From: Naegleria gruberi
Lineage: Eukaryota
NCBI GenBank assembly: GCA_000004985.1
Contig: GG738888.1
Reading direction: 5' to 3' (one strand)
Length of the DNA: 64,000 bases
The notes under the pieces are model-generated. The model was not told the DNA's origin and did no database searches. It worked only from the letters and a program-made list of their open reading frames with translations. Both the position numbers and the translations under genes were made by a program. Shown one piece after another: positions 1 through 64,000 of the stretch. Every line of letters begins with the position of its first letter. Position 1 is the first letter of the stretch.

Positions 1-203
1 AGAAGAAGTTTTCTCTCTCGGGATGGAGACAGTATTAATTCTGTTTTTATTAGATAAATTTAATTGTTGTCAATGGTTAAAATAGTTGAATCAGGTGTGG
101 AAGGAAAAATATCCTTGAACGGGCTTGCTTTGGAAAAACAATTTCAAATGTCAGTTCTAACAGCGAACAATAGGAGATGTCATTTCAAAAAAATTAATTA
201 GAT

Positions 204-2549
204 TTGATGAAGTTGGTACAACGGGAGACTTATTGGTTTGCAGTGATGCAATTGATTCTACTAACATTTCTGTTAAAAATTGTTATTGCAGATTCGAATA
301 TTATTACTACAGTTTCGGATATTAACCAATTTAAAAAGTTACCATCCTCTATTACTATTGTGAACATTCCCTCTTATTATCATGTATTCATAAACATGAT
401 GGCATCTCTTGCCTCTGTTAATGGAACGAACCCTAGGCCGAAAGATATTATCAATAGATGGCAAGAATCAGGTTCATATTGTGTTTTAACACGCGATTTC
501 AATAATTTAGAGCCGAGCAAATCGTCCTTCAACTTACCTGATTCCCTATCGAACAGTACAACATTTAAGCAAGTTGGGGTAGACAATATTCCTGTGGAAA
601 TTGCACATTACTCTTACTCAATTCTTGAAAATGCTCCTTCTCTTGTGATAACACCTCCAGAAGTTTTGAGTAGATGGTTGTTGATTTTGAAAAATTCAGT
701 GTTTGAAAAGCAAGTAAGGTTGTCCTTATGGAATAGTACATTTAGTGATTCATTTACAATATTCCCCTTGTATGAAAGTCCGTCTTCCATTAGCTATGTG
801 CAATTGGATGAGGTAGTAAATGCAAAGGATATAATAGTGAGCGAACTAGAAGAATTAATATCAAACGATTTGGAAAAATTCAAGAAATATTATGAAATTA
901 ATATTGAGGAAGGAAAGGGATTGGGATATTCACCTATTCTTCAATATCAAACTTGTAATTCTTCATTTTCTAATTCTACACAAGTATTGGAGTATCACTT
1001 AGCTCTATTTAGGATTGATTTTTATTTGAATTTGATTTTAAGGAATAAGGATGTGATTAGTGTTGGAGCATTTACACAAGATGGGAAATACAAAACACAA
1101 ATCAAATTCATGGATGAAAGTGTCAGAAGCATTGATTATGCCTACTTAATTCAAGCCATTAGAAACATGCTTATTATTGGAAAGTTTGACTTGTATCTAT
1201 CCTTTTCTAATAATACAGCAACATTCTCTTTGGAGTACTACCAAAATTTAGAAAAGAAGGATTTGAAATCTATTTATCTGTTAATGGTCCACCCTGTTTG
1301 CTTTAGTTTTTACTTTGACTATGCAGATATTTACTATTTTAAAGATGGGCTATTCTTTCCAATTATTGTAAATGATGTTATTTACTTTGGCATTGCACTT
1401 TTTGGAATAATTCTATATCTTGCCAATATTGTGAGTTATCTGTTCAACTTTTTGCTGTTCATTAAGAAGAGAATTCTCTTGCCAATTATTGGACCTCCTT
1501 CTCTGATTGTTTTGAGCTTGTTTTTCACAATCTTAATCAGATCTAAACTTGCATCCGCTGGTTATTGGATTCAAATGATTATTGTTTTCTTCCCAGCTCC
1601 AGTATTAATTGGTAGTTATTTGGTGTGCCTGTATAGATTTGCCTACTTGAAGAATATTGATCTGTGCCACAAATATTGTTGTGAATCACTTAGGTTACAC
1701 AGATGTTTGACTTCTTCTCCACTTGCTGTTTTGTTTTCATTGATTTCAACTGTAGTTTGTTTCATAATTTGTCTCGTGCCAATAATTGCTGCAAGCGTTG
1801 CTCTAGCCTACTCATTCCTCAACCTCCCCCAGGAGATATTCATTACCATGTTTGCTATTGAAGTGATTTTCATATTGGTATGTGCTGGAATATTCTTCGT
1901 TGCTGATTTGGTTAGTAGTGGATTCAAAACCATTCGTAAGAAGGGAATTTCGTACTACCTCTTCTTTGACGATCCCATGGGATATAGAATTGATTTAATA
2001 TTGATGGTTGTTATGTTGATTTCAGTAATTCCAATAATTGCTGGCTCAGTTCAAGATACGACTTCATTCTTTGTGGTGAGAAAGATTGTCTCAATTATAT
2101 ATTTTGCCTTGTTTTATTTTGTTATTGGAGGAACTGTGACATTATCTTATTGGATTAATAGATTGAGAAATTTCAATGTGAAATCAGATTCAACCCAATT
2201 GGAAATTTACTTACGAGATGATGAATTCAGAAAGATCTTTAGAACGTATTGTGCTAATGAATATTCCACAGAAAATTTTATAATTTATGAAGATTTGGAA
2301 AACTTGGATGTGAAAGGAAAATGTACCGAGGAAGAAGTGAAAGAATTTCATCTCAAATACATGACCTCAACTTCTCAATTCGAAGTGAACTTTCCCTCCT
2401 TTGTGAAAAAACGATTTGAGGAAATTTTAGAACAATTAGAATCTCAAACCATCTCCAAACCAACGTCTCCATCAACAGCAAGTGTCAGCACCAACAATTT
2501 ATTGGAATCAGAATCAGTTTTTCTCACTACCAGTGCCATGGTACACTAA
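204..2549 (+). CDS. Seven-transmembrane receptor fused to a C-terminal RGS domain (GPCR-RGS fusion protein), single exon
   Basis: 781-aa ORF. N-terminal hydrophobic signal-like segment (MMKLVQRETYWFAVMQLILLTFLLKIVIA), about 300-aa luminal/extracellular region with N-glycosylation sequons, then 7-8 hydrophobic helices. C-terminus FRKIFRTYCANEYSTENFIIYEDLENL...KEFHLKYM matches the RGS fold signature (F..FL..E.S.EN..F). Architecture known from plant RGS1 and fungal GprK-type receptors. Confidence 0.6.
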   Translation: MMKLVQRETYWFAVMQLILLTFLLKIVIADSNIITTVSDINQFKKLPSSITIVNIPSYYHVFINMMASLASVNGTNPRPKDIINRWQESGSYCVLTRDFNNLEPSKSSFNLPDSLSNSTTFKQVGVDNIPVEIAHYSYSILENAPSLVITPPEVLSRWLLILKNSVFEKQVRLSLWNSTFSDSFTIFPLYESPSSISYVQLDEVVNAKDIIVSELEELISNDLEKFKKYYEINIEEGKGLGYSPILQYQTCNSSFSNSTQVLEYHLALFRIDFYLNLILRNKDVISVGAFTQDGKYKTQIKFMDESVRSIDYAYLIQAIRNMLIIGKFDLYLSFSNNTATFSLEYYQNLEKKDLKSIYLLMVHPVCFSFYFDYADIYYFKDGLFFPIIVNDVIYFGIALFGIILYLANIVSYLFNFLLFIKKRILLPIIGPPSLIVLSLFFTILIRSKLASAGYWIQMIIVFFPAPVLIGSYLVCLYRFAYLKNIDLCHKYCCESLRLHRCLTSSPLAVLFSLISTVVCFIICLVPIIAASVALAYSFLNLPQEIFITMFAIEVIFILVCAGIFFVADLVSSGFKTIRKKGISYYLFFDDPMGYRIDLILMVVMLISVIPIIAGSVQDTTSFFVVRKIVSIIYFALFYFVIGGTVTLSYWINRLRNFNVKSDSTQLEIYLRDDEFRKIFRTYCANEYSTENFIIYEDLENLDVKGKCTEEEVKEFHLKYMTSTSQFEVNFPSFVKKRFEEILEQLESQTISKPTSPSTASVSTNNLLESESVFLTTSAMVH

Positions 2550-3010
2550 CTCGCCAACAGAGCTTTATCAAAAAAACGATATCTTCAAAGGAGATTACGA
2601 CTCTCCTTCTTCCAGAAGTACTAAGAAACCTCATCGACACCTTCTCTCGAATGGAGCACACTCACGAATTTAAACAGTGGAAAGCATTACAGAATTTTAA
2701 AGCAAAGCAAATGGGACTGATTGGAAAGGTTATGCAATAGTTTTAGGTACATGGAGAGCTCAATAACAAATGAATAATTGCATTATAACATTATAACTGA
2801 AAGATTCATAACCGCGCTTTACAGGACATGCTAAATTCCACAAACAGACCTAATCTCGTGTCTAAAATTCCAAAAACGTTGCCATAATCAACAACAGATT
2901 TCTTTTCCAAATTTTAATTTTAAAAATGTCATCTTTTTAAAGATTAGATCTAACCATTTTAGAAAAAGAAGATTTGAGAGATTCACAACAAAAGCAAATC
3001 ATAATAAAAT

Positions 3011-3406
3011 ATGCAAGCTCAGATAACTAAACCAGAGGAAACCGTTAGAAACACATCAAAACTAAGTAAATATTGCACTTTTGACAAGGTAGAATTTGCT
3101 GGCATGAATATGTTTGGTGTAATAAAGAACAGAAAGAGAAGCACACTTGCTTATGAACAAGTCTTCTTGTTGGATACTAATGCTCACTCTGTAGCAAGCG
3201 ATCCACAATATGTCAAAAGAAAAGAAACTAAACCTTTCAAAACAAAAGCTAAAGTAGTAAATTATTCACCCTCTATCAATTACTCTGTAACTCACTCAAA
3301 TGAATTGAAACAAACTAAAATCCAAGAGATTAATGTTGTACCAGTTTCTAACCAGCAGCCAAAAAAGGAGAGAAGAATGTTGTCTTTTCAAGAATTACTA
3401 AACTAA
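3011..3406 (+). CDS. Hypothetical small basic protein (131 aa), no recognisable domain
   Basis: Isolated ATG-initiated ORF in an intergenic slot between two convergent genes. Only coding evidence is ORF length and K/R-rich composition. Confidence 0.25.
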   Translation: MQAQITKPEETVRNTSKLSKYCTFDKVEFAGMNMFGVIKNRKRSTLAYEQVFLLDTNAHSVASDPQYVKRKETKPFKTKAKVVNYSPSINYSVTHSNELKQTKIQEINVVPVSNQQPKKERRMLSFQELLN

Positions 3407-3423
3407 ATTGCTTTATGAACTGT

Positions 3424-5523
3424 TTATTTTCTCAACCGTTTCATGAATGCTGCCTTGATCTTTGATAACTTTTTAGAGGTTGATGAATGTGCATGTGAAG
3501 GGCTCGATTCATCTCCATAAAGACTTTTCGTCGACATTCGGTTACTTGGAGAAACTGAATCATCGATTGAAATATTTAGAGAATCAGTGTTTGGTGGAGG
3601 ATTACTGAAGAGATTGTGAGTGGAACGTTGGCTCTTTCTCCAAGAGAAGGATCCTGACTTGGTAATTTGTTTTGGTTTGGTCTTCTTTCTTTCAATTGTT
3701 TTGATATTCTTCAAACCATTTTGTAAGGTATTTGAGAAGGTTTGCATTATTTGTTGCATGTGTTGTTGAGGAAGCTGATATTCCTTCAGGATTGCCTTGC
3801 AGGAATCTTCTGGAATATTTCCAAGTTTATCCTTAGCGTAGTAGAGAGTCCCTAATGCTGTGCTGGTGTGGCCTGAGAGTGATTCAACAAAATCAATTGT
3901 TGATTCCAGGCATGAAATATATCTTTGATGTGTAATAAATGTCTCAATTTCAACATTTGAAATGACTGATCTCGAACTAAACATTGAAGAAACAGAGTTT
4001 CTATCAACAGGTCGATCCGACATGGTATCCAATTGAATCAAGTGTCTCGAAATCCATGAGGCAGCTTGTTTGGCACATCCTTCGATTGCTAAGTGTATTA
4101 AATTTCTCTGTTGTTGATCAGTTTCTGTGACAAGGAGGTTGACAAACCTGTCTGTTCCTGTTGTGGCGCAATAATCCTTTAGGAATTGAGATAAAGTGGA
4201 GAAGGCCTTCATATCATTTAGAACAACACATTCCATAATGATATTTCTTCCGAATGAGTTCTTTTGGAGGAAACTCTTCTCGAATGTATCCACACCAAAA
4301 ATTAAAGTTCCTTTGAAAAGGAAGGTTGCAAAAAACATCTTTTCTTCTTCCACAATCTCATTGTTTGCATTAACATTTTGTTGACTCGAATAATTGCTAT
4401 TTCCCAAACTTCCTACAGAAAATGATCCTCCAGAGCTGACGCTACCATTCAGGTAGCTTTCGTTATCTGAAACTAAGGATCCTAACATGAACTTGTCAGT
4501 TGAGTCAGCAAACTCTAAATCAGAAATTGTGTCAGTTCTCTTCTTTCTTCTTCTTCCACCTCTACTGTCGCTGAGTAAGGAGAAAAGTGGATTTTCTTCC
4601 CTTTGGTTTTTCCTTAACAATAAATTAGGTTTAATTTTTGCCAAGTATTCAACCATTTGAATGTCCTTTTCTCTGACAGCATAGTGAAGTAATGTCTCAC
4701 TATTTCCAACAAGAACGTCCACTTTAGCTCCAAATAATTGAAGAAGGTCGCAAAGGTCGTAATCTTTTCTTTTAAGAGCAATATAGAGAGGGAGGTATCC
4801 ATACTTGTCATGTTGAGTGTTCAATTGATCTTGAACACATTTAAAACTACACAAATAAACACAAGCATCTTGTGCTCCGGATTGACAAGCATAGAAAATT
4901 GGGGTAGCGTCATGATTATCGGTTGCTAAAAGTAATTGATTTACAAGTGGGGATCTAGGGGAGGATGATTCAGTAAAATTGGATTCTTCGAATGGTGATT
5001 GTTGTGCATCAATGTGGTGAGCAACTTCTCCAGTTAACAGCCATTGCAAAATATCAACTTGATTCGATTTTGCAGCAATATGGACCAAGTTACAATCTTG
5101 ATGTTCTGGGAATGTAGTATAGAGCAACATGTACCTGACATCTGCTGTCAAATCAGTTGCTGTCTGATTGAGAACACTATTCGCCAGCAATGAAGATGAT
5201 GAAGATAGCGAACCACAAGTACTCTTTCTATTCGATTGATATTCTTTAGCCATATTCTGTAAACTTTCTTGAATGAATTTCAAATCTCCTCTCAGACATG
5301 CATCATAGAGCATGGCCTTGACAAAATCCTCTTCAGTTGTCATGCCATTAGCTCCAGCAATTGTAGGAGGCGATGAAGAATTAGGTTCAGATAAGTAATT
5401 ATTCGGCGAAGACAATGTTCTATGATGAATAGTACCACTACTATCTTGTCTTTCTAAACTAATTTCAGGGACTGGAATGATACCAACAAATGAGTTGGCA
5501 TCGAAAGTTTCAAATTCAGTCAT
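3424..5523 (-). CDS. Ankyrin-repeat protein with S-rich low-complexity linkers
   Basis: 699-aa ORF. Repeated ankyrin-like units (e.g. NLVHIAAKSNQVDILQWLL, TPIFYACQSGAQDACVYL, LPLYIALKRKDYDLCDLLQLFGAKVD, TLLHYAVREKDIQMVEYL, NLIHLAIEGCAKQAASWI). ATG at 5523 is followed upstream by an AT-rich promoter region. Confidence 0.6.
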   Translation of the reverse strand: MTEFETFDANSFVGIIPVPEISLERQDSSGTIHHRTLSSPNNYLSEPNSSSPPTIAGANGMTTEEDFVKAMLYDACLRGDLKFIQESLQNMAKEYQSNRKSTCGSLSSSSSLLANSVLNQTATDLTADVRYMLLYTTFPEHQDCNLVHIAAKSNQVDILQWLLTGEVAHHIDAQQSPFEESNFTESSSPRSPLVNQLLLATDNHDATPIFYACQSGAQDACVYLCSFKCVQDQLNTQHDKYGYLPLYIALKRKDYDLCDLLQLFGAKVDVLVGNSETLLHYAVREKDIQMVEYLAKIKPNLLLRKNQREENPLFSLLSDSRGGRRRKKRTDTISDLEFADSTDKFMLGSLVSDNESYLNGSVSSGGSFSVGSLGNSNYSSQQNVNANNEIVEEEKMFFATFLFKGTLIFGVDTFEKSFLQKNSFGRNIIMECVVLNDMKAFSTLSQFLKDYCATTGTDRFVNLLVTETDQQQRNLIHLAIEGCAKQAASWISRHLIQLDTMSDRPVDRNSVSSMFSSRSVISNVEIETFITHQRYISCLESTIDFVESLSGHTSTALGTLYYAKDKLGNIPEDSCKAILKEYQLPQQHMQQIMQTFSNTLQNGLKNIKTIERKKTKPKQITKSGSFSWRKSQRSTHNLFSNPPPNTDSLNISIDDSVSPSNRMSTKSLYGDESSPSHAHSSTSKKLSKIKAAFMKRLRK

Positions 5524-6799
5524 TTTCTGTTTGTTATTTGTTTTGATTATGAATTTAAATTATATATATATTAATATAATAGATGATGATGAAGAAGACA
5601 GTTATCTACAGGATTAATCTAGAAAGTCCCGACGGGTCAGTGAATGAGACTAAATGGTTAATGAATTTACAAGAGTCAGAGTCGATAATGTCTTTGACAC
5701 AACTTTAGGTTCCTAGGGAAAGTTAGAGTCTATTTTTCTATATATATTGCCAATGATGAAATAAATACTACAAAGTTGAGAGAGTCAGCTTCAGCTTTGG
5801 TTTAAGTCTTTTTAGAGTTTGTTTTTCAGTTACTTTTTTCGAGTTGTTGGAAATTTTTTCAAAAGTGGAAATCCTCAAAAATGGAGTAAAAAAAAGTAGC
5901 GACAAGGACAATGTGATTTAAAGCTTCCTGAACGGGTTGATGATTAATGCTCTGCAGCTTCTTGATTAGCGGATGATATTATGATAACCTATAGAGCGCG
6001 TATATTTGGATGTTGTTGTTAGATTGTTTTTTTTCTAATATTCAAAGATTGTATGTTGTGACCAATTCGATGAAAACATGTTTAAAATTTGCAATAATTG
6101 ATGACTATTTGGTAAATTAATTTCGGAGACTCGAATCATTGATGTGATGAAAGATGATCAGTTTGAACCAACAGATCGAAAACATTGCCTACTTTGCTGA
6201 AACGATCGAGTTGCTTGATTCAGGTCGCTCATCAAGCTGTGCACAAATTTATTCCAATCAACATCTTTTGCAGGTTTATTAAAACGCTTTTGGGATGAAG
6301 GTTGAGAGCACAATGCTATGTAAGAGCAATGGAATTTTGTTTATTGTTGGTATATTCGGTTGACTTGTTAATATTCGGTTGGTTTCACTTCAATACATTA
6401 CAAGTGGTCAACTGGTAGTAGTGGGCGTTGTCCATCTATTTGGTTGGAAGGTGGTGTTCATTTAGAGTTTAGATTCTTAAGAGGATTTGAGGTTACCTTA
6501 TAAAACAGATCCAAGATAATATTTGTTTAAAAGGAAGATTGGCGTTTCCTATTTCTCTCTCAACCCAATTTCACATTCTTTAAGAAAGTTAGACCTTTAA
6601 TTGCTGTCAACTACAATTAGAGCTCTAACTTGTTGAACTATCAATTGAGCTTTGTCAAAACCCTTATTATTATCTGAACATTATTATAATAACCACAGAT
6701 TTCTCCTCATTCCTTAGTAAAATAGGTTGGGACCACAACACTCATGGTGTGATGATTATTGTCCGTACTCCCTAGTAATACCTCCACACTCTCTACTAG
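5524..6799. promoter_or_regulatory. About 1.3-kb divergent intergenic/promoter region between the ankyrin gene (-) and the MFS transporter gene (+)
   Basis: No long ORF. AT-rich with TATATATA stretches near 5560-5760. Flanked by the two 5' ends of divergently transcribed genes. Confidence 0.4.
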
Positions 6800-8897
6800 A
6801 TGTTGAAAACAACAAATATACTCACAGAAGAAGTGAACGAGAAAAACACAAAAAAATGGATAATAACCCTACACTGCAGAATAGTGATGAGGAATTCTCA
6901 AGGAAGAACACAACCCCATGGAGTTGATGAAGAAAATAATGAAATATTGCCTTCTTCTCATCAAGAGAGGGAAGAAGAGCAGGAGAATGAGAAGGTTGTT
7001 ACACCACTGCCCAAGCTACCAATGATTATGATTTCTATGATTATTATATCGGAAGCTGTTGGGTATGCATTGTTGTATCCTGTGGTTCCATTCATGGTGA
7101 GGGACTTTCTTGTGTATGAACATCAGAATGTGGTGGCACAGAATCAGTCAATTAGTTCTTCAATGGTTGGGTTTTTACCTAATTTTGGATTGAATAGATT
7201 GTATCCGATTGCAACATTTGGAAATGATTTTAGAAATGATTTTGTGGAGAGATTTTCAGTGTTGAATAATGGAAATTTTACATTTAATTCTACATTTAAT
7301 TCAACATTAAATGGAACAGAGCCAATTTTTGAGATACCTGAAGAAACTGTTGGATTAATGATTGGAGCACTTTCGTCTGCATTTTCAGCTGCACAACTCC
7401 TTTCTAATTGGTTCATAGCTAGAGCTAGTGATCATGTTGGGAGAAAACCACTCCTATTGCTGGGTTTAGTGTTTAATATTATATTCATGAGTATATTTTC
7501 AGTTTCTAGGAGTTTTTGGTTTGCATTGGCGATTAGAATTTCACATGGTTTATTGAATGCCAATATTCCAATTTACAAATCCTTCTTGATGGATATTAGT
7601 GATTCTACTAATCAGGAAAAGGCATTTGTTATTATTTCAATTTTGGTAAGTTGATACTGATATAATATTTAATTTCTAAATGCTTAATTCTTCAAACATG
7701 TAATTACTTTATTGAATATTCAAACAGTGGAGTTGTAGTAATATTGTAACTCCAGGTATAGGAGGTTTTTTGGTAAATTTTGCAGAGAAATTTCCAGTTC
7801 TTTTCGGTGGAGAGCAATCATCTCTTTACAAATTCTTTAGTGAAAATCCTTTCATTCTTCCATTCTCAATTCCTGTATTGATGAATGTTGTTACACTTGT
7901 ACTTTCAGTTTTCCTTTTGAAAGAGTCCCTTGCCAAACGATTTGATTTTGTAAATTGGTTCAAAACCAAGTTGGGAAAAAAGAAGGAAAACATGGTGGTT
8001 GAATTGGTGGAAACTGCTGATAATCACACGATTGTGGACGATTCAAAGGATAATCTGATTAAATTATCAGAACATGAAACACAAGAAACTGGTGGTGGTA
8101 GCAAACCTAGCTCACAAAATAGTATGCTCATGCTTTTGAAAGATTCTACAGTTGTGAAAGTTGTTTCCCTCTATCTCTTCTTGGGTATTTTTACTAATTT
8201 GGCGGATGAGCTTGTTCCAAGTAAGTATTTTCAATTAATCACTGGATCTTATGCTAACCTATTTCAAGTTTTCTTCAGTAATTCAGTTAAAAAGAGAGGT
8301 TTAGGATTGGATTCACTCATAATTGGATTAATTCTTTCAGTTGGTGGTGTCACTTCACTAGTCATGCTAATTATCTATCCATTGCTTTCTAAAAAGTTTG
8401 GCTTTTTGTGGCTCTATAGAATCGGGTTAGTGATCTATGGTATCTCCATGTTGATCCTTCCGTTCTCCACTGAAATGATTCGATTTGATTTCATTTTCTG
8501 GGTGGTTTTGGTATTTGTAACATTCTTTATATTTATCAAGAGCTGCTCTCACTCAATGGTTTATACTTCTCAATTCCTGATGATTAATAATGCCTCTCCA
8601 TCACCAGAACATATTGGATCTATGAACGGATTGGGACATATTTGTGCATCGATTGGATGGGCTATTGGACCTTTCTTGTGTGGAGTATTAGTGGATGTTG
8701 GATTGAAATTTTCAAGAGATATCGAGACAGCAGATCCAGATTCATTCTTTGCTAAAGTTCCATTTGTTGACAAGTTGAGCTTTATTGTTTGTTCATTGAT
8801 TTGCTTTTTCAATTTAGGACTTTCGTTTACAGTACCCAAGTCGAGTGTCACAACAAGAAGATATGAAAATCCATCTAAAAAGATTGAGCAAGCTTAA
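6800..8897 (+). CDS. Major facilitator superfamily (MFS) transporter, 2 exons: 6800(or Met at 6887)..7645 and 7728..8897
   Basis: Two track ORFs (6800..7654, 7770..8897) joined by an 82-nt intron: donor TTG|GTAAGT at 7646, acceptor AAACAG| at 7727, frames match. Twelve-helix-type hydrophobic profile. MFS loop motif GRKPLLLLGL between TM2/TM3 and WAIGPFLCG-like motif in the C-terminal half. Start codon ambiguous. Confidence 0.6.
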
Positions 8898-8955
8898 GGA
8901 ATGACAATATATTTAAACAGTATAGTTATCAAAAGGAACTAAATTTAATAGTAAT

Positions 8956-11900
8956 TTATTCGAAACGTTCCAACATTAATTCCAACTTGGTCAAAATTTC
9001 ATCAATGGTTGGTCTTTCTTTTGGATCTTTTCTCCATGCCCGTTTAATTAATTCTGTAATTTCATAAATTATTTCATAACAGTTAACATGTGAATTATTC
9101 GTTTCAGACAGGAATTCCCCACACCACTCTCTACATTCACCAATATCTGAGAATGGAATTATTGGTCTCAGATCTCCCTCACAGATACTCTTATGGAAAT
9201 GGTAAGTACTATTAAATGTATTTGCTTTTGATAACTTTAACTTTTTTAGAACTTTTGAATCGGTACTTTGATAAGGTTCCATAATTTCGAATAAAAGTTG
9301 CCACATAATTATGGACAAACTATAGATATCTATTGATCTAGCATCATCTCTTCCAATTTCACCTGAAAATAGCTCAGGACTCATGTAATTAAAAGTTCCA
9401 ATTTGTGAAGTAACTGCTGACATGGTATGAGAAGAGAATGCTCTTCCTAAACCAAAATCAGCCAATTTGGCAGTTCCATTTTTATCCAACAGAATATTTG
9501 CAGGTTTCAAATCTCTAAATAAAATTAAATTATGTTAATCCTCTTCTTAGAAAACTTACCTGTGAACAATATAATTTGGTTCCAAATGATGAAGATAATT
9601 AATACCACTTGCGACATTGACCAAAATCTCAAGTTTTTGTTTCAACGAACACTTTAAATAACCTCTTTGCAAAGAAGCAATTAAATTTTCCAAACTCTTA
9701 TCCATACATTCCATACATATAAATCTCTTTGTTGGGGTGGATGAAACTCCGTAAAATGAAATAATATTGGGATTTCTTAAATTGCTTAATAGAATTGCCT
9801 CATTCTTGAAATCATTTTCTGAAATATCCATATTATTCAAATCGAATACTTTGACAGCAACTAACATGCCATGGTATCTGGTTTGGAAAACACATCCAAT
9901 TCCTCCTTCTCCCAGTCTCTGAATAGGTTGATAATATTCAGCAATATTTGAAAACTTACTCTTATTGGTTTATCCATATTTAATTGCTCAATTGGAATTA
10001 TAAACTTATTCTCCTCATCAGAGCTATGATGTGAATCAATATTTGTAGAATCGTACAATTCAGTTTGTGTCAGTAATCTTTCGTCCAATTTGAGATCAGT
10101 ATTAATAATCCTTTTGTATTTTTTGAAAATGAAAATCAAGATGATTGAAATAATTGAGATAATTACTGTAAAGAATCCAACCAATCCAAGTACTACTCCT
10201 AACACTATAATATTACTTTCACAATTCTCTCCATTGAATCCTTCTTTACATTGACAAGTATTGTATTTAACACATTTTCCATTTTCACTACATGCCTTTG
10301 ATCCAGATTCTCCAAAACAAATTGGAATTTCACAATTAGATCCCTTGTATCCATTCTTACATTCACAAACATTTGGTGAAATACATGAACCATTCGAAGA
10401 ACAAACACTTGATTGATCACTTGAGATGCCAAAACATATTGGTACTTTACATTCCATTCCACTATATGCTGAGCTACATTCACACTTGTTAAAATTAATA
10501 CATGTTCCATTTCCATAATTGCAAGAGTGACTCTCATTGGCAGCTTTTCCAAAACACACTGGAATGCACTCGACCATATTCGTACTGAGAATGAAACCTT
10601 CCTGACAATAGGGCTTCATCTTTTGTATAATGTTAAGTTTGGAATCTGCAACATAAATTTCTCCCTTTCCATCATTCGAGAATGAAATTCCTTCTGGAAT
10701 TCCCAATGAAACATCATTTGCTGGTGATTCCTTTAATGAATAAGAAGATCCTTTTCCACCTCCAGCTATTGTTGAAATTATTCCATTTCGAATTCGTCTA
10801 ATACGATAGTTTTTAGAATCTGAAAAGACAATGTCTTCGTATGGAGAAATAATTTTCAAATAAGTGGGTGAATTAATTTGTGCCTTAATTGCCAAATCCT
10901 CATCTCCAGAAAAGCCTGCAATTCCATTTCCCGCCAAGGTTGATATAGTGCCATTTTTGTGAATAACTCTGATTCTGTGATTATTTGTATCTGAAAATAT
11001 GAGATTTCCTGTCGATTCTGAATAAACAATGCCTGAAGGATATGCTAAGGATGCTTGTGTAGCATAAATATTATCCAAGTTAAACCCATAGCCTCCATTT
11101 CCAGCTATTGTCGAAATAATTCCATTTCTAATTAATCTTATTAAATTGTTTTTCACATCTGTCAAGTAAATATCATTATTTGGAGCAACAGAGATACCAA
11201 GACAGTTTCCAATAGCATTTTCTGAAGGACCAAAGTCGCCAATTCCTCCTGCTAATGAATGAATGACATTGTTACCTGGATAATAAACTCTTAATCTATC
11301 ATTTCTATTGTCAGAAATTAGTACACGTTCTATTCCTCCTTCATCAACATACGAATGTACAAACACTGGCCCATTTAGTTTTGCCACAAGCGCATTTCCT
11401 CCATCTCCCTCTAAACCTGGAAACCCTGTTTGGCCTACCACAGTTCTAATAGTGAAATCACTTATTGAAATTGCTCTAATTTTGTTATTGAAAGTATCTA
11501 AAGTTCGATAATTATTAGAACACAAAGTCAAAGACAAAACCTACCTGCAATATAGATGGCTGTAACTCCAAAACTAATACTGTGAGGATAGAATAACTCA
11601 CTGTTAATTGCTGGTCCCTCATCACCTCCACTTCCATCAACACTTGATCCTGCAATAGTTTTCACAATGAAATTGGGAATTAATAATCTTATTCTATGGT
11701 TGAACGTATCTGCAACTAATATTCCCATTGTAACCGTAAAAACCACGTCCATTGGTGAGTTGAGTTGGGTTTCCAGTAGTAATTTACCATCACCATTAAA
11801 ACCTGGTATGCCTGTACCAGCAAAAGTTTTAACAGATTTGGTAGTTATTGAAATGGACCTTATCATGTGATTTCCTGAATCGGCAACATAGACATGTCCA

Positions 11901-13720
11901 TCTCCAAAGGATAGTCCTGTTGGACGATTAAAAGTACTATTCAATGCATGATCATTAATAGATCCCACAGTTCCTGGTTGACCAGCAAAAACAGAAACTG
12001 AAAAGTCTTGTAAATTAATAGCTCTAACACAATGATTATTAGAATCTGAAAATAGTATATATATATCCCTATTATCAATATCTACTACAGTGGTTATCCC
12101 ATATGGTCCATCAATACCATGCTTTTCTTTACTCGCAATAGTCGAAATAGTTCCATTCACTGTACTAATCATCAATACTCTATTATTATTTGTATCTGAA
12201 ATGAAAATTAACATATCACCCTTTTGTTGTAAGCTAGTTACTCCTGAGGGTCTGTTTAATACTGATGCCTTAACATTTGTCTTGATATCATTCAAAGATG
12301 ACAACTTATTTCCAAACAAAATGGAATGACTATTCATATTACTATTGTTGAATTTCACTAGAAAATTACTGGACCAATGGCTGATATCATTTGATACAAG
12401 TAAATTAGAATCCCTATCTAAAGCAATTGAATATGGATTTGAAATTACAGGTGTTGCCTTATAGAGTTCATTAGGAGATAATGGAATCAAGTCATTTTCA
12501 ATATTCTCTACTTTTCCACTCACTAGAGAATATCTGAGAATAGACGATGACCCAGATTCTGATATTAAAAGAGATGGATTTCCCTGATTATAAGAATAAA
12601 TTACATCTCTTGGAGATCTCAGAAGGAATGGTGCCTCCAATTCATTTGTGTTAAATACTCTCATTCCATAACTTGTCAATAGGGACGAAATAATTCCAGT
12701 TTTCAAATCAATTTGTCTTATTATACTATAGCCTATTAGCCACAATTTTCCTCTAATGAGTGAGATCGAAATATAATAACTCAATTGAGCATCAATTGCT
12801 AACCCAGAATCTCCCCTAGATCCCACAGTTGCATAAACTCCACTTATTACCTCAGAATTTACCTTGTTATTACCCTGAGAATCAATGGTAATTGTGGTTT
12901 TAAATAATTGATTATCTGGATATTGAGCGTGGTAGAATATTTCAATATTATTGTTCTGTGGGGTTAAATCCAATTCAAATCCCTGAATAAAACTTAAATC
13001 ACTTCTGCTCTGATAAAGAGTAGTAGTATTTCCATTCGAAAGTAACTTTCCAATACTATTATAACCAACAAGAAACAACTCATCGTTTGAATTGACATGC
13101 AAAGAGCTTATATCTGATTGTAGTGTTATCACTCGTGTTGTTCGTTGCCTTTCATCAATCATGTAAACTTTCTCTTTACCAAATATCGAATAGTAAATGT
13201 GAACATTCTCATTTGGACTACTCATATGAACAGCAAGTAAACAATTGGCAGCAAATTTCAATTCACTAAATGAATTAAATCCCTGTGAGGTAAAATCACA
13301 TGAATCTCCTGCTATTCTCTCTATCAAGTTGCTTGTCACATTAAATTTTGATAAAACACATTGTTTATCATTCCTACTTTCAACAACGTAGAAAATGTCA
13401 TGATGAATATTATTAATACTTGGTTGAGCAATGCATATGATATTTTCCAACAGTTTATCCACTCGTCCATTCGAAATATTCAATCTCATCAATGAAGAAA
13501 GTAAATCGGCTGAATGAAGTAAGTAAACGATATCTTCGGAATGTTGGAAGGATGGATAAACCTTTCGTATATCATAATCTAACCATGATGTGTTTTTCTG
13601 GCCGAATAGAGGTTGGATGGTGTATTTAACAGGTGTGTAGCCTGTTGATGATGCTGTCACAGTTGTCAAATAGATATTGATCAAAAAGCAGAGAAAAATC
13701 CAAGAGACGTATCTTTCCAT
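8956..13720 (-). CDS. Giant receptor-type protein kinase: signal peptide, long NHL-repeat beta-propeller region, EGF-like cysteine repeats, TM helix, Ser/Thr (TKL-like) kinase. 4 exons: 13720..11545, 11497..9960, 9918..9560, 9514..8956 (about 1544 aa)
   Basis: Track ORFs 11528..13720, 9861..11537, 9556..9867 and 8956..9510 join in-frame. Intron 1 is CAG|GTAGGT...CTTTAG| (47 nt). Intron 2 is AAGA|GTAAGT...TATTCAG| (41 nt), restoring the glycine loop LGEGGIGCVF...VAVK. Intron 3 is CACAG|GTAAGT...TTATTTAG| (45 nt), restoring HR|DLKPANILLD. Summed exon length 4632 nt is divisible by 3. N-terminus MERYVSWIFLCFLINIYLTTVTASS is signal-like. Many NHL-type motifs (e.g. YVADSGNHMIRSI, IYLTDVKNNLIRLI, IYVADSKLNIIQKM). 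Four tenascin-type EGF units (CxxGxxGxxCxxPIC). TM segment IIVLGVVLGLVGFFTVIISIISIILIFIF. Kinase motifs VAVK, HRDLKPANILL, DFGLGR, MSPE. Confidence 0.75.
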
Positions 13721-13958
13721 TTTTTTGCTCTTTTTTTGGTCAACTCCGGCGAATTAGTGGATCAGAAACAGTGAGCACAAGATCTGATGGAATGTGAACT
13801 TTCATTACAAGAATTATTATTTTCACAAATTAACATCCAAAAAACATATTCTACATCTACTGATTGTATCATAGTTGGACTGCATTTTACGTGATTGAAC
13901 AGAATTAATTTTGATTCATCTCCTCTTCAAATCATTCTCAACCAATTAAGTATTATGA

Positions 13959-15155
13959 TTAATTCAAGATGCATTTCTTTTCTTTTTTTAAACTATTTAA
14001 ATATTTAATATCTTTTTCAATCACTTGTTGTAATATTGAATTTAAATTTGTTTGATTACCAAACCTAATTAACTTAACACCTTCTAGAAATGCATTTTCT
14101 ATACCCTCACCAGTTTTAGCACTACAAATAACTATATTTGTATTTGTTAGTTGATACTCATTAATAATATTAATAATTTCATTTTTCAATTTATCAATTT
14201 CATTGTTATCAGTAATTAAATCCATCTTATTTAATGCAAATATAATTGGAATATCTTCTGAATCTCTGATTCTAATTAATTGTTCAACTAAGGTCTTACA
14301 GAATTCAGCTGAGGAAAAATTAAATAAATCGCAAACATTGATAAAACAATCACCAGTTCTCATATATTGATCTATTCATATTAAATTATTGAGATATTCA
14401 AATCAACTTACCCCTATCAAATTAAATGATAAACAATCACATTTCACAACTTACCTCATAGCTGAGTATTCCTCTTGTCCATCTAATTAAATTAATTAGG
14501 ATTATCAAGTTTAATAATTCAATAAATGAAAATACTAACATGTATCTAATATATCAAGTTCAAACACCCTTCCATCAAATTCAATATTTCTTCTATAATC
14601 ATCATAATAACTTGGATCATATTGATCTGTATATCTATTCTGAATAAATCTAACCACAATCGATGATTTGCCTTATATCAAATATAATTACAATAAAAAT
14701 TAGATGAATAACATACCAACACCACCATCACCTATCATTACAAATTTAAGGTAATTGTCAGTAAAATCTAAATATTTAAATTGTTTATATTTAATATATA
14801 AAGTTAACAAAACAATCCTTTTTAAATTTGTTTTTTTAATTATTTGTTCCTTAATTATTTCATTATTCACTTTTATTGGTAAATAATTTTTCAATAACTC
14901 AAAATAAAATTCATTAAAATAATCACATTGATCATCATCGTACATTAATTTTTTACAACTTGTTTGAAAATTTAATAATTGTTTAATTTTAGTTGTATAT
15001 TTAATATTATAAGAATAACTAGTATCAAGAACATATGATAATATATTTAAATGTATTTCCAAGGGTAAATTAACGAACGTATTTTCATTATTGAATGATC
15101 GCATTTTTTTTAATTTAATTAATAATAACAAAAGTTCATCAAAGTAATCTTGCAA
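13959..15155 (-). CDS. Ras-like small GTPase with about 140-aa N-terminal extension (F-box-like LPxEIxxxIL motif); multi-exon, one junction unresolved
   Basis: Exon 1 (15155..14717) ends in the P-loop KFVMIGDGGVG|GTATGT. Exon 2 (14671..about 14540) continues KSSIVVRFIQNRYTDQYDPSYYDDYRRNIEFDGRVFELDILDT. A 28-nt exon (14482..14455) encodes (Y/A)GQEEYSAMR (switch II DxxGQEEYSAMR). The last exon (ORF 13959..14363) has YMRTGDCFINV...NKMDL...CSAKTGEGI (G4 NKxD, G5 SAK). Reading GT-AG sites as printed gives a +1 phase conflict at the last intron and DTYGQ instead of canonical DTAGQ. Confidence 0.55.
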
Positions 15156-15540
15156 ATCAAATAAAGCTATGGAAAGTCATCACAATAACAATGTCTAGTG
15201 GTGAAATAAAGAAGATATAAAGACACTCAGCAGTAAGAAACTAAAAGAAGACAATTGATGAAAAAGAGCTTATCGGAATAAGAGGAGTAAATTGCAATTA
15301 TTCTTCCCTGTCCGTCTTTTTGCACTGATGAGGCAAAAATACATTAAATTCATCATCAACACCCTCTCTTATTGAGGAGATATTAATGATGATTATTCAA
15401 CGACAATCAAATAAGAAAAAAATAAGAACAAGAATATTATCCTTCTTCCTTTTAAAATTGACAGACTCTTATGAAAAATGATGAACCACTTGAGAAGAAA
15501 ACATGCCCTGCCAACGGCTTCTACAACAGAGACTGTGAAT

Positions 15541-17449
15541 ATGGCTAATATTACCATCTTGATGGTGAATGATGTTTATGAATTGTTGGCGTAGGTAGTA
15601 GTAATTTAATTTCATTCCGAATGATGATGACAATGATGATGAATTTATTCATGAAGTGATGATAAAGGAGTTGGTGGATTGGCAGAATTGGCAACCATGA
15701 TTGATCAAGAGAAGAATAAATCGAGGTTTTCGATTTCTACTTTGAATGGTGATTTTATGAGTGCTTCGACTTTGGCAGAACAATTTAAAGGAGCTCACAT
15801 GATTGACGTATTGAATAATATGCCAATGTAAGTATGGTGGATGTTTGAATTTCAATGTTAATGTAATATTAGTGATTTTGTTTGTCCTGGAAATCATGTA
15901 AGTTTAGTTTTGGATTAAATTTTGGAATTAATTATTGGAAATTAGGAAGTAAGTGTTAAAATTTGAATAATGTTTGTGAATTTAAATGAAAATAGTTTGA
16001 TTTTGGATCAGAAATTTTGGAGGAACGCATTAAAGAATCTAATTTCAAGTGGATTTGTTCAAATGTTGTGTACAATAATGAGGAAACCAATGATAAAACA
16101 TTCAATAATTCTGAATCGAATATTTTGAAGGGAGTTTACAGAAAGTTTATTATTACTGACCCTGCTTTGGATGGTTTAAAGATTGGATTGTTTGGAGTTT
16201 GTACAAAATATTCGGAATATCTCAGTAAGCCTGGAAAATTAATCAAATTCCAACCAAGTATTCCTATTGCTAGAAGAATGGTCAATGAGCTTAGAAATGT
16301 AGATAAATGTGACGTTGTTATTGCCATTAACCATTTGAATATTGCCGATGATAAGGAACTGGTCAAAAGGGTGCCTGGAATAGATGTAGTAAGTATTATT
16401 TCTTGCAAACTCTTGCTAATTGACACAAATTCAAATACAGGTTTTGTCAGGTCACGATCATGAAGTATACACTGTCATCAAAGATAATTGCCTTATTCAC
16501 AAGGCAGGTCAGGATGCCAGATACCTCACAAGAATTGATTTAATTATAGAAAAGAATCAAACAACTGTAAATACTGGTAATCAATTCCATACTGTAAAGG
16601 TCTATCCATCATGTAACATGATGATTAATCACGGATACAAACCAAAAAAGAAAGTTTCAGATGTCATTCAAAAGTATATGGAAATGTTGCCACCAGGAAT
16701 TTTCGATCAAATTGGTGTCACTGAAACACCACTCTATTCCAGCACTGAAAGCTGTCGTTCTAAGGAAACCACTTATGGAAATCTTGTGGCTGATATTGTA
16801 AGAGAGGTTTGTTTTGAGAATTGTTTTTCAATATTTATTCTTTTTTGTTGTTCTTAAGATGTTTGATGCTGAAATAGCACTTTTCAATGGAGGTGGAATT
16901 AGAGGAGATCGTTTCTACGATCAAGGTAAAAAGATTACCAAATATGACATTCTCAAAGAATTCCCATTCCCTAATGAAATAGTTCTTTCACAAATTAAGG
17001 GAGTTGATTTATTAGCTGCTGTAGAGGAAGGAGTTCAGAAAGCAGAAAGTGTTGTTGGTGCCTTCCCACACTTCTCCAAAGGTATTTCGATCATTTATGA
17101 CAGTAGGAAACCTCCACTCAAACGTATCATTGAAATGACATTCAATGGCGAGAAAATTGATGAAAATCGCGTCTATTCATTTGCCACTGTTAAATATTTA
17201 CTTAAGGGAGGAGATGGTTTCTTCTCCTTGAAGAATGCAACCATTGTCGATCATCCAAGAAATGATCACAAAATTTTTGATATTGTTGTGGAATGGATTG
17301 AAAAATATCACATTTTGAAAGCTCACATTGAGGGAAGAATTATTGATATTGCCAGAGAACGTATCACTAATCAATGGAGTGGAACTAAGGGTGGAAGTGA
17401 TGACGATTTTGCAGGAGACTACGTTGAAGGAGACAATTTGAAATTCTAA
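15541..17449 (+). CDS. 5'-nucleotidase (calcineurin-like metallophosphoesterase plus 5'-NT C-terminal domain), 6 exons: 15541..15590, 15657..15827, 15873..15897, 15996..16388, 16441..16806, 16859..17449 (532 aa)
   Basis: Exon sum 1596 nt, in frame throughout. Motifs follow the NT5E/UshA order: ITILMVNDVYE (cf. LTILHTNDVHS), GGLAELAT, LNGDFMS, the GNH metal-ligand on a 25-nt micro-exon (DFVCPGNH), SGHDHE (GHxH), NGGGIRGD. Donors GTAGGT/GTAAGT/GTAAGT/GTAAGT/GTTTGT. Acceptors GAAG/TTAG/ATAG/ACAG/TAAG. An in-frame upstream ATG at 15478 is an alternative start. Confidence 0.75.
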
Positions 17450-17613
17450 CAAATTCTACAATGAATCTTTTTATTATTTTTGTAGTATATAGGAGCATCA
17501 TCCGTTTCATCATTAAATTATTAGCTTGTCATCTCAAGATTCGTCTGCTTTTGCCTTTTATAGTTTTCAAATATTTTATATTTATTATTTGTTTTACAAT
17601 TTTATTAAAAAAA

Positions 17614-19411
17614 ATGAAAGCACTGAAAGCTGCCAAAAGCAAATCATCAGCTGAATCAGTGTCGTTATTTTCAAAACGATTGCTGCTCTGTGTTGGATAT
17701 TCCGGAAATGGACTGAGTGGTTCTCAGTATCAGAGAAATGTTCCGGTAGAGAAGAGTATGTGATCATCATGATGATTATTAATTATTATATTAAACATAT
17801 TACAAAATTTATATTATTGGATGGGATAATACTGGATTGCAATTTCTGTGAATAATATTATTGGAAATATTGGAAAATTATAATAATAATTGATGAATTT
17901 ATAAAGCAATCGAAGGAAAATTAATGAAGTACATGATGGAGGCTGGATTATTGACTAATATTAAACCATTACCGAAACAACATGAAAATGATCATACCAA
18001 GAAACAAGAATATTTTACAAATCTCCGATCGAACATGGATTGGAATGCATCGAGTAGGACAGATAAGGGAGTTCACTCAATTGCCAATATATTTTCATGT
18101 AAAGTTCCCGAGAGTGTTAAGGAGAATGTAGATTGGATTTCAGAATTGACTAATAGATTTTCAAATGTTGAGGATTCTTTACGAGTTTTTCATTTGGAAA
18201 CAATTAAGGAGGATGCAGAGAATTTCAATAGCAGGAAATTTGGATTGTGGAGAACATATGAATATTTCATTCCACAATATTGTCTGAAAGGAATGATTAG
18301 CGAGAGTAAAATGACACTCTATCAAAAATTGGCAAAAAAGCCAACCGTCACGTTGCCAGACGTTAACTTGGAAGCTGTTTGCAAACAGCTCAATAATGTA
18401 TTTTCTAGGATGGAAGGATTCAAGAATTTCCAAAATTTTACCTCAAACACTACATCAAATGGATCTTCAGAGGGAGGTCAAGAGGATGATTTGGATACCT
18501 TTCAAAATTCTGACACTGTTGGAAATCAGTACCATAGAACTGTATTTCAATGCTTTGCTAAGCCTTATACAATTGGAGTTCCAAACTCCAAGTTACAACA
18601 AGCATCTGGTTTAGCACCCATTTCATCATCAGACGCATTGAGAGGAGTACTAATCAAGGTGACAGCCAGTGGTTTCCTCTATCATCAAATCAGAAAAATG
18701 GTTGGATTGGCAATTTCACATTTAATCTTTCCAAAGGAAATTAACGATGAATTTATCGACATTGCCATCAACTCAAAAGAAACAATGTTCATTCCGACAG
18801 CCCCTGGCGACTCTCTCATTCTTCTTCATACTGCACTCAGAGACTCTTCCATGGAGAATAGAATTTATGGAAATTCCAACAGCTCAAAGAGGTCTGAATT
18901 CTACGATGGTTGTACCAACAAGGAAATGGAACAATTCAGAATTCACCATCTCTATCCTGAAATATTGACAGAAACTCCAGCCTCCTTCATTCATGTCCAA
19001 TCCTATCTAAACAGTGAGAAGAAACAAGAGGAAAAGAAGAATCAAAAATCCTCATGGATTCAACTCGCCCAAGAATTGAAATTCTACCTCAAAGACCTCA
19101 TCGAACAGAAAGAACATGTCAAGGCACGAGCCAAGAAGCAAATAGAAGAATCGAAAAGGAGAGACGAATGGAAGAAGAAGGAAGAGCGAGAACGTCGAAT
19201 GAGGACAACCATTGGAGAAAATACAGAGCTTCTCCCATCAGGTTACAAACTCCACTTTTACATCAAATTTAAATGTCTCCCAAATGAGGAGAAGAGCACC
19301 AAGGCATTGAATATTTTGGAACAACTCTATCGATCAAAGGAAATACCAATTGAGGAAACCAATTTTGAAACTCTAGATCAAATACTAATTTCAAAACTTA
19401 ATTTATCATGA
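17614..19411 (+). CDS. PUS1: tRNA pseudouridine synthase, TruA/PUS1 family, 2 exons: 17614..17755 and 17907..19411 (549 aa), long K/E-rich C-terminal tail
   Basis: Exon 1 carries LLLCVGYSGNGLSGSQYQ (TruA N-terminal motif). Donor GAAGA|GTATGT, acceptor TATAAAG|. Exon 2 begins TIEGKLMKYMMEAGL (PUS1 TVEGELF motif) and has the catalytic RTDKGVHS (RTDxGVHA). The 151-nt intron also removes a frame change between track ORFs 17461..17763 and 17924..19411. Confidence 0.75.
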
Positions 19412-19571
19412 ATTTTCACAAACACAATTCTATATTCTTAAATTCTAGAGTGTCATCTTGTGAATGTTGCATTGTAAAGTAACTCAAATCCAGACATGAA
19501 ACTCTAAAAATAAATTTTAAAATCAAAAAAAAATAGCTCCAATAACACAATTAATTCATCAATTTTTAAAA

Positions 19572-21413
19572 ATGTTTCCTGTTATTAAATTCCATTCCGA
19601 TATAGAATCTGCCATCAAGGGAAGAAAAGAATTTGTAACGCAGGTCGATGAAGGCTTCCGATTCATCAAATATAAATCCATCGTAGAGAATACATTTGCC
19701 GATCAATCGACCATGAAGGATATGACCGATCGGGAAAGGCTTGATCAATTAATTAGACGCGAATGTAGAGGAATTATCTTTGAAGAGAAGAGTAAGAAAA
19801 TTGTGTGCAGAAAATTCCACAAATTTTTCAATATTAATGAAAGAGTTGAGAGTAATATTGAAAAGATTAATTGGAAACGACCATTTGTGGTTGTGGAAAA
19901 GATGGATGGAAGTTTGGTTTCTCCAATTTTTGTTTCTTCAAAGAGGGATATTTCAGATATTCGATTTACAACCATGTTGGGATTTACTGCTATGGCCAAG
20001 AATATGGTTGCTGGATATATTGATAAGAATTTAGCGCAGAAGAATTTGAGAAAACCATTCTTGGAATTTTGTAAATATTGTTTGGATCAGGGTTGGAGTT
20101 GTAGTTTCGAATATACTGGACCACAGAATATTGTCGTGATTAAATATTTGGAAGAGAAATTGACTCTACTTGCCATTCGTCATACAGAGAGTGGTGAATA
20201 TTTGACCTACCAGGAAATGAAAGATATTCTCGATAAGAATCCAAATTGGCAAAAGGCAGTCAATTTGGTGAGCTTGTGGAAAGATTTCCCACAAGGAACT
20301 GAAGAACCTCAAAAACTCTTATCAGAAATTTATGAACAGAAAGGATTGGAAGGATACGTCATTCGATTCAATGATGGTGATTTCTACAAGGCCAAAACTA
20401 AATATTATATGTGTTTCCATGGAATTGCAGATAATTCTTCAGAACCTAACAAACAGGGATCTTCATCCATGTTCAGTGCTGAGAAAATTAGAGAACGACA
20501 CATTGTTAAGGCAATTTTAAGTGATGTGATTGATGATGTAATCAGTGGAGTGTTCTGGACTACTGAAATGAAACAAGTAGTTTCAAAATATCGAATTGAA
20601 TTGGAAACTAAAATTTTGGCCAAATTTGAAGAGGAAATCTGGCCAATCCTTAAAAAGGCAATTTCATTCTCAAAGAAGGGTGTTCCAAATGAGTCGATCA
20701 CTTCGAGAGTTATTTCTGGGAAATTAGCCACTACATTTACTGGTGATTTTATTAAGGATATGATTTCGAAACTTTCCAAAGAAGAAAGTTCAAAGAATTC
20801 GAATTACAAAAATCAAGAAAGTGACGAAGAAGAGGAAGAATTTGATTCGAAACCAAGTCAACAATCAAGAGGAAATATGTGGAGCGTTCTCCAAGAGGAA
20901 GAAATTGAAGATGCCGAGCAAGATGCCAAACTCGACAATGAATCAGATGGAGAAAAGGAGGAGAAAAAATTGGAAGAAACTATTCAGCAAACTTCCAATC
21001 TAGTAATAATTGAGGAAGAGCAACCAACCCAAAGTATTTCATTCGACATTTCAGGAATGAAATTTGCACCAATTAAGCCTACTGAGAAACCACAATCAGA
21101 GCAAGAACAAATCGAATCTCAAAAGAATGTTGCCTACGAATGTTACAAAATTTTCTTACAAACCAAGATTTTCCAAGTGAGCGAGCCAAAAGCATTCGAA
21201 ACTAAAAAGTCCAAAGTCTACGATTGGTTAAACGTCGATTTGAAATCTGGAATTATGGGAAACTATGCATTCGATAGTAAAACTGGATCCCTTGTCAAGA
21301 ATTCCACAAGAAAAGTATTGACCAAACCATCAGCCTCTTCATCTAAACATATTGAAGAGGATGATCACGATTTCTCCAACAGCAAGAATAAGAAGAATAA
21401 AAAACGAAAGTAA
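19572..21413 (+). CDS. Putative polynucleotide ligase/nucleotidyltransferase (RNA-ligase-like, KxDG motif) with acidic low-complexity C-terminal tail
   Basis: 613-aa ORF. VVVEKMDGSLVS matches covalent nucleotidyltransferase motif I (KxDG[SG]) of ATP-dependent RNA/DNA ligases and capping enzymes. Downstream segments (YVIRFNDGDFYKAKTKYY, EGYV) resemble ligase motifs IV/V. The C-terminal about 200 aa are E/D/K-rich. Family assignment is motif-based only. Confidence 0.35.
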   Translation: MFPVIKFHSDIESAIKGRKEFVTQVDEGFRFIKYKSIVENTFADQSTMKDMTDRERLDQLIRRECRGIIFEEKSKKIVCRKFHKFFNINERVESNIEKINWKRPFVVVEKMDGSLVSPIFVSSKRDISDIRFTTMLGFTAMAKNMVAGYIDKNLAQKNLRKPFLEFCKYCLDQGWSCSFEYTGPQNIVVIKYLEEKLTLLAIRHTESGEYLTYQEMKDILDKNPNWQKAVNLVSLWKDFPQGTEEPQKLLSEIYEQKGLEGYVIRFNDGDFYKAKTKYYMCFHGIADNSSEPNKQGSSSMFSAEKIRERHIVKAILSDVIDDVISGVFWTTEMKQVVSKYRIELETKILAKFEEEIWPILKKAISFSKKGVPNESITSRVISGKLATTFTGDFIKDMISKLSKEESSKNSNYKNQESDEEEEEFDSKPSQQSRGNMWSVLQEEEIEDAEQDAKLDNESDGEKEEKKLEETIQQTSNLVIIEEEQPTQSISFDISGMKFAPIKPTEKPQSEQEQIESQKNVAYECYKIFLQTKIFQVSEPKAFETKKSKVYDWLNVDLKSGIMGNYAFDSKTGSLVKNSTRKVLTKPSASSSKHIEEDDHDFSNSKNKKNKKRK

Positions 21414-21418
21414 ACGAT

Positions 21419-22723
21419 TTATGTCTCACTAAGTATTTCTGAATATTCACAATAATTACATATGTCTCTTTCATCCTCAAATACATCCCTAATATTTCTT
21501 CCATGTACGAGTTTTTCAATCACTTTCTTTCGAACAGAATCAAATTGGTTAATTCTATAGTAGACAAAAACTGCCAAATTATGAAATGAATAAAGGGGAA
21601 GCAATAATGGCAAATCGGTGATCAATAATTCCACCTTCTCAACTATTTCTTTCATAGCATGGACTTGCAAGTTTAAGTATTTAAATGTGGAATAAATACC
21701 GTAAAGGTGCATCAGTTCAATACTGGCATGTTTGATATGTTTTTGGTGGTTAGTGAGGCTCTTATTAGAAATCATGTTGTAGAGTAATTCTCTAACTGAA
21801 CATATTAGAGATATTGTAATTGGAGCATTTTCTAACGAAACACCATTGTTGATTGATTGTAAATCATACTTGTTGTCGTTTACGTAAACATCATAAAACT
21901 TGGTAAAGAGTTTCCATACTATTTTCAAGCTCTCCACATCATCATCTCCAGCTGAGATGTGGGACTCAATTTTGGAGGCAAGCATTTCAAATTTCATTTT
22001 TTTAACATTATCCAAAAGTGGATCATTTTGAAATTCCTTAATATATTGTAAATAACGAGAAGCCAATTCAACCTGCCCTTCACCAACTGCATATAAAGCA
22101 ATAAGTGATTTGGAAACTTTGGTACAAAGGTCTATGGGATGAGCCAATGATGAATAGTGTACAGACTCTCTAAAAGAAACAATAGAAAGCGCAGGTTGAC
22201 TCATTGATTGTTCACATAAACTTTGAACAACCAGAAGCAATGCCCTAACCGAATACTCCCTCTCCAACAAATCCACATTCAAGACAATTTCTTCCATCTG
22301 TTCCTTACTCAAAAAGTCAATTGTGACATCCACATAATCGTAGAAATAATTAATGATGGCACTTTGAATATTTCCTCTCACCAAACTTCTCTCCCTCTTC
22401 ATGAAAACTGTTTGTTGTACATGTGATTTTGGGAGATAGGGGCGGAATGTTTTTGTTGTTACTTCTATTTGTACTTGCATTGTTGAAGGAGCAATATTGG
22501 CCAATGTCTTATTCTTTGGACCTCTCTTAACTCGTCTCTTCTTTGGAGGTACATAGAGACATGATCTTCCTCTCATACTACATTCAGAACATGAGGGTTT
22601 TAAACGATCGCATGCAAGATGTGATTTTCTACAAGCTAAACAATTAATTTGTTTCGTAGATACAACTTGACTATCATTTTCCAATTCTACATCATATTCA
22701 TCATTCATTCCTGCATGCAACAC
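21419..22723 (-). CDS. Zn(II)2Cys6 (Gal4-type) binuclear-cluster transcription factor
   Basis: 434-aa ORF. N-terminal CLACRKSHLACDRLKPSCSECSMRGRSC is CX2CX6CX6CX2CX6C, followed by a basic linker (PPKKRRVKRGPK). The rest resembles the loosely conserved fungal middle-homology region. Convergent with the ligase-like gene; stop codons are 6 nt apart. Confidence 0.65.
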   Translation of the reverse strand: MLHAGMNDEYDVELENDSQVVSTKQINCLACRKSHLACDRLKPSCSECSMRGRSCLYVPPKKRRVKRGPKNKTLANIAPSTMQVQIEVTTKTFRPYLPKSHVQQTVFMKRERSLVRGNIQSAIINYFYDYVDVTIDFLSKEQMEEIVLNVDLLEREYSVRALLLVVQSLCEQSMSQPALSIVSFRESVHYSSLAHPIDLCTKVSKSLIALYAVGEGQVELASRYLQYIKEFQNDPLLDNVKKMKFEMLASKIESHISAGDDDVESLKIVWKLFTKFYDVYVNDNKYDLQSINNGVSLENAPITISLICSVRELLYNMISNKSLTNHQKHIKHASIELMHLYGIYSTFKYLNLQVHAMKEIVEKVELLITDLPLLLPLYSFHNLAVFVYYRINQFDSVRKKVIEKLVHGRNIRDVFEDERDICNYCEYSEILSET

Positions 22724-23009
22724 GAAAGAGATTCAAATCGAGTCTTTTTATTAATTATTTTCTTAAATTGCTAAAATAAACCGAACCTCATCATGTGCGA
22801 GGGTACCATGACGTTCGTTGAAAAGGCTTTTTTTTGTGTGAGATTTGTGCTAGCGATTTATCAACCAACCAAAAACATTGGCGCCAAATTTTGTTACAGG
22901 ACCTCGTACGCACAAAATGTGTGTGCTTTAAATTTTGAGCCTCGCAATTATCATTACTTCCAAACAATATAAAAAAACAATTAAACAATTCACTTAGATA
23001 ATCATCATC

Positions 23010-24188
23010 ATGTCCAAGCAACTTATGAAGCCAATCACAGTTAAAGGTTACGCAGTAGCTGAACCAACAGAAACTCAAAAATTTCTCTTGAAACCAATTG
23101 AGCAACAAGTAAATAGCTTGGGTGAAAATGATATTTTTGTTGACATTATTGCCAGTAGTATCTGTTATGGAGGTAAGTGAATATGCAATCTTTCAATTTT
23201 TGGCAATGACTCTCGTATCAGATTTTCTAGCATTCCATCATGTTGGAAATATTCCTGGTCATGAAATTGTGGGAATTGTAAGACATGTTGGTGAGCGAGT
23301 TGAAAAGGATGGAAAGATAGCCGTGGGCATGAGAGTTGGCATGGGTTGGAATTATTCCTCTTGCTTAGAGTGTGGATCTTGCAAGCATCATTTTGAAAAT
23401 TTGTGTGATTCCTCCAAGCCATTCATGAATGCACCAATTGGTGGTGGTTTCCAGAATGGAGTCGTTTGGGATTCGAGATTTGTTTATCCAATTCCTGAGA
23501 AATTGAAGTCAGTTGATGCTGCTCCATTGTTTTGTGCAGGAGCTGCCGTTTTCTCGCCTTTAAAACTTTATCGTGAAAGCCCTTATTCTAAACCAAACGA
23601 ATTCAAAGTTGCTGTTCTTGGATTGGGTGGTTTAGGCCATTTAGCTCTTCAATTTGCTTCCAAAATGGGTTTCCATGTTACTGCTCTTTCCACAAGTGCT
23701 AACAAGGAAGAAGAATGTAGATTATTTGGAGCCAATGATTTTCATGTCCACACCAATGAAAATTCTGTAAAACAATTGAACAGCAATTTTGATTTGATTC
23801 TCAATTGTGTCAGCACCGACATTGATACTGACAAATTTGTGAAAATGTTGAAGCCATTCGGCAAGTTGGCAATAATTGGAGTTCGTAAGTTTTAACAATT
23901 TATTCCAATTATTCAAAATTGAAATTTCAAGCATCCTCTGGAAGTATCAAAGCAGGTGCTTTTGCCATGATTATGAAGAATCGTTCAATTGTTGGTTCTG
24001 GAGGTGCCTCCAACGATCAAATTAGAGAAATGTTGAATTTTGCTGCTGAGCACAATATCAAACCTCAAATTGAATTGAGTTCCTTGGAGAAAGTCAACGA
24101 AGCAATGGAGAAGGTTGTTAAAAATCAAGCACGTTACAGAATTGTTATGGTTGTAGATAAAGAAATAGTTGATAAGGAAAATCAATAA
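23010..24188 (+). CDS. Zinc-type alcohol dehydrogenase (MDR superfamily, cinnamyl-ADH/ADH6-like), 3 exons: 23010..23172, 23231..23884, 23932..24188 (358 aa)
   Basis: Exon 1 MSKQLMKPITVKGYAV...ICYG. Donor G|GTAAGT, acceptor TTTCTAG|. Exon 2 has PGHEIVG (catalytic Zn site GHE), structural-Zn cysteines CLECGSCKHHFENLC, and Rossmann LGLGGLGHLALQFA. Donor C|GTAAGT, acceptor TTTCAAG|. Exon 3 to stop at 24188. Exon sum 1074 nt. Confidence 0.75.
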
Positions 24189-24715
24189 TGCAATGATAAA
24201 GGACTTCTATGGATTTGAAATTAACAAAGAATAAAGTAAACTATTCCAAGTTAAACCGAATCAGCTTACTGTTTTCAATCCATTGTCCATTAATTCTGTC
24301 ACTGCAAACCTCAAGTGTCGGTCTTTTCACAAACTCCTCTTCACTGTCGCATTCAACTTTCGTCCACTTTCAAAAATCAATTTTTTAACGTCTCAAAAAA
24401 AAATCCTCCACTTCTAACCTCTCCCGCCAATTTTTACATTTTCAAAAAACGCTCATCAAATTTTTCCCTCCGAAATTTTTCAATTTTTTTCATCATTAAG
24501 AAATTTTCAATCAAACGACTTTCAATATAAAAATTTAAATATTTAATTGATAATAATTGATAAGATTGATAGTTAATATTCGATTTTATATTTCATTTTG
24601 GAAAGAAGGAAAGAAAATTTTAATATATAATATTTAAATATATTTAATAATAATAATACTCATAATAATATTATTGGAAATATACAAATAATAATAATAA
24701 TATATAAATAATAAT

Positions 24716-25654
24716 ATGGTTTGCCAGAAAAGCAATGGAGTTTCTCCTAAACTAGTTTCTCAAATAGAAGACAAGGTCGAACAATTGAGGGAAATTTACA
24801 AGAATCAACAATTCAAGACTGTGATCATGTCCAATCAGACGAATGCCATCTTTTATCATGATCCGAAAATATTACTCTCCAATAATGCGATTCCGAATAA
24901 TTCACCACTCACCATTTACAATAGTTCGAGCAATTCGAATAATAATAACAATACGATAACCTCATCAAATTCATCAGGAATTAACAATACAATAACCAGC
25001 AATAATACTACGAGTACTACTACTCAACCCATTACGATTATTACGACAGTGAGTCATTCGAATAATAATAATACAGCAACTTCTTCGCCGCCTACTTCAA
25101 TTACACCTCCTTTGAAAAATACTTTTAAGAATCAATCACCCAAAGAAATATCAGCAACTAATTTGACAGCTCAACTTGGAATGTCAGTTTCACAAATTTC
25201 TCAATCTCAATCACCACATTCTCCAACAACTCATTCACCAGTTTTTGAAAGTCAATCGATTGGATTTGTTGTTGGTTCTATTGAAGATCTTTCGCAACGT
25301 TTGAGACAATATTTGGAAAGTGTTGACAATTTTGTAAAATTATTTGCCGAAGACGAAACTCAGCAATTTATTAGTCAAGGAATTTATCATATACGTGGAT
25401 GTAGTGGATTAATGAATGGATCTTCGAGCTCGTCACTCAATTCCAATGCCAACCATAACAGTTCGACCTTAACTTGTAGTATTTTTGTAAAAACTGATAT
25501 CACTTGTGCAATTTTCACAGATGTTTATGAACAAGGAGCTTTGAGTATGTCAGAAGATATGGATAAGGAAATTCTGGACATTGTAGATCAATTACAATTG
25601 CTTTTGAAAGGAGCCATTGAAAAGGAAAAGCAAATGTTAAAAAATAAAAAATAG
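24716..25654 (+). CDS. N/S/T-rich low-complexity protein (312 aa), function unknown
   Basis: Long ORF with poly-N/S/T tracts (NSSSNSNNNNNTITSSNSS...) and a more structured C-terminal about 120 aa. Preceded by a pyrimidine-rich tract and a very AT-rich leader. Confidence 0.4.
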   Translation: MVCQKSNGVSPKLVSQIEDKVEQLREIYKNQQFKTVIMSNQTNAIFYHDPKILLSNNAIPNNSPLTIYNSSSNSNNNNNTITSSNSSGINNTITSNNTTSTTTQPITIITTVSHSNNNNTATSSPPTSITPPLKNTFKNQSPKEISATNLTAQLGMSVSQISQSQSPHSPTTHSPVFESQSIGFVVGSIEDLSQRLRQYLESVDNFVKLFAEDETQQFISQGIYHIRGCSGLMNGSSSSSLNSNANHNSSTLTCSIFVKTDITCAIFTDVYEQGALSMSEDMDKEILDIVDQLQLLLKGAIEKEKQMLKNKK

Positions 25655-25984
25655 TAAAATAACATAAACTCTTATTCGAATGTCTTGTTATTCGAATAAA
25701 AGGTTAAATAAGAAGAAGATGAGGAGGATTGTAAGATTGTGGAATGAGCTCTGATTGAATTTCATAAGATCCAAATTAAAAGTGAAATTTTACAAACTGT
25801 AGAGCCGTCAACAATCAGTGACATCAAAAATCACTACTTAAAAAAAATACAATTAACCATCAGCCCTTCTTTGATTGTTGAACAAGCGATATTGCAAATA
25901 ACAACATCAACAATCAAGAAAACAGCCTCTGAGATCCAAACATTCGTTTAATTTCCAATAACAACAAAAATCTAGACGAAAATA

Positions 25985-27064
25985 ATGGACGAAGAAAATA
26001 CACAACAACCAGCAACAACTTTCGGCAACACCCGAACCATTCACGATGAAACCAAGAAGCGTTGGTACGATCACATCCATTCCAATCATATTTGCTTTTC
26101 CTTCTTCATGTTAGCAACAGTTGCCCTGTTAGCAATTGTCATTGGTTATTTGGTTCCAGTTTGGATCTATGGACCAACTTCTACTCAGTGCACATTAATT
26201 ACCAAAGCAATGAATTCATCATTCATTGGTGAGGATTTGAAAGCAACTTATAGAAAGTTCAGAACTGAATTTAATGTGAAATATCAAGCGTATATTCCAC
26301 AACAAGGAAAAGATATGATAATTCAATCGACAATGTATGGACCAAGTGTTGAACGATGGGATAATCCTAGAGAGGCAGGTTATGTTCTGTCATATGCCAT
26401 TAGAAATGAATTTTATAATAATTATCAAGTTGGACAAGTTTTTGATTGTTTTTATTCAAGTTCAGATCCATATACAGTTGTTATTGAATATGATCCAAGA
26501 TATTATTCATTGATTGCATTACCAATTATTTCATTCTTGCTTGGTTTGTGGGTTTTGTGTTATCCACCAATTGAAAAGTATATTAGAGCTCAATTTGATC
26601 AACGCCAACAATTTAAGCAATATATGGAAATTTCACAAATGGAAGAAACATATGATAAGGAAATGGAAGCACGTGTTGCTTCTGATTTATTCTTTGATGA
26701 TACTGTTGGTGCTTATCGTAGAATTGGAACTGGTGAAATTGTTCAACCAAGTGCCGAAGGTGAAGATTTGGATGATGAATTTGAATTGATTGAGGAAGAA
26801 ATTGAAGTGATTGGTAAATTCTTTGGTAAAAGTGTTGAAGAACATGGTACATTTGTGCAAAAGCCAATTTCTGAACTCGATAGAAATGAAACTAGCAATA
26901 TCAAGATTGTTTCTCAATCTCAACAAGATGAAGAGGAGGATCCAACTCCAACACTTGAAATTAAACCAGCTGTCACCCAACCAACCATAACACCTCAATA
27001 TACTCTCCTCGTTTTGGATGATGATAGTGAAGATGAGGAAGATGATGACGATTATGATGATTAA
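25985..27064 (+). CDS. Hypothetical membrane protein (2 predicted TM helices) with acidic C-terminal tail (359 aa)
   Basis: Hydrophobic segments FSFFMLATVALLAIVIGYLVPVWIY and LIALPIISFLLGLWVLCYPPI. C-terminus is D/E-rich (DDDSEDEEDDDDYDD). No recognised catalytic motif. Confidence 0.4.
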   Translation: MDEENTQQPATTFGNTRTIHDETKKRWYDHIHSNHICFSFFMLATVALLAIVIGYLVPVWIYGPTSTQCTLITKAMNSSFIGEDLKATYRKFRTEFNVKYQAYIPQQGKDMIIQSTMYGPSVERWDNPREAGYVLSYAIRNEFYNNYQVGQVFDCFYSSSDPYTVVIEYDPRYYSLIALPIISFLLGLWVLCYPPIEKYIRAQFDQRQQFKQYMEISQMEETYDKEMEARVASDLFFDDTVGAYRRIGTGEIVQPSAEGEDLDDEFELIEEEIEVIGKFFGKSVEEHGTFVQKPISELDRNETSNIKIVSQSQQDEEEDPTPTLEIKPAVTQPTITPQYTLLVLDDDSEDEEDDDDYDD

Positions 27065-27108
27065 TTTGTGTGATAAAGTTTATTTTATAATTCATGTTGG
27101 TTAGCTCT

Positions 27109-30100
27109 TTATTCCTCATCCTCTTCAACCTCAACAGATTCTTCATCGCTATTGTATTCGATTTTACCATCCTTACCTTCCTTTCTGGAACTGTAATCAA
27201 CTAGAGAAGGTACACTGGCACGAGCATAGCCAAAATTAAATACTTGGAAGCTTCCAACACCATGCAACAACATTTGAGTTTTCTCACCAATATCACAACA
27301 AGTCCAACCTCTTTCCAATGCCGATTTGACAACTTTTGCTTTGGCCCTCTTCTTTTCATTCTTCTTTGCTGATTTGTTCTTGGTTCCAATATTTCTGATT
27401 TCAGTAAGTGTTTTCTTTCTCTCCTCATTGTTCGGTTCTTTCCAAAAGTCTTCCAGACCTATTGGATAAATTCCCTCCATAGATGGAATAAAATAAGTAT
27501 GAACTGAAGAAGTAATATACGAGACAAGGTGAGTAGGTTTGCTCAAATTATGAACTCTATTCTTGAGCTCTTGTTTTGTTTGATTATTCCATAAACTGAC
27601 ACGTCCAATATGTTTCTTATCGTTAAATTCTTCCTCAATCAATTCAATTAGAATTTCAGCAACCTTAATCTTGTGTGTGGTAGACAATTCTCGGAGTGTA
27701 CTAAGGAATTCCTGTGGATTTTTAGAAAGTGTAACTAAGGCAGTATCTTTCGACTCTTGGTTTGAGAAGGATGTAATAATATCTGTATACTTTTGTCTGC
27801 TCTTTTTTGGAAGATTTTCCACTAATATTCTTAACACCTGTAAAATGCCTAATTTGCCATCATCCACAGATTTTATATCTTCTTCATCCTCCTCTTGTTC
27901 TTTCATTATAGAAACAACTTCCTTTTTAGTGTTATCTGGTATCTCGTCAAATAAAATATGCTCCAAGCTTTCCCTTCTTTCATCTGCTTTTTGAGGGTTG
28001 AACAACTCATATTCCAATACTTTTTCCATATATATTAATGCTCTGAGCATTGCAGAGTCATGTGGAGAGTAGACCTTATGTTCATATGAATATTCATAAA
28101 ATTGTCTAATATCATCATGAACAATATGGATTGATTCAATGTGAAGATAATTTGCAACAGCTAATATTGAAGAATGTACAATTCCATACCCAAGGGCAAC
28201 ATCAGAGTCTAATATCAAAAAGAAATAATCAGAAGGATTACCTTCGTTTTCTTCAATAGATTTCTTGTATCTTGCAACATACTTGCTCTCTGTTACAATT
28301 ACGAACATGTGGTGGAGATTGTTTGTCTTGGCATATCTTCTATCTGATTCATATATTTGAAGTTTGTAATTCTTTCCTCTAGGTCTTGTCAAAATAAACA
28401 ATGGTTTCAAGCCATTACTATTCAACTTTCTGATTGGACTTGAAACCTCTTCAACTGTTTTTGTGTTATAAGAGAGCAATAATTGCTTACTCGTTCTGTC
28501 AAACTTCACTAACAACTCATTGGCTTCTCCTTCGTGATCAACTTTTTTGATTGCTATTTGTTCCCTATTACTTTTTTTCAAATCAAAATCCATCAACTTA
28601 TCATTTGGAGCACAGTAATGTTTTTCTGCAATATCTTTCACATCACTACTCTCAGACTTTGGCATTGACAATATCTCTACATATTTACAAGGTTGAGGAT
28701 ATTTAGAGTTCAATTCTGTTGGAACTTGTGCATACTTGGCTGATTTACGCTTGTATTTTTCAAACAGCAATTTTACATTGTTATCCATTCCAGAACTGAT
28801 TTCTTTTAGTGATTCCTTGATTGCTTCAAAGTATGTCCTAATGTGCTCATGAAAATTACATAGACCAGAGTGTATTGTTTCAAGAAAATCGTCCACTTTG
28901 CTGTTGTCATTAATATCCAGTATTTTTACCAACTCTTTTACAACATTCGTATCTAACATATCACTGTAAGAAACACAGGTACTAATAATTGACTGTTTGA
29001 AAGAATTAGCTGTATGAGTCAGGAAGAGAGTGAAACTTTCCACAGTTTCTAAAAAATTCTCCATAAAAGTATTGAAATGATTGGACCAGTCCACTTGTTT
29101 TTCCTCAGATTTTAATCTTCTTCTGTAACTAGCACCAAATTTTTGGAGTCTTGCTGATATATCCCTCTTGTCGAACAAAAGAGCTATTGGAGATTCATAG
29201 AATGATATCAAACTATTAATAAGAGATGAAAGATCTCCTCCATATAGATAGTCAGCATCTGGTGAATAGCTAATTGTCAATTCTAAATTTTCAGCAAACA
29301 TTTCACATAATTGCCTTCTTACTTTGTTGAATTGTTTACAGAACTGTGCTGGGGCCTGATTTTCTTTAGGAACCTTAATGTTGGATAAAATTACAACTGC
29401 CATATCTCTTATCATACTGGCATTATATTCAATGACTTTCTTTCTATTCTTTTCAATGATATATCTGAATTTTTCAATAAATGAATCAGTTTTAGCGTTC
29501 TGAGGAGGGAAAAATGTTACTCCAAAATTATCCTCCAATGATTTTACAAAATTGATTTTGTCATCAAATTCAACTGGTGTTGAGTTTACCACATCCCTTT
29601 CTGACAACACAACACCTTCCAACAATATATCATAATGTAGAGCTAGCTGTTTTCTAAAAGATTTTTTCATACCCTCAATAAGCTCATAGTTATCCAATAA
29701 ATCATAGTATGTAGACTCAACTATATTTGGATTGTTACAGAGAATGGCTATGGAAGGTCTTATTACCTGACTAGGTTGATGAATTCCATATTCCCAAGCT
29801 TTTCTTACAATACCATCATCTAAGATATTTCTGTTATTTTCAATGCCCGATACAATTATGCAAGTATCTAGGAAGCTTTCTCTAATAAATTGCTTGTATA
29901 GTTCTCCCTCTGTCAATTCATCATAACCTGGCATATCCCTTAGAATTACTCTACTCTCTTTAAGGAATGGGCTAGGAACTTTTAGTACAAGTTTCTTTAC
30001 AGTCAAAGAGTCAAAAGTTGTTTTCTCCTTCTCATATTTTTCAATCACTTGTCTTGCTCTTGCAAGAATGCAAGAAAGTCTTTCAGTATCAGTATTGCCA

Positions 30101-31257
30101 CTCAATATTATATTTGATTGAGAGTCAATTTCAATATTTTCCAATTGTTTCTCATAGCTTAACTTTTTTCCTTCATTTTTTACATTCTTTTCGCGTAAAT
30201 TATACTCTTGTACGGTACACATTTCCTTAGTGAGACTGTAAAATTCATCATACATGATATCAATAACTGTACTAGTGATACCCTTTCCAAGTAAATAAGT
30301 GCCTGATGGAAGAGGATAATTATCACATTGGAAACCTGAAACCAATCTATTAATCATATATGATTTACCATAACCTGGCTTTGCAAAAAAAGAAACAACC
30401 ACTCTTTCATCAATTTTCTTAAGTATTTCCTGAATTCTTTCAATGTGCTCAGAACACATATTAGTGATTGCATTCTTTTGTTTGCAGAAATTGTCAAAAT
30501 ACTTTTTCACCCTTTCATAATCCTCCCTTTCTTCCTTGATAAGATTTGCATTCGATTCAAGTATTTCATCAAGTGGAGATTTAACCAAAAAGTTCAAATT
30601 AGTAGTAGAAGCTTTTCTGTGTTGTGAAGAAAGAGTAGGAGAATGAGAGGAAGGAATTGGTAATTGTTCAAGTTGAGAACTGGCACTTACTGCAACTGTT
30701 GGAAGTGGTAATAATGTGCTAGCAGCTGTTGTTGCATTAGAGGATGATTCTCCAGTCATCACCACATCATTATCTTCATCATTTACGTGATGATCTTGTG
30801 GTGATGGCAATGGTTTTACAGGTTTTTCCTTCTTTCTCTTCTTACTGGCAGATGATGACTCGGAACCCTTCTTCTTTGATGAAGAAGCAGCATCACTCTT
30901 TCTCTTCTTATCTGCCTTCTTGGCAGATTCTAATTGGTTGAGGAAGGAATGTCTCATACTCGATGGACCAAACATGAGTAAATTATCAAGAGTAACCAAG
31001 GCTTGTTTTCTTCCCTTTCCTTCTCCATTGATGAAATTCTTGATTAATCGTAAGCCAATAACCAAGTGAAGGGTCGATGATACTTGACTGTTCTTATCCT
31101 GAATGCTCACACGGAAGGGAAGTAATATGAGAGAAACAAAGTTCTTTCCAGCAGCTTTTCCATAAGAATCGAGACGAATTAAATGTTGTTGACTACCTGC
31201 AATGTTGTTATAGCTTGTTTCAGAGTGCTTGTGGCTCTTCAAACCGAGATGATGCAA
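27109..31257 (-). CDS. Large (about 1382 aa) P-loop GTPase-like protein, possibly dynamin/large-GTPase-superfamily-like; 5' exon structure unresolved
   Basis: Long minus-strand ORF with N-terminal K/S-rich low complexity. P-loop-like FFAKPGYGKSYMINRL, later LLGKGITSTV (G2-like T), and LRDMPGYDEL (DxxG; compare dynamin DLPG). Acidic C-terminal tail. Track ORFs 31239..31598 and 31679..31861 (same strand) may be upstream exons; the 119-aa ORF overlaps the 1382-aa ORF start by 19 nt in another frame. Confidence 0.4.
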   Translation of the reverse strand: MHHLGLKSHKHSETSYNNIAGSQQHLIRLDSYGKAAGKNFVSLILLPFRVSIQDKNSQVSSTLHLVIGLRLIKNFINGEGKGRKQALVTLDNLLMFGPSSMRHSFLNQLESAKKADKKRKSDAASSSKKKGSESSSASKKRKKEKPVKPLPSPQDHHVNDEDNDVVMTGESSSNATTAASTLLPLPTVAVSASSQLEQLPIPSSHSPTLSSQHRKASTTNLNFLVKSPLDEILESNANLIKEEREDYERVKKYFDNFCKQKNAITNMCSEHIERIQEILKKIDERVVVSFFAKPGYGKSYMINRLVSGFQCDNYPLPSGTYLLGKGITSTVIDIMYDEFYSLTKEMCTVQEYNLREKNVKNEGKKLSYEKQLENIEIDSQSNIILSGNTDTERLSCILARARQVIEKYEKEKTTFDSLTVKKLVLKVPSPFLKESRVILRDMPGYDELTEGELYKQFIRESFLDTCIIVSGIENNRNILDDGIVRKAWEYGIHQPSQVIRPSIAILCNNPNIVESTYYDLLDNYELIEGMKKSFRKQLALHYDILLEGVVLSERDVVNSTPVEFDDKINFVKSLEDNFGVTFFPPQNAKTDSFIEKFRYIIEKNRKKVIEYNASMIRDMAVVILSNIKVPKENQAPAQFCKQFNKVRRQLCEMFAENLELTISYSPDADYLYGGDLSSLINSLISFYESPIALLFDKRDISARLQKFGASYRRRLKSEEKQVDWSNHFNTFMENFLETVESFTLFLTHTANSFKQSIISTCVSYSDMLDTNVVKELVKILDINDNSKVDDFLETIHSGLCNFHEHIRTYFEAIKESLKEISSGMDNNVKLLFEKYKRKSAKYAQVPTELNSKYPQPCKYVEILSMPKSESSDVKDIAEKHYCAPNDKLMDFDLKKSNREQIAIKKVDHEGEANELLVKFDRTSKQLLLSYNTKTVEEVSSPIRKLNSNGLKPLFILTRPRGKNYKLQIYESDRRYAKTNNLHHMFVIVTESKYVARYKKSIEENEGNPSDYFFLILDSDVALGYGIVHSSILAVANYLHIESIHIVHDDIRQFYEYSYEHKVYSPHDSAMLRALIYMEKVLEYELFNPQKADERRESLEHILFDEIPDNTKKEVVSIMKEQEEDEEDIKSVDDGKLGILQVLRILVENLPKKSRQKYTDIITSFSNQESKDTALVTLSKNPQEFLSTLRELSTTHKIKVAEILIELIEEEFNDKKHIGRVSLWNNQTKQELKNRVHNLSKPTHLVSYITSSVHTYFIPSMEGIYPIGLEDFWKEPNNEERKKTLTEIRNIGTKNKSAKKNEKKRAKAKVVKSALERGWTCCDIGEKTQMLLHGVGSFQVFNFGYARASVPSLVDYSSRKEGKDGKIEYNSDEESVEVEEDEE

Positions 31258-32301
31258 TTGCTGATTGGTTTCGTGGTAGTTGATGTTGTTTTACCAAGAG
31301 AAGAAAAATCAAAATTTAATTCTCTTTGAATAATTTCTTCATCTGTCTTTGCAGTGGTGGATGTTCTTTCAACGTAACAACAGATAAAATCCTCTTCTAA
31401 TTCGGTGGATAATATTGTTATTGGTGTAGTGTTGCTTGTTGGATGGAAAATAACGTGAAGATCGGCGTATCTTGGATCATGATTTTTGTTTGCTTGGATT
31501 GTGAGTTGGAGAGAAGGTGAGTTGTTAACGTTGATAGAAAAGTTTGCCTTGACACGATTTATGGTGGGCTCACTTTCCGTTGATGATGTACTCAACATTT
31601 TTTTGTGGGTTGAAAAATATTAAACCTGTCATCACAACATTATTCAACAAACAAAGTTTTATTATTGCCTCGCAAAAATTAAAGATCGTAGTTGTATTCG
31701 TGTTGTGTGGATGCAAAGTATTTATCAAGGTCAAAAGGTAATGTTTGAGGGTGTTCCGGTTCATTAGAAGCAACAGGAAGTAAGATGTAAGACAGGAGGT
31801 CCTCTTCGAGTGTAGAAGCTTCAACGGGCAAGGTAGAGAGTAAGTACTCTGAGGAAGACATTTGAAATTCTATGATTTTTTTTAATTTTGTGAGCGAATA
31901 ATAATAGCGGGAAAGCTACGCTCATAAAAATGAAGGAGGTTTTTATCTAAAAACACAAACGACTCACAAAAAGTATATTTCGACTGTCATTTTATCCTAT
32001 TATTATGATCACCCCACCAAAACAGTCTGCATTACCAAAACAATTTAACAAAACTAAAATTTCAAAGAGAAAAAATTAAAGACAATTCAAACAGCGAAAC
32101 ATCCCCAGAGAATTGCTGTAGTTTTCTCTACATCATTTTGTTCCATTACACATAAACGCAGCGATTACGAGTTTTTGTTATCCTAGGATATTAGCCTTCT
32201 TTTTCATCATCACATTACTAATTTTATTTATTATTTAAATCAACAACAATTAAAACAACAACAAAACTCGAATACATATTCAAAATATATAGAAAACTAC
32301 T

Positions 32302-35268
32302 ATGATTTCTAACAAGGTACTCACATCAACGCCTCTGATTCTGGATACAGACAGAAAACCAACAAGGCGTAATGTTTCCTTTGCTGAGGAAGCTATTGCT
32401 ACCACTACAACAACTACACCTTCGAATGGTGTTGCATCAGCTACTATAACATCTACATCAACAATTATGAAACCAAAACCTAAAAAGAAGACTAAAAAGG
32501 AGGAATTATCATCCATGTCACACAGTTCATCAGTTTCTAGCGTAGATACCATGTCTGTGTTAACATTGTTGAGAGAAGCCTCTGGAGTCGAGAATAGAAT
32601 TAGAAAGAACCATCGTATTCTTGAGAGGACGTCTACCTTTGGTAGTTTTTCACAAATGGAATTTGTTTGGACCTTTTTAACTGTACTGGGGATTATTGGT
32701 GGAATTATTGGTTTTTATATTGATATTGTTGTGGAATATATTGTTATTGGAAGAGATACAATTTTGGCTGGAATGGTTGAATCAACTCCTGGACTTCAAA
32801 TGTTTGTCTGGGTACTTTTCAATTTGGCATTTGTTGTTTTGGCATTATTATTAACACTTTGGGTTGCTCCTATTGCTGAAGGAAGTGGTATTCCTCCAGT
32901 TAAAGCTATTTTGGTATGTTTTTGTGTTATAGTAAGATTAGTTTTCTTACCTTTTCTAATATGACTATATTTTATCATTTTCAAAATTGGAATATTTCAC
33001 AAAATAATATTAAAATGCATAATCACATGATAATTGGAATCTAATTAGACTGGTGTTGACAGTTTGAAAGAACCTTTGAGTTTGAAAACTTTAATTGTCA
33101 AGGTTCTTGGTGTACCTTGTGTTGTGGGAGCGGGAATGTTTGTGGGTAAAGTTGGTGGCATGATTCACATTGGTGCTGCCCTTGCTGACAATCTTATGAA
33201 ATTGAAACCTTTCCGTCCTTTGAGAAATAACAAGACACTCAGAGTTCAATTGATTGGTTGTGGATGTGCTTTGGGAGTTGGTGCAGTTTTTGGTGCACCT
33301 GCAGGTGGTGTTCTTTTTGCTCTCGAAGCTGTCGGTACATATTACAGTTTGAGAAACTATTTGAAGAACTTTTATGTTGCCTTGTTGGCTGCTTTTGTTT
33401 CTCGTCTCTTGCACAGTTTGCATGATCAGTCGATTTTACTTGTACCAGTCTATCATGTCACTCTCGATGTTCCTTCATTCACAATCATTGACTTTGTCAC
33501 TCTTGGTTTCCTTGGTGTTGTTATGGGTCTTTTGGGTGTCTTGTTTGCTTTCCTCAATGAAAAATTATTGTGGCTCAGAAATAAGGTCGGTAGAAGATTC
33601 TTCCTCTTCCTTAGAAGAAAGCACTTTAAGATTGATGATCCAAAAAGCAAATTTAGATTCCTCAAGTATCCACTCACATTTGTACAAACTCAATTTTTGT
33701 GGACTGTTCTCATTTGTGTAATTACTTCAATTCTTTGTTTCCCAACAGTGATTGGTAATTTCATGTCACTCTCTCCCAATGCTCTCATTGAAGATTTAAT
33801 GCTTAACAAGCCACTTTTGAAGGAATATGGCGCTAAGGGAGATTGGATTCCTGCTCAACTTTCTGAATACATTTCCGAAACATTCCATAGTAATGGAATG
33901 CCATCAGAATATTACACTGCAGTATTCTCAAGTCTTGGTTTGTTCATTTTGGTACGTGTCATTATTACTCCACTTTCTGTTTCCTTGCCAATTCCAAGTT
34001 GTATCTACGTTACCTTGCTCATTATGGGTGCTGGTTTTGGTAGATTCTGGGGAGAACTCTGGGCTTATATCTTACCTGATGGTTGGTCCATGCTTTTTGG
34101 TAATGAGAGAGCTTACTCTTTAATTAGACCAGGAGCTTATGCTATTGTTGGTGGTCTAGCTCTTTCAGCTAGTGCTACTCAAGCCTTTAGTACAGTTTTA
34201 ATCTTTTTGGAAATTGCTGGTATGGGTATTTATTGGCCTGCCATGTTGGCATCCATGATTGCTGTCAAAATTTCAAGACTTTTATATTATTCTGCCTATG
34301 ATGCTCAAATCAAGTTGCGTGGTTGGCCTGCTCTCCTTGAAACCAAGACTGACTCTGAAGATATCAAAGTTAGAGACATTATGGTCTATGTGGATGAACT
34401 TTCAGTGGTTGAGGAAACTGTTACTTTCAATGAGTTGCAAAGCATCTTTGAAAGTACAAAGATTATTCCAAAGACTTTCCCAGTTGTCAATTCAAAGAAG
34501 GACTTGGTTTTGGTCGGTGTAGTCAGTGTTAAACAATTACAAACCCTTTATCTAACTCTTAAAGACTCTGTTGGCAAAGTTCAATCAGAATATGAAAGAG
34601 AACAAGCTGAATTAAGAGCTAAAGTACCAATTACAACAACCAATTTGAATGCAAGAAAGGGTATTGAAAGAGTTAATATTGTCACTGAACCTAGACCAGA
34701 ACAAAATAATCTCTTATTGGATTTTGATGATTTCTTTATTGGAAATGATTGGATTGCTGAAGGTGACAAGATTGAAAAGGAAGAGGAAGAAAGTGACGAT
34801 GACGATGATTTCATTTCCAACTTGATTAACAATCCATTCTCTGTACTTCCGGGTGCTATTAACTTGAATAACATTCTTGGAGGTGGATCCTCATCTGATA
34901 ATAATACCACCAATAACCAAACAGCAACATCCACAAGCAATGTTTCTCCAGCAGTTACCACTACTACTCCACCTATTGTTGCCTCAAATGAAATTGAACT
35001 CGAGGAAAGTATCAAGTTGGAAGAACCAAAAGAAGAGACCATTGTAGACAAGAAGAAGAATGAGTTAATCAGACTTGACTATGATACTTGTCAAATTGCC
35101 ATTGCTGATGATACACCAGCAGTTCTTGCTCACTTGTTGTTCTCTCAATTGAGATTGGATGATGTTTTCGTTCTATGGATGGGTCGTCTCATTGGTCAAC
35201 TTCACAGAGAAGTTTTGATTAAGAAGATTTCAGACAGAAAGGTCTTGTTAGAACAAAAAATTGTTTAA
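32302..35268 (+). CDS. CLC-family chloride channel/transporter with C-terminal CBS domains, 2 exons: 32302..32913 and 33049..35268 (about 944 aa)
   Basis: Exon 1 ends in the CLC selectivity motif GSGIPPVKAIL|GTATGT. The 135-nt intron ends CTAATTAG|. Exon 2 continues TGVDSLKEPLSLKTLIVKVLG and has GKVGGMIHIGAA (GK/REGP motif) and GAPAGGVLFALEAV (GxFxP/GGVLFSLE motif). About 10 TM helices, then a CBS pair with an acidic/S-T-rich insert. Exon sum 2832 nt, in frame. Confidence 0.85.
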
Positions 35269-35421
35269 AAAATAAATTTTTCAATTTTTAAATCAACAAG
35301 CCATTGGAAATATTATACAAATTCAACTATTTATCAGTAACTATTTAAAAATTTCTTAATTATGAAAAAAATTTTAAAAATTAATAATTAAAATAAATTT
35401 AAATTTGATGAATTAAAAAAA

Positions 35422-36183
35422 ATGACTTTTTCTCACTTCATCTCCACCTTTGCGTTGTCCTTCATCTCACCCTACATTGTCTATTTTTCCAAACAATCAT
35501 CATCAAAAGGTGAAAAGGAAAATTCATCGATCGGAACGGAAAGAAGATTTAGTAATGTCGTGTTGGGAATTATGGCTTTTGGCTTGACCATGTTCTGTAA
35601 AATGTTTTTGATTGCCATTGTTATTAGAGGAAATGAAAATCAACAATTACAAAGTGGTGCCATTAATTTTGATGATAACAAACAAATTGCAACATTAGGC
35701 TTTGGCTTCTTTATTACAGAAATTTTAAAAACCTTGATAGGATCATTGGATTTAATCGGAATGTTCTTTATTCTTTCTTCTAAATGGTTATTAGGTGACC
35801 AAACTTCTCAATTATATGGATGTGCTATTGGATGGACTATGGGTGATAATTTATTCAACAGATTACTTCCATTGTGGTTCAGTACTCGTGGATTACAATT
35901 TGAACTTAAATCTCTTCAAATGGGTGTTTATAGTAATATTGTAATGCTTGAATGGATTGCTGTGGCAACATTTGTCTTTCTCTATTCAAAGAAAAAGTTT
36001 GAACAAAAGAACTATGTCAGAACCATGTTAATTATTCTCACAGTTTTCCCATTCGTTTTTGAAATTGTCAAGGTTCTTATTGGAGTGCAATGTGTTTGGT
36101 GTTTGATGGGAATTAAGGCATGTTTCTATGGAGTTTTCTGTTTATTAGCAAACTCTACCTTGTCTCAATACGAAAAGGAGTAA
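35422..36183 (+). CDS. TMEM147: TMEM147 homolog (7-TM subunit of the ER Nicalin-NOMO/BOS complex)
   Basis: 253-aa multi-pass ORF collinear with metazoan TMEM147: [24 protein letters not shown] vs [34 protein letters not shown] vs [21 protein letters not shown] vs [50 protein letters not shown] vs [39 protein letters not shown]. Confidence 0.6.
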   Translation: [253 protein letters not shown]

Positions 36184-36668
36184 TTTGAACAAGCAGAAAG
36201 AATAAAACCAATTAAAATAATTTCAATCAATTAAAACTTGTAACTAATGGGAATGATGTTCATTATTGTAATGCTATAATTATTTGGAACTTGAGAGACA
36301 GTGTTCAAAATTCATTCTTACCCCTGTTGGAATGCCTTTCCAAAACAACAATTCAGTTAAACATCATGGCATAGTAATGGTAGTAATAGAATTGTAAGAC
36401 ACGTTTTTCCAAGCACTTGTCAGTGAAATTCACAATATGTCGTGTTATCGAACTATTCGAATCTCCAATGACCCGAAGTTGAATAGGTGAATGCACCTTG
36501 TCTTGGATCCAACTTCCATTTCTCAGCCAACCTAAAATTGTGGTTCTTCCGCTCTAAATACTCTCAGAAGCATCAGTGATAGTTTTATTCGAAAAAAAGA
36601 GACTATTCGAAACAAGCACACTTCAGCCATTTTCTTAAAAAATAGCCAATCTCTTATTTCAAGTAAAC

Positions 36669-38655
36669 TTGATGAATCAAACATTATCAACTTCAACATC
36701 AAGAAACATGTATTCGAATGAGAAGATAAATTGTTCGAATTGTTGCAGTGAATTATGTCGGAAGAATCGAATAGAAAGTCATAATTCAATGGTGCCCTGT
36801 ACGATTGGAGAGTTTAGATGCATGTATGGGACTGATAGTTTAGTTGAATTATTTAGTAGAATTGCTAATAATATAGTACAAGGACAGAGTAAGACTAATC
36901 TAGACGAAAGTGAGGCTAAACAACTTGAAGTTGATCAAATTGTGATGAAGGTTATGAAAATCGTTGCAGAGCCTTCATCAAGTGCTCTTGGAATAGTTTT
37001 CAGCTCACGACTTGAACATGCACTTCATAAACTTCATCTCACACTTATTGGATTCGGAACTAATGATACAACAGCTTTAGGATTCGACAATAATTCATGG
37101 TCAGATTTCAAGAGTGGCAAGGAAATATCCACCTTCATCAAGGATGCATCCAAAAGTCAACCACAATCTTTCATTACCGAGGATTTCATCGAGAAGGAAA
37201 CAACACTTGTGGATTTGGGACATAAAATCTACTCAACAGTTGGAATTAATTCAAATATCGAAATGGTTGCATTGGGATATGATTTCAGTTATTTTATCTA
37301 TGCATGTGGATGTATTGGATTGGCAGGAACGTGGTCAGAGAGTTTTGCTCGACTCTTCAAGTATCAATGGTCGAGAGAGTTGTCCTCTGTGCATCCGTCC
37401 ATGTTTTGCACTGCAATGATAAGTAGTAGGTTTTAATGTTGTGACATGTTGGGATTAATTTGGAATTTTTACAAAAATGGAAATTTGACACTTGTTGACT
37501 TTTTTAGAGGATAGAAAAACATTGTTTTCATTTGGATATAATTCTATGGGACAAGCTTCTGGGAAACTATCAGATGCTTATTTATTTCCAAAAGCTGTTG
37601 ATCCACAATTACACAATCATGAAACTATTCGATTTGTTTCGGTTGGATTTGAAGCAATTTATCTAGTGACTGAGGAAAACAACATGTATGTCTCTGGAGG
37701 TAATCACAATCACGAGCTGGGTATTGAGTGGATTAGGAAGAGTAAAATCAATGATTCCAATAGAATTGTGTTGAATTATGAAGTTGCTGAGGAAATTTTG
37801 GAAAAAGTTCAGGAACGAAAAATTATTCCAACTCTGCAATTGGTTCCAAATCTACCAAAACATGAGAAAATTATTCAGGTTGCAGCTGGTGAGAAGCATT
37901 CTTTTGTCTTAACAGAGGCAGGTAATATGTACTGCACTGGATCTAATCAAGTTGGTCAATTGGGATTGGGAAGTTCTGTTTCAGGTTTGGATAAATTCGA
38001 GAAACATCCATTTTCGAATATTGAAAAGGTAACACTCATTCATTGCTTTCAAAGTTCAACGATTTGGGTGACTGAGAGTGATACTGTCTATGTATGTGGT
38101 GAAAATTCCAATTCTGAGCTAGGAAATCTGTCATCTAATGATATTCTAATTGATGAGGAAAATCAAAATTTCATGGAACCTGTCACTCATCCAATATTAT
38201 GTGGAAAGGGAATTGTAAAAATTTATGGAATTTACAATTTATTTGCCATTACACGAAATGGTGAATATTTATGTTGGGGATCTAATGAGGAAAATGAACT
38301 TGGATTGGATGAAAATACTTTACTATCTTATAATTCTGGAGAAATTGTTAGAAACTTGGTATTTGAAAGGTATTCCAATTTGGTAAAAACTCGTGGATAT
38401 AAAATGGTATTAGCAGCAGGTTTCAATCATACCGTTCTATATTTCAAGGTAGATAATAAGAGAATTGTTTTCATGTTCCAACAATTACAGAATTTTGTGG
38501 AAAACTCACAAACTATTTCACCATTTTCAGATATTTCAATTATTCATGAAGAAGATATTCATGTTGATAATATCCTGAAAAGAAAATACAATGAAGCTAA
38601 TAACTCTCAAATAGAATCAAAAAAACAAAAAATAATCAAGGAAAAAATTAATTAA
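36669..38655 (+). CDS. RCC1-repeat (beta-propeller) protein, probably 2 exons (36669..about 37422 and about 37498..38655)
   Basis: Second ORF shows RCC1-like blades: GYNSMGQASG, VAAGEKHSFVLTEAGNMYCTGSNQVGQLGLGS, VYVCGENSNSELG, LCWGSNEENELGLD. First ORF has weaker blade-like segments (LIGFGTNDTTALGF, VALGYDFSYFIYACG). Proposed junction A|GTAGTA...TTTTTTAG|AG joins them in phase. My base indexing at the acceptor disagrees with the track frame by a few nt. Confidence 0.5.
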
Positions 38656-38797
38656 AAAATCTTTTTTGGTATTTTTTATATAATATTAACATATTAAATG
38701 GAAGAAAATTAACCTTCCCTATATGAAATCTCTTCTCAATATATTTGACTTGTTCCCAATTTAGACAATTTAAAATTTTTCTTTTAAAATTGAAAAT

Positions 38798-39180
38798 TTG
38801 CAATTTTTAAAATTTTTTGAAAAACCGCTTAAAAAAATGTTGAGAGGAAGTTTGCGTAGCGTTGCCGCTATCAGAAGAGGAGCATCAATGATTTCAAATA
38901 GGAATAATATTCGTATGATTTCATCTAGTTGTATGGCTAATAACGGGCTGAGTGCATTCAATGCTGTTGCTAGTCAAAGGTAGGAATTTTTTGATGTTTT
39001 TTATTAATTCGTGATGATGTTGATGAATATTGTTGTTCTATATTGTTGTTATTGTTTTTGTATTAATATTATATATGAATATTATTTAATGATGAAATAG
39101 TACTTCCGGTAATAGAAATAACTTTTGTGTTAAAGTGGTGAATCCAAGTGGAGTGTTTGCTCAAGGTTATATTACTTTTG
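38798..39180 (+). CDS. Possible small nuclear-encoded mitochondrial protein (presequence-like N-terminus), multi-exon, structure unresolved
   Basis: ORF begins MLRGSLRSVAAIRRGASMISNRNNIRMISS (R/S-rich amphipathic, no acidic residues) and ends at a GTAGGA donor-like site. A downstream in-frame-capable exon encodes ...VKVVNPSGVFAQGYITFGNTDDD before a GTTAGT donor-like site. No family match recognised. Confidence 0.2.
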
Positions 39181-39851
39181 GAAATACAGATGATGATGGT
39201 TAGTATGGTTAGTAGAGATTAATTCGATTAATAATTCTTAATTATTCAAAATAGATGGATAGGTGTGTATTATTTAAATTTAATGGAATTTACTAACATG
39301 TTGTTGCTTCCGATAATATCTAATAGTAGAAACTTGATAATCCTTTTTGTTTTGGAGAATTTAGGTGTTTGACAAAAACTATGTATGTCTCAAATATTCA
39401 ATATGCGTGTTTGCTCATATATTTCATTCTGTATTCAGAATTCCCAAGTGTGAATATTTAACTTTTCCCAATATATTTGTTGTTGGATATATTTAAAAAA
39501 AACTAAGATTAAAAATTGAAACATTATATATTCTTCTCCATCATCTTTTCATCCACACTTCTCTATCAATAATTTCACAAAGGAACGTAAAGATAAATTT
39601 TGTTATTGAAATTCAATAATTAAATTGATAAAAAATGCCAGCATCAAGTAAGTTGATGAAAACACAACGATTTGTGTGATGACCATTAAAAATTGATGAT
39701 TATTTGAATGTTTATAAATTGGCGTCGGATTTAAAAAGAAAAGAAAATTAAACAAAAGTTAAAGCAAAAGGAAAAGAAACAAGGAGAAACATCGACTGAA
39801 ATTGATGTCGATCGTCACGTTCCTCAAAATGCTAATGATTTTCAACAAGCT

Positions 39852-40130
39852 TTGGATTCTATTGCCAATCAATTGGATTCAATGAGCTCTCTTGGAACTC
39901 ATCTTGATGACGATGATGATGATAACGTTAGCTGTGTGACAAGTCAATTGTCTAAAAAGAAGGGTATCACAAAACCACAATCCAAGAAACAAAAATCAAA
40001 ACAAAAGAAGAATTTGGAAAAAGCTCTTTCATATCAAGATCGTTTGGAAACAACTGAAGTTAAAACTATTCATGATAAAATAAGGAAATTGCCAGAAGAA
40101 AAACAAAGAAGACACAATAAGAAGAAATAA
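39852..40130 (+). CDS. Small highly basic/acidic protein (K/R-rich with poly-D tract); 5' exon(s) uncertain
   Basis: 92-aa ORF with DDDDDD and KKQKSKQKK tracts. Open upstream in frame back to about 39750. A possible first exon ATGCCAGCATCAA|GTAAGT lies at 39634, but phases do not join cleanly. Confidence 0.25.
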   Translation: MDSIANQLDSMSSLGTHLDDDDDDNVSCVTSQLSKKKGITKPQSKKQKSKQKKNLEKALSYQDRLETTEVKTIHDKIRKLPEEKQRRHNKKK

Positions 40131-40143
40131 TGAACTAGTTCTT

Positions 40144-41805
40144 TTAATCATTACATTCTGCAAATTCTTCATCGGATGAACTGTCGCTATCTGCACTAAT
40201 TTGATCTCTCATATCAATGTGAAAATTATCAATGTCAATACTTTCAGTTTTACCAACAGCTCTCCTAATGAAATGTCTCATATCTGAATTATTCTTAAAT
40301 CGATGGCTTAGATGCTTTCTTGGTCTTTCTTCTCTGGTGGGAGTTGTTGCTGATGGTGAATCGGTTGTATTCAACTTTATGGATTGAGGTGAAACTATAC
40401 CATCTTCACTTGGAGTTACAGCAATGGCTGGAATTTCATTGTTTCTTTTGGGCGTACTAACTTCTGTTGGTTCATCTTTTTCAACAACATTCGTATTACT
40501 GGACACTGTTGCTGGTGTAGTATTAGGAACTGCACTTGCAGCAACATTCTTCTCTGTATTGTTCACAATAGTTTGTGCTGGCATGGCATTAAGGTTTTCA
40601 CCACTTGTACCCATCAAATTGACTATCGAGTTGGTTCTTTCCTTTGATCCAACTTGAGCTTGTTCCTGTTCTTGTATCACTGTTGCAGTTGAAACAGTGT
40701 TGACTATTGAGCTGGCTCTTTCCTTTGTTGTTACTATGGATGATATCTGCACATCCCTCTTTGAATCTTGTACAATACTTGTTGTTGATGTTGATACGAT
40801 CGATTTAATCGAATCTTGCGTTGTTTGTTCCATAGTACTATTTGGTGAATCATGCAATTGATGATTTACATGATGATGAAACTCTTCATCAATTGAAGAT
40901 CTAAATGCACTATAAGACACACCAGTACCACCACCATTTGTGGAAATGGTTGCAGCAGTTCTAGGTGTTTCCAAAGTGTCAATATCACAATCAACAGTAC
41001 CACACAAGGATTCAGCACCATCCATTACACTGATAGATGGTGTTTCTTCCATGAATAATTCCTTCCTCGTGAGTGAATCCAATTGAGGAGTGACTGTGAA
41101 ATCTGTCATGTCCTTAAAGTCCAATTCTTGGAAAACTTGAACACAAAAGTGAGCCGATGCAAATACATGAATGCAAGAGAGTGTTACATTGAGCGAATTC
41201 TCTGGATGCATTGTTGTGAAGGTGATGGTTTCTGTTGATCCAGATTTGATTATTCTCTCAGTGTAAACATTGTAGATAATCTCAGAGTTAATTGCTTCTT
41301 GTTCTTTTAAACTATTGGTGGAGATGAATGTTTGCTTTTTACATACTTTAATTTGGACTGAGAGTTTTGAGGCCTTTTTGGAGGATTTGTTATCTATTCG
41401 GAGGTAGAATTTGCCTTGAGGGATCTATGAGATGATGATATTAAGGAAGAATGACGATGATGATAATTTGTTGTTGATGATGTCATTAAATGATGAATTG
41501 GAAATAATTGGTTGGTGGTTATTAAGAAAATTTTGAATTGTGTTCAATTTTTCATCAAGTGTTGAATATATAAAGGTAAAATGCATAGAAATATTCCAAA
41601 CGCTACTTACACTATATGAAACAGATGCAGGGTTGAGATGATCCAATGTTCCTTCCTTACACAGAATGGAAATGGAATTAGAGTTGAGGAATACACTCCC
41701 ACGTTTAATTCTCGAGTTTTTCTTCTTGATGCTTCTATCGAGGTGGGTCTCTGATGAATTGTGTGAATCCGAACCACAACAAGCCAAAAACAGTTTCCTT
41801 AACAT
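40144..41805 (-). CDS. S/T-rich hypothetical protein, 2 exons (41805..about 41595 and about 41425..40144)
   Basis: First exon MLRKLFLACCGSDSHNSSE...ASVSYS ends at AGT|GTAAGTAGCG. About 170-nt intron ends TCTCATAG|. Second exon IPQGKFYLRIDNKSSK... continues in frame into the 355-aa track ORF. Body has long S/T/N-rich stretches and an acidic C-terminus. N-terminal CC pair could be an acylation site. Confidence 0.45.
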
Positions 41806-42030
41806 TTTTATTTACATGAAACTCTTCCTGTAACGGTATTTTTTTTGAGGGTCTTTAATAATGGAGGTTGATTTTGTTCTGTAATTTCATCCATTACCTA
41901 AACTCAGCAGTGAGTTGTATTGTCGTTTGAATCTTCAATGGTTGAGCGACGCATTGCGAAAATTATCAACATTCACATGGTTTGTTCGTGACGAGTCGAA
42001 CAGACCATGGGAATATTATTGAGATGAGAT

Positions 42031-43993
42031 TTAAGGACTCCAACCCTTACTGGATATTTGTCGTTGATTCTTGCTTGGATCATCCATTAATTCAAGCAAT
42101 TCTTCATCGATTTCCTCCTCCAAAACTTCTGGATTTGCTTCCTTGTATTCTAGATTGGTTGTTGCCATCTTGAACGGTTGTCTTCTTTGATTTCCCTTTC
42201 TCTTCTCCAACCATTTGGAGGTAATTTCAGCAGATGGAAGCATAATCTTGGCAGCAGATTTTGCCTTGGTAATTACTCGTTCTCCTGTTTTTGGAGCTGA
42301 TCCAGCTCTAGTACTTGTCACTGACTTGGATCTTCTTTCAGTGTCATTTGTAGTTTTTATCCTCTCTTGGCCAGCAACACAAGTTGGTGATTTTGATCTA
42401 AGGGTAGGAGTTTTCGAGGTTCCAAACGAGACTTGCTTAGCCGACGATGAGGCAGTATTAAAATGAGATTGTGCAGCCATAAACTCTGCTGTAGCCTTTT
42501 CAATAAACTTGGAGTATTTTTCCATCTTGTTATCACTGCTTGGATAGATTCTCTTGTACTTTCCTTGTGACATAATGTCATCTTCTTTTTTTGTGTGGAA
42601 ATCTACTAGCTCTTCTCTACTTGCCATGGATTTGAGGATTTGATCAACTTCTTCATTAGCATTTCCTGTGATTCTTTCCTTTGAAAGAGCCTTTTCAAGT
42701 TTCATCCCAACAATTCTGTCATTAGGATCAATGGCAAGCATTTTCATTGTTTCAGTTAAAAGGTTAAACTTGACATGTCTATCAAGAGGAGTATCAGTGT
42801 TGAAAGATGGTGAATGATTCACTTCCAATAACCATGGATTCATCTTTTCATCTAACAAGACATCAAAGCCCAAAATTTCAAAACAAACAAAGTCACCATG
42901 TTTTTGGGAGAGTGAAGTTTTGTACTGACTGACCAATTGAGGATAGATTGAGAGAACAGTCTTGTTGATAATATCTCCAACATCACCCCAAACTTTTTCT
43001 GGTGAGTATCCCTTTCCTTCGAGGTAATCATTTAAGAATGCAAAATTTCTCTTACTTCCCACCGAAAAGTTATTTGGATCATATTCAAATCCGTCACTCT
43101 TCTTATTGACACTGTAATTGGTCAAGTGCATACATTCTGTTTTGATATTGGTTTGGGTTGGGGCCTTATACTTTTCTGTACAAATTCTAACGAGACCATC
43201 TTGATACATGAAAATTTTAAGTGGATCAATGCACAGCACGAGGGCATATACTCTCAAATCGAACTTGTATCCATCAATCAGGAAAGGTCTATCAACATAT
43301 AACTGAACTACACAATCACCATATCTTTCAGCATCTGTTGGATCTTGAGTAATTACAATGCCTTTACCTTGACATCCGGCTGTTGGTTTGATAATATAGG
43401 TCTTTCCAATAATTTTCTTACTGGACTTGAATTTGCAATATTCTTGAGGGAGAACCCAAGATGATGGAAGAAATGAAAATTCATCAGGGAATGATTTCTT
43501 TAGTCTTTTCATATTTCTTGCGAGTGGAATCTTTCTGCAAATACCTCCCATAGCTGGAAAGTGATTGATTTTTTGAAAGGTTCTCAATTTCATGACTCTG
43601 TCTGGAGCACTGGATTGATCCATCCAAAAGACAGTGAAATCCTTTGCATTACTGGTTGGTTTTCTGATTTTCCAACCACTTGCCAAACAAGCATCTCTGA
43701 CTACATTATATTTCTAATAAGGTCAAGTGATTAAGCATAATTTTGAAGAAAATACATACACAATTAGTTAAATCTACAATAATTGGAGGATTTGAGGAGG
43801 ATTCCCTGCCCGTTGATGGTGATTCAGAACGTGTGTCGGTCGGAGAGGCAGGTGATGATGGTGTTGATGCATTTTGCACATCTTCCTCTTCTTCCTTCTC
43901 TATTCTAGGAGTATCCTCCATCTCTGATGAAGCCGATAGTGAATTGGTATCAATATCATTTGTGTTGTATTCCATTGTATCAATGTTTTCCAT
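42031..43993 (-). CDS. Tubulin-tyrosine-ligase-like (TTL/TTLL family) protein, 2 exons: 43993..43760 and 43713..42031
   Basis: Exon 1 (acidic/S-rich N-terminus) ends DLTNC|GTATGT. 46-nt intron ends CCTTATTAG|. Exon 2 KYNVVRDACLASGWKIRK... carries TTL-domain motifs: KINHFPAMGGICRK, IIKPTAGCQGKGIVI, QLYVDRPFLIDGYKFDLRVYALV, CMHLTNYSVNKK, FEILGFDVLLDEKMNPWLLEVNHSPSF. Long basic/S-rich C-terminal extension. Confidence 0.8.
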
Positions 43994-44408
43994 CCTGTAA
44001 ATATTTTGAAGATAAAATGTCGATTCGGATTGGTTTCGATATTATTAAAGAGTTGAGTCCTGTTGTTCTATTTCCTACAATATAAAACCATCTAGGCAAA
44101 AGTGCAGTTATCTGTTTGGTTGTTTTTTTCGTTTTGAAATATTGTATGGTGAATGGCGCCAATTCCAACTTACCGCCAAAATTCAAAAAAAATGTAACTG
44201 AAAAAATAGCGGATCCTAAAAAGGGTGTCTTTTGTGTCTTCTCAAGAAACTGTGATTCTCTACATTGTAGAGATTTGAACTTAATTGTTCTTCAATCTCT
44301 CTAAGGACGTAGGAACCGACAAAGTGATAATAATGCAAGAGTAAAACTCAAAATAGTTTGTTCAAGTAAAAAGGCTAAAAATTAGCGCAATCATCACCAG
44401 CTAAAAAA

Positions 44409-45656
44409 ATGGCAGAAAGAAACTCTTGTCCTTATCTTAAAGCTCTTTCGAAGGCTTCAAGCCTTCAAGAAGGAGAGAAATGTATTCATTGTAATAGTAC
44501 TGGTTGCATCAGTGATTGTAATAGTAATAGTGCTCAGAGGATGTTGGGTAAATTGGATCAAAAAGAGACAATGGAAATATTAGACAATGTTATAATACAT
44601 TTCGGAAAGAATAGTAGAGTAGTAACATCTTCATCATCGTCATCATTACTTTCGAATCAAGTGGACGGAAAGGATAATTGTAATTGTTTTTCTTCGTGGT
44701 TCAAGAATAATAACAAGACCTTTTTGTGGGATTCTGATTTGAAAAAGGCATTTGTAGCCGATTCAAATGTACCTTTTCAAACAGCACCAAGCACAAGTTG
44801 TAAAATTGATACCTCCTCGAGTTTGTTTAATTCTTTCAAGGAATTTGTAAGCAATTCTGGGAGCTCTCCTCAAACCAAGCAGCTGGGATCTGACAACAGT
44901 GAAAGAAGAGGCGATAAGGAATTGCTACTCAATCATCATTCGAAAATCATTGAGGATTTGAAAAGCTGTTGGAAAAGGAGGCATCAAATAAGGCCATTCC
45001 CAGATAACATCTCATGGTTGCTGGCACTTCTCCGAGAGTGGAAGATTCCATTTAAAAATCTATTTGAAAATCAGGAGATTGAATGTAGTAAGGAAGAAGC
45101 TAATCCCAAGATTTTCATTGGGTTCAAGAGGCATGACGTTAGAGCATACTTTAGAAATTGTATAATGACAGCTCTTCATGCAATTACTCAATTCAAATTA
45201 CCATCAGTTACTTGCATTTTAGGAGATGAGCACCATGTGTACATATTCAAAATTGATTACAAGAGGAGTTTGAAGAAGACTATCCTTTCCATTTTCAAGT
45301 ATGCAATGTACAACCATTGGAATCATCAATGCTCCCTCTATCTCCATTTGTACAAGTTGTTTGATAGTTATCTGCCCACGGAGTGTTCTGTTTCTGCATT
45401 TGATGTAAAATCAGAGGAGGAAAATGAATCCCTCAATGTTACATCTACCAGTAACAACAGTGGAGATCAGGAGTCTTTATCAGACAAGCAATTACCAACA
45501 GTGAATTCATCCCTAGTTGAGGATTCATCAACAACAGCACTCGATAGTATCTCATCACAACATGAAATATCCTCCCCAAAAATCCAAGCAATCAAACAAC
45601 GAACTGAAGAAATACTGAGAACCATCTCTTCTCAACATCGTTCCCAAAGTCGTTAA
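44409..45656 (+). CDS. Hypothetical protein (415 aa) with Cys-rich N-terminus, no recognised domain
   Basis: Long ATG-initiated ORF. N-terminal CPYLKALSKASSLQEGEKCIHCNSTGCISDC. Mid-region W/H-rich segment (WLLALLREWKIPFKNLF). S/T-rich C-terminus. Confidence 0.4.
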   Translation: MAERNSCPYLKALSKASSLQEGEKCIHCNSTGCISDCNSNSAQRMLGKLDQKETMEILDNVIIHFGKNSRVVTSSSSSSLLSNQVDGKDNCNCFSSWFKNNNKTFLWDSDLKKAFVADSNVPFQTAPSTSCKIDTSSSLFNSFKEFVSNSGSSPQTKQLGSDNSERRGDKELLLNHHSKIIEDLKSCWKRRHQIRPFPDNISWLLALLREWKIPFKNLFENQEIECSKEEANPKIFIGFKRHDVRAYFRNCIMTALHAITQFKLPSVTCILGDEHHVYIFKIDYKRSLKKTILSIFKYAMYNHWNHQCSLYLHLYKLFDSYLPTECSVSAFDVKSEEENESLNVTSTSNNSGDQESLSDKQLPTVNSSLVEDSSTTALDSISSQHEISSPKIQAIKQRTEEILRTISSQHRSQSR

Positions 45657-46459
45657 CTTTGCAATCAAACAGTTCAACAGTTTCTCTTTTCATTAATAAA
45701 TTGAATTGAACAATATTACTTGTTACTCCATCATTGTACTAACATTTTGAGAATCCTTATAATCTTCAATAATAAACCATTCAAAATAGCCAAATCTCAC
45801 TTACCTGAACATTAGCTTACAACAACCATGAAACTATTCAATTCTGACTTCCAGGGGAGAACAATGTTGATGTCCGCGTGTGATTGAAAAAATAAATAAA
45901 TAAAATTATGGTTCAAAAAACAACCAAAAGCCAGCCAATTTTTTAAAAATATTCCTTCAGTCTATTTTCGCAGTAAAACAAGGTCATTGGGTACTTTAGC
46001 AATTTTTTCAATACTTGTTATGTTTCAATTAACAAAATCATCTATTATGATACATTACATTAACTCAGATCTAATTATGTGTTTTTGTTTTGATTGGATA
46101 TATATCACAGTAGTATAAAAGAGTGGAATATCAGTATCAGGTTTTAGAGAAGAATTTTGACTTAATGTTACAATAACAACATTCAACACGTTCTTTGTTA
46201 TCAAATATATCACTTGAGAAAATAAAAATTTATAGATATGGCCATAGACATTATAGGATTGAAATATAAAAAGATCTACGATTGATAATGGATGCATAAC
46301 AAGCTATAAGGTGTGGTTCCAATTATATATACTAGTTGTCAATACAACAAAAAACAATTTTTACAATTTTAAAAATTTTTAACTTTTTTGTTAACTTTTA
46401 GATTACTCTTTCGTCATCTTTAAACAAAATCAATATGGTAATAAACCATTTGATGTTTC

Positions 46460-46990
46460 TTCAGTGGTTACTATATCATCTAAATGTTCTATTCAAGAAA
46501 GATGGATCTGTGAAACACTTGTGCTGCATCTTGTTTTGTTGCAGGGAGTATGTGCAAATTTTATCGCAACATAATTTGAGCGGAAAATTATGTCTATGAA
46601 GTCTTCATCTTTATTCATGTTGAAAATAATGTTAAACCTCCTAATATTTTTACAGATGCTAGTAAAGTATTCAGATATTGTAACTTGAAAAGATGAAGTT
46701 CTGAAACATTTGTGCTGCCTGTTAATTTGTTGTATGAAATAGTATCAAATTTTTATCATCACAAAATTTGATGAAAAATCTTGTCAACAATTTCTGCGTT
46801 CTAATTCTCGAAACCTGTATTCACAACCCACACGATATTTTCACAGTTAGTAGTATGTCATACAAATGCCAGATTATGAAAAGATGAGGTTTTGTCTCGG
46901 GCGTGCTAAGTATGAATTTATTGTTGGAAAGTTTGATACTATTTTTCTTAATAGTAACAGAACCCTACACCGATAAATTTCATCAGTTAG
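46460..46990. repeat. Tandem repeat, period about 188 bp, about 3 degenerate copies, in the intergenic region upstream of the 7TM receptor gene
   Basis: Copies anchored by the conserved core (a/t)GAAA(a/g)ATG(a/g)N(g/t)..TG(a/t)AACA(c/t)TTGTGCTGC at about 46497, 46685 and 46872. Each is preceded by a similar about 45-nt segment and followed by ATCAAATTTTTATC-like sequence. About 75% identity between units. Confidence 0.6.
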
Positions 46991-47210
46991 TTGCTCGGGT
47001 CGTAATTGATAACATCTCCACTGATGATGATCTAAAACCATATATTCATTGTTTCCGAGTGTTGAGTTGTGGAATTTTGGTCAGTAACACGATTTTCAGG
47101 CCATTTTTGATCACTATGTTCCCCCCTGCTGACTTCTCTTCTTTCTTGTTGAAAAATAGAAACATTGTCTTTTTCGCTGATTTAAGGGCTTTTTTTCAAA
47201 GGAGAAAAAA

Positions 47211-48920
47211 ATGACGTTCCACAAACTTCTCTCATCGCATCTTTACTCAGTGCTGAGGAATTGTCAAAGTCTGCTTTTAAGACCATTCGATGGTTCATTG
47301 TCAACAACAACAGCAACAACTTCTACTCTTGATACTGCTGCCTCTACTATTTTAAATAATGGTAATAGTAATTATAATAATAATAATGGATCACCGTCTT
47401 CGTCGTTGAGTAGATTTTTATTAGGTTTAATAATAGGAGGAAAAGAGCAACAACAACAATATTTGCCATCACCAGCATCATCATTTAATTATCACTCGGA
47501 GATGGTCTATGGGCAATCGTTATGGAATTCAACAGATCACTACTCTTTGCATCAGGAACCACCAGCATCACTGCCAAGTTTAATACTTGCTGAACAAATT
47601 GCCAACATTCTCAGTATTTGTGTTATTGTCTTTAGTTTTTTATGTAGTCTTTTCGTTTTGATTAATTTATGCAAGAAGAATATGAAAGCAGAGAGGGAAG
47701 AAAAAAGTCTTATTGACAGATATGAATATACAAATCCATCATTGGTTGAACCATTAACAACCAAGAAACATTTATATACCAAGTTGATTTCATTTTGCAT
47801 CTTGTGTATGATCATTTCAGATTTATTATTTACAACATTCTATTTTCCAACTAATACTCTTAGATTAATAAGAGGTTTCTTATTTGAGGATCTTCCTAAA
47901 TCAGAAGCTAGCAAAATAGATCCATACTTTACCATTCCAATTTATATAACAGCTGAAATTACTGAAATGTTTGTGATTAGTAGTGGTTTCTTTTCAATGC
48001 TCTTGACTCTTTGCATTTACAAGACAATCAAGAGTATTAAACCAAGTGTAGGAAATGATAATGATTCCAATTATTCACAATCAACAAGATCACCAATAGC
48101 ATCTTACAATAATAATCAAAACAATTCTTATGGAACTTCGGATAATTACTATGCCAATAATAATAATCAGGATCAAGACGATTATTATGCAAACAGTGGA
48201 AATGACAGATTAATAACTGCCTCTCCTCAATCTGAAACCTCTGTAAATACTCCTCCACACGATGATTATGACATGCAAAATAATGAAAACATTCAACAAA
48301 CATCTCTGAAAGGAAGATATGAAAAGTTGCAAAAGAAAAAGGGGTGGTATCAATTGGGTTTTTGTTTGATTTCTTGGGGATTACCAGGAGTTTTAGCCAT
48401 TGTTTGGATTGTTGTTGAAGAATTATATTTGGGAGGACAGAGTGCACCAAGAGATGTCTTTTTTGCAAATATCATTCCTGATGTTGTAAAGAATATGATC
48501 TATATTGCAATTGAGGTTGCCTCACTAGCATTGAGAATAATGATCTACTGGGTAACAAAGAAGCTCTTCCGTGACACAACCATTGTTCATAATACACCAA
48601 GTGCCAAGAAGAAGAGAGAGAAGGAACGTAATCTTTTCAAGCAATTGCTCTTCTATGCCTTACCATTCTTCTTGTTTGGTGTTTGGGTTATTGTGTACAG
48701 ATTGGCCACTGATATCATTTACGTAGTTCGTGTCGCAGAGCATGGATTGGATTCCTTCTCTGATGATTTGGATTTGCCTGGATTAATTGTTTTGAGTATT
48801 CACCACATTTTGAGCCCTCTGAGAGCTTTTGCCAATAGTGTTGTCTATTGCTTGTTATCAAAGTGGTTCAGTGATAGAGTGAAAGGATCTTTCCGTAGGT
48901 GTTGTGGTCAAAGAAATTAA
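47211..48920 (+). CDS. Seven-transmembrane GPCR-like receptor (569 aa) with long N-terminal and 3rd-loop low-complexity regions
   Basis: Seven hydrophobic helices: ILSICVIVFSFLCSLFVLINL, LISFCILCMIISDLLFTTFYFP, IYITAEITEMFVISSGFFSMLLTLCIY, LGFCLISWGLPGVLAIVWIVV, MIYIAIEVASLALRIMIYWV, LLFYALPFFLFGVWVIVYRL, LIVLSIHHILSPLRAFANSVVYCLLS. TM7 carries an NPxxY-like ANSVVY. N/Q/S-rich inserts. Confidence 0.5.
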   Translation: MTFHKLLSSHLYSVLRNCQSLLLRPFDGSLSTTTATTSTLDTAASTILNNGNSNYNNNNGSPSSSLSRFLLGLIIGGKEQQQQYLPSPASSFNYHSEMVYGQSLWNSTDHYSLHQEPPASLPSLILAEQIANILSICVIVFSFLCSLFVLINLCKKNMKAEREEKSLIDRYEYTNPSLVEPLTTKKHLYTKLISFCILCMIISDLLFTTFYFPTNTLRLIRGFLFEDLPKSEASKIDPYFTIPIYITAEITEMFVISSGFFSMLLTLCIYKTIKSIKPSVGNDNDSNYSQSTRSPIASYNNNQNNSYGTSDNYYANNNNQDQDDYYANSGNDRLITASPQSETSVNTPPHDDYDMQNNENIQQTSLKGRYEKLQKKKGWYQLGFCLISWGLPGVLAIVWIVVEELYLGGQSAPRDVFFANIIPDVVKNMIYIAIEVASLALRIMIYWVTKKLFRDTTIVHNTPSAKKKREKERNLFKQLLFYALPFFLFGVWVIVYRLATDIIYVVRVAEHGLDSFSDDLDLPGLIVLSIHHILSPLRAFANSVVYCLLSKWFSDRVKGSFRRCCGQRN

Positions 48921-49124
48921 AACTATTTATTATTTAAATAACAATTCAATTTGTTTTTACTAGCTATTATTGGGAAGAAGAATATGAGGTGGAATATCAA
49001 CAAGTGGAAGAAGCAAGTTGCTAATCATCAACTGTTGTTGTGTGAAAAAGAAAAGGGTGTGGAATATATCATCGGAATCAATGAAAACTCTGATCATCAA
49101 TATAATTGAAACTAGCTACAAAAT

Positions 49125-49664
49125 TTAGAACATGGAAGAGCTATCTTCATCTCTCAAATATTGACCAACATCAGCTTGGTGGAAACATACGATATCTGTT
49201 GGTTTAACATATCTACATTCATCCGTCGACTTTGCAGCTACACCAAAACCTAATGGAACATCATTCATATTCATAACAACAACACCTTGATATTGTGGAC
49301 AATCTTCAGTCATTCTACCCAAACCAGTCTTCAAAATGTGATTACCATAGAGGAATGAAAGTTCTGCTTGAGGTTTAACCCAAACTTTATACTCGGCATA
49401 TTGAGCAATATAATCCAAACAAGTTACTTCAAGTTTAAACTTTTTAGATTTGGAAAATCTACCAAAGCAAACTCCCACAGTTTTCAGCCTTTCAAATGTA
49501 ATGTTTTCAGCAAATTGTAATACTTGATTACTCATGTAGAAAACCTTATCTTTATGAAATCGGAAAGAGTATTTATCGTTAATTAATTGCTTGACATTCT
49601 TGCCAATATACTTGGTAAGTTTATCAAAGAAAGTTTCCATCTCCTCATCAGTTAGTGGACGCAT
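49125..49664 (-). CDS. NIP7: 60S ribosomal subunit biogenesis protein NIP7 (PUA domain), about 179 aa
   Basis: Collinear with NIP7: MRPLTDEEMETFFDKLTKYIGKN..., YMSNQVLQFAENI, LKTVGVCFGRFSKSKKFKLEVTCLDYIAQYAEYKVWVKPQAELSFLYGNHILKTGLGRMTEDCPQYQGVVVMNMNDVPLGFGVAAKSTDECRYVKPTDIVCFHQADVGQYLRDE. Track ORF starts 16 codons earlier (49712); conserved MRPLT start corresponds to 49664. Confidence 0.85.
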   Translation of the reverse strand: MRPLTDEEMETFFDKLTKYIGKNVKQLINDKYSFRFHKDKVFYMSNQVLQFAENITFERLKTVGVCFGRFSKSKKFKLEVTCLDYIAQYAEYKVWVKPQAELSFLYGNHILKTGLGRMTEDCPQYQGVVVMNMNDVPLGFGVAAKSTDECRYVKPTDIVCFHQADVGQYLRDEDSSSMF

Positions 49665-50063
49665 TTTTTTTATGAGTGTTGTTGGTGAGAGTTTCAACTT
49701 TTTGGTGAACAAAAATAATTTTCATCAGCAAATTGTATTTATTGATGAAGATGAGAGAATTTATTGAATAGAAATTTGAAGGAGTGAGAGAAAAAATTGA
49801 ACGGCAATGATTTGGAGAGAGGATGGTGGTGGGAGTGAGATGGACTCTTTTCCGATTTGAGGGAAGAATTGGGAAGATGATTTTATTCAATTTTTCTTGA
49901 ATTATTTCATCATTGAAAATAACTTGAAAATATGAGGGCAACTGGTTTCTGTCAAGATAAAGATCAGAATATTAGTGAAATACCAAACATATCAAAGCAT
50001 TATTGGTTCTGTTTGTTTCAAATCTCTTTATAATTTTATTTTAATTTTCAAAATTAAAAAAAA

Positions 50064-51506
50064 ATGCAAAACAACAAGAGGAATATTGTTATTGCAGTCA
50101 TCATGATGATGATGTTTGCAACAACATTTATTTGCGGATCATCAGAAACTGCCTCTAAAATTAAGGAATATTTAAATCAACACAAATCAGATGTTAAAAA
50201 CTTGGAAACATTCCAAAGATGGGTCAGATATCCATCACTTCCTGAACAAGAACATGATGTTCAAATTGATATTGCTAAATACTTGAAGGAAGAATTAAAG
50301 TTTAACAAGGTTGATATTTGGACTATGGATGAACAAACAGCTGAATTGGAAAATAACAAATTCTTTAATACTCCACGTAGTTTTGATTCCTTGGCTAAAT
50401 CACCAATTGTTGTTGGTGTTTTGGATGGAAGTGCTCCAGAAGAAGTTGAAACATCAACTGAAGGACAAGTTACTGCATTCAAGAAGCATAAATCCCTGAT
50501 TATCAATGGACATATTGATGTCGTTCCTGTCGGTAATCCAAAGGCTTGGTATTTGGAAAACCCTTTCAGTGGTCACATTAACAATTCCAATATTTATGGT
50601 AGAGGTACTACTGATATGAAGGGTGGTTTGTATGCTGGTTTGTTGGCTATTGAAGCTGTTCAAAGAGCTCTCAATGTCACTAACATGAAGGGTAAGATTA
50701 TTGTTCACAGTGTTGTTGAAGAAGAAAGTGGTGGTGCTGGTACTGTCAGTGCTGTTTTGAGAGGATATGGTCATGCTGATGCTGGTATTTTCCCAGAACC
50801 TTCTAATTTCTTAATTTTCCCACAACAACAAGGTTCTTTGTGGTTCAGAATTACTGTCCATGGTAAGAGTGCTCATGGTGGTACTAGATATGACGGTATT
50901 AGTGCTATTGAAAAGTCTCAAATTGTCTTGAATGCTATCAAGAAATTGGAATTTGAAAGAACTCATCTCATTAGAAATGTTCTCAAGCAAAAACTCTTTG
51001 AAAATATTACCATTCCAGTTCCAATCAATGTTGGTGTTATTAAGGGTGGTGAATGGCCAAGTAGTGTTCCAGATTTTACTGTCATTGAAGGTCGTTTTGG
51101 TATTATTCCAAATTATGAAACTGTTGAAGATGCCAAGAAGGTTTTGAATGATTTGGTTTTCAAGATTATTGTAGAAGAAGATCCAGAACATTTCAATGCT
51201 TACCCATCTAAATTGGAATTTATTGGTGCCAGTTGGGTTCCAGGTTATGTCCCATTAGAACATGAATTTGTTAGTCAGCTTACTAAATCCTTCAGTCAAG
51301 TCACTGGACAAGATCCAATTATTGCCTCAAGTCCTTGGGCTACTGATGCTGGTTACGTTAATGCTTTGGGTAATACACCTAGTGTTGTGTTTGGACCTGG
51401 TGTCACTCATATGGCTCACCAAACTAATGAATATATTCCAATTGAAAATATTTACAAGGCTGCTGAAGTTATTGCTAATACCATTGTTGATTGGTGTGGT
51501 GTTTAA
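50064..51506 (+). CDS. Secreted peptidase M20 family metallo-hydrolase (acetylornithine deacetylase/carboxypeptidase-S-like)
   Basis: 480-aa ORF with signal peptide (MQNNKRNIVIAVIMMMMFATTFICGSS). M20 metal-binding motifs: HIDVVPVG, GRGTTDMKGG, VEEESGGAG. Dimerisation-domain region follows, then the C-terminal His (THMAHQTNEY). Confidence 0.75.
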   Translation: MQNNKRNIVIAVIMMMMFATTFICGSSETASKIKEYLNQHKSDVKNLETFQRWVRYPSLPEQEHDVQIDIAKYLKEELKFNKVDIWTMDEQTAELENNKFFNTPRSFDSLAKSPIVVGVLDGSAPEEVETSTEGQVTAFKKHKSLIINGHIDVVPVGNPKAWYLENPFSGHINNSNIYGRGTTDMKGGLYAGLLAIEAVQRALNVTNMKGKIIVHSVVEEESGGAGTVSAVLRGYGHADAGIFPEPSNFLIFPQQQGSLWFRITVHGKSAHGGTRYDGISAIEKSQIVLNAIKKLEFERTHLIRNVLKQKLFENITIPVPINVGVIKGGEWPSSVPDFTVIEGRFGIIPNYETVEDAKKVLNDLVFKIIVEEDPEHFNAYPSKLEFIGASWVPGYVPLEHEFVSQLTKSFSQVTGQDPIIASSPWATDAGYVNALGNTPSVVFGPGVTHMAHQTNEYIPIENIYKAAEVIANTIVDWCGV

Positions 51507-51646
51507 TTTATTTAAATTTTTATTAAATTATTATTTATTAATACATATTAATTGATTTTCTTATTTATTTAAAAATTGGAAAATACTCTAAAAATAAATT
51601 CCAAATAAAAAATATTTAAATTTCCATCTTCCTTTGGAACCAACAA

Positions 51647-52423
51647 ATGACTGATCATATCAAAGTTAGAACAGTTTTGGATGGTATTGTCAAGGTACCA
51701 AAATCCACTACTCTACAAACCATCACCGATCTCAAGAAGGGAATTTACAATTTACGAGGATGGGAAGCATCCACACAACATTTGTATCAGAATGGTACTG
51801 AGTTGAAGGATGATCAAACTCTTTCCGATTCACTTCTTTCCAAAGGCTTTGTATTATTAATTCCAATTAATCATCAACAGAGAAGATATAAGAGTAAGAT
51901 AGAGATTGAATCGGAGGCTCAACAATCAACAGCTAGTAGTGGTTCTAATTTATTGCCAACAACTCCAACATCATCAGGATCAACCGGATCAGTCTCTGAT
52001 CAATTGGCACAAATTATGCATGAATTTACATCAACTCATCCTTCAGGAAATACCACTACAACCACCACTGCAACAAGACCTCCAACACAACCTGTACAAA
52101 ATACTACACAACCAAGAACAACTGCACCACCAACGACAACTCAACCACCAAGACCAACCCAACCAAGTATTAGTGATATTCAAAGACAATTATTAATTGA
52201 TAATTTCCCTGTAGATGATGGTTTGGTAGGCATGGTTATGGAGTTGGGTTTTTCAAAGAGAATTGCAAAGAAGGCTCTCATTCTTCATAATCTCGACCCA
52301 GAAGCTGCAGTGGAATGGATATTTTCAAACGTTGATAATCCATACATATTGGAAAGTGAATTTAGTGTAGAAGAACTCATGCAATTAGCTCAAAAATACC
52401 AAAATGCAATGAGAGACGAATAG
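51647..52423 (+). CDS. Ubiquitin-like (N-terminal) plus UBA (C-terminal) protein, proteasome-shuttle-like (258 aa)
   Basis: N-terminal about 75 aa has ubiquitin-fold spacing (IKVRTVLDGIVKVPKSTTLQTITDLKKGI...LKDDQTLSDSLLSKGFVLLI). T/P/Q-rich linker. C-terminal LVGMVMELGFSKRIAKKALILHNLDPEAAVEWIF is a UBA-type three-helix motif. Confidence 0.5.
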   Translation: MTDHIKVRTVLDGIVKVPKSTTLQTITDLKKGIYNLRGWEASTQHLYQNGTELKDDQTLSDSLLSKGFVLLIPINHQQRRYKSKIEIESEAQQSTASSGSNLLPTTPTSSGSTGSVSDQLAQIMHEFTSTHPSGNTTTTTTATRPPTQPVQNTTQPRTTAPPTTTQPPRPTQPSISDIQRQLLIDNFPVDDGLVGMVMELGFSKRIAKKALILHNLDPEAAVEWIFSNVDNPYILESEFSVEELMQLAQKYQNAMRDE

Positions 52424-52836
52424 AAGAGGAAACAATTACTGAGCAAATTATCTCTGTATTATTATCTCTTTTCAACAAAATGCAAAATGCATTACTGAAT
52501 ACAATTTTCTCCAATTAGGACTTGTTTTATTTCAATAACAATTATTTTAATGACGGAAAAGGAGGAACTGATGTACGAAACTGAACTCGCTTCTTAGCCA
52601 TTAATGAGTTTGGTTCATCTATAATAATCTGTGATTGCTCCATGATAATGCATGATCCTTACTTGATGGATTCTATTCTTCCATTAATGCCAACCACATT
52701 TTACAAAACAGGATCCTAAGAACCACAACTTATAAATGGTGATATCGGTATACAGAAATGTTATCAGCACAAGTCACCTTTCAATGTTTATCCTTACTCA
52801 ACAATGCGGATACAAGGCATTTGATTATATAATAGG

Positions 52837-54342
52837 ATGCAACCAACACACCACGACAATCCAAAACAACGACTGTCTTACAATTTAAAACGACATTATT
52901 GCCCCACAACTTCTAAAAAACAACACAACAATATGCAATCCAAATCCACATCCAAATTACCAACCACCAAGAGGTTATCTTTGCAAACAACCAATTCCAC
53001 ATCTCGCCTCAACAATGAACATAATAGACGCTCTCTCAATTCATCCACGACTAATTGTGATACATGTTCCACTACATCTAGTAGCACATCCTCAACCAAT
53101 ACTGATTCATTCTACTCAACTACAGAAGCAAGTATGCTGAGTGTGAGTATGGAATTGTTGGACACAATGATTGTTTATCCAGGTGGTAAACACTCAGTGT
53201 TACAACTCAGTGAAAAGCATCGTATATTGTTAGTATTTATCAAATGGTTTGGTTGTCCAATTTGTCAGAATGTCATTGATGACTTACAGAGATATCTGTC
53301 AAGCTTTTTATTGTTAAATATTGTTCCAGTAGTTTGTCATCAAGAAGATATTTCCAAGTTTTCAGAATACCTTTCGAATACTCAATTATTGCATTGTAGG
53401 ATAACCAAGGAAATGAAGAAGGAATTCTCTGTCAAGAAAGCTTCCCTCCTAAAACATGCCAAAGTAATGCCAAGCATGATCAAGTTAATGGTACAGAAAA
53501 AGAAGAAATTCTTCTTGCCTTCAGCTCATGAAATCAAAGGTATGGACATGCTTTCATCATTTGGCATGTATATTGTACATAAGGGACAAGTAACAAGCAG
53601 CTATTCATCTGATATTTTGAATGCAAGACCAGATTATGGTGTTTTCTTGTTCCACTTGAAAGAAGATCATTTATATTCAGATAGTTCATCTCCAGAAGAC
53701 TTTCTTCCAAGACTTTTAAAGCTATTCCCAAACATGAAGATGGTATTTGAGGAATTGAGAGAGAAGAGAAAACAACAACCTGAATTATCATCCCTTCCAC
53801 TCACACCTAGAGGATCTAATTTCAGTACTAGTTTTAAAAACAATGAAGAGGATGAATTCTCATTGAAAAATGTCTTGGAAAATGCAACCATGAGAACATT
53901 CTTCAAGGCCTTCCTATCCAATCAATATTGTTTGGAGCCAGTTATCTTTTATGAGCAAGTTAAAATGTTCAGAATGTTGTGTCAGAGAAGATCACCTGCC
54001 AGCCCATCATTCGAATATCAAATGGAGAATATTCTTGCACACAATTCACCTAGCTCAGCATTGGATTTGAAAATTCAAGAATGCAAACAGAAGGCCGAAT
54101 ACATAATTGATAACTTTTTGAAAGATACCTCCATGTTTCAAATCAATACAAGTGGAAAGTTATTAAGGAAATTATTCTCAGCCATTGAAGAGAAATGCTC
54201 TGATGAAACACTTTTTGATGATATTTTACAAGATATCATATCTAGCATGTTAGTGTTTCGTTTCGAAAATTTTATAGATTCACCTTTTTTCCAAGACATG
54301 ATTCATAGAGTACAATCGAATAAAGTTGTGACATCAAATTGA
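52837..54342 (+). CDS. RGS-domain protein with N-terminal thioredoxin-like CPxC region (501 aa); true start possibly the internal Met near 52935
   Basis: C-terminal half has FSLKNVLENATMRTFFKAFLSNQYCLEPVIFYEQVKMF (RGS signature F..FL..E.S.EN..F). N-terminal half has LLVFIKWFGCPICQ (CxxC in a thioredoxin-fold-like context). Confidence 0.5.
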   Translation: MQPTHHDNPKQRLSYNLKRHYCPTTSKKQHNNMQSKSTSKLPTTKRLSLQTTNSTSRLNNEHNRRSLNSSTTNCDTCSTTSSSTSSTNTDSFYSTTEASMLSVSMELLDTMIVYPGGKHSVLQLSEKHRILLVFIKWFGCPICQNVIDDLQRYLSSFLLLNIVPVVCHQEDISKFSEYLSNTQLLHCRITKEMKKEFSVKKASLLKHAKVMPSMIKLMVQKKKKFFLPSAHEIKGMDMLSSFGMYIVHKGQVTSSYSSDILNARPDYGVFLFHLKEDHLYSDSSSPEDFLPRLLKLFPNMKMVFEELREKRKQQPELSSLPLTPRGSNFSTSFKNNEEDEFSLKNVLENATMRTFFKAFLSNQYCLEPVIFYEQVKMFRMLCQRRSPASPSFEYQMENILAHNSPSSALDLKIQECKQKAEYIIDNFLKDTSMFQINTSGKLLRKLFSAIEEKCSDETLFDDILQDIISSMLVFRFENFIDSPFFQDMIHRVQSNKVVTSN

Positions 54343-54450
54343 TCATCATTTGAACACCTTTCAAATCTTCTGTCATTTGGAACAATACCAATATAATGAA
54401 TAAAGGAACCACTTATTATTTAATAATTTTATTCTTAAACATGATATCAA

Positions 54451-54531
54451 GTTGAGGTGGCCGAGTGGTTAAGGCGCCAGCCTGCTAAGTTGGTGGAGAA
54501 ATCCGCGTGGGTTCGAATCCCATCCTCAACG
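54451..54531 (+). tRNA. tRNA-Ser (anticodon GCU), class II tRNA with long variable arm
   Basis: GTTGAGGTGGCCGAGTGGTTAAGGCGCCAGCCTGCTAAGTTGGTGGAGAAATCCGCGTGGGTTCGAATCCCATCCTCAACG. 7-bp acceptor stem GTTGAGG/CCTCAAC. D-arm GCCGAGTGGTTAAGGC. Anticodon loop CT-GCT-AA. Long variable arm. T-arm GGGTTCGAATCCC. Discriminator G followed by TTTTTT (Pol III terminator). Confidence 0.85.
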
Positions 54532-54752
54532 TTTTTTCATGCTTGCATTTTTATCTCCAATCAACTTTCAAGTAGCTGCGGGTCAAGTCATCACTCTAAA
54601 TAATGGCACAATTTACAAAAAAACAAAAGAACTCACAACAACAGACCTTCCACCTCATCACTTCTTTAATCTTTTTCACATTAACTTCTCAACACATCAC
54701 AATTAAAATTTAATAATTAATTTATTCGAAACTATTCGTCATCAGCATAATT

Positions 54753-56589
54753 ATGGATATTTTCTGTGTGTGTATAGCAGAATTTGATTTACTCAAAGGA
54801 AACACACTTTCACATGTGTATCCACCCGAACGAAGAACTATCCTAAACACTTTCACATCTCATTTGGGAGATTATTGTCTTCCGGATGGTGCTCACTATT
54901 TTGAAGAGGATGCTACCTATCTGGTAATTCCTTCAAATGTTGTGAGTTCTTCTCTGTATAGTTATTTGAAATCGGGTGCTTCTTCTAACAATGTTTCTAG
55001 TGTTTCGAATAGTGAGAATAGTTCAGTTGTTAATAATACACAACAAGTAATGGAATTTATTGAACCCTATGTGGATAAACCAATGTATGCTCATTGTTTA
55101 TTTAGAAATAAGAAGGATGAACGTGTCAAGAGAGGCGCCATTCAAAAGTCAATTATTTTATTTTCATCAAAACCATTATTTACTGTTTATGAGAATTTAT
55201 TGAGATTGGCATTGAATAGAATTTTGGATTTGGATAATATTCACTTACAGGTTAATGCTACAGCTACTAAGAAACAACCAGGTGAAGAATTAAACGAAAC
55301 GGATTTAAATCTTTTGAATCAAGTTCATGATCAGATTAATGATACTTTGAAAGAGTTTTATAACGAGTGCAGAAATTGTAACATGTTACAATTGAAATTA
55401 TTCCCAAATACTGATACTATTACTTTGAATATTCCACGTCAGATTGATCCATTCACACCAATTGCATTTACACATGGAACTTCTCTTGTACAATTAGTTC
55501 AATATTTTGGATTGGAAACAATGCTTGTTTGTTGGAATGCTCTATTATTGGATAAGAGAATTATGGTAATTGGTTCACCTGCCAAGTTGGTTTCACAGAT
55601 CTGTCTCACTCTTCCTCTCTTGATTTATCCATTCCAATATAATGTCAATCGTGTACATCCATATGTGCCACTCTCAGAGATGGATGATGTGTTATCTGCA
55701 ACTTCTAAAATTCCAGAATATATCATTGGTACGACGAATGCTCTCTTTGAAACTCAAGGAAAAAATCAGAGAACTCAATGGTGGGATGTTTGTTTGAGTG
55801 TCAATTCTAGAAAAGTTCAACTTGCTGAAAAGATGCCACCTCATTTCGGTGGCTCTGATTTGGCATTCCTCAATACAAATGATAGCGAAGACGTTCAAAT
55901 TGAAAAGCTCAATGCCTATCAGAAAGTATTCATGTTAAATGTCATTAGTGGAGTGAGAGATGGAAAGAGTGAACAATGGGTTCGTGATCAGTTCAAAACT
56001 CACAATCTCAAGTTTATTACCGAATTATTGACAAAGGGAAAGCTTACTGATATAGTTGAGAATGTTCCGTCTGATGTAGGTGTCGATCCACAAAAACAAC
56101 AAGTGGCTTTGAAGAATATTTCAGGAGGTCAATTGAAAAAGATTCAAAGACAGTTCATTGCTGAATCCTCCAAGTTTAGAACCTATGCTTTCAAACAATA
56201 TTCAACATTTAGAAGTTCACACTGTAGTGGAGATAAGAGTGATGACAAACAATCGGAATCTGTTCTCCAATTATTGCAATATTTACAGGTCGATAGGATT
56301 ATCAAGAAGCAAAAGCTTAAATACTTGTTTGATTTGGATAAGATGTTGTGTAATGTTGATCAAATTGACTTGTTATTGTCAGTTAGTGATAATTCAAGTA
56401 TTTTTACAACTATTAAGAATAACAAGTGGTTAATTGATGATAATAATCAGTGGAGAAAGTACAGTGCCAGTATTTTATCCCAATTGGCAATTAGTGTTAA
56501 AGGTCAAATTCAATTATTGTCTCTTCTTCCATCTATCAAACTCTTGACCGAAGATTCAATGCCAAATGTCAAGAGAATTGGTTATTACT
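54753..56589 (+). CDS. DENN-domain protein (AVL9/DENND6-like), 5' portion only; truncated by the assembly gap
   Basis: uDENN-like N-terminus MDIFCVCIAEFDLLKGNTLSHVYPPE. cDENN core LVQYFGLETMLVCWNALLLDKRIMVIGSPAKLVSQICLTLPLLIYPFQYNVNRVHPYVPLSEMDDVLSATSKIPEYIIGTTNALF matches the pattern LLxEkRIlfxS...LtxxxxAlxxLLyPFxWqhxyIPvLP. ORF runs directly into the N run at 56590. Confidence 0.55.
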
Positions 56590-57984
56590 NNNNNNNNNNN
56601 NNNNNNNNNNNNNNNNNNNNNNNNNNNNNNNNNNNNNNNNNNNNNNNNNNNNNNNNNNNNNNNNNNNNNNNNNNNNNNNNNNNNNNNNNNNNNNNNNNNN
56701 NNNNNNNNNNNNNNNNNNNNNNNNNNNNNNNNNNNNNNNNNNNNNNNNNNNNNNNNNNNNNNNNNNNNNNNNNNNNNNNNNNNNNNNNNNNNNNNNNNNN
56801 NNNNNNNNNNNNNNNNNNNNNNNNNNNNNNNNNNNNNNNNNNNNNNNNNNNNNNNNNNNNNNNNNNNNNNNNNNNNNNNNNNNNNNNNNNNNNNNNNNNN
56901 NNNNNNNNNNNNNNNNNNNNNNNNNNNNNNNNNNNNNNNNNNNNNNNNNNNNNNNNNNNNNNNNNNNNNNNNNNNNNNNNNNNNNNNNNNNNNNNNNNNN
57001 NNNNNNNNNNNNNNNNNNNNNNNNNNNNNNNNNNNNNNNNNNNNNNNNNNNNNNNNNNNNNNNNNNNNNNNNNNNNNNNNNNNNNNNNNNNNNNNNNNNN
57101 NNNNNNNNNNNNNNNNNNNNNNNNNNNNNNNNNNNNNNNNNNNNNNNNNNNNNNNNNNNNNNNNNNNNNNNNNNNNNNNNNNNNNNNNNNNNNNNNNNNN
57201 NNNNNNNNNNNNNNNNNNNNNNNNNNNNNNNNNNNNNNNNNNNNNNNNNNNNNNNNNNNNNNNNNNNNNNNNNNNNNNNNNNNNNNNNNNNNNNNNNNNN
57301 NNNNNNNNNNNNNNNNNNNNNNNNNNNNNNNNNNNNNNNNNNNNNNNNNNNNNNNNNNNNNNNNNNNNNNNNNNNNNNNNNNNNNNNNNNNNNNNNNNNN
57401 NNNNNNNNNNNNNNNNNNNNNNNNNNNNNNNNNNNNNNNNNNNNNNNNNNNNNNNNNNNNNNNNNNNNNNNNNNNNNNNNNNNNNNNNNNNNNNNNNNNN
57501 NNNNNNNNNNNNNNNNNNNNNNNNNNNNNNNNNNNNNNNNNNNNNNNNNNNNNNNNNNNNNNNNNNNNNNNNNNNNNNNNNNNNNNNNNNNNNNNNNNNN
57601 NNNNNNNNNNNNNNNNNNNNNNNNNNNNNNNNNNNNNNNNNNNNNNNNNNNNNNNNNNNNNNNNNNNNNNNNNNNNNNNNNNNNNNNNNNNNNNNNNNNN
57701 NNNNNNNNNNNNNNNNNNNNNNNNNNNNNNNNNNNNNNNNNNNNNNNNNNNNNNNNNNNNNNNNNNNNNNNNNNNNNNNNNNNNNNNNNNNNNNNNNNNN
57801 NNNNNNNNNNNNNNNNNNNNNNNNNNNNNNNNNNNNNNNNNNNNNNNNNNNNNNNNNNNNNNNNNNNNNNNNNNNNNNNNNNNNNNNNNNNNNNNNNNNN
57901 NNNNNNNNNNNNNNNNNNNNNNNNNNNNNNNNNNNNNNNNNNNNNNNNNNNNNNNNNNNNNNNNNNNNNNNNNNNNNNNNNNNN
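56590..57984. other. Assembly gap (1,395 N)
   Basis: Uninterrupted run of n. The X-only ORFs in the track across this span are artefacts. Both flanking genes (DENN on +, family copy 0 on -) run into it. Confidence 0.99.
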
Positions 57985-58454
57985 TGACAATCTGTTATTT
58001 GTGTGGAATTTGATCGCATGTCAGTAGCATTAGAATTACTTAGAGGAAAGTGGACGAAATGGCAATAATCTGATGGCGTGATTGTTGACGCATGCATGTC
58101 ATTTTCCATTTGCTGATTTTTCGCTTTGTTCAATTCTTCCAAAATCGAATATTCACTATCAACATGCATATTAGGATTACTGACATGTGTCTCGACATGC
58201 ATCTTGACAGGTAAGCTCATTACACTAGCTAAACTATCCTTCTTAGATAAAACTCTAAATTGTGATGTTGGCTCTTGATGTTTCTCCACATGAAATACGA
58301 AATAATTATCCAAAAATCTTTCGTTTAATAAAGTCTTTCTTAAACGTTGAGTTTTCAGTTTGTTTTCACGTTTGGCTATTCGCATGGAAGTTCTCAATGT
58401 TTCGTCTATGAAGGAAACATCTCTTTGATTGAGTTTCGAATAAGGTTGTGGCAT
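57985..58454 (-). CDS. Member 0 of the novel tandem small-gene family (N-terminal about 156 aa present; C-terminus lost in gap); divergent, longer variant
   Basis: MPQPYSKLNQRDVSFIDETLRTSMRIAKRENKLKTQRLRKTLLNERFLDNYFVFHVEKHQEPTSQFRV shares the family N-terminal signature F.DET..T..RI.K....K...LRK.L.N..L.NYFV...EK.E....FR with the three downstream copies. Confidence 0.45.
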
Positions 58455-59478
58455 GTTTTTTTTTAGTTGGAAAGTTTCAAACTTTCTTCATGCACAAGGG
58501 TAATATCGAACAAGTCTGGTTGTGAGCACATTCAAAATGGTCAATGGAAAGATTTTTTAAAGTACATGGTTATGGCATTATCCAAAAAGGGAACATTGAT
58601 GGTCAATTAAGGTTTTTGCACATCAATTCAAAGTTGCCTTGTATAGTGCAATGAGTTCTTCCACAATAATTGTTGGTTAATACTAGCAATCAAAAGTTAA
58701 AAGTTCCATTTTTGAACATTAACTTTAATACTGTTCTGTTGTCTGTTGTAAAAGTCAATTTTTATTATTACAATGTCGCATGAATGAAATTATGCGTTTT
58801 ATTGTTCTGATAATGGCACTCTTCTAAAATAGAAGTTTGATACTTGCTAATTATTGAGGCACATGATTCGTTTCGTTTCTTATCGGTCTGTATGTGCTTA
58901 ATGAAGTTGAGAAAACTTTCGAAAGTACACGTTTCGGTTTCACCACTTTCATCATCTAATAAGAATGTGGAAAGTAGTGGTTTTTCTGCAATAATTCTTG
59001 TATAAATTTCAAGGTTTCCATTCAATTTGTTTGTGAACATTAACATCATTTTCTGGAAGAAAGGATTTAAAATCGTTCAGCCAAGTTACCATATCAAACA
59101 AATGTGTTCATAAATGCTTCAAACTAATAATGTTCTGCTAATCATTAAGCATTACCGGATAGATTATCATTTTTCTTCTGAAAGATAATCAAATTCAAAC
59201 TTATTAGAGATTGGAAAATAGTGGTATTGTTTCTGCCTCATTTCAGTGTCACTTTGCCAGCATGGAATTGTCACAACAGGATATGGAACTGTGTGCTTAA
59301 TGAAGTTTCCAATGAATGTTGATGAGAATCCTTTCGAATACAATCTGTTTCAGTTTCACTTAAAGTAGCGAGATGGGTAAAACAGAGATATTACTCAAAA
59401 GATTAGTTCTCAAAACACAAGATCCCATTCTAAATCGCAGATATGAAAATCATGAGAGTTGCGACTCAACTGAGATTT

Positions 59479-59937
59479 TTATTGGAAGAAGTTTCTGTTT
59501 TGTCCTTGATCCATAAGAGCACAACACAATTGCAGTAGAAATAAATCGAATTGTTGCTGATGGTTGTGGATAGTGTTTGTAGTTTCTTCTGGTTGTTGTG
59601 TTTCATTTCGAATGATATTTGTTTCGAATAATTGATTTTGCTCGTGGTTATAGTTTGCTGATTGCAAGTTGTTGATCTTTGGTGGAGAAGTGCTAACGTG
59701 TTTAGTCACAATTAATTGTTCACTTTCGAATGATTTGGATCCATCAATTCGAAAGACAACAGTTTCGTCCTTTTCAGGGTTCAAAACAAAGTAATTCTTC
59801 AATAAATCATCATTACACAATTGTTTTCTCAACTCGTGTTTGGCAGATATCTTTACCTTCTTTTGAATTCTATTCAAAGTTTTACAAGTTTCGTCCTTGA
59901 ACATTATTTGTTTCGTCTTCTTATTCGAATTATTCAT
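59479..59937 (-). CDS. Member A of novel tandem small-gene family (152 aa)
   Basis: MNNSNKKTKQIMFKDETCKTLNRIQKKVKISAKHELRKQLCNDDLLKNYFVLNPEKDETVVFRI...FLLQLCCALMDQGQNRNFFQ. Full ATG-to-stop ORF. N-terminal about 70 aa and C-terminal about 25 aa conserved with members B and C. Middle about 50 aa Q/N/T-rich and divergent. Confidence 0.55.
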   Translation of the reverse strand: MNNSNKKTKQIMFKDETCKTLNRIQKKVKISAKHELRKQLCNDDLLKNYFVLNPEKDETVVFRIDGSKSFESEQLIVTKHVSTSPPKINNLQSANYNHEQNQLFETNIIRNETQQPEETTNTIHNHQQQFDLFLLQLCCALMDQGQNRNFFQ

Positions 59938-60815
59938 CTTTGAGTTATTTTATTTAATATTAATTCAATGTCCAGCACACATGTTTCCATGATCAAAAGT
60001 TTGCCTTTATCAACTGAACCTGCCAAATTGTCCTTTTTGATATTGACAATCAGATGTGCTGCATTCAAACAATCACATTTACAAACTTAAAACGAAAGGA
60101 GATATTCGATATGGAAAATTGCAATTTCATTATGGAATTACGAGACAATTGAGGCTCTTTCAAATTTTGGCTTCATGACCTCGAGGGAAAACACTTTAAA
60201 AGGAATTATCTTTATTTGTCAAATTTTCATGGAAATGAGATTGTGGGAGCTCAATATCACAACATTTAAATAATTACAAATGTGAGAATGGGAAGAACAA
60301 GCAGATTCGACGAAAGGAACACTGAGGTAGTTTGATAGAGTTGATATTCTTTCGTGTGATGATGAACTAAACCAAGTAGCCCACAAGCTATGAGAGTCTT
60401 GGATGGTTTGCTGGTTGTGTTGTTTTAAAAAGAAAGAAAACAATTCATCTATGATATTAATCCACACTTCATATAAAATATCTAAAAATTATTGCTATTT
60501 TCTTAAAGTATCTAAAAATTATTAAAGTAATTTGCCTTGTAATTAAACAAATTTACTATATTGGTTATCATTTTACTTGCTCGTTAGATATCTAAGTTTC
60601 TTGTGATGCGTCCATTATTCGAAAGCCAAATCCTCCATGCATGTAAGCCAAAAAACTGTCATCCTTTCGAATGAACACACTTCAATTTTGCTAAAGCAGA
60701 TCAATAGTGCTTCAACTGATAATTGATTTAATGTTGGGTCTCTTCAATAATAATACGACATACCTAATCAACAAGTGCATTAACTGATGAGTGGGAGAAA
60801 TCTCAATTTACAGAT

Positions 60816-61262
60816 TTATTGAAAATTATTTCTGTTTTCTCCTTGATCTAATTGTGCACAACATAACTGCAGAAGGAATAGATTTAATTGTTGATGGTTG
60901 TGGAGAGAGTTTGAAGTTTCGTCTAGTTGGGGATCATTTCGAATGGTTTCTAATGATTGAACAAGTGGAATTGGCTCTTGGTTTTGATATGATACGTTGC
61001 TGATCTTTGGTGGAGAGGAGCTGACTTGTTTAGTTACAATTAATTGCTCATTTTCGAATGATTTAATGTCATCAATGCGAAAGACTGAAGTTTCGTCTTT
61101 TTCTCTATCCAAAACAAAGTAATTCTTCAATAATTCATCATTGCATAATTGTTTCCTGAGTTCGTGCTTGGCAGACTTTACTTTCTTCTTGTTTATTCTA
61201 TTCAATGTTTTACTAGTTTCGTCTGTGAACATTAGTTTCGGATTCTTTCCATTATTCATCAT
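60816..61262 (-). CDS. Member B of novel tandem small-gene family (148 aa)
   Basis: MMNNGKNPKLMFTDETSKTLNRINKKKVKSAKHELRKQLCNDELLKNYFVLDREKDETSVFRI...FLLQLCCAQLDQGENRNNFQ. Same conserved termini. About 40-nt conserved 3' flank (CAA(c/t)TT(g/a)CAGATTTATTGAAA) shared with member C. Confidence 0.55.
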   Translation of the reverse strand: MMNNGKNPKLMFTDETSKTLNRINKKKVKSAKHELRKQLCNDELLKNYFVLDREKDETSVFRIDDIKSFENEQLIVTKQVSSSPPKISNVSYQNQEPIPLVQSLETIRNDPQLDETSNSLHNHQQLNLFLLQLCCAQLDQGENRNNFQ

Positions 61263-62496
61263 GGAATCTTTTTGGTATTTTATTTGATCACGTAATTTGA
61301 GATTTTTGCTTCTGAACCTGTCAACAATTCAGCAAGGACTTTAGCACCACTTTCTATCAAGAAATTTCCAACAGAAAGAGTTGTATAGTTGACAGATATC
61401 AAAATTAAGGCACCTGACATGTGTCATGAGAGGAAGATAAGGTTGAATAAAAACGAAACATGTTAAATTTAGTTTATTTCTTTTTTGTTTATTTCTCGTA
61501 GAAGCTCCTCTTCTTTGCAGACCTCTATTTTCTCCATTACTCTTTAAGGAAATAATTAGTGACTTTCTTTTTAGAAACAAGAGTTTCGGATATCAAAATA
61601 TTAATAATAATACCTTTTCATTAAATAGGCAATCCACATTTTCCAAAAACACTTTAATCATGTAGAAAAGGGAGAATTCATTTATAGACTTTTCAGTCGA
61701 AATTTACCATTTGTTGATTTGTAATTATTCGAAAATGATTTATTTCAGAAATGATGAGTATCCTTTGTTATATTTCACTGAATAGTTTTTCAGAAAAAGT
61801 TTTCCACTATCACTCACTACATGTGTTGAAACACATTGTTGAACAAAGTTCTGAGTTATTTTTAATACTCTTCAATTCCACTTAATAATGCTTTCATTTA
61901 CAATTATTGTACATTAAAATTGTGTTTGTTGATGAATTGATGTAAATTCTTGCCAGGTTTGATGTGACAGACTGATTCGGTCTGGTTGACAATACATGAA
62001 CACACTACTAGCTGTTGATTGTTGATCCTCTAGATTCAATCTATTTGATTGTGGTATTAAAATGTTACATGACCACACCTTTTTTTGACACACATGTACA
62101 TGTAGCTGTTGTGTGCATGTTCAGCAATTTAACAAATATGATAACAATTGAAGCATGCTATATCTCTTTCGAAACCTCCACTATTAACTTTCTTCTAACA
62201 ACATTATTCCGGTGCTACATGTAAGCACACATGGTCAGCATGTTATTTCTTTTTTGTTTGAACGTATTGGAAGTCTACATGTTGTAACCTCAACAACATG
62301 ATGACTTTCTAATATTTCAATTTCACCAAAAGCAGTGAAATGACTCATTTTAAGCAGGCAAATTGCTTTTAAACGATCTAATGAATTTGTAACAGTGGTA
62401 TTATTCAAGATTAGTTTGCCTAAATCTGCCTTCTTCGCGTAATTGACTGGCCGAAAGTCATGGATGAGAAAATTTACAAATCTCCAACTTGCAGAT

Positions 62497-62946
62497 TTAT
62501 TGAAAGCAACTTCTTTTTTGCCCTTCTTGTTGGTGAATGAGTGCACAACACAATTGTAGAAGGAATTGGTTCATTTCTTGTTGGTTGTGGATGGTGTTTA
62601 TAATTTCGTCTGGTTGTGGATCATTTCGAATGGTTTCAGATACTTGTACTGGTGGATTTGGTTCATGGTGATGAGTTGATTGGACGTTAGTGACCATTGA
62701 GTGTTTAGTCACAATTACTTGCTCATTTTCTAATGGTGTGTTTTCAATTCGAAAGACAACAGTTTCGTCCTTTTCAGGGTTCAAAACAAAGTAATTCTTT
62801 AATAAATCATCATTACACAACTGTTTTCTCAATTCATGTTTGGCAGATATCTTTTCCTTCTTCTTATGTATTCTATTCAATGTTTTACAAGTTTCGTCCA
62901 TAAACTTTATAACTTTCTCCTTCTTTCTAATATTCGAATTTTTCAT
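62497..62946 (-). CDS. Member C of novel tandem small-gene family (149 aa)
   Basis: MKNSNIRKKEKVIKFMDETCKTLNRIHKKKEKISAKHELRKQLCNDDLLKNYFVLNPEKDETVVFRI...FLLQLCCALIHQQEGQKRSCFQ. The block KHELRKQLCNDDLLKNYFVLNPEKDETVVFRI is identical at the amino-acid level to member A. Confidence 0.55.
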   Translation of the reverse strand: MKNSNIRKKEKVIKFMDETCKTLNRIHKKKEKISAKHELRKQLCNDDLLKNYFVLNPEKDETVVFRIENTPLENEQVIVTKHSMVTNVQSTHHHEPNPPVQVSETIRNDPQPDEIINTIHNQQEMNQFLLQLCCALIHQQEGQKRSCFQ

Positions 62947-63392
62947 TGGTTTGAGAGTTTTTTATTTTAATTTGTACAGACCTGTCATCATCAGTACGTA
63001 TGTGAAGCATGAACAATTATAATTTGTAACTTCTAATCTGAGAATTTGAGATTATAGAGTTGAATTTGGCAATTAATTTTGTCCTTTTCAGAGCATCAAA
63101 TTGAAGTGTTTACATGGGTGATACAATGACATCTAACTGAAGTGTTTGACGTGTTTGTGAAATGAAGTTTATTCGAAATTAAACGTAATTTTCTAATTGT
63201 TCCATTCAGGATCAAGTCAAATTTGATTCTTGTTCATTGACTACGGTCCTTTTCATTGATGTTCACTAATCTTAATTTAGATGCCAATTTGAAAAGGCAA
63301 GTAAATGTTCTAAAACTATTGTTTATTGGATGGAGATGATAGCTCTTGGCCAGTTTCGTAAACTCGTCTTGGAAACGAAAAATCTTAAAGAT

Positions 63393-63788
63393 TCAGAGAA
63401 ATTATTTCTGTTTTCTCCTTGCTCTAATTGTGCACAACATAACTGTGGAAGGAATAGATTGAATTGTTGGTTGTGGAGAGAGAGTTTGAAGTTTTGTCGA
63501 GTTGGGGATCATTTCTAAGTTGCCGATCTTTGGTGGAGAAATCGATAAAATAATAGAGAAACAATAAAGAGATTGAATAAATTGAGAGTTTATTGAAAGC
63601 ATAAATATGTGGGTGCCGTAGCTTTGTTGGCAGACAACATCTCATGTTGCAGTCCGGATGGCAATTGCCTTAATGATCATCTCCTTATTGTCCTATACCA
63701 AAAATGATTGTTGTTTAATGAAATATCGAAGTTAGTATATTGCTTTGAGTGTGCAATATTAGTTTCGTCTGTTATTCGAATTATTCAT
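63393..63788 (-). pseudogene. Fragmented pseudocopy (member D) of the tandem family: retains start region and 3' terminal block but the body is deleted/replaced
   Basis: 63393..63520 matches the 3' block of members B/C (…TCTCCTTGCTCTAATTGTGCACAACATAACTGTGGAAGGAATAGATTGAATTGTTGG…GGGGATCATTTC), but with an about 70-nt internal deletion relative to B. 63760..63850 matches the start (ATGAATAATTCGAATAAC…) and upstream flank of member B. The about 240 nt between are unrelated, so no intact ORF. Confidence 0.5.
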
Positions 63789-64000
63789 TGTGGAATCATT
63801 TTGATACGTAATTTGAGATTTTTACTTCTTACCCTATCAACAAGCCACCAACTATCCAAAACAAAAGAAGAGCATGTGACCTATTGCATGTGTTGTTGCT
63901 TGATTTCACTGAATAGTTGTCTATATGTTGATCAGTTGATGTGTAATTTGTGCCAATCATCTTGATCCAAAAATGTGAAAGTTGTGTTTTTGAGATAATA

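Follow-up and report, generated by a model that had tools for sequence, protein, structure and literature searches.

A four-exon gene of Naegleria gruberi that probably encodes a type-I receptor-like Ser/Thr kinase with an NHL and EGF ectodomain

Among protists, the TMKs of Entamoeba histolytica are a lineage's own expanded set of single-pass receptor Ser/Thr kinases; their ectodomains consist of CXXC/CXC-rich repeats, unlike the NHL/EGF exterior of the Naegleria gruberi locus product described here, and no Entamoeba proteins were found among the nearest matches to its kinase. Plant RLK/Pelle kinases and the Raf-like CTR1 also carry a TKL-like Ser/Thr kinase, about 30-35% identical to that of N. 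gruberi, and the RLKs share a type-I layout; however, plant RLK ectodomains are of the LRR, LysM, lectin and similar types rather than NHL/EGF, and their kinases form a distinct clade. Teneurins likewise combine an NHL propeller and tenascin-type EGF modules in one ectodomain, with the EGF modules nearer the membrane, but they have a type-II topology, carry a YD-repeat shell, end in a toxin-like C-terminus and lack a kinase. In Mycobacterium tuberculosis, PknD (Mbk) is a single-pass receptor kinase with an extracellular NHL beta-propeller sensor whose ligand is unknown (PMC1262709). Both PknD and the N. gruberi product are single-pass kinases with an NHL exterior; however, PknD has the reversed order, in which the kinase precedes the TM helix and the NHL propeller lies at the C-terminus, its propeller has six blades, EGF modules are absent from it, and the N. 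gruberi product was therefore not classed as PknD-like. NHL sensor domains also occur in other bacterial Ser/Thr kinases. The kinase of PknD is of the bacterial Hanks type, whereas the N. gruberi kinase fell outside the bacterial STK clade in our tree, and the PknD sensor was absent from the sequence matches of the N. gruberi NHL region.

The locus lies in a 64,000-nucleotide stretch of N. gruberi DNA (GCA_000004985.1 GG738888.1), referred to here as the window, and spans positions 13720-8956 on the minus strand. Removal of three GT-AG introns yielded a single 1,543-codon frame, with a spliced coding sequence of 4,632 nt (1,543 aa plus stop) and no internal stops (splicing script), one residue shorter than the 1,544 aa given by the initial annotation; the four minus-strand ORFs that it had joined were all recovered at its coordinates. 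The locus is likely to be a functional four-exon gene encoding a type-I single-pass receptor-like Ser/Thr kinase, with the following structure:

11545..13720, minus strand: exon 1, codons 1-725 and base 1 of codon 726 (ORF list, splicing script); contains the start ATG (13720-13718), signal peptide, N-terminal beta-rich domain and NHL blades 1 to mid-5
11498..11544, minus strand: intron 1, 47 nt, phase 1, GTAGGTTTT...CTTTAG
9960..11497, minus strand: exon 2, NHL blades 5-10, EGF modules, TM helix and juxtamembrane segment; ends ...NMDKPIR
9919..9959, minus strand: intron 2, 41 nt, phase 0, GTAAGTTTT...ATTCAG
9560..9918, minus strand: exon 3, kinase N-lobe and alpha-E, from RLGEGGIGCVF to NYIVH and the first two bases of R1358
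9515..9559, minus strand: intron 3, 45 nt, phase 2, GTAAGTTTT...ATTTAG
8956..9514, minus strand: exon 4, catalytic loop to C-terminus (DLKPAN, DFG, SPE, C-lobe); stop TAA 8958-8956

The expectation that each intron interrupts a conserved motif held at all three junctions, where splicing rebuilt an NHL blade, the glycine loop and the HRD motif. Intron 1 splits a blade (IYIA|DTFNNKIR), and its removal brings back the blade periodicity. Intron 2 lies immediately 5' of the glycine loop, giving the junction PIR|RLGEGGIGCV, a site at which the paralogs P0121 and P0122/L001 are unbroken and read MDKPIKRLGSGG and GKMKKLGSGG, respectively. Intron 3 cuts the Arg codon of HRD (VHR|DLKPAN), whereas the paralogous contig L001, which carries NHL, EGF, TM and kinase N-lobe in one unbroken ORF, lacks introns at both the glycine-loop and HRD sites and reads IVHRDLKPAN without interruption. 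The point at which the locus could be divided is intron 2, with exons 1-2 encoding a membrane-anchored NHL/EGF surface protein, exons 3-4 a separate cytosolic kinase, and the fusion a modelling artefact. Among annotated N. gruberi proteins, the sole close paralog, P0121, is indeed a kinase-only model of 303 aa, retention of intron 2 would leave a TM protein whose short tail stops after 36 aa, and the spliced exon 2/3 junction, sought as cDNA in metagenome contigs, returned no match; however, the exon 2 frame is just 41 nt from the glycine loop, across an interval with canonical GTAAGTTTT...CAG ends, a kinase begun at exon 3 would lack a Met upstream of that loop, and the L001 ORF joins the two parts, as do the single proteins KAG2387484.1 and EFC46040.1. 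P0121 is contiguous across both kinase junctions; it starts with MDKPIK, and this use of an internal Met suggests that the annotated model is truncated. A pair of genes is accordingly very improbable at this locus.

A second isolate (L002) was 99.2% identical to the reference, with the frame and all splice sites kept and no indels in the coding sequence; intron 1 was identical in sequence, and intron 2 contained 2 SNPs between splice sites unchanged from the reference. The two coding sequences differed by 25 synonymous and 12 nonsynonymous changes (pN/pS 0.13, binomial p = 2e-9), and the whole spliced coding sequence is under purifying selection. All 11 changes within the kinase were synonymous, with none nonsynonymous; pN/pS was thus 0 in the kinase versus 0.31 in the ectodomain, which is changing faster. 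These data also bear on a possible pseudogene status of the locus, as a copy of the family that is in decay or not expressed. No annotated N. gruberi protein matched the N-terminal 480 aa or the C-terminal 524 aa of the product, as might be expected of such a copy, but the intact 1,543-codon frame, the complete set of catalytic residues, and the constraint and splice-site conservation seen in L002 make a pseudogene highly implausible. The reading as one gene for a type-I receptor-like Ser/Thr kinase, already proposed in the initial annotation, is supported by the L001 paralog, by collinearity with KAG2387484.1 and by purifying selection. The neighbouring genes encode an MFS transporter and a small GTPase and are not obviously connected in function with the receptor kinase gene, and no further paralog was found within the 64-kb window. 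Eight neighbouring ORFs matched N. gruberi proteins exactly, whereas exact look-ups of the exon 1 ORF, one neighbouring ORF and P0121 on public contigs gave no record.

Pfam analysis of the spliced product recovered the anticipated kinase and NHL domains (Pkinase, 1.5e-46; NHL, 2e-22), together with TEN_NHL and EGF_Teneurin/EGF_2, and the product was divided as follows:

13652..13720, minus strand: predicted signal peptide, residues 1-23, MERYVSWIFLCFLINIYLTTVTA|SS (hydropathy scan; V-T-A at -3 to -1)
12266..13651, minus strand: N-terminal family-specific ectodomain, residues 24-485, ~460 aa
10626..12265, minus strand: ten NHL blades, residues 486-1016, ~530 aa; span includes intron 1
10215..10616, minus strand: Cys-rich region, residues 1020-1153 (Pfam EGF_Teneurin, EGF_2, EGF_TEN)
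10125..10211, minus strand: single TM helix, about residues 1155-1183, followed by KKYKR (positive-inside; hydropathy scan)
8959..9918, minus strand: protein kinase domain, residues 1239-1543; span includes intron 3

Signal peptide and topology were called by hydropathy heuristics only; by these, the expected signal peptide was present as an N-terminal hydrophobic, signal-like segment and the expected single TM helix was located, and the N-terminal signal segment and C-terminal, putatively cytoplasmic kinase indicate a type-I orientation. Residues 24-485 had no Pfam match and were about 50-53% identical to paralog P0252. An AlphaFold (AF2) model of this domain from a 3-sequence alignment was all-beta with a pLDDT of 51, and all Foldseek matches to it were propellers, among which no family could be named; the domain is predicted, at low confidence, to be all-beta and propeller-like. 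An NHL identity for this domain was considered and was not demonstrable, as the blade HMM and hhalign gave no significant match (hhalign probabilities of 10% and 2% against the NHL blade profile).

NHL repeats were recognized by a profile score above the cut-off together with repeated blades of ~45-55 aa, and residues 486-1016 belong to this class, with 78.5 bits for NHL PF01436 (cut-off 20) and 55.5 bits for TEN_NHL (cut-off 27.1). The blades follow the consensus LNxPxG...IY(I/V)(A/S)DxxNxRIRxI..NGxISTIAGxGxxGFxGDG (motif scan, blade HMM). The array falls well short of the length first proposed (about 1,250 aa), since ten blades occupy ~530 aa and the entire ectodomain preceding the EGF modules is ~1,000 aa; weak hints of blades at residues 334-403 (blade HMM), added to the ten clear ones, would allow room for two propellers. 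Its best solved relatives were a teneurin-like protein, NHLRC2 and SOQ1. Identities to the array were about 30-38% for bacterial NHL proteins versus about 30-33% for Naegleria's own paralogs; the bacterial proteins are thus about as similar as the paralogs, and these values speak neither for nor against a bacterial origin of the array. The adjoining region contains 20 Cys at residues 1023-1151, arranged as a 2-Cys stub and three complete 6-Cys modules of the tenascin/teneurin type, rather than the four EGF knots counted originally. Between the TM helix and the kinase lies a juxtamembrane segment of ~55 aa.

The kinase domain scored 159.4 bits against Pfam Pkinase PF00069 (cut-off 31.7) over profile positions 4-259 of 263, placing it in the eukaryotic protein kinase superfamily. 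All of the motifs expected in it (GEGGIGCVF, VAVK, HRDLKPANILL, DFG and MSPE) were found, and a residue-by-residue alignment to CTR1 identified GEGGIG, K1261, E1278, H1357-R-D1359, N1364, D1377-F-G and S1403-P-E, with no catalytic residue missing, as in an active Ser/Thr kinase of the RD type. The same alignment revealed an insert of ~40 aa in the C-lobe. The best solved match was CTR1 (2e-29), followed by SOBIR1, CERK1, TNNI3K, IRAK4, DLK, TAK1, BRAF and RIPK2, with CDK1 (4e-22) scoring just under these TKL matches; a small neighbour-joining tree placed the Naegleria kinase clade closest to Raf-like and RLK sequences, and best matches and tree together fit a kinase nearest to the TKL group. 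In that tree the receptor kinases of Naegleria and Percolomonas formed a clade with 100% bootstrap support, apart from plant RLK/Pelle and bacterial kinases; plant RLK/RLCK sequences formed a separate clade (98% bootstrap, limited sampling) with the Naegleria clade outside it, and the N. gruberi kinase is thus not a member of RLK/Pelle.

Given this exterior, the protein could instead serve mainly as a receptor for adhesion or scaffolding, used much as teneurins are. Its NHL/EGF ectodomain would then make contacts between cells or with the substrate, and its kinase would be a regulatory module, or one of weak activity, in place of a ligand-gated switch. For the ectodomain, the top Pfam and PDB matches were TEN_NHL, EGF_Teneurin and the teneurin-like structures 9ifo/9pt5 (1e-45), and the faster change of the ectodomain and the unusual C-lobe insert point in the same direction. 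However, every catalytic and regulatory motif that marks an active RD kinase is conserved in the part of the protein under strongest constraint, Pfam searches of the spliced product gave no YD/Rhs or Tox-GHH matches, so that neither the shell nor the toxin module of teneurins was found and the product is not a teneurin, and it is oriented in the membrane the other way round from them. An adhesive role of this kind is considered unlikely.

The receptor-like kinase has relatives in both Naegleria and Percolomonas. A profile built from the exon pieces of the locus, P0121 and P0122 was used to search for the family; giant EGF-array proteins dominated its top matches, and members were picked by the coordinates of the matched stretch. 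BLASTP aligned KAG2387484.1 of N. lovaniensis collinearly with residues 443-1543 (30% identity, E 7e-125), and collinear alignments were also obtained for KAG2387189.1, EFC48302.1, Percolomonas A0A7S1PI24 and metagenomic members; this collinear homology and the position of the kinase within the 100%-bootstrap clade place the locus product in a heterolobosean EGF-TM-kinase receptor family. Homologs with the NHL-EGF-TM-kinase order are known from N. lovaniensis and from metagenomes. KAG2387484.1 and KAG2389477.1 (N. lovaniensis) and the 2,331-aa EFC46040.1/D2VB11 (N. gruberi), whose ectodomain is larger, likewise combine NHL repeats and teneurin-type EGF modules with a single TM helix and, at the C-terminus, a kinase that falls in the same clade; however, at 27-33% identity they represent paralogous lineages rather than orthologs, they differ in EGF number, and they are without the ~460-aa N-terminal domain, which was found in P0251 and P0252 only. 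A distal ectodomain of another module type replaces NHL in EFC48302.1 (EGF array) and A0A7S1PI24 (RCC1 and EGF), which share the kinase clade and the membrane-proximal EGF/TM chassis, and in KAG2383719.1 (PMP-like), which shares the kinase clade and gave no EGF match. NHL, RCC1, EGF-only and PMP-like ectodomains are intermixed inside the Naegleria/Percolomonas kinase clade, and the domain calls and tree show a heterolobosean receptor-kinase clade with a putative common EGF-TM-kinase chassis and a distal ectodomain that varies among these types.

Because this clade is separate from plant RLKs and bacterial kinases, the receptor kinase was probably assembled independently, as had been suggested; its 100% bootstrap support and intermixed ectodomains favour the same conclusion. 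The initial annotation had further described the architecture as not standard for metazoan, plant or fungal receptor kinases; it is no one-off, since the same modules occur in N. lovaniensis and in EFC46040.1. The architecture is therefore not unique, these proteins having already been deposited as 'predicted/hypothetical protein', and no description of an NHL-EGF-TM-kinase family was found in the literature on Naegleria and receptor kinases. A full-length word-based search returned bacterial NHL proteins only, but it missed the 99%-identical P0251 and so cannot be used as an argument for absence. The reference annotation of N. gruberi appears to miss or truncate members of the family.

By analogy with plant RLKs, TGF-beta receptors and mycobacterial PknD, a working model may be outlined for the receptor kinase, with its parts predicted to follow in the order signal peptide, ~460-aa beta-rich domain, ten NHL blades, three EGF modules, TM helix, ~55-aa juxtamembrane segment and RD-type kinase. 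The NHL propellers and N-terminal domain would bind an extracellular macromolecule, plausibly from bacterial prey, the substrate or another cell, while a rigid EGF stalk would keep the propellers away from the membrane; ligand-driven oligomerisation could then allow the cytoplasmic kinases to trans-phosphorylate the Ser/Thr-rich activation loop (S1385-T1398) and subsequently downstream targets.

The locus opens no long-standing question; it is a sound gene-model catch in a lineage-specific, uncharacterised family rather than a new type of system. Eukaryotes have assembled single-pass receptor kinases on repeated occasions (plant RLKs, animal RTKs, TGF-beta receptors, Entamoeba TMKs), and Heterolobosea provide another case, with an unusual exterior of bacterial/teneurin-type NHL and EGF modules and clear ectodomain swapping among close relatives. 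It is possible, although we suggest this only tentatively, that Heterolobosea possess their own modular system of receptor Ser/Thr kinases, in which one EGF-TM-kinase chassis would bear swapped propeller or repeat ectodomains (bacterial-type NHL, RCC1, PMP-like), some of them bacteria-derived; the system would act in the recognition of bacterial prey or of surfaces and would be systematically under-annotated in the N. gruberi reference, this locus being missing and P0121 truncated; under that joint reading, the system would have arisen independently of those of plants, animals and Entamoeba. The annotation gaps bear on inventories of the Naegleria kinome and surface receptors, including comparison with the pathogen N. 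fowleri.

The four minus-strand open reading frames (ORFs) from which the initial annotation assembled a receptor kinase gene are all present in the ORF list (11528-13720, 9861-11537, 9556-9867, and 8956-9510). Removal of three short introns restored, as had been proposed, an uninterrupted frame; it spans 4,632 nt and encodes 1,543 amino acids (not 1,544) followed by TAA, with no internal stops. The gene is organized as follows:

13720-11545, minus strand, exon 1
11544-11498, minus strand, intron 1 (47 nt, GTAGGTTTT...CTTTAG, phase 1)
11497-9960, minus strand, exon 2
9959-9919, minus strand, intron 2 (41 nt, GTAAGTTTT...ATTCAG, phase 0)
9918-9560, minus strand, exon 3
9559-9515, minus strand, intron 3 (45 nt, GTAAGTTTT...ATTTAG, phase 2)
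9514-8956, minus strand, exon 4

Splicing rebuilt an NHL blade at intron 1 (IYIA-DTFNNKIR), the glycine loop at intron 2 (PIR-RLGEGGIGCV), and the catalytic loop at intron 3 (VHR-DLKPAN; hyphens mark the junctions). The motif GTARGTTTT occurs five times in the 64-kb window, three of them at the donor sites of this gene; an exact search of metagenome contigs for the spliced exon 2/3 junction returned no match. If intron 2 (9919-9959, minus strand) were retained, a stop would follow 36 amino acids on (PIRVSFQILL...TMAC), an observation from sequence alone, and the product would be a membrane-anchored NHL/EGF isoform without the kinase. In the upstream neighbor (13959-15155, minus strand), a small Ras/Rab-like GTPase gene spread across at least two ORFs, GTAAGT at 14454 and 14411 suggests short introns of the same type.

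The spliced product has a predicted type-I topology, with ~1,130 amino acids outside and the kinase inside, and comprises the following segments:

Residues 1-23, signal-like hydrophobic segment ending V-T-A (hydropathy heuristic)
Residues 24-485, N-terminal domain, no Pfam match
Residues 486-1016, ten NHL blades, ~55-aa period (Pfam, motif scan, and an HMM built from the protein's own blades)
Residues 1020-1153, Cys-rich region, 20 Cys forming a 2-Cys stub and three 6-Cys tenascin/teneurin-type EGF modules
Residues ~1155-1183, sole strong TM helix, followed by KKYKR (hydropathy heuristic)
Residues 1185-1238, juxtamembrane segment (spliced sequence)
Residues 1239-1543, protein kinase domain (Pfam and alignment to CTR1)

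The single TM helix and complete Ser/Thr kinase of the initial annotation were both recovered, the latter as a member of the ePK superfamily (Pkinase, 159 bits) with all catalytic residues aligned to Arabidopsis CTR1, namely GEGGIG in the G-loop, K1261, E1278, D1359 (HRD), N1364, D1377 (DFG), and SPE at 1403-1405. The catalytic apparatus is complete and of the RD type, with a Ser/Thr-rich activation loop, and the CTR1 alignment places a ~40-aa insert ahead of subdomain XI. The ectodomain required more revision: tenascin/teneurin-type EGF modules are present, but Cys positions define three complete modules and a stub rather than four knots, and in place of ~1,250 aa of NHL repeats there are ~530 aa in which NHL can be demonstrated and an unassigned beta-rich domain of ~460 aa. 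The NHL blades, with the consensus LNxPxG...IY(I/V)(A/S)DxxNxRIRxI..NGxISTIAGxGxxGFxGDG, belong to the NHL-repeat family (NHL, 78.5 bits; TEN_NHL, 55.5 bits). The N-terminal domain is about 50-53% identical to that of a paralog, P0252; its AlphaFold model, from a three-sequence alignment, was all-beta but of low confidence (pLDDT 51), and Foldseek matches to this model were all beta-propellers. Its similarity to the blade HMM (i-E 0.014-0.36) and, by hhalign, to the blade profile (probability 10% and 2%) was insignificant.

Comparison with a second isolate and with paralogs showed that the locus is one intact gene under selective constraint. ENA assembly ERZ929261 (ERR1078381, PRJEB11402), filed as a metagenome, includes a Naegleria gruberi-like genome in which one contig, L002, is 99.2% identical to window positions 8268-14709. 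The spliced coding sequences differ by no indels, with the reading frame and every splice site preserved, and by 37 exonic substitutions, 25 synonymous and 12 nonsynonymous (pN/pS 0.13, Nei-Gojobori; synonymous excess, binomial p = 2e-9); within the kinase domain the counts are 11 and 0. A pseudogene is therefore unlikely, given the intact frame and the pN/pS. A paralog on contig L001, 38% identical across residues 804-1402, encodes NHL blades, five EGF modules, a TM helix, and the kinase N-lobe in a single unbroken ORF that lacks introns at the G-loop and HRD positions, so that the spliced junctions align gap-free to unspliced genomic sequence; contig L003 carries another receptor-kinase paralog, whose N-terminal domain is ~50% identical. 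Separate ectodomain and kinase genes are likewise unlikely, because the exon 2/3 spacer is merely 41 nt, a stand-alone kinase would have no start codon, and the homologs are single ORFs or single proteins. An annotated N. gruberi paralog on a different, 573-kb scaffold (P0121, 'predicted protein', 303 aa) has a 58%-identical kinase that is unbroken across both kinase junctions. It begins MDKPIK, six residues before the G-loop and exactly at the position of the exon 2/3 junction, and looks like a model truncated at an internal Met, with the NHL/EGF/TM exons of a paralogous receptor kinase left out.

Eight single-exon ORFs in the window exactly match proteins that N. gruberi encodes on a scaffold of 351,708 bp (EFC41091, EFC41020, EFC41021, EFC41023, EFC41024, EFC41028, EFC41029, and EFC41095). 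Queries with the C-terminal 524 aa and the N-terminal 480 aa of the receptor kinase retrieved no identical protein from the N. gruberi annotation. A full-length search, dominated by bacterial NHL proteins, overlooked even a 99% match and was thus uninformative on this point. Judging from the two terminal searches, GenBank/UniProt/EukProt seem to lack a full-length model, although a partial one over the middle exon is possible. Elsewhere in the window, EFC41021/D2VQ00 (19572-21413, plus strand) carries the UniRef name T4 RNA ligase 1-like N-terminal domain protein, a phage-type domain that could reflect lateral transfer. A 434-aa ORF (21419-22723, minus strand), possibly unannotated judging from accession numbering, has a marginal fungal-type Zn(2)-Cys(6) binuclear cluster match (22.7 bits, cut-off 21), and a 1,382-aa unbroken ORF (27109-31257, minus strand) had no Pfam match at E <= 0.001. 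A tRNA-Ser (GCT) gene lies at 54451-54531 (plus strand), and a 1,395-N assembly gap at 56590-57984 accounts for the drop in GC content at 56-58 kb (to 0.10) and for spurious long ORFs across it.

Relatives were sought with an EGF-TM-kinase profile among 1.84 billion representatives, followed by Pfam, a domain scan, name look-ups, and BLASTP. The NHL-EGF-TM-kinase architecture is real but not unique: it recurs in N. lovaniensis KAG2387484.1 (1,239 aa, with a signal peptide; collinear with residues 443-1543, E 7e-125) and KAG2389477.1, N. gruberi EFC46040.1/D2VB11 (2,331 aa), and several metagenomic proteins. Other close relatives retain the kinase, and mostly also the membrane-proximal EGF and TM, but differ in the distal ectodomain, which is an EGF array in N. 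gruberi EFC48302.1, RCC1 propellers in Percolomonas A0A7S1PI24 and a JGI contig, and a PMP-like region in N. lovaniensis KAG2383719.1. All are labeled 'predicted' or 'hypothetical' protein, and the receptor kinase belongs with them to an unnamed heterolobosean EGF-TM-kinase family, for which no describing paper was found in the literature searched.

Among solved structures, the kinase best matched TKL members (CTR1, 2e-29, then SOBIR1, CERK1, TNNI3K, IRAK4, DLK, TAK1, BRAF, and RIPK2), with CDK1 close behind, so TKL placement is likely but unproven. In a small, distance-based phylogeny (neighbor-joining with 100 bootstraps; 32 domains, 202 columns), a clade with 100% bootstrap united ten kinases of Naegleria, Naegleria-like (metagenomic), and Percolomonas origin, with two JGI metagenome kinases and EFC48302.1 branching just outside, unsupported; plant RLK/RLCK kinases (98%) and bacterial Hanks kinases (85%) formed separate clades. 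Ectodomain types were mixed through the heterolobosean clade, with RCC1-EGF and NHL-EGF proteins, for example, sisters at 100%; small as it is, the tree points consistently to one lineage-specific kinase chassis carrying shuffled ectodomains. A TM-containing giant-virus kinase among the nearer profile relatives, Moumouvirus australiensis AVL95162.1 (P0388, 'putative serine/threonine protein kinase receptor'), fell outside the Naegleria clade in this tree, its partners there (94%) being one Raf-like plant kinase and one kinase from Mastigamoeba.

Among solved structures, the NHL array came closest to a 'teneurin-like protein' (9ifo/9pt5, 1e-45), NHLRC2, SOQ1, and TRIM71, with no match to the PknD sensor. 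The protein is not a teneurin, lacking the YD shell and toxin module and having the opposite orientation, nor is it PknD-like, since its domain order is reversed and its kinase falls in a different clade; the kinase also falls outside the plant RLK/Pelle clade. By analogy with plant RLKs, TGF-beta receptors, and mycobacterial PknD (PMC1262709), the propellers and N-terminal domain may bind an extracellular macromolecule, with bacterial prey surfaces, the substrate, or other cells as candidate sources. By the same analogy, the EGF modules would form a rigid stalk, and ligand-induced oligomerization would lead to activation-loop trans-phosphorylation and downstream signaling. A role chiefly in adhesion, with a regulatory kinase, is a less likely alternative.

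The initial reading as a single receptor-kinase gene was thus essentially right, although the finding carries less weight because the architecture is not unique and is already in public databases as uncharacterized proteins. New are the apparent lack of a public model for this gene, the apparent truncation of P0121, and the family itself, undescribed in the literature searched. We rate the protein as an independently assembled receptor Ser/Thr kinase, and by analogy it would work like one.

What the first reader, a model, noticed from the sequence alone, without database searches (positions are those of the whole stretch)
13959..15155. Ras-like GTPase carrying a 140-aa N-terminal F-box-like extension, with an atypical switch-II and an unresolved splice phase
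The GTPase core is split into at least four exons: P-loop GDGGVG|KSS, DTxGQEEYSAMR on a 28-nt micro-exon, then NKMD and SAK. It is preceded in the same ORF by about 140 residues containing LPLEIHLNILSYVL, an F-box-like LPxEIxxxIL signature. With the GT-AG sites as printed, the DxxG motif reads DTYGQ rather than DTAGQ. The last junction is off by one nucleotide. Either the gene uses a non-canonical splice site, the assembly has a 1-nt indel near 14364-14400, or the copy is a decaying pseudogene. An F-box fused to a Ras-family GTPase would be an unusual signalling architecture.
Basis: partly seen in the sequence, partly recalled or inferred. Interest (0 to 1): 0.5.

Follow-up and report, generated by a model that had tools for sequence, protein, structure and literature searches.

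The report
Naegleria Ras paralog with 2-nt exon
This is an already catalogued, apparently intact Ras-family gene of the amoeba Naegleria gruberi; its "broken" reading frame is best explained by a two-nucleotide exon between two minimal introns, and its N-terminal F-box-like motif is shared by a whole Naegleria-specific Ras subfamily but is not proven to be an F-box.

Summary
On the minus strand at 13959-15104 lies a split Ras-type GTPase gene with a 118-aa N-terminal extension, DTYGQ in place of DTAGQ, and a frame problem at the last junction.

The window is Naegleria gruberi NEG-M. The gene is XP_002673837.1. The reference model skips the 28-nt exon, which removes GQEEYSAMRD. Herman et al. 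2021 (Table S8) corrected it by hand to the same 320-aa protein I derived.

An independent assembly from a 0.7%-diverged strain has an identical junction, so an assembly indel is excluded.

The frame closes with canonical GT-AG sites if GG (14412-14413) is a 2-nt exon between introns of 41 and 40 nt, both starting GTAAGTTG. The second intron then splits the Asp69 codon as G|AT. A paralog that carries a 9-nt microexon at this spot does the same. Chance probability is about 1e-3 or lower. There is no transcript evidence.

Tyr59 is genuine: the intron sits at the same position as in a paralog that reads G|CT (Ala).

The extension is conserved in at least 12 N. gruberi Ras paralogs. Only its first helix resembles an F-box (Pfam below threshold, hhalign 83%). 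[quoted passage not shown]

The parts
14717..15104 (-). Exon 1. ATG at 15104-15102. Encodes the 118-aa N-terminal extension, strand beta-1 and the P-loop up to GDGGV plus the first base of Gly15.
   Evidence: no in-frame ATG further upstream
15027..15068 (-). LPLEIHLNILSYVL (residues 13-26), the F-box-helix-1-like motif.
   Evidence: translation; Pfam F-box-like E 0.035-0.33, below threshold; hhalign 71-83%, 18-21 columns
14672..14716 (-). Intron 1, 45 nt, GTATGT..AAG, phase 1 in the Gly15 codon (G|GC).
   Evidence: paralog L001 has an intron at the same site
14540..14671 (-). Exon 2: KSSIVVRFIQNRYTDQYDPSYYDDYRRNIEFDGRVFELDILDT plus the first base (T) of codon 59. Switch I has Ser in place of Thr35.
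14483..14539 (-). Intron 2, 57 nt, GTTAGT..TAG, phase 1 in codon 59 (T|AT = Tyr).
   Evidence: same position and phase as intron 2 of paralog L001, where the codon is G|CT = Ala
14455..14482 (-). Exon 3, 28 nt: the last two bases (AT) of the Tyr59 codon, GQEEYSAM, and the first two bases of Arg68. The NCBI model XP_002673837.1 skips it.
14414..14454 (-). Intron 3a, 41 nt, GTAAGTTG..TTTGATAG.
   Evidence: identical in the independent assemblies L004 and L005
14412..14413 (-). Proposed 2-nt exon GG: third base of Arg68 (AGG) and first base of Asp69 (G|AT).
   Evidence: inferred, no transcript evidence
14372..14411 (-). Intron 3b, 40 nt, GTAAGTTG..ATGAATAG, phase 1 in the Asp69 codon.
   Evidence: same phase and same downstream exon start (ATCAATATATGAGA) as the last intron of paralog L003
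13959..14371 (-). Last exon: the last two bases of Asp69, QYMRTGDCF ... NKMD ... SAK ... a family-specific C-terminal segment, CILN (13973-13962) and the TAA stop (13961-13959).

Best explanation
The locus is the Naegleria gruberi gene XP_002673837.1. It is an intact member of a Naegleria-specific, expanded subfamily of Ras-derived GTPases.

Each member has four parts:
- an alpha-helical N-terminal extension of about 115-130 aa that begins with LPxEIxxxILSF,
- a Ras-type G domain,
- a family-specific C-terminal segment,
- a CAAX prenylation box.

The mRNA is made from five exons. The apparent frameshift disappears because the 83-nt gap after the 28-nt exon is really two minimal GT-AG introns (41 and 40 nt) separated by a 2-nt exon, GG. 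This yields ...EEYSAMR-DQYMRTG..., identical to H-Ras residues 60-75. The two introns are presumably removed one after the other by intron definition (inferred).

A59Y (DTYGQ) is a genuine substitution in a subfamily whose G3/switch-II motif is generally relaxed; most paralogs have DTAGP.

Shown:
- gene identity
- family membership
- sequence correctness
- intron positions in paralogs

Inferred:
- use of the 2-nt exon
- prenylation
- any Skp1/SCF link through the N-terminal motif
For: Organism:
- A neighbouring ORF is 100% identical to NAEGRDRAFT_80835 on a 351,708-bp contig.

Annotation:
- The exon-3-skipping translation (310 aa) is exactly XP_002673837.1 / D2VPZ7, on that same contig.
- The 320-aa translation is identical to the manually corrected model in Herman et al. 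2021, Table S8. There it is not flagged as a pseudogene.

Family:
- Exhaustive phmmer with the extension finds only N. gruberi 'ras family small GTPase' clusters (E 1e-7 and 4e-5).
- Full-length alignment gives 38-39% identity, including both the N- and C-terminal extras.
- At least 12 paralogs share the extension.

G domain:
- Pfam Ras 1.4e-33.
- Best solved relative is H-Ras, 1.7e-37, query residues 120-291.

Integrity:
- 0 stops in frame against 32 and 61 in the other two frames, at 22.7% GC.

The sequence is correct:
- L004 and L005 come from run ERR1078381. They are identical over 14340-14709 except for one synonymous change, and the contig as a whole is about 0.7% diverged from the window.

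The 2-nt exon:
- It is the only solution I found that uses GT-AG sites throughout and gives a full-length G3/switch II.
- Both mini-introns start with GTAAGTTG, which occurs only 6 times in 128 kb counting both strands.
- AGNNGTAAGT occurs once in the window, and that occurrence is here.
- In shuffles of the 83-nt gap, a frame-restoring AG..GTWAGT arrangement arises in 1.1e-3 of trials. One that also encodes Arg-Asp arises in 4e-5.
- Introns of 41-57 nt are normal in this genome and in this family.
- Paralog L003 has a 9-nt exon at the same place. Its downstream intron also splits Asp69 as G|AT, before the same ATCAATATATGAGA. Its two NCBI models differ only by including or skipping that exon.
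- Exons of 1 nt (APC11, VPS55) and 4 nt (MPC1) are experimentally established elsewhere and are typically mis-annotated.
Against: - There is no transcript or junction evidence of any kind. No protein derived from a spliced transcript of this gene is in the 15-billion-protein collection; the 320-aa sequence is absent.
- 40 nt is at or just below the shortest introns I could document here (41-42 nt).
- The candidate branch sites (TTTAAT, 8-9 nt from the 3' splice site) are weak versions of the CTAAT seen in neighbouring introns.
- Two spliceosomes cannot sit 2 nt apart, so ordered splicing has to be assumed.
- The subfamily does contain pseudogenes.
- The supplementary files of Herman et al. do not use the terms 'microexon', 'non-canonical' or 'frameshift', so I could not find how they closed the frame.
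Confidence: 0.65

Rival explanations
1. Young pseudogene. A 1-nt gain or 2-nt loss at the exon 3 / exon 4 junction killed the frame, and the rest has not yet decayed. The internal AG-GG-GTAAGTTG is coincidence.
For: - The subfamily evolves by birth and death, with several members marked as putative pseudogenes.
- There is no transcript-derived protein in the collection.
- The CDS GC (22.7%) is well below the window average of about 33%.
Against: - 320 codons are open at 22.7% GC, while the other two frames carry 32 and 61 stops.
- All G1, G3, G4 and G5 motifs and the CAAX box are intact.
- The same structure and an open last exon are kept in a strain 0.7% diverged.
- A frame-restoring arrangement arises by chance at about 1e-3, and one that also gives Arg-Asp at 4e-5.
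- The curators did not flag it as a pseudogene.
Confidence: 0.15
2. The reference model is the real product, or one of several real products. Exon 3 is skipped (a 168-nt intron, 14372-14539), giving an in-frame 310-aa protein without G60-D69. Alternatively, the downstream acceptor at 14359 is used, deleting DQYMR. Either way the product is a switch-II-less pseudo-GTPase.
For: - Both options use GT-AG sites and are in frame.
- The skipped form is the NCBI model.
- Other subfamily members have degenerate G3 motifs such as DTIES and DCSTD.
Against: - The 28-nt segment encodes GQEEYSAMR, matching H-Ras residue for residue. That is inexplicable if it were never exonic.
- Its flanks are good splice sites.
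- The downstream acceptor lies behind the first AG after the branch region.
Confidence: 0.1
3. A single non-canonical GT-AT intron of 81 nt (14454-14374), with the acceptor 2 nt upstream of the AG. It gives AGA-GAT and therefore the same protein.
For: It yields the identical 320-aa protein (model B).
Against: - It needs a non-AG acceptor next to a perfect TAG.
- It leaves the internal acceptor and GTAAGTTG donor unexplained.
- It places the intron in phase 2 of Arg68, instead of the phase-1 Asp69 position seen in paralog L003.
Confidence: 0.05
4. Assembly or sequencing error (a 1-nt indel) in the NEG-M reference near 14364-14460.
For: The window contains an assembly gap elsewhere, at 56590-57984.
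Against: The ENA and Logan assemblies of run ERR1078381 come from a strain that differs at about 35 sites in 4.75 kb. They are base-for-base identical from 14709 to 14340 except for one synonymous G>A at 14640.
Confidence: 0.03

Closest known systems
N. gruberi Ras paralogs with the same N-terminal extension: XP_002668120, XP_002673033/XP_002668509, XP_002677816, XP_002673059, XP_002681395 and others (Herman et al. 2021, Table S8)
   Same: - The order is the same: LPxEIxxxILSF, then NFQSxxKK, YFNxFWW and LKRK/IxLL, then the Ras G domain, a conserved C-terminal segment and CAAX.
- Introns lie in the Gly15 codon, at codon 59/60 and in the Asp69 codon.
   Different: - Only 28-51% identical in the extension.
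- Keeps the catalytic Gln61, where most paralogs have Pro (DTAGP).
- Has Tyr59.
- CAAX ends in Asn (CILN) rather than Met.
- Has a 2-nt exon rather than a 9-nt exon or none.
H-/K-/N-Ras (Pfam PF00071)
   Same: - About 42% identity over residues 120-291.
- GxGGVGKS, DxxGQEEYSAMRDQYMRTG, NKxD, SAK and CAAX are all present.
   Different: - A 118-aa N-terminal extension.
- A59Y, T35S, and an effector loop reading YDPSYYDDY instead of YDPTIEDSY.
- An extra segment of about 30 aa before the CAAX box.
Naegleria F-box-GTPase fusions (Rab-like, Rho/Rac, Ran, G-alpha) described in the supplement of PMC8296547
   Same: An N-terminal LPxE(I/L)-type motif lies upstream of a small-GTPase domain, in some cases together with CAAX.
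   Different: Those proteins were assigned an F-box by the authors' domain searches. This Ras subfamily was not so labelled, and here it scores below the Pfam threshold.
TbFRP (FYVE + F-box + Ras-like GTPase; Euglenozoa; PMC3593210)
   Same: An F-box upstream of a small GTPase, in another discoban lineage.
   Different: - No FYVE domain here.
- The TbFRP G domain is Rab18-like.
- The authors found no N. gruberi ortholog.
RhoBTB (a Rho GTPase fused to Cul3-binding BTB domains; comparison from general knowledge, and cited in PMC8296547)
   Same: The concept is the same: a small GTPase fused to a cullin-adaptor module.
   Different: A different adaptor (BTB against a putative F-box), a different GTPase family and a different domain order. 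The adaptor function here is unproven.
Ultra-short constitutive exons: the 1-nt exons of plant APC11 and VPS55 (PMC4674806, PMC8831610) and the 4-nt exon of human MPC1 (PMC9929638)
   Same: - The exon is too short to be found by aligners or gene finders.
- It is flanked by strong GTRAGT donors.
- The reference annotation is wrong as a result.
   Different: - Here the exon is 2 nt, in a heterolobosean, between two of the shortest introns of the genome.
- It is not experimentally verified.

Membership tests
Ras family small GTPase (PF00071) | Profile score above the Pfam gathering threshold | tested here: met
   116.2 bits against 21.6, residues 120-285; H-Ras 1.7e-37
Ras family small GTPase (PF00071) | G1 P-loop GxxxxGK[ST] | tested here: met
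   GDGGVGKS, split by intron 1
Ras family small GTPase (PF00071) | G2 / switch I invariant Thr35 | tested here: not met
   Ser aligns with Thr35 (YDPS against YDPT). This is conservative, but the effector loop is otherwise diverged as well.
Ras family small GTPase (PF00071) | G3 DxxG plus the catalytic Gln61 | tested here: met
   DTYGQ: Asp57, Gly60 and Gln61 are present; position 59 is Tyr instead of Ala.
Ras family small GTPase (PF00071) | G4 NKxD, G5 SAK and a C-terminal CAAX box | tested here: met
   NKMD, SAK and CILN. Prenylation itself is not testable here.
F-box (PF00646 / PF12937) | Profile score above the gathering threshold | tested here: not met
   11-14 bits against 24.3. Six of 12 paralog extensions give sub-threshold hits, best E 0.044, and none passes.
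F-box (PF00646 / PF12937) | Helix-1 motif LPxE(I/L)xxxI(L/F) | tested here: met
   LPLEIHLNILSY. hhalign of the family profile against 8 Pfam-validated F-boxes gives 83.5% probability over 18 columns.
F-box (PF00646 / PF12937) | Helices 2-3 (Lxx(L)xxVxKxW...LW core) giving the three-helix fold | tested here: inconclusive
   - A plausible counterpart exists (NFQSxxKKI ... FNxFWW), but hhalign does not extend into it.
- The AF2 models are unreliable: pLDDT 38 and 50.
- Foldseek and a PDB profile search found nothing.
F-box (PF00646 / PF12937) | Binds Skp1 | not testable with these tools
   Needs pull-down or co-folding with N. gruberi Skp1.
Naegleria N-extended Ras subfamily | Conserved N-terminal extension and C-terminal segment shared with the paralogs | tested here: met
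   phmmer E 1e-7 and 4e-5 with the extension alone; alignments A1 and A4
Ultra-short microexon | Canonical AG upstream and GT downstream; inclusion restores the frame and the homologous residues | tested here: met
   ATAG|GG|GTAAGTTG gives AGG GAT = Arg68 Asp69; chance 1e-3 to 4e-5
Ultra-short microexon | Flanking introns long enough to be spliced in this species | tested here: inconclusive
   The flanking introns are 41 and 40 nt. The shortest other introns inferred here are 41 nt (window 9919-9959 and L003) and 42 nt (L001).
Ultra-short microexon | Junction seen in transcripts | not testable with these tools
   No RNA-seq access. No transcript-derived ORF is in the protein collection.
TbFRP family | N-terminal FYVE domain | tested here: not met
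   No FYVE hit in Pfam even at E 10.

The most novel reading that the evidence does not exclude
Two readings remain open.

1. The N-terminal extension is a divergent but functional F-box. This prenylated Ras subfamily (at least 12 genes) would then consist of membrane-anchored, nucleotide-switchable SCF substrate receptors. That would extend Naegleria's F-box-GTPase theme to Ras proper.

2. The gene is expressed through a constitutively spliced 2-nt exon. As far as the searched literature shows, that would be the shortest internal exon reported outside plants. It may have arisen when an intron was inserted 2 nt upstream of an existing one.
Probability: 0.2. Interest if true: 0.6.

Novelty: new member of a known kind. 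Interest (0 to 1): 0.35.

Why it matters
- **Annotation.** The RefSeq/UniProt protein for this gene (XP_002673837.1 / D2VPZ7) lacks switch II because a 28-nt exon was skipped. A 2-nt exon explains why gene finders failed. It also gives a concrete, cheap RT-PCR test of how short an exon a heterolobosean spliceosome can handle.
- **Signalling.** An expanded, Naegleria-specific Ras subfamily carries an F-box-like N-terminus and a relaxed switch II. That makes it a candidate for GTPase-coupled ubiquitination, an idea already raised for other Naegleria GTPase families but so far untested.

Neither point changes a general principle.

Tried and rejected
**Exact look-ups.**
- Look-ups of neighbouring ORFs and of the exon-1 and exon-4 ORFs failed. 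The annotated models differ from the raw ORFs, and the second strain differs by two residues.
- Look-ups of the NCBI paralog models P0242-P0244 also failed.

**Searches for homologs.**
- The word-index search with the full protein returned only ordinary Ras proteins at about 42% identity. It missed the self and paralog entries.
- The N-terminal word search returned nothing.
- There is no paralog inside the window.
- Two metagenome scans, one with the single protein and one with the N-terminal alignment, found no relatives.

**Structure.**
- AF2 of the extension gave pLDDT 38 alone and 50 with 4 sequences.
- Foldseek against the PDB gave only E > 3 helical noise, so no fold assignment is possible.
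- The profile of the extension against PDB sequences gave no hit.

**F-box comparison.**
- hhalign with relaxed settings or in global mode did not extend the F-box match beyond helix 1.

**Origin of intron 3a.**
- I considered that intron 3a is a copy of intron 3b. They are the most similar intron pair of the ten compared, but the support is modest (83 of 5000 shuffles). This remains a hint only.

**Splicing alternatives rejected.**
- Retaining intron 3a as exon runs into TGA.
- Using the internal acceptor alone also runs into TGA (read directly).
Full report
**What is in the sequence**

The feature lies on the minus strand. From the first ATG (15104), an open frame encodes 118 residues with no Pfam domain above threshold. 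It then runs into strand beta-1 and the P-loop of a Ras-type GTPase (KFVMIGDGGVG). I located the junctions by pattern search and translated the alternatives.

| Part | Window coordinates | Notes |
|---|---|---|
| Exon 1 | 15104-14717 | extension, beta-1, P-loop |
| Intron 1 | 14716-14672 | 45 nt, phase 1 in Gly15 |
| Exon 2 | 14671-14540 | KSS...LDILDT |
| Intron 2 | 14539-14483 | 57 nt, GTTAGT..TAG, phase 1 |
| Exon 3 | 14482-14455 | 28 nt, GQEEYSAMR |
| Gap | 14454-14372 | 83 nt |
| Last exon | 14371-13959 | to the TAA stop |

The last exon carries NKMD, SAK and a C-terminal CILN.

- Codon 59 reads T|AT, so the G3 motif is DTYGQ.
- Treating the 83-nt gap as one GT-AG intron gives a 961-nt CDS that shifts frame and stops after SIYENW.
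The extension is about 118 aa rather than about 140, because the TTG at 15155 is only a bacterial-style ORF start and no in-frame ATG lies upstream of 15104.

Pfam Ras scores 116 bits. The best solved relatives are H-, K- and N-Ras (1.7e-37, residues 120-291).

**Whose gene it is**

A tubulin-tyrosine-ligase ORF in the window is 100% identical to NAEGRDRAFT_80835 of Naegleria gruberi NEG-M, on a contig of 351,708 bp.

An exact-sequence look-up of my alternative translations gave two results:
- The exon-3-skipping product (310 aa, ...LDILDTYQYMRTG...) is precisely XP_002673837.1 / EFC41093.1 / UniProt D2VPZ7, 'ras family small GTPase', on that same contig.
- The 320-aa version is not in the collection.

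Herman et al. 2021 (BMC Biol 19:142, PMC8296547), Additional file 10 Table S8, list XP_002673837.1 with a manually corrected sequence. That sequence is identical, residue for residue, to my 320-aa model, including DTYGQEEYSAMRDQYMRTG and CILN. They do not flag it as a pseudogene and list no additional domain. Their supplementary files never use the terms 'microexon', 'non-canonical' or 'frameshift'. I therefore found no statement of how they closed the frame.

**Is the sequence right?**

The cluster of XP_002673837.1 also holds two ORFs called on assemblies of run ERR1078381 (ENA and Logan).

- Their contigs (L004, L005) come from a slightly different strain. About 35 differences occur in 4.75 kb. 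Five of them fall in this gene: three synonymous and two adjacent replacements, QL to KP.
- From 14709 to 14340 they are identical to the window apart from one synonymous G>A at 14640. That stretch covers both ends of the 28-nt exon, the GGGG run and the last acceptor.
- An assembly indel is therefore excluded.

**How the frame closes**

The 83-nt gap reads GTAAGTTG...TTTGATAG|GG|GTAAGTTG...ATGAATAG. If GG (14413-14412) is an exon, the gap consists of two GT-AG introns of 41 and 40 nt. The message then reads ATG AGG GAT CAA, that is Met67-Arg68-Asp69-Gln70, exactly as in Ras.

Support for this model:

1. *It is the only full-length solution I found that uses GT-AG sites throughout.* The other in-frame options delete switch II: exon-3 skipping, or a downstream acceptor that removes DQYMR.
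2. *The arrangement is unlikely by chance.*
   - GTAAGTTG occurs 6 times in 128 kb counting both strands, and two of those lie 43 nt apart here.
   - AGNNGTAAGT occurs once in the window, at this spot.
   - In 200,000 shuffles of the gap, a frame-restoring acceptor-donor pair that leaves two introns of at least 38 nt arose in 0.11% of trials. One that also encodes Arg-Asp arose in 0.004%.
3. *Introns this short are normal here.* The other introns I could infer in the window and in two paralog loci measure 41-88 nt, with GTAAGT-type donors.
4. *Paralogs agree.* Genomic DNA for two paralogs came from the same metagenome.
   - In L001 (the XP_002677816 type), intron 2 sits at the same site and phase as here. 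The codon there is G|CT = Ala, and there is no third intron.
   - In L003 (the XP_002673033/668509 type), the same region holds a 9-nt exon (CATGGAGAG) between introns of 41 and 51 nt. The downstream intron splits Asp69 as G|AT, in front of ATCAATATATGAGA, exactly as intron 3b does here.
   - The two NCBI models of that paralog differ only in including the 9-nt exon (STWRDQ) or skipping it (S-N-Q).
   - The curated model of the closest paralog, XP_002668120, contains the string GKSIYFIIIYLIYI between R and DQ. This looks like read-through of a roughly 42-nt intron at the same G|AT position. That inference rests on the protein sequence only.

A GT-AT intron ending 2 nt earlier would give the same protein. 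It would leave the internal splice signals unexplained, and it would move the intron away from the conserved Asp69 position.

Introns 3a and 3b are the most similar pair among ten family introns (83 of 5000 shuffles reach their score). This is a weak hint that 3a arose as a copy of 3b, inserted at an AG|G site 2 nt upstream.

Exons of 1 nt (plant APC11 and VPS55) and 4 nt (human MPC1) are experimentally established, and they are typically missed by annotation.

What is missing is any transcript evidence.

**Tyr59 and the G domain**

Intron 2 is at the same position and phase as in L001, and both exonic sides of the codon differ (T|AT against G|CT). Tyr59 is therefore a real substitution and not a splice artefact.

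- The rest of G3/switch II (GQEEYSAMRDQYMRTG) is identical to H-Ras.
- Thr35 is replaced by Ser, and the effector loop is diverged (YDPSYYDDY).
- G1, G4 and G5 are intact.
- Within the subfamily the G3 motif is loose. Most members have DTAGP, which lacks the catalytic Gln. Others have DTIES or DCSTD. This gene is among the more canonical members.
- From general knowledge of Ras, position 59 packs against the gamma-phosphate and switch II, and A59 mutants alter hydrolysis and exchange. An effect of Tyr59 on the GTPase cycle is therefore likely, but it is untested.

**The N-terminal extension**

- An exhaustive phmmer search of 1.84 billion representative proteins with residues 1-119 found only two clusters. 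Both are N. gruberi 'ras family small GTPase' proteins (E 1e-7 and 4e-5).
- Table S8 contains at least 12 N. gruberi Ras entries with the same extension, which I aligned. The conserved blocks are LPxEIxxxILSF, NFQS(L/I)xKK, YFNxFWW and LKRK(I/V)LL.
- The extension is thus a conserved domain of a lineage-specific Ras subfamily, and not a fused upstream gene.

Is it an F-box?
- Pfam F-box-like is the top hit for this protein and for 6 of 12 members. It always falls below threshold (11-14 bits against 24.3) and covers only profile positions 1-19.
- Profile-profile comparison against eight F-boxes, each of which I first confirmed to pass Pfam's threshold, gives 71% probability with 4 family sequences and 83.5% with 12. 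The match covers only 18-21 columns, which is helix 1. Relaxed alignment settings do not extend it.
- AlphaFold models were unreliable (pLDDT 38 and 50), though all-helical. Foldseek and a PDB profile search were empty.
- Verdict: an F-box-like helix-1 motif is present, but F-box membership is not shown.

Context raises the prior. [quoted passage not shown] Ras is not among the families named. In the related Euglenozoa, TbFRP combines FYVE, an F-box and a GTPase (PMC3593210).

**Most likely function (inferred)**

This is a membrane-anchored (CAAX) Ras-type switch. Its N-terminal helical domain mediates a family-specific protein interaction, possibly recruitment of Skp1/SCF. I put the F-box reading at roughly 40-50%.

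**Novelty**

- The gene, its corrected protein and the F-box-GTPase theme in Naegleria are all published.
- What appears undescribed is the 2-nt exon that the corrected protein implies, the parallel 9-nt exon in a paralog, and the F-box-like motif of the Ras subfamily.
- This is a new member of known kinds, of moderate interest, and directly testable by RT-PCR.

Noticed in passing
L003:651-659 (paralog XP_002673033 / XP_002668509): A 9-nt exon, CATGGAGAG, lies between introns of 41 and 51 nt. The two NCBI models of this gene, on a 337-kb contig and a 9.6-kb contig, differ only by including it (STWRDQ) or skipping it (S-N-Q). One of the two reference proteins is therefore mis-spliced.
   Followed up: yes
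L003:1203-1321: A 5S rRNA gene (Rfam 105 bits) lies about 50 nt downstream of the stop codon of the Ras paralog.
   Followed up: partly
window 56590-57984: A run of 1395 N (an assembly gap). It creates the spurious long ORFs listed on both strands and the GC dip to 0.099 in the composition profile.
   Followed up: yes
window 54451-54531 (+): A tRNA-Ser(GCT) gene lies between two protein-coding ORFs.
   Followed up: partly
window 9861-13720 (-): Two adjacent large ORFs have NHL repeats and teneurin-type EGF/NHL domains. They are probably one gene or a tandem pair, and a candidate 41-nt intron sits at 9919-9959. The same arrangement is present in the second strain (L005).
   Followed up: partly
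window 19572-21413 (+): A 613-aa ORF with a T4 Rnl1-type RNA ligase domain (Pfam RNA_lig_T4_1, 1.1e-35).
   Followed up: no
window 13959-15104 versus the rest of the window: The CDS of this gene is 22.7% GC, and the 14-16 kb bin is 25.9%. Elsewhere the window runs at about 33-36% (a second low bin, 38-40 kb, is 28.2%). The gene is markedly more AT-rich than its neighbours, and I have no explanation.
   Followed up: no
L004:263-751 (Logan ORF P0247): The Logan gene call reads through introns 3a and 3b with TGA translated as Trp. An alternative genetic code was evidently used by the caller, so the collection holds an artefactual 162-aa 'protein' as the representative of this gene's cluster. This is probably why the first homology search missed the self hit.
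   Followed up: partly
Herman et al. 2021, Table S8, entry XP_002668120.1*: The curated model of the closest paralog contains GKSIYFIIIYLIYI between R68 and D69. This looks like an in-frame read-through of a roughly 42-nt intron, and the entry also has degenerate G motifs. It is possibly a decaying copy or an unfinished model.
   Followed up: no

What the first reader, a model, noticed from the sequence alone, without database searches (positions are those of the whole stretch)
57985..63965. Tandem array of an unrecognised small-protein gene family with conserved termini and a hypervariable core, abutting an assembly gap
At least four intact minus-strand genes of 148-152 aa (plus one longer divergent member and one fragmented pseudocopy) recur every 1.3-1.7 kb. 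All share a basic N-terminal block (F.DET.KTLNRI.KK.K.SAKHELRKQLCND.LLKNYFVL..EKDET.VFRI) and a C-terminal block (…FLLQLCCA….R..FQ). The middle about 50 residues are Q/N/T/P-rich and differ almost completely between neighbours. I cannot place the family in any domain family I know. The N-terminal block looks like a nucleic-acid- or protein-binding module. The pattern of conserved ends plus diversified core, tandem amplification, pseudogenised copies and an unassemblable gap is what rapidly evolving recognition systems look like (effector/incompatibility-like families). The array is the best candidate in this window for an undescribed lineage-specific system.
Basis: seen in the sequence. Interest (0 to 1): 0.75.

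Follow-up and report, generated by a model that had tools for sequence, protein, structure and literature searches.

The report
Naegleria orphan small-protein gene array
This is a real tandem cluster of small genes found only in the amoeba Naegleria gruberi and its relative Willaertia, but it looks like an ordinary duplicated orphan family with a floppy middle rather than a rapidly evolving recognition system, and its function is unknown.

Summary
The window is a Naegleria gruberi scaffold. The array is real but smaller than described. It holds three intact minus-strand genes: A 59479-59937, B 60816-61262 and C 62497-62946. It also holds a divergent member D (58454 down into the gap) and a dead copy E (63385-63851). 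It is the next annotated gene on the same scaffold.

DNA similarity stops at the coding ends. Overall dN/dS is 0.29-0.37, so these are selected genes, not transposon debris. The "hypervariable core" is overstated. It is 44-55% identical between copies, its dN/dS is 0.65-0.91 (never above 1), and it coincides with the segment AlphaFold models as disordered.

A 97%-identical metagenome contig reads 1.7 kb into the gap. It shows only the end of D and the tail of the neighbouring Avl9/DENN-like gene, with no hidden copies.

An exhaustive profile search of 1.84 billion proteins finds relatives only in N. gruberi-like amoebae and Willaertia magna. All share an invariant signature, DET…LRK…NYF. There is no Pfam, PDB or fold match.

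Best reading: an old birth-and-death array of an undescribed, taxon-restricted family. Each protein has a basic N-terminal domain, an acidic disordered linker and a C-terminal amphipathic helix. A nuclear adaptor or regulator role is inferred only.

The parts
56590..57984 (.). Assembly gap (run of N). By comparison with contig L001 it holds the last 79 nt of gene D, a 25-nt spacer and at least 538 codons of the convergent Avl9/DENN-like gene. It holds no further family copies.
57985..58454 (-). Copy D, the divergent family member. The first 156 codons are present and the remaining 26 codons fall in the gap. The full length is 182 aa in the 97%-identical ortholog P0005. Not annotated in GenBank as far as the searches show.
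   Evidence: pN/pS against the ortholog is 0.19, with 0 of 7 changes in codons 6-97 being nonsynonymous.
59479..59937 (-). Copy A, intact, 152 aa. Equals GenBank EFC41098 / NAEGRDRAFT_71130, 'predicted protein'.
59692..59910 (-). Within A: the conserved basic N-terminal domain (residues 10-82). It carries the invariant DET…LRK…L.NYF signature. The model gives a helix followed by three beta strands.
   Evidence: dN/dS 0.15-0.25.
59584..59691 (-). Within A: the variable Q/N/T/P/H-rich core (residues 83-118), predicted disordered.
   Evidence: pLDDT below 50. dN/dS 0.65-0.91 and 44-55% aa identity, measured over the slightly wider alignment columns 69-135.
59500..59583 (-). Within A: the C-terminal amphipathic helix (residues 119-146, …LFLLQLCCAL…).
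   Evidence: Helix with block-mean pLDDT up to 87. Amino acids are conserved while synonymous sites are near saturation, pS 0.59-0.86.
60816..61262 (-). Copy B, intact, 148 aa. GenBank EFC41099 / NAEGRDRAFT_71131 is modelled from the second Met as 138 aa.
62497..62946 (-). Copy C, intact, 149 aa. Equals GenBank EFC41100 / NAEGRDRAFT_71132.
63385..63851 (-). Copy E, a pseudogene. The start region and 50 nt upstream resemble A and B. There is a stop at codon 10 and the DET/LRK/NYF region is unrecognisable. The 3' 134 nt are 88% identical to B but frameshifted, and the stop codon is lost.

Best explanation
The locus is an old tandem, birth-and-death array of a taxonomically restricted ('orphan') protein family of vahlkampfiid amoebae (the Naegleria gruberi clade and Willaertia magna).

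Each unit is one intronless gene of about 450 nt, separated from the next by a spacer that has diverged beyond recognition. The protein has three parts:
1. A basic N-terminal domain of about 70 aa under strong purifying selection. Its invariant signature is [F/I]-x-D-E-T … L-R-K-x-L-x-N-x-x-L-L-x-N-Y-F. The predicted fold is a helix plus a three-stranded sheet.
2. An acidic or polar low-complexity linker that is intrinsically disordered and evolves under relaxed, not positive, selection.
3. A conserved amphipathic C-terminal helix.

The 'conserved ends, variable core' pattern is therefore the ordinary signature of two functional modules joined by a disordered tether. Occasional gene conversion between paralogs and one decayed copy add to the picture.

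Inferred, not shown: the proteins are soluble and intracellular, probably nuclear. The basic domain would bind nucleic acid or an acidic partner. The C-terminal helix would recruit a partner or mediate self-association, giving a small transcription-factor-like or adaptor architecture.

My confidence by layer:
- Real, selected, orphan tandem family: about 0.9.
- Core is a relaxed disordered linker rather than a diversifying interface: about 0.75.
- Nuclear or nucleic-acid-binding adaptor function: about 0.3.
For: Organism and annotation:
- Copy A is 100% identical to N. gruberi 'predicted protein' EFC41098 on a 351,708-bp scaffold.

Real genes:
- Between copies, DNA similarity covers only the CDS plus or minus about 15 nt, at 74-76%.
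- The spacers share neither DNA nor translated similarity.
- Nei-Gojobori dN/dS is 0.29-0.37 overall, 0.15-0.25 in the N-terminal block and below 0.2 in the C-terminal block.
- D against its counterpart in a 96.8%-identical metagenome contig has 9 synonymous and 7 nonsynonymous changes, pN/pS 0.19. All changes within codons 6-97 are synonymous.

Core:
- dN/dS is 0.65-0.91 and aa identity is 44-55%.
- pLDDT is below 50 over residues 67-118 and 83-118 in the two AF2 runs.
- Allelic differences (P0022, P0023, P0024) fall mostly in the core.

Family breadth:
- An exhaustive hmmsearch of 1.84e9 representatives gave 9 hits. All are N. gruberi, Willaertia magna or unnamed Naegleria-like contigs.
- DET, LRK and NYF are invariant across 16 sequences.
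- Willaertia has an adjacent tandem pair.

Charge dipole:
- In all 9 paralogs tested, the motif region carries +5 to +11 (pI 9.6-11.6) and the rest carries -2 to -16 (pI 4.2-5.8).

Birth and death, and conversion:
- E is a pseudogene.
- A and C are 93-97% identical in codons 31-60 but 61-74% identical downstream.

Gap:
- Contig L001 continues 1718 nt into the gap. It contains only the end of D and a convergent gene of at least 538 codons.
Against: - No experimental or expression evidence was available. Gene identifiers were not found in the searchable literature.
- The structure models are of low confidence (mean pLDDT 51-59, pTM 0.21-0.23). The fold and the disorder call are therefore provisional.
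- No homolog of known function exists, so the nuclear or nucleic-acid-binding role rests only on charge distribution and architecture.
- dN/dS was computed pairwise with Nei-Gojobori on three short sequences. A few positively selected codons inside the core cannot be excluded.
- Synonymous divergence is oddly lower in the core (dS 0.35-0.40) than at the ends. This is unexplained. Gene conversion or small-sample noise are possible causes.
- Absence from N. fowleri rests on protein databases of annotated genes, and small ORFs may be unannotated there.
Confidence: 0.6

Rival explanations
1. One reading: a rapidly evolving recognition, effector or incompatibility-like system. The conserved ends would be scaffolds, and the core would be a specificity determinant driven by diversifying selection.
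For: - Tandem amplification, one pseudogene and a core more variable than the ends.
- Allelic differences between haplotype scaffolds concentrate in the core.
- Core dN/dS of 0.65-0.91 is high enough that a minority of codons could be under positive selection.
Against: - Core dN/dS never exceeds 1 and drops to 0.34-0.70 if gene-wide dS is used.
- The core is 44-55% identical, not unalignable.
- The core coincides with predicted disorder.
- The paralogs are old (dS 0.5-0.8 or more, spacers saturated), not a recent burst.
- Strain orthologs are nearly identical.
- There is no signal peptide or membrane segment, as read directly from the sequences.
- The gap hides no extra copies.
Confidence: 0.1
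2. Regulators or substrates that dock protein phosphatase 1. The hydrophobic strand just before the invariant DET resembles the RVxF docking motif (R/K-x0-1-V/I/L-x-F/W followed by acidic residues, as in 'RRVSFAD' of known PP1 partners, recalled from my own knowledge). The rest of the protein would target or inhibit the phosphatase.
For: - 9 of 17 family sequences match [RK].{0,1}[VIL][^P][FW] immediately upstream of DET. These include A, B, C, P0003, D, P0007 and P0008, for example RDVSFIDET, AKVSFIDET and KQIMFKDET.
- The small size and largely disordered character match what is typical of PP1 regulators (general knowledge).
Against: - The motif is absent in P0006, P0019, P0010, P0012, P0011 and all Willaertia members. 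There the basic residue or the terminal F/W is missing. It is therefore not a defining family feature.
- The regular expression is short and frequently matched by chance.
- There is no Pfam hit to IPP-2 or other PP1-regulator families.
Confidence: 0.07
3. Transposable-element debris, or a repeat family whose ORFs are not host genes.
For: - The sequence is repeated and sits next to an assembly gap, with one degenerate copy.
Against: - Similarity is confined to the ORF, and there are no shared flanks.
- No terminal inverted or long terminal repeats bracket the copies.
- There is no transposase, integrase or RT Pfam match in any of 16 members.
- Purifying selection acts on the ORFs.
- There are no relatives in viral contigs.
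- Relatives in Willaertia sit among ordinary housekeeping genes.
Confidence: 0.02
4. Non-functional ORFs or annotation artefacts: chance ORFs in duplicated DNA that are not translated.
For: - No expression data could be consulted.
- The proteins are short, low in complexity in the middle and have no known domain.
Against: - Coding regions are conserved while adjacent spacers are saturated.
- dN/dS is well below 1 at both ends.
- The signature is invariant across two genera.
- The one copy that lost its frame (E) has visibly decayed in the motif region. This shows what absence of selection looks like here.
Confidence: 0.04

Closest known systems
Taxonomically restricted (orphan) gene families expanded by tandem duplication with birth-and-death evolution
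   Same: - Restricted to one small clade.
- No detectable homologs or domains elsewhere.
- Head-to-tail same-strand copies, a pseudogenised member and patchy gene conversion.
   Different: Nothing unusual relative to this general category. The only specific content is a new conserved sequence signature (DET…LRK…NYF) that has no entry in Pfam.
Small modular transcription regulators (basic nucleic-acid-binding region plus acidic or hydrophobic activation helix joined by a Q/N-rich disordered linker)
   Same: - The motif region is strongly basic and the remainder is acidic.
- Low-complexity Q/N/T/P-rich middle.
- Short hydrophobic-acidic C-terminal helix, for example LDLLQFLMQLTD and LKLDVDDFI.
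   Different: - No match to any known DNA-binding domain by sequence or by fold.
- DNA binding and nuclear localisation are untested.
- This is a resemblance of architecture only.
PP1-interacting proteins with an RVxF docking motif
   Same: About half of the members carry an RVxF-like string followed by acidic residues at the start of the conserved domain.
   Different: - The motif is not conserved across the family.
- No sequence homology to IPP-2, NIPP1, inhibitor-3 or similar families.
Ribosomal protein eL6, C-terminal segment (PDB 7qca chain LE0)
   Same: It is the only PDB sequence hit of the domain profile. A 47-residue stretch has a similar K-rich … LLKxxxNxxxxKxYF pattern.
   Different: E = 4.6 and 10.6 bits, which is not significant. 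I treat it as chance.

Membership tests
Any curated Pfam-A family | Score above the gathering threshold against a Pfam HMM | tested here: not met
   In 16 family members the best hits have E of 0.018 or worse and about 13 bits, against cut-offs of 21-27 bits. No family recurs in more than 2 members.
Transposable element / transposase-derived repeat | Transposase, integrase or RT domain in the ORF | tested here: not met
   No such Pfam hit.
Transposable element / transposase-derived repeat | Conserved non-coding termini (TIR or LTR) flanking each copy | tested here: not met
   Similarity ends within about 15 nt of the CDS. The inverted repeats found are short (31 nt or less), 73-89% complementary and not positioned consistently around copies.
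Diversifying-selection recognition families (effector / incompatibility-like) | dN/dS above 1 in the variable region | tested here: not met
   Core dN/dS is 0.65-0.91 in the three pairwise comparisons. Site-level tests were not possible with three sequences.
Diversifying-selection recognition families (effector / incompatibility-like) | High divergence or presence/absence between strains | tested here: inconclusive
   D against its strain ortholog differs at 7 of 156 aa, pN/pS 0.19. P0013 against P0014 differs at 3 of 148 aa. Orthologs of A, B and C were not present in the one related metagenome assembly. This could reflect incompleteness or absence.
Diversifying-selection recognition families (effector / incompatibility-like) | Secretion signal or surface exposure | tested here: not met
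   N-termini are hydrophilic (MNNSNKKTKQ…, MKNSNIRKKEK…). No hydrophobic stretch is long enough for a membrane span. This was read directly from the sequences, and no dedicated predictor was run.
PP1 regulators (RVxF docking) | Conserved [RK]-x(0,1)-[VIL]-{P}-[FW] motif | tested here: inconclusive
   Present in 9 of 17 sequences at the same position and absent in the rest, including all Willaertia members.
PP1 regulators (RVxF docking) | Physical binding to the PP1 catalytic subunit | not testable with these tools
   Requires pull-down or two-hybrid experiments.
Taxonomically restricted tandem gene family (the category I file it under) | Homologs confined to a narrow clade despite an exhaustive search | tested here: met
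   An hmmsearch of 1.84e9 representatives gave 9 hits, all N. gruberi, Willaertia or Naegleria-like contigs. Three word-indexed searches of 5.8e9 proteins add only Willaertia and unnamed contigs. Nothing was found in viral contigs or in the metagenome scan.
Taxonomically restricted tandem gene family (the category I file it under) | Copies are functional genes (purifying selection) | tested here: met
   dN/dS is 0.29-0.37 overall. pN/pS is 0.19 for D against its ortholog. The CDS is conserved while the spacers are not.
Taxonomically restricted tandem gene family (the category I file it under) | Transcription and translation of the copies | not testable with these tools
   No RNA-seq, EST or proteome data are accessible. 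The identifiers are absent from the searchable literature.

The most novel reading that the evidence does not exclude
The DET…LRK…NYF module would be a previously undescribed heterolobosean-specific protein domain. It would define a new class of small nuclear regulators: either a novel DNA/RNA-binding fold, or a PP1-docking module. Tandem paralogs would differ in their linker and C-terminal helix so as to diversify partner choice. The evidence excludes neither, because no homolog of known function or fold exists.
Probability: 0.2. Interest if true: 0.45.

Novelty: new member of a known kind. Interest (0 to 1): 0.27.

Why it matters
The evidence does not support that.

What remains is modest but real. 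This is a conserved protein family with no Pfam entry, restricted to Naegleria gruberi-type amoebae and Willaertia. It has a clear sequence signature and at least 10 paralogs in N. gruberi.

It is a candidate for a new domain entry and, eventually, for a lineage-specific regulator. The family was not detected in the pathogen N. fowleri. This would be mildly interesting for comparative genomics if confirmed at the DNA level.

The work also yields a practical correction. The scaffold gap interrupts two genes, D and the Avl9/DENN-like gene. An existing metagenome contig supplies the missing 3' end of D and at least 538 codons of the neighbour.

Tried and rejected
- Pfam scans of all members gave nothing.
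- The PDB sequence-profile search gave only a non-significant eL6 hit.
- Two AlphaFold runs, with 5 and 16 sequences, gave low confidence (pLDDT 51 and 59).
- Exact look-ups of P0003 and P0004 to fetch DNA beyond the window returned 'not on record'. I could therefore not read the rest of the array. I inferred its order from GenBank accession and locus-tag numbering.
- The metagenome scan for P0003 relatives found none.
- The viral-contig scan found none, which argues against a giant-virus origin.
- The third protein search, using the long paralogs, found only the query sequences and no N. fowleri homolog.
- Literature searches for the locus tags and for Naegleria/Willaertia orphan families gave nothing relevant. 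A Naegleria kinetochore preprint, checked because of the RVSF-like motif, was unrelated.
- The spacers were searched for a second conserved gene or shared element and none was found.
- I tried by eye, with no tool, to fit the C-terminal helix to nuclear-export-signal spacing patterns. It did not fit cleanly and I dropped the idea.
- I considered a tail-anchor or transmembrane reading of the C-terminal helix and rejected it. The hydrophobic run is only 9-14 residues and is interrupted by Q.

Full report
**1. What the window is**

The best hit of the 152-aa ORF at 59479-59937 is a 100%-identical 'predicted protein [Naegleria gruberi]' on a 351,708-bp scaffold, accession EFC41098 / NAEGRDRAFT_71130. 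The window has 33% G+C and long intronless ORFs. Its neighbours are typical eukaryotic genes: Avl9/DENN, RGS, M20 peptidase, UBL-UBA and tubulin-tyrosine ligase. This is a nuclear scaffold of the amoeboflagellate N. gruberi. A run of N occupies 56590-57984.

**2. Checking the observation**

Five family elements lie on the minus strand:

| Element | Coordinates | State |
|---|---|---|
| D | 58454 down to 57985, then into the gap | Divergent, 30-43% identical to the others over the N-terminal part |
| A | 59479-59937 | Intact, 152 aa |
| B | 60816-61262 | Intact, 148 aa |
| C | 62497-62946 | Intact, 149 aa |
| E | 63385-63851 | Degenerate copy |

- Only three intact genes of 148-152 aa are in the window, not 'at least four'. 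A fourth (P0003, 150 aa, 83% identical to C) exists but has no match in the window.
- GenBank numbering places P0003 next on the same scaffold. The order is EFC41098 = A, 41099 = B, 41100 = C, 41101 = P0003 and 41103 = P0013. P0013 is a more divergent 148-aa member. That the array continues beyond base 64000 is an inference from accession order. I could not fetch that DNA.
- E has a stop at codon 10 and no recognisable DET/LRK/NYF region. Its 3' end is 88% identical to B but frameshifted, and its stop codon is lost. It is a pseudogene.

**3. Are these genes or repeat debris?**

- Between copies, blastn similarity covers the CDS plus or minus about 15 nt at 74-76% identity and then stops.
- The four spacers share no DNA similarity and no translated similarity.
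- No consistent inverted or long terminal repeats bracket the units.
- No member hits a transposase or any other Pfam family.
- Nei-Gojobori dN/dS for A, B and C is 0.29-0.37 overall, 0.15-0.25 in the N-terminal block and below 0.2 in the C-terminal block. In the C-terminal block the amino acids are conserved while synonymous sites are near saturation, with pS 0.59-0.86.
- A 2,536-bp metagenome contig (L001, ENA ERZ929261) is 96.8% identical to window 57985-58802. In D's coding part there are 9 synonymous and 7 nonsynonymous differences, giving pN/pS 0.19. Every change in codons 6-97 is synonymous.

These are genes under purifying selection. The TE-debris and chance-ORF readings are rejected.

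**4. The 'hypervariable core'**

- The middle of the protein is more variable than the ends, but it is not unalignable. It is 44-55% identical in protein.
- Only about 20 codon columns (about 91-110) drop to 61-67% nucleotide identity.
- Core dN/dS is 0.65-0.91, which is relaxed and never above 1. With gene-wide dS as the denominator it would be 0.34-0.70.
- Two AlphaFold2 runs place the core in the low-confidence segment with no secondary structure, residues 67-118 and 83-118.
- The N-terminal part is modelled as a helix (17-29) plus three strands (48-53, 58-64, 77-82). The C-terminus is a helix (119-143) with block-mean pLDDT up to 87.
- Differences between the alleles on the alternative N. 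gruberi scaffolds (P0022, P0023, P0024) also fall mostly in the core.

Taken together, this is the usual behaviour of a disordered linker between two constrained modules. It is not evidence for diversifying selection. With three short sequences I cannot exclude a few positively selected codons.

**5. The gap**

L001 continues 1,718 nt past window position 57985. It contains:
- the last 79 nt of D, giving a complete 182-aa protein (P0005) that ends in …NIFLLLLHYFPNITFP, a recognisable variant of the family's C-terminal helix;
- a 25-nt spacer;
- at least 538 codons of a convergent gene running to the end of the contig.

That gene is presumably the missing C-terminal part of the Avl9/DENN-like ORF that enters the gap from the other side at 54753. 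This is an inference. The two pieces do not overlap, and the gap estimate of 1395 N is shorter than the 1,718 nt already read. At least in that close relative, no hidden family copies lie in the gap.

**6. How wide the family is**

- A profile of the array members searched exhaustively against 1.84 billion representative proteins returned 9 hits at E of 1e-3 or better.
- Cluster look-ups show these to be N. gruberi predicted proteins on other scaffolds (P0008, P0012, P0011, P0006/P0013), Willaertia magna hypothetical proteins (P0009/P0016), and unnamed contigs. The unnamed contigs come from the same metagenome and from a Logan assembly, SRR21279712, of what looks like another Naegleria-type genome.
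- Two further Willaertia proteins came from the domain-profile search.
- Lengths range from 100 to 358 aa.
- Across 16 sequences the invariant residues are D-E-T, L-R-K, L and N-Y-F. The signature is [F/I]xDET–(about 20, Lys/Arg-rich)–LRKxLxNxxLLxNYF. It is followed by a beta-hairpin region and a loosely conserved (I/V)(I/V)TKH strand.
- Most members end with a short hydrophobic or acidic helix: LFLLQLCCAL, IFLLQLYSLL, LDLLQFLMQLTD or LKLDVDDFI.
- In Willaertia two members sit side by side on the same strand (L003 9420-9857 and 10001-10420) among housekeeping genes. Tandem duplication is therefore a recurring habit of the family.
- No hit came from N. fowleri or N. lovaniensis, other eukaryotes, viral contigs or the metagenome scan. 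Absence in other Naegleria species rests on annotated proteins only.

**7. Comparison with known families**

- There is no Pfam match in any member.
- The only PDB sequence hit is a non-significant stretch of ribosomal protein eL6, E = 4.6.
- The locus tags do not occur in the searchable literature.
- The gene models have been public since the genome was deposited, labelled 'predicted protein'. I found no description of the family.

**8. How it most likely works**

Shown:
- There are two constrained modules joined by a relaxed linker.
- A consistent charge dipole is present in all nine paralogs tested. The motif region carries +5 to +11 (pI 9.6-11.6) and the remainder carries -2 to -16 (pI 4.2-5.8).
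- There is no N-terminal hydrophobic signal and no membrane-length hydrophobic run, as read from the sequences.

Inferred:
- These are soluble intracellular, probably nuclear proteins.
- The basic domain would bind nucleic acid or an acidic partner.
- The C-terminal amphipathic helix would bind a partner or self-associate.
- This is an adaptor or small transcription-regulator-like architecture. I give this functional reading about 0.3.

A second lead is the string immediately before DET. In 9 of 17 sequences, including A, B, C and D, it matches the PP1-docking RVxF pattern, for example RDVSFIDET. It is missing in the other members, including all from Willaertia. I rate this at about 0.07.

**9. 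History of the array**

- Paralog dS is 0.5-0.8 overall and higher at the ends, and the spacers are saturated. The duplications are old compared with the strain divergence of pS about 0.1.
- A and C are 93-97% identical over codons 31-60 but only 61-74% identical further downstream. At the 3' end B, C and E are the closer set. This mosaic suggests gene conversion between paralogs.
- E shares about 50 nt of upstream sequence with B and has since decayed.
- This is classic birth-and-death evolution with some conversion.

**10. Verdict**

The family is real and undescribed.
- The count of intact copies, the 'almost completely different' core and the significance of the gap are all overstated.
- The recognition-system interpretation is not supported.
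- I classify the locus as a new member of a known kind, namely taxon-restricted, tandemly duplicated small-protein families. It carries an unannotated conserved domain of unknown function.
- Interest is low to moderate, 0.27.
- The most novel reading not excluded is a new heterolobosean-specific nucleic-acid-binding or PP1-docking domain. I give it about 0.2.

Noticed in passing
window 54753-56589 (+) and L001 923-2536 (-): A long Avl9/SPA/DENN-family ORF (Pfam E 1e-21 to 1e-24) is cut by the N gap after 612 codons. Metagenome contig L001 carries at least 538 further codons of a convergent gene with no Pfam match, which is probably its missing C-terminal half. The gap must be longer than the 1395 N written, because 1718 nt of L001 still do not reach the left flank.
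   Followed up: partly
window 59479-59937 vs 62497-62946: The similarity between paralogs A and C is mosaic. Identity is 93-97% over codons 31-60 but 61-74% downstream. At the 3' end B, C and E are the closer set. This is probably gene conversion. Synonymous divergence is also unexpectedly lower in the variable core (dS 0.35-0.40) than in the conserved ends (0.9 or more for most pairs). This is unexplained.
   Followed up: partly
window 61985-62042 vs 51903-51960: A 60-nt stretch in the spacer between B and C matches, in inverted orientation and at 87% identity, a piece of the UBL-UBA gene at 51647-52423 (…QQSTASS… region). It could be a tiny duplicated fragment or a low-complexity coincidence.
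   Followed up: partly
N. gruberi scaffolds of 43,517 bp and 15,509 bp (not in the window): Near-identical second copies of A (P0022), C (P0023, P0024) and P0013 (P0006) sit on small separate scaffolds. They are most simply separately assembled haplotypes of the same array. No counterpart of B (and none of P0003) was among the proteins returned from that scaffold.
   Followed up: no
window 57985-58454 (-): Copy D does not appear among the N. gruberi GenBank proteins returned by any search. Only the metagenome ortholog P0005 does. D is probably unannotated because the gap removes its stop codon.
   Followed up: partly
window 14001-16000 and 38001-40000: Two 2-kb bins have markedly lower G+C (0.26 and 0.28) than the window mean of about 0.34, and they lack ORFs of 150 aa or more over part of their length. 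Not examined.
   Followed up: no
L003 9420-10420 (Willaertia magna JBEGDK010000045.1): Willaertia has its own adjacent same-strand pair of family members, of 145 and 139 aa. A 100-aa truncated near-duplicate (P0021) lies on another contig.
   Followed up: partly
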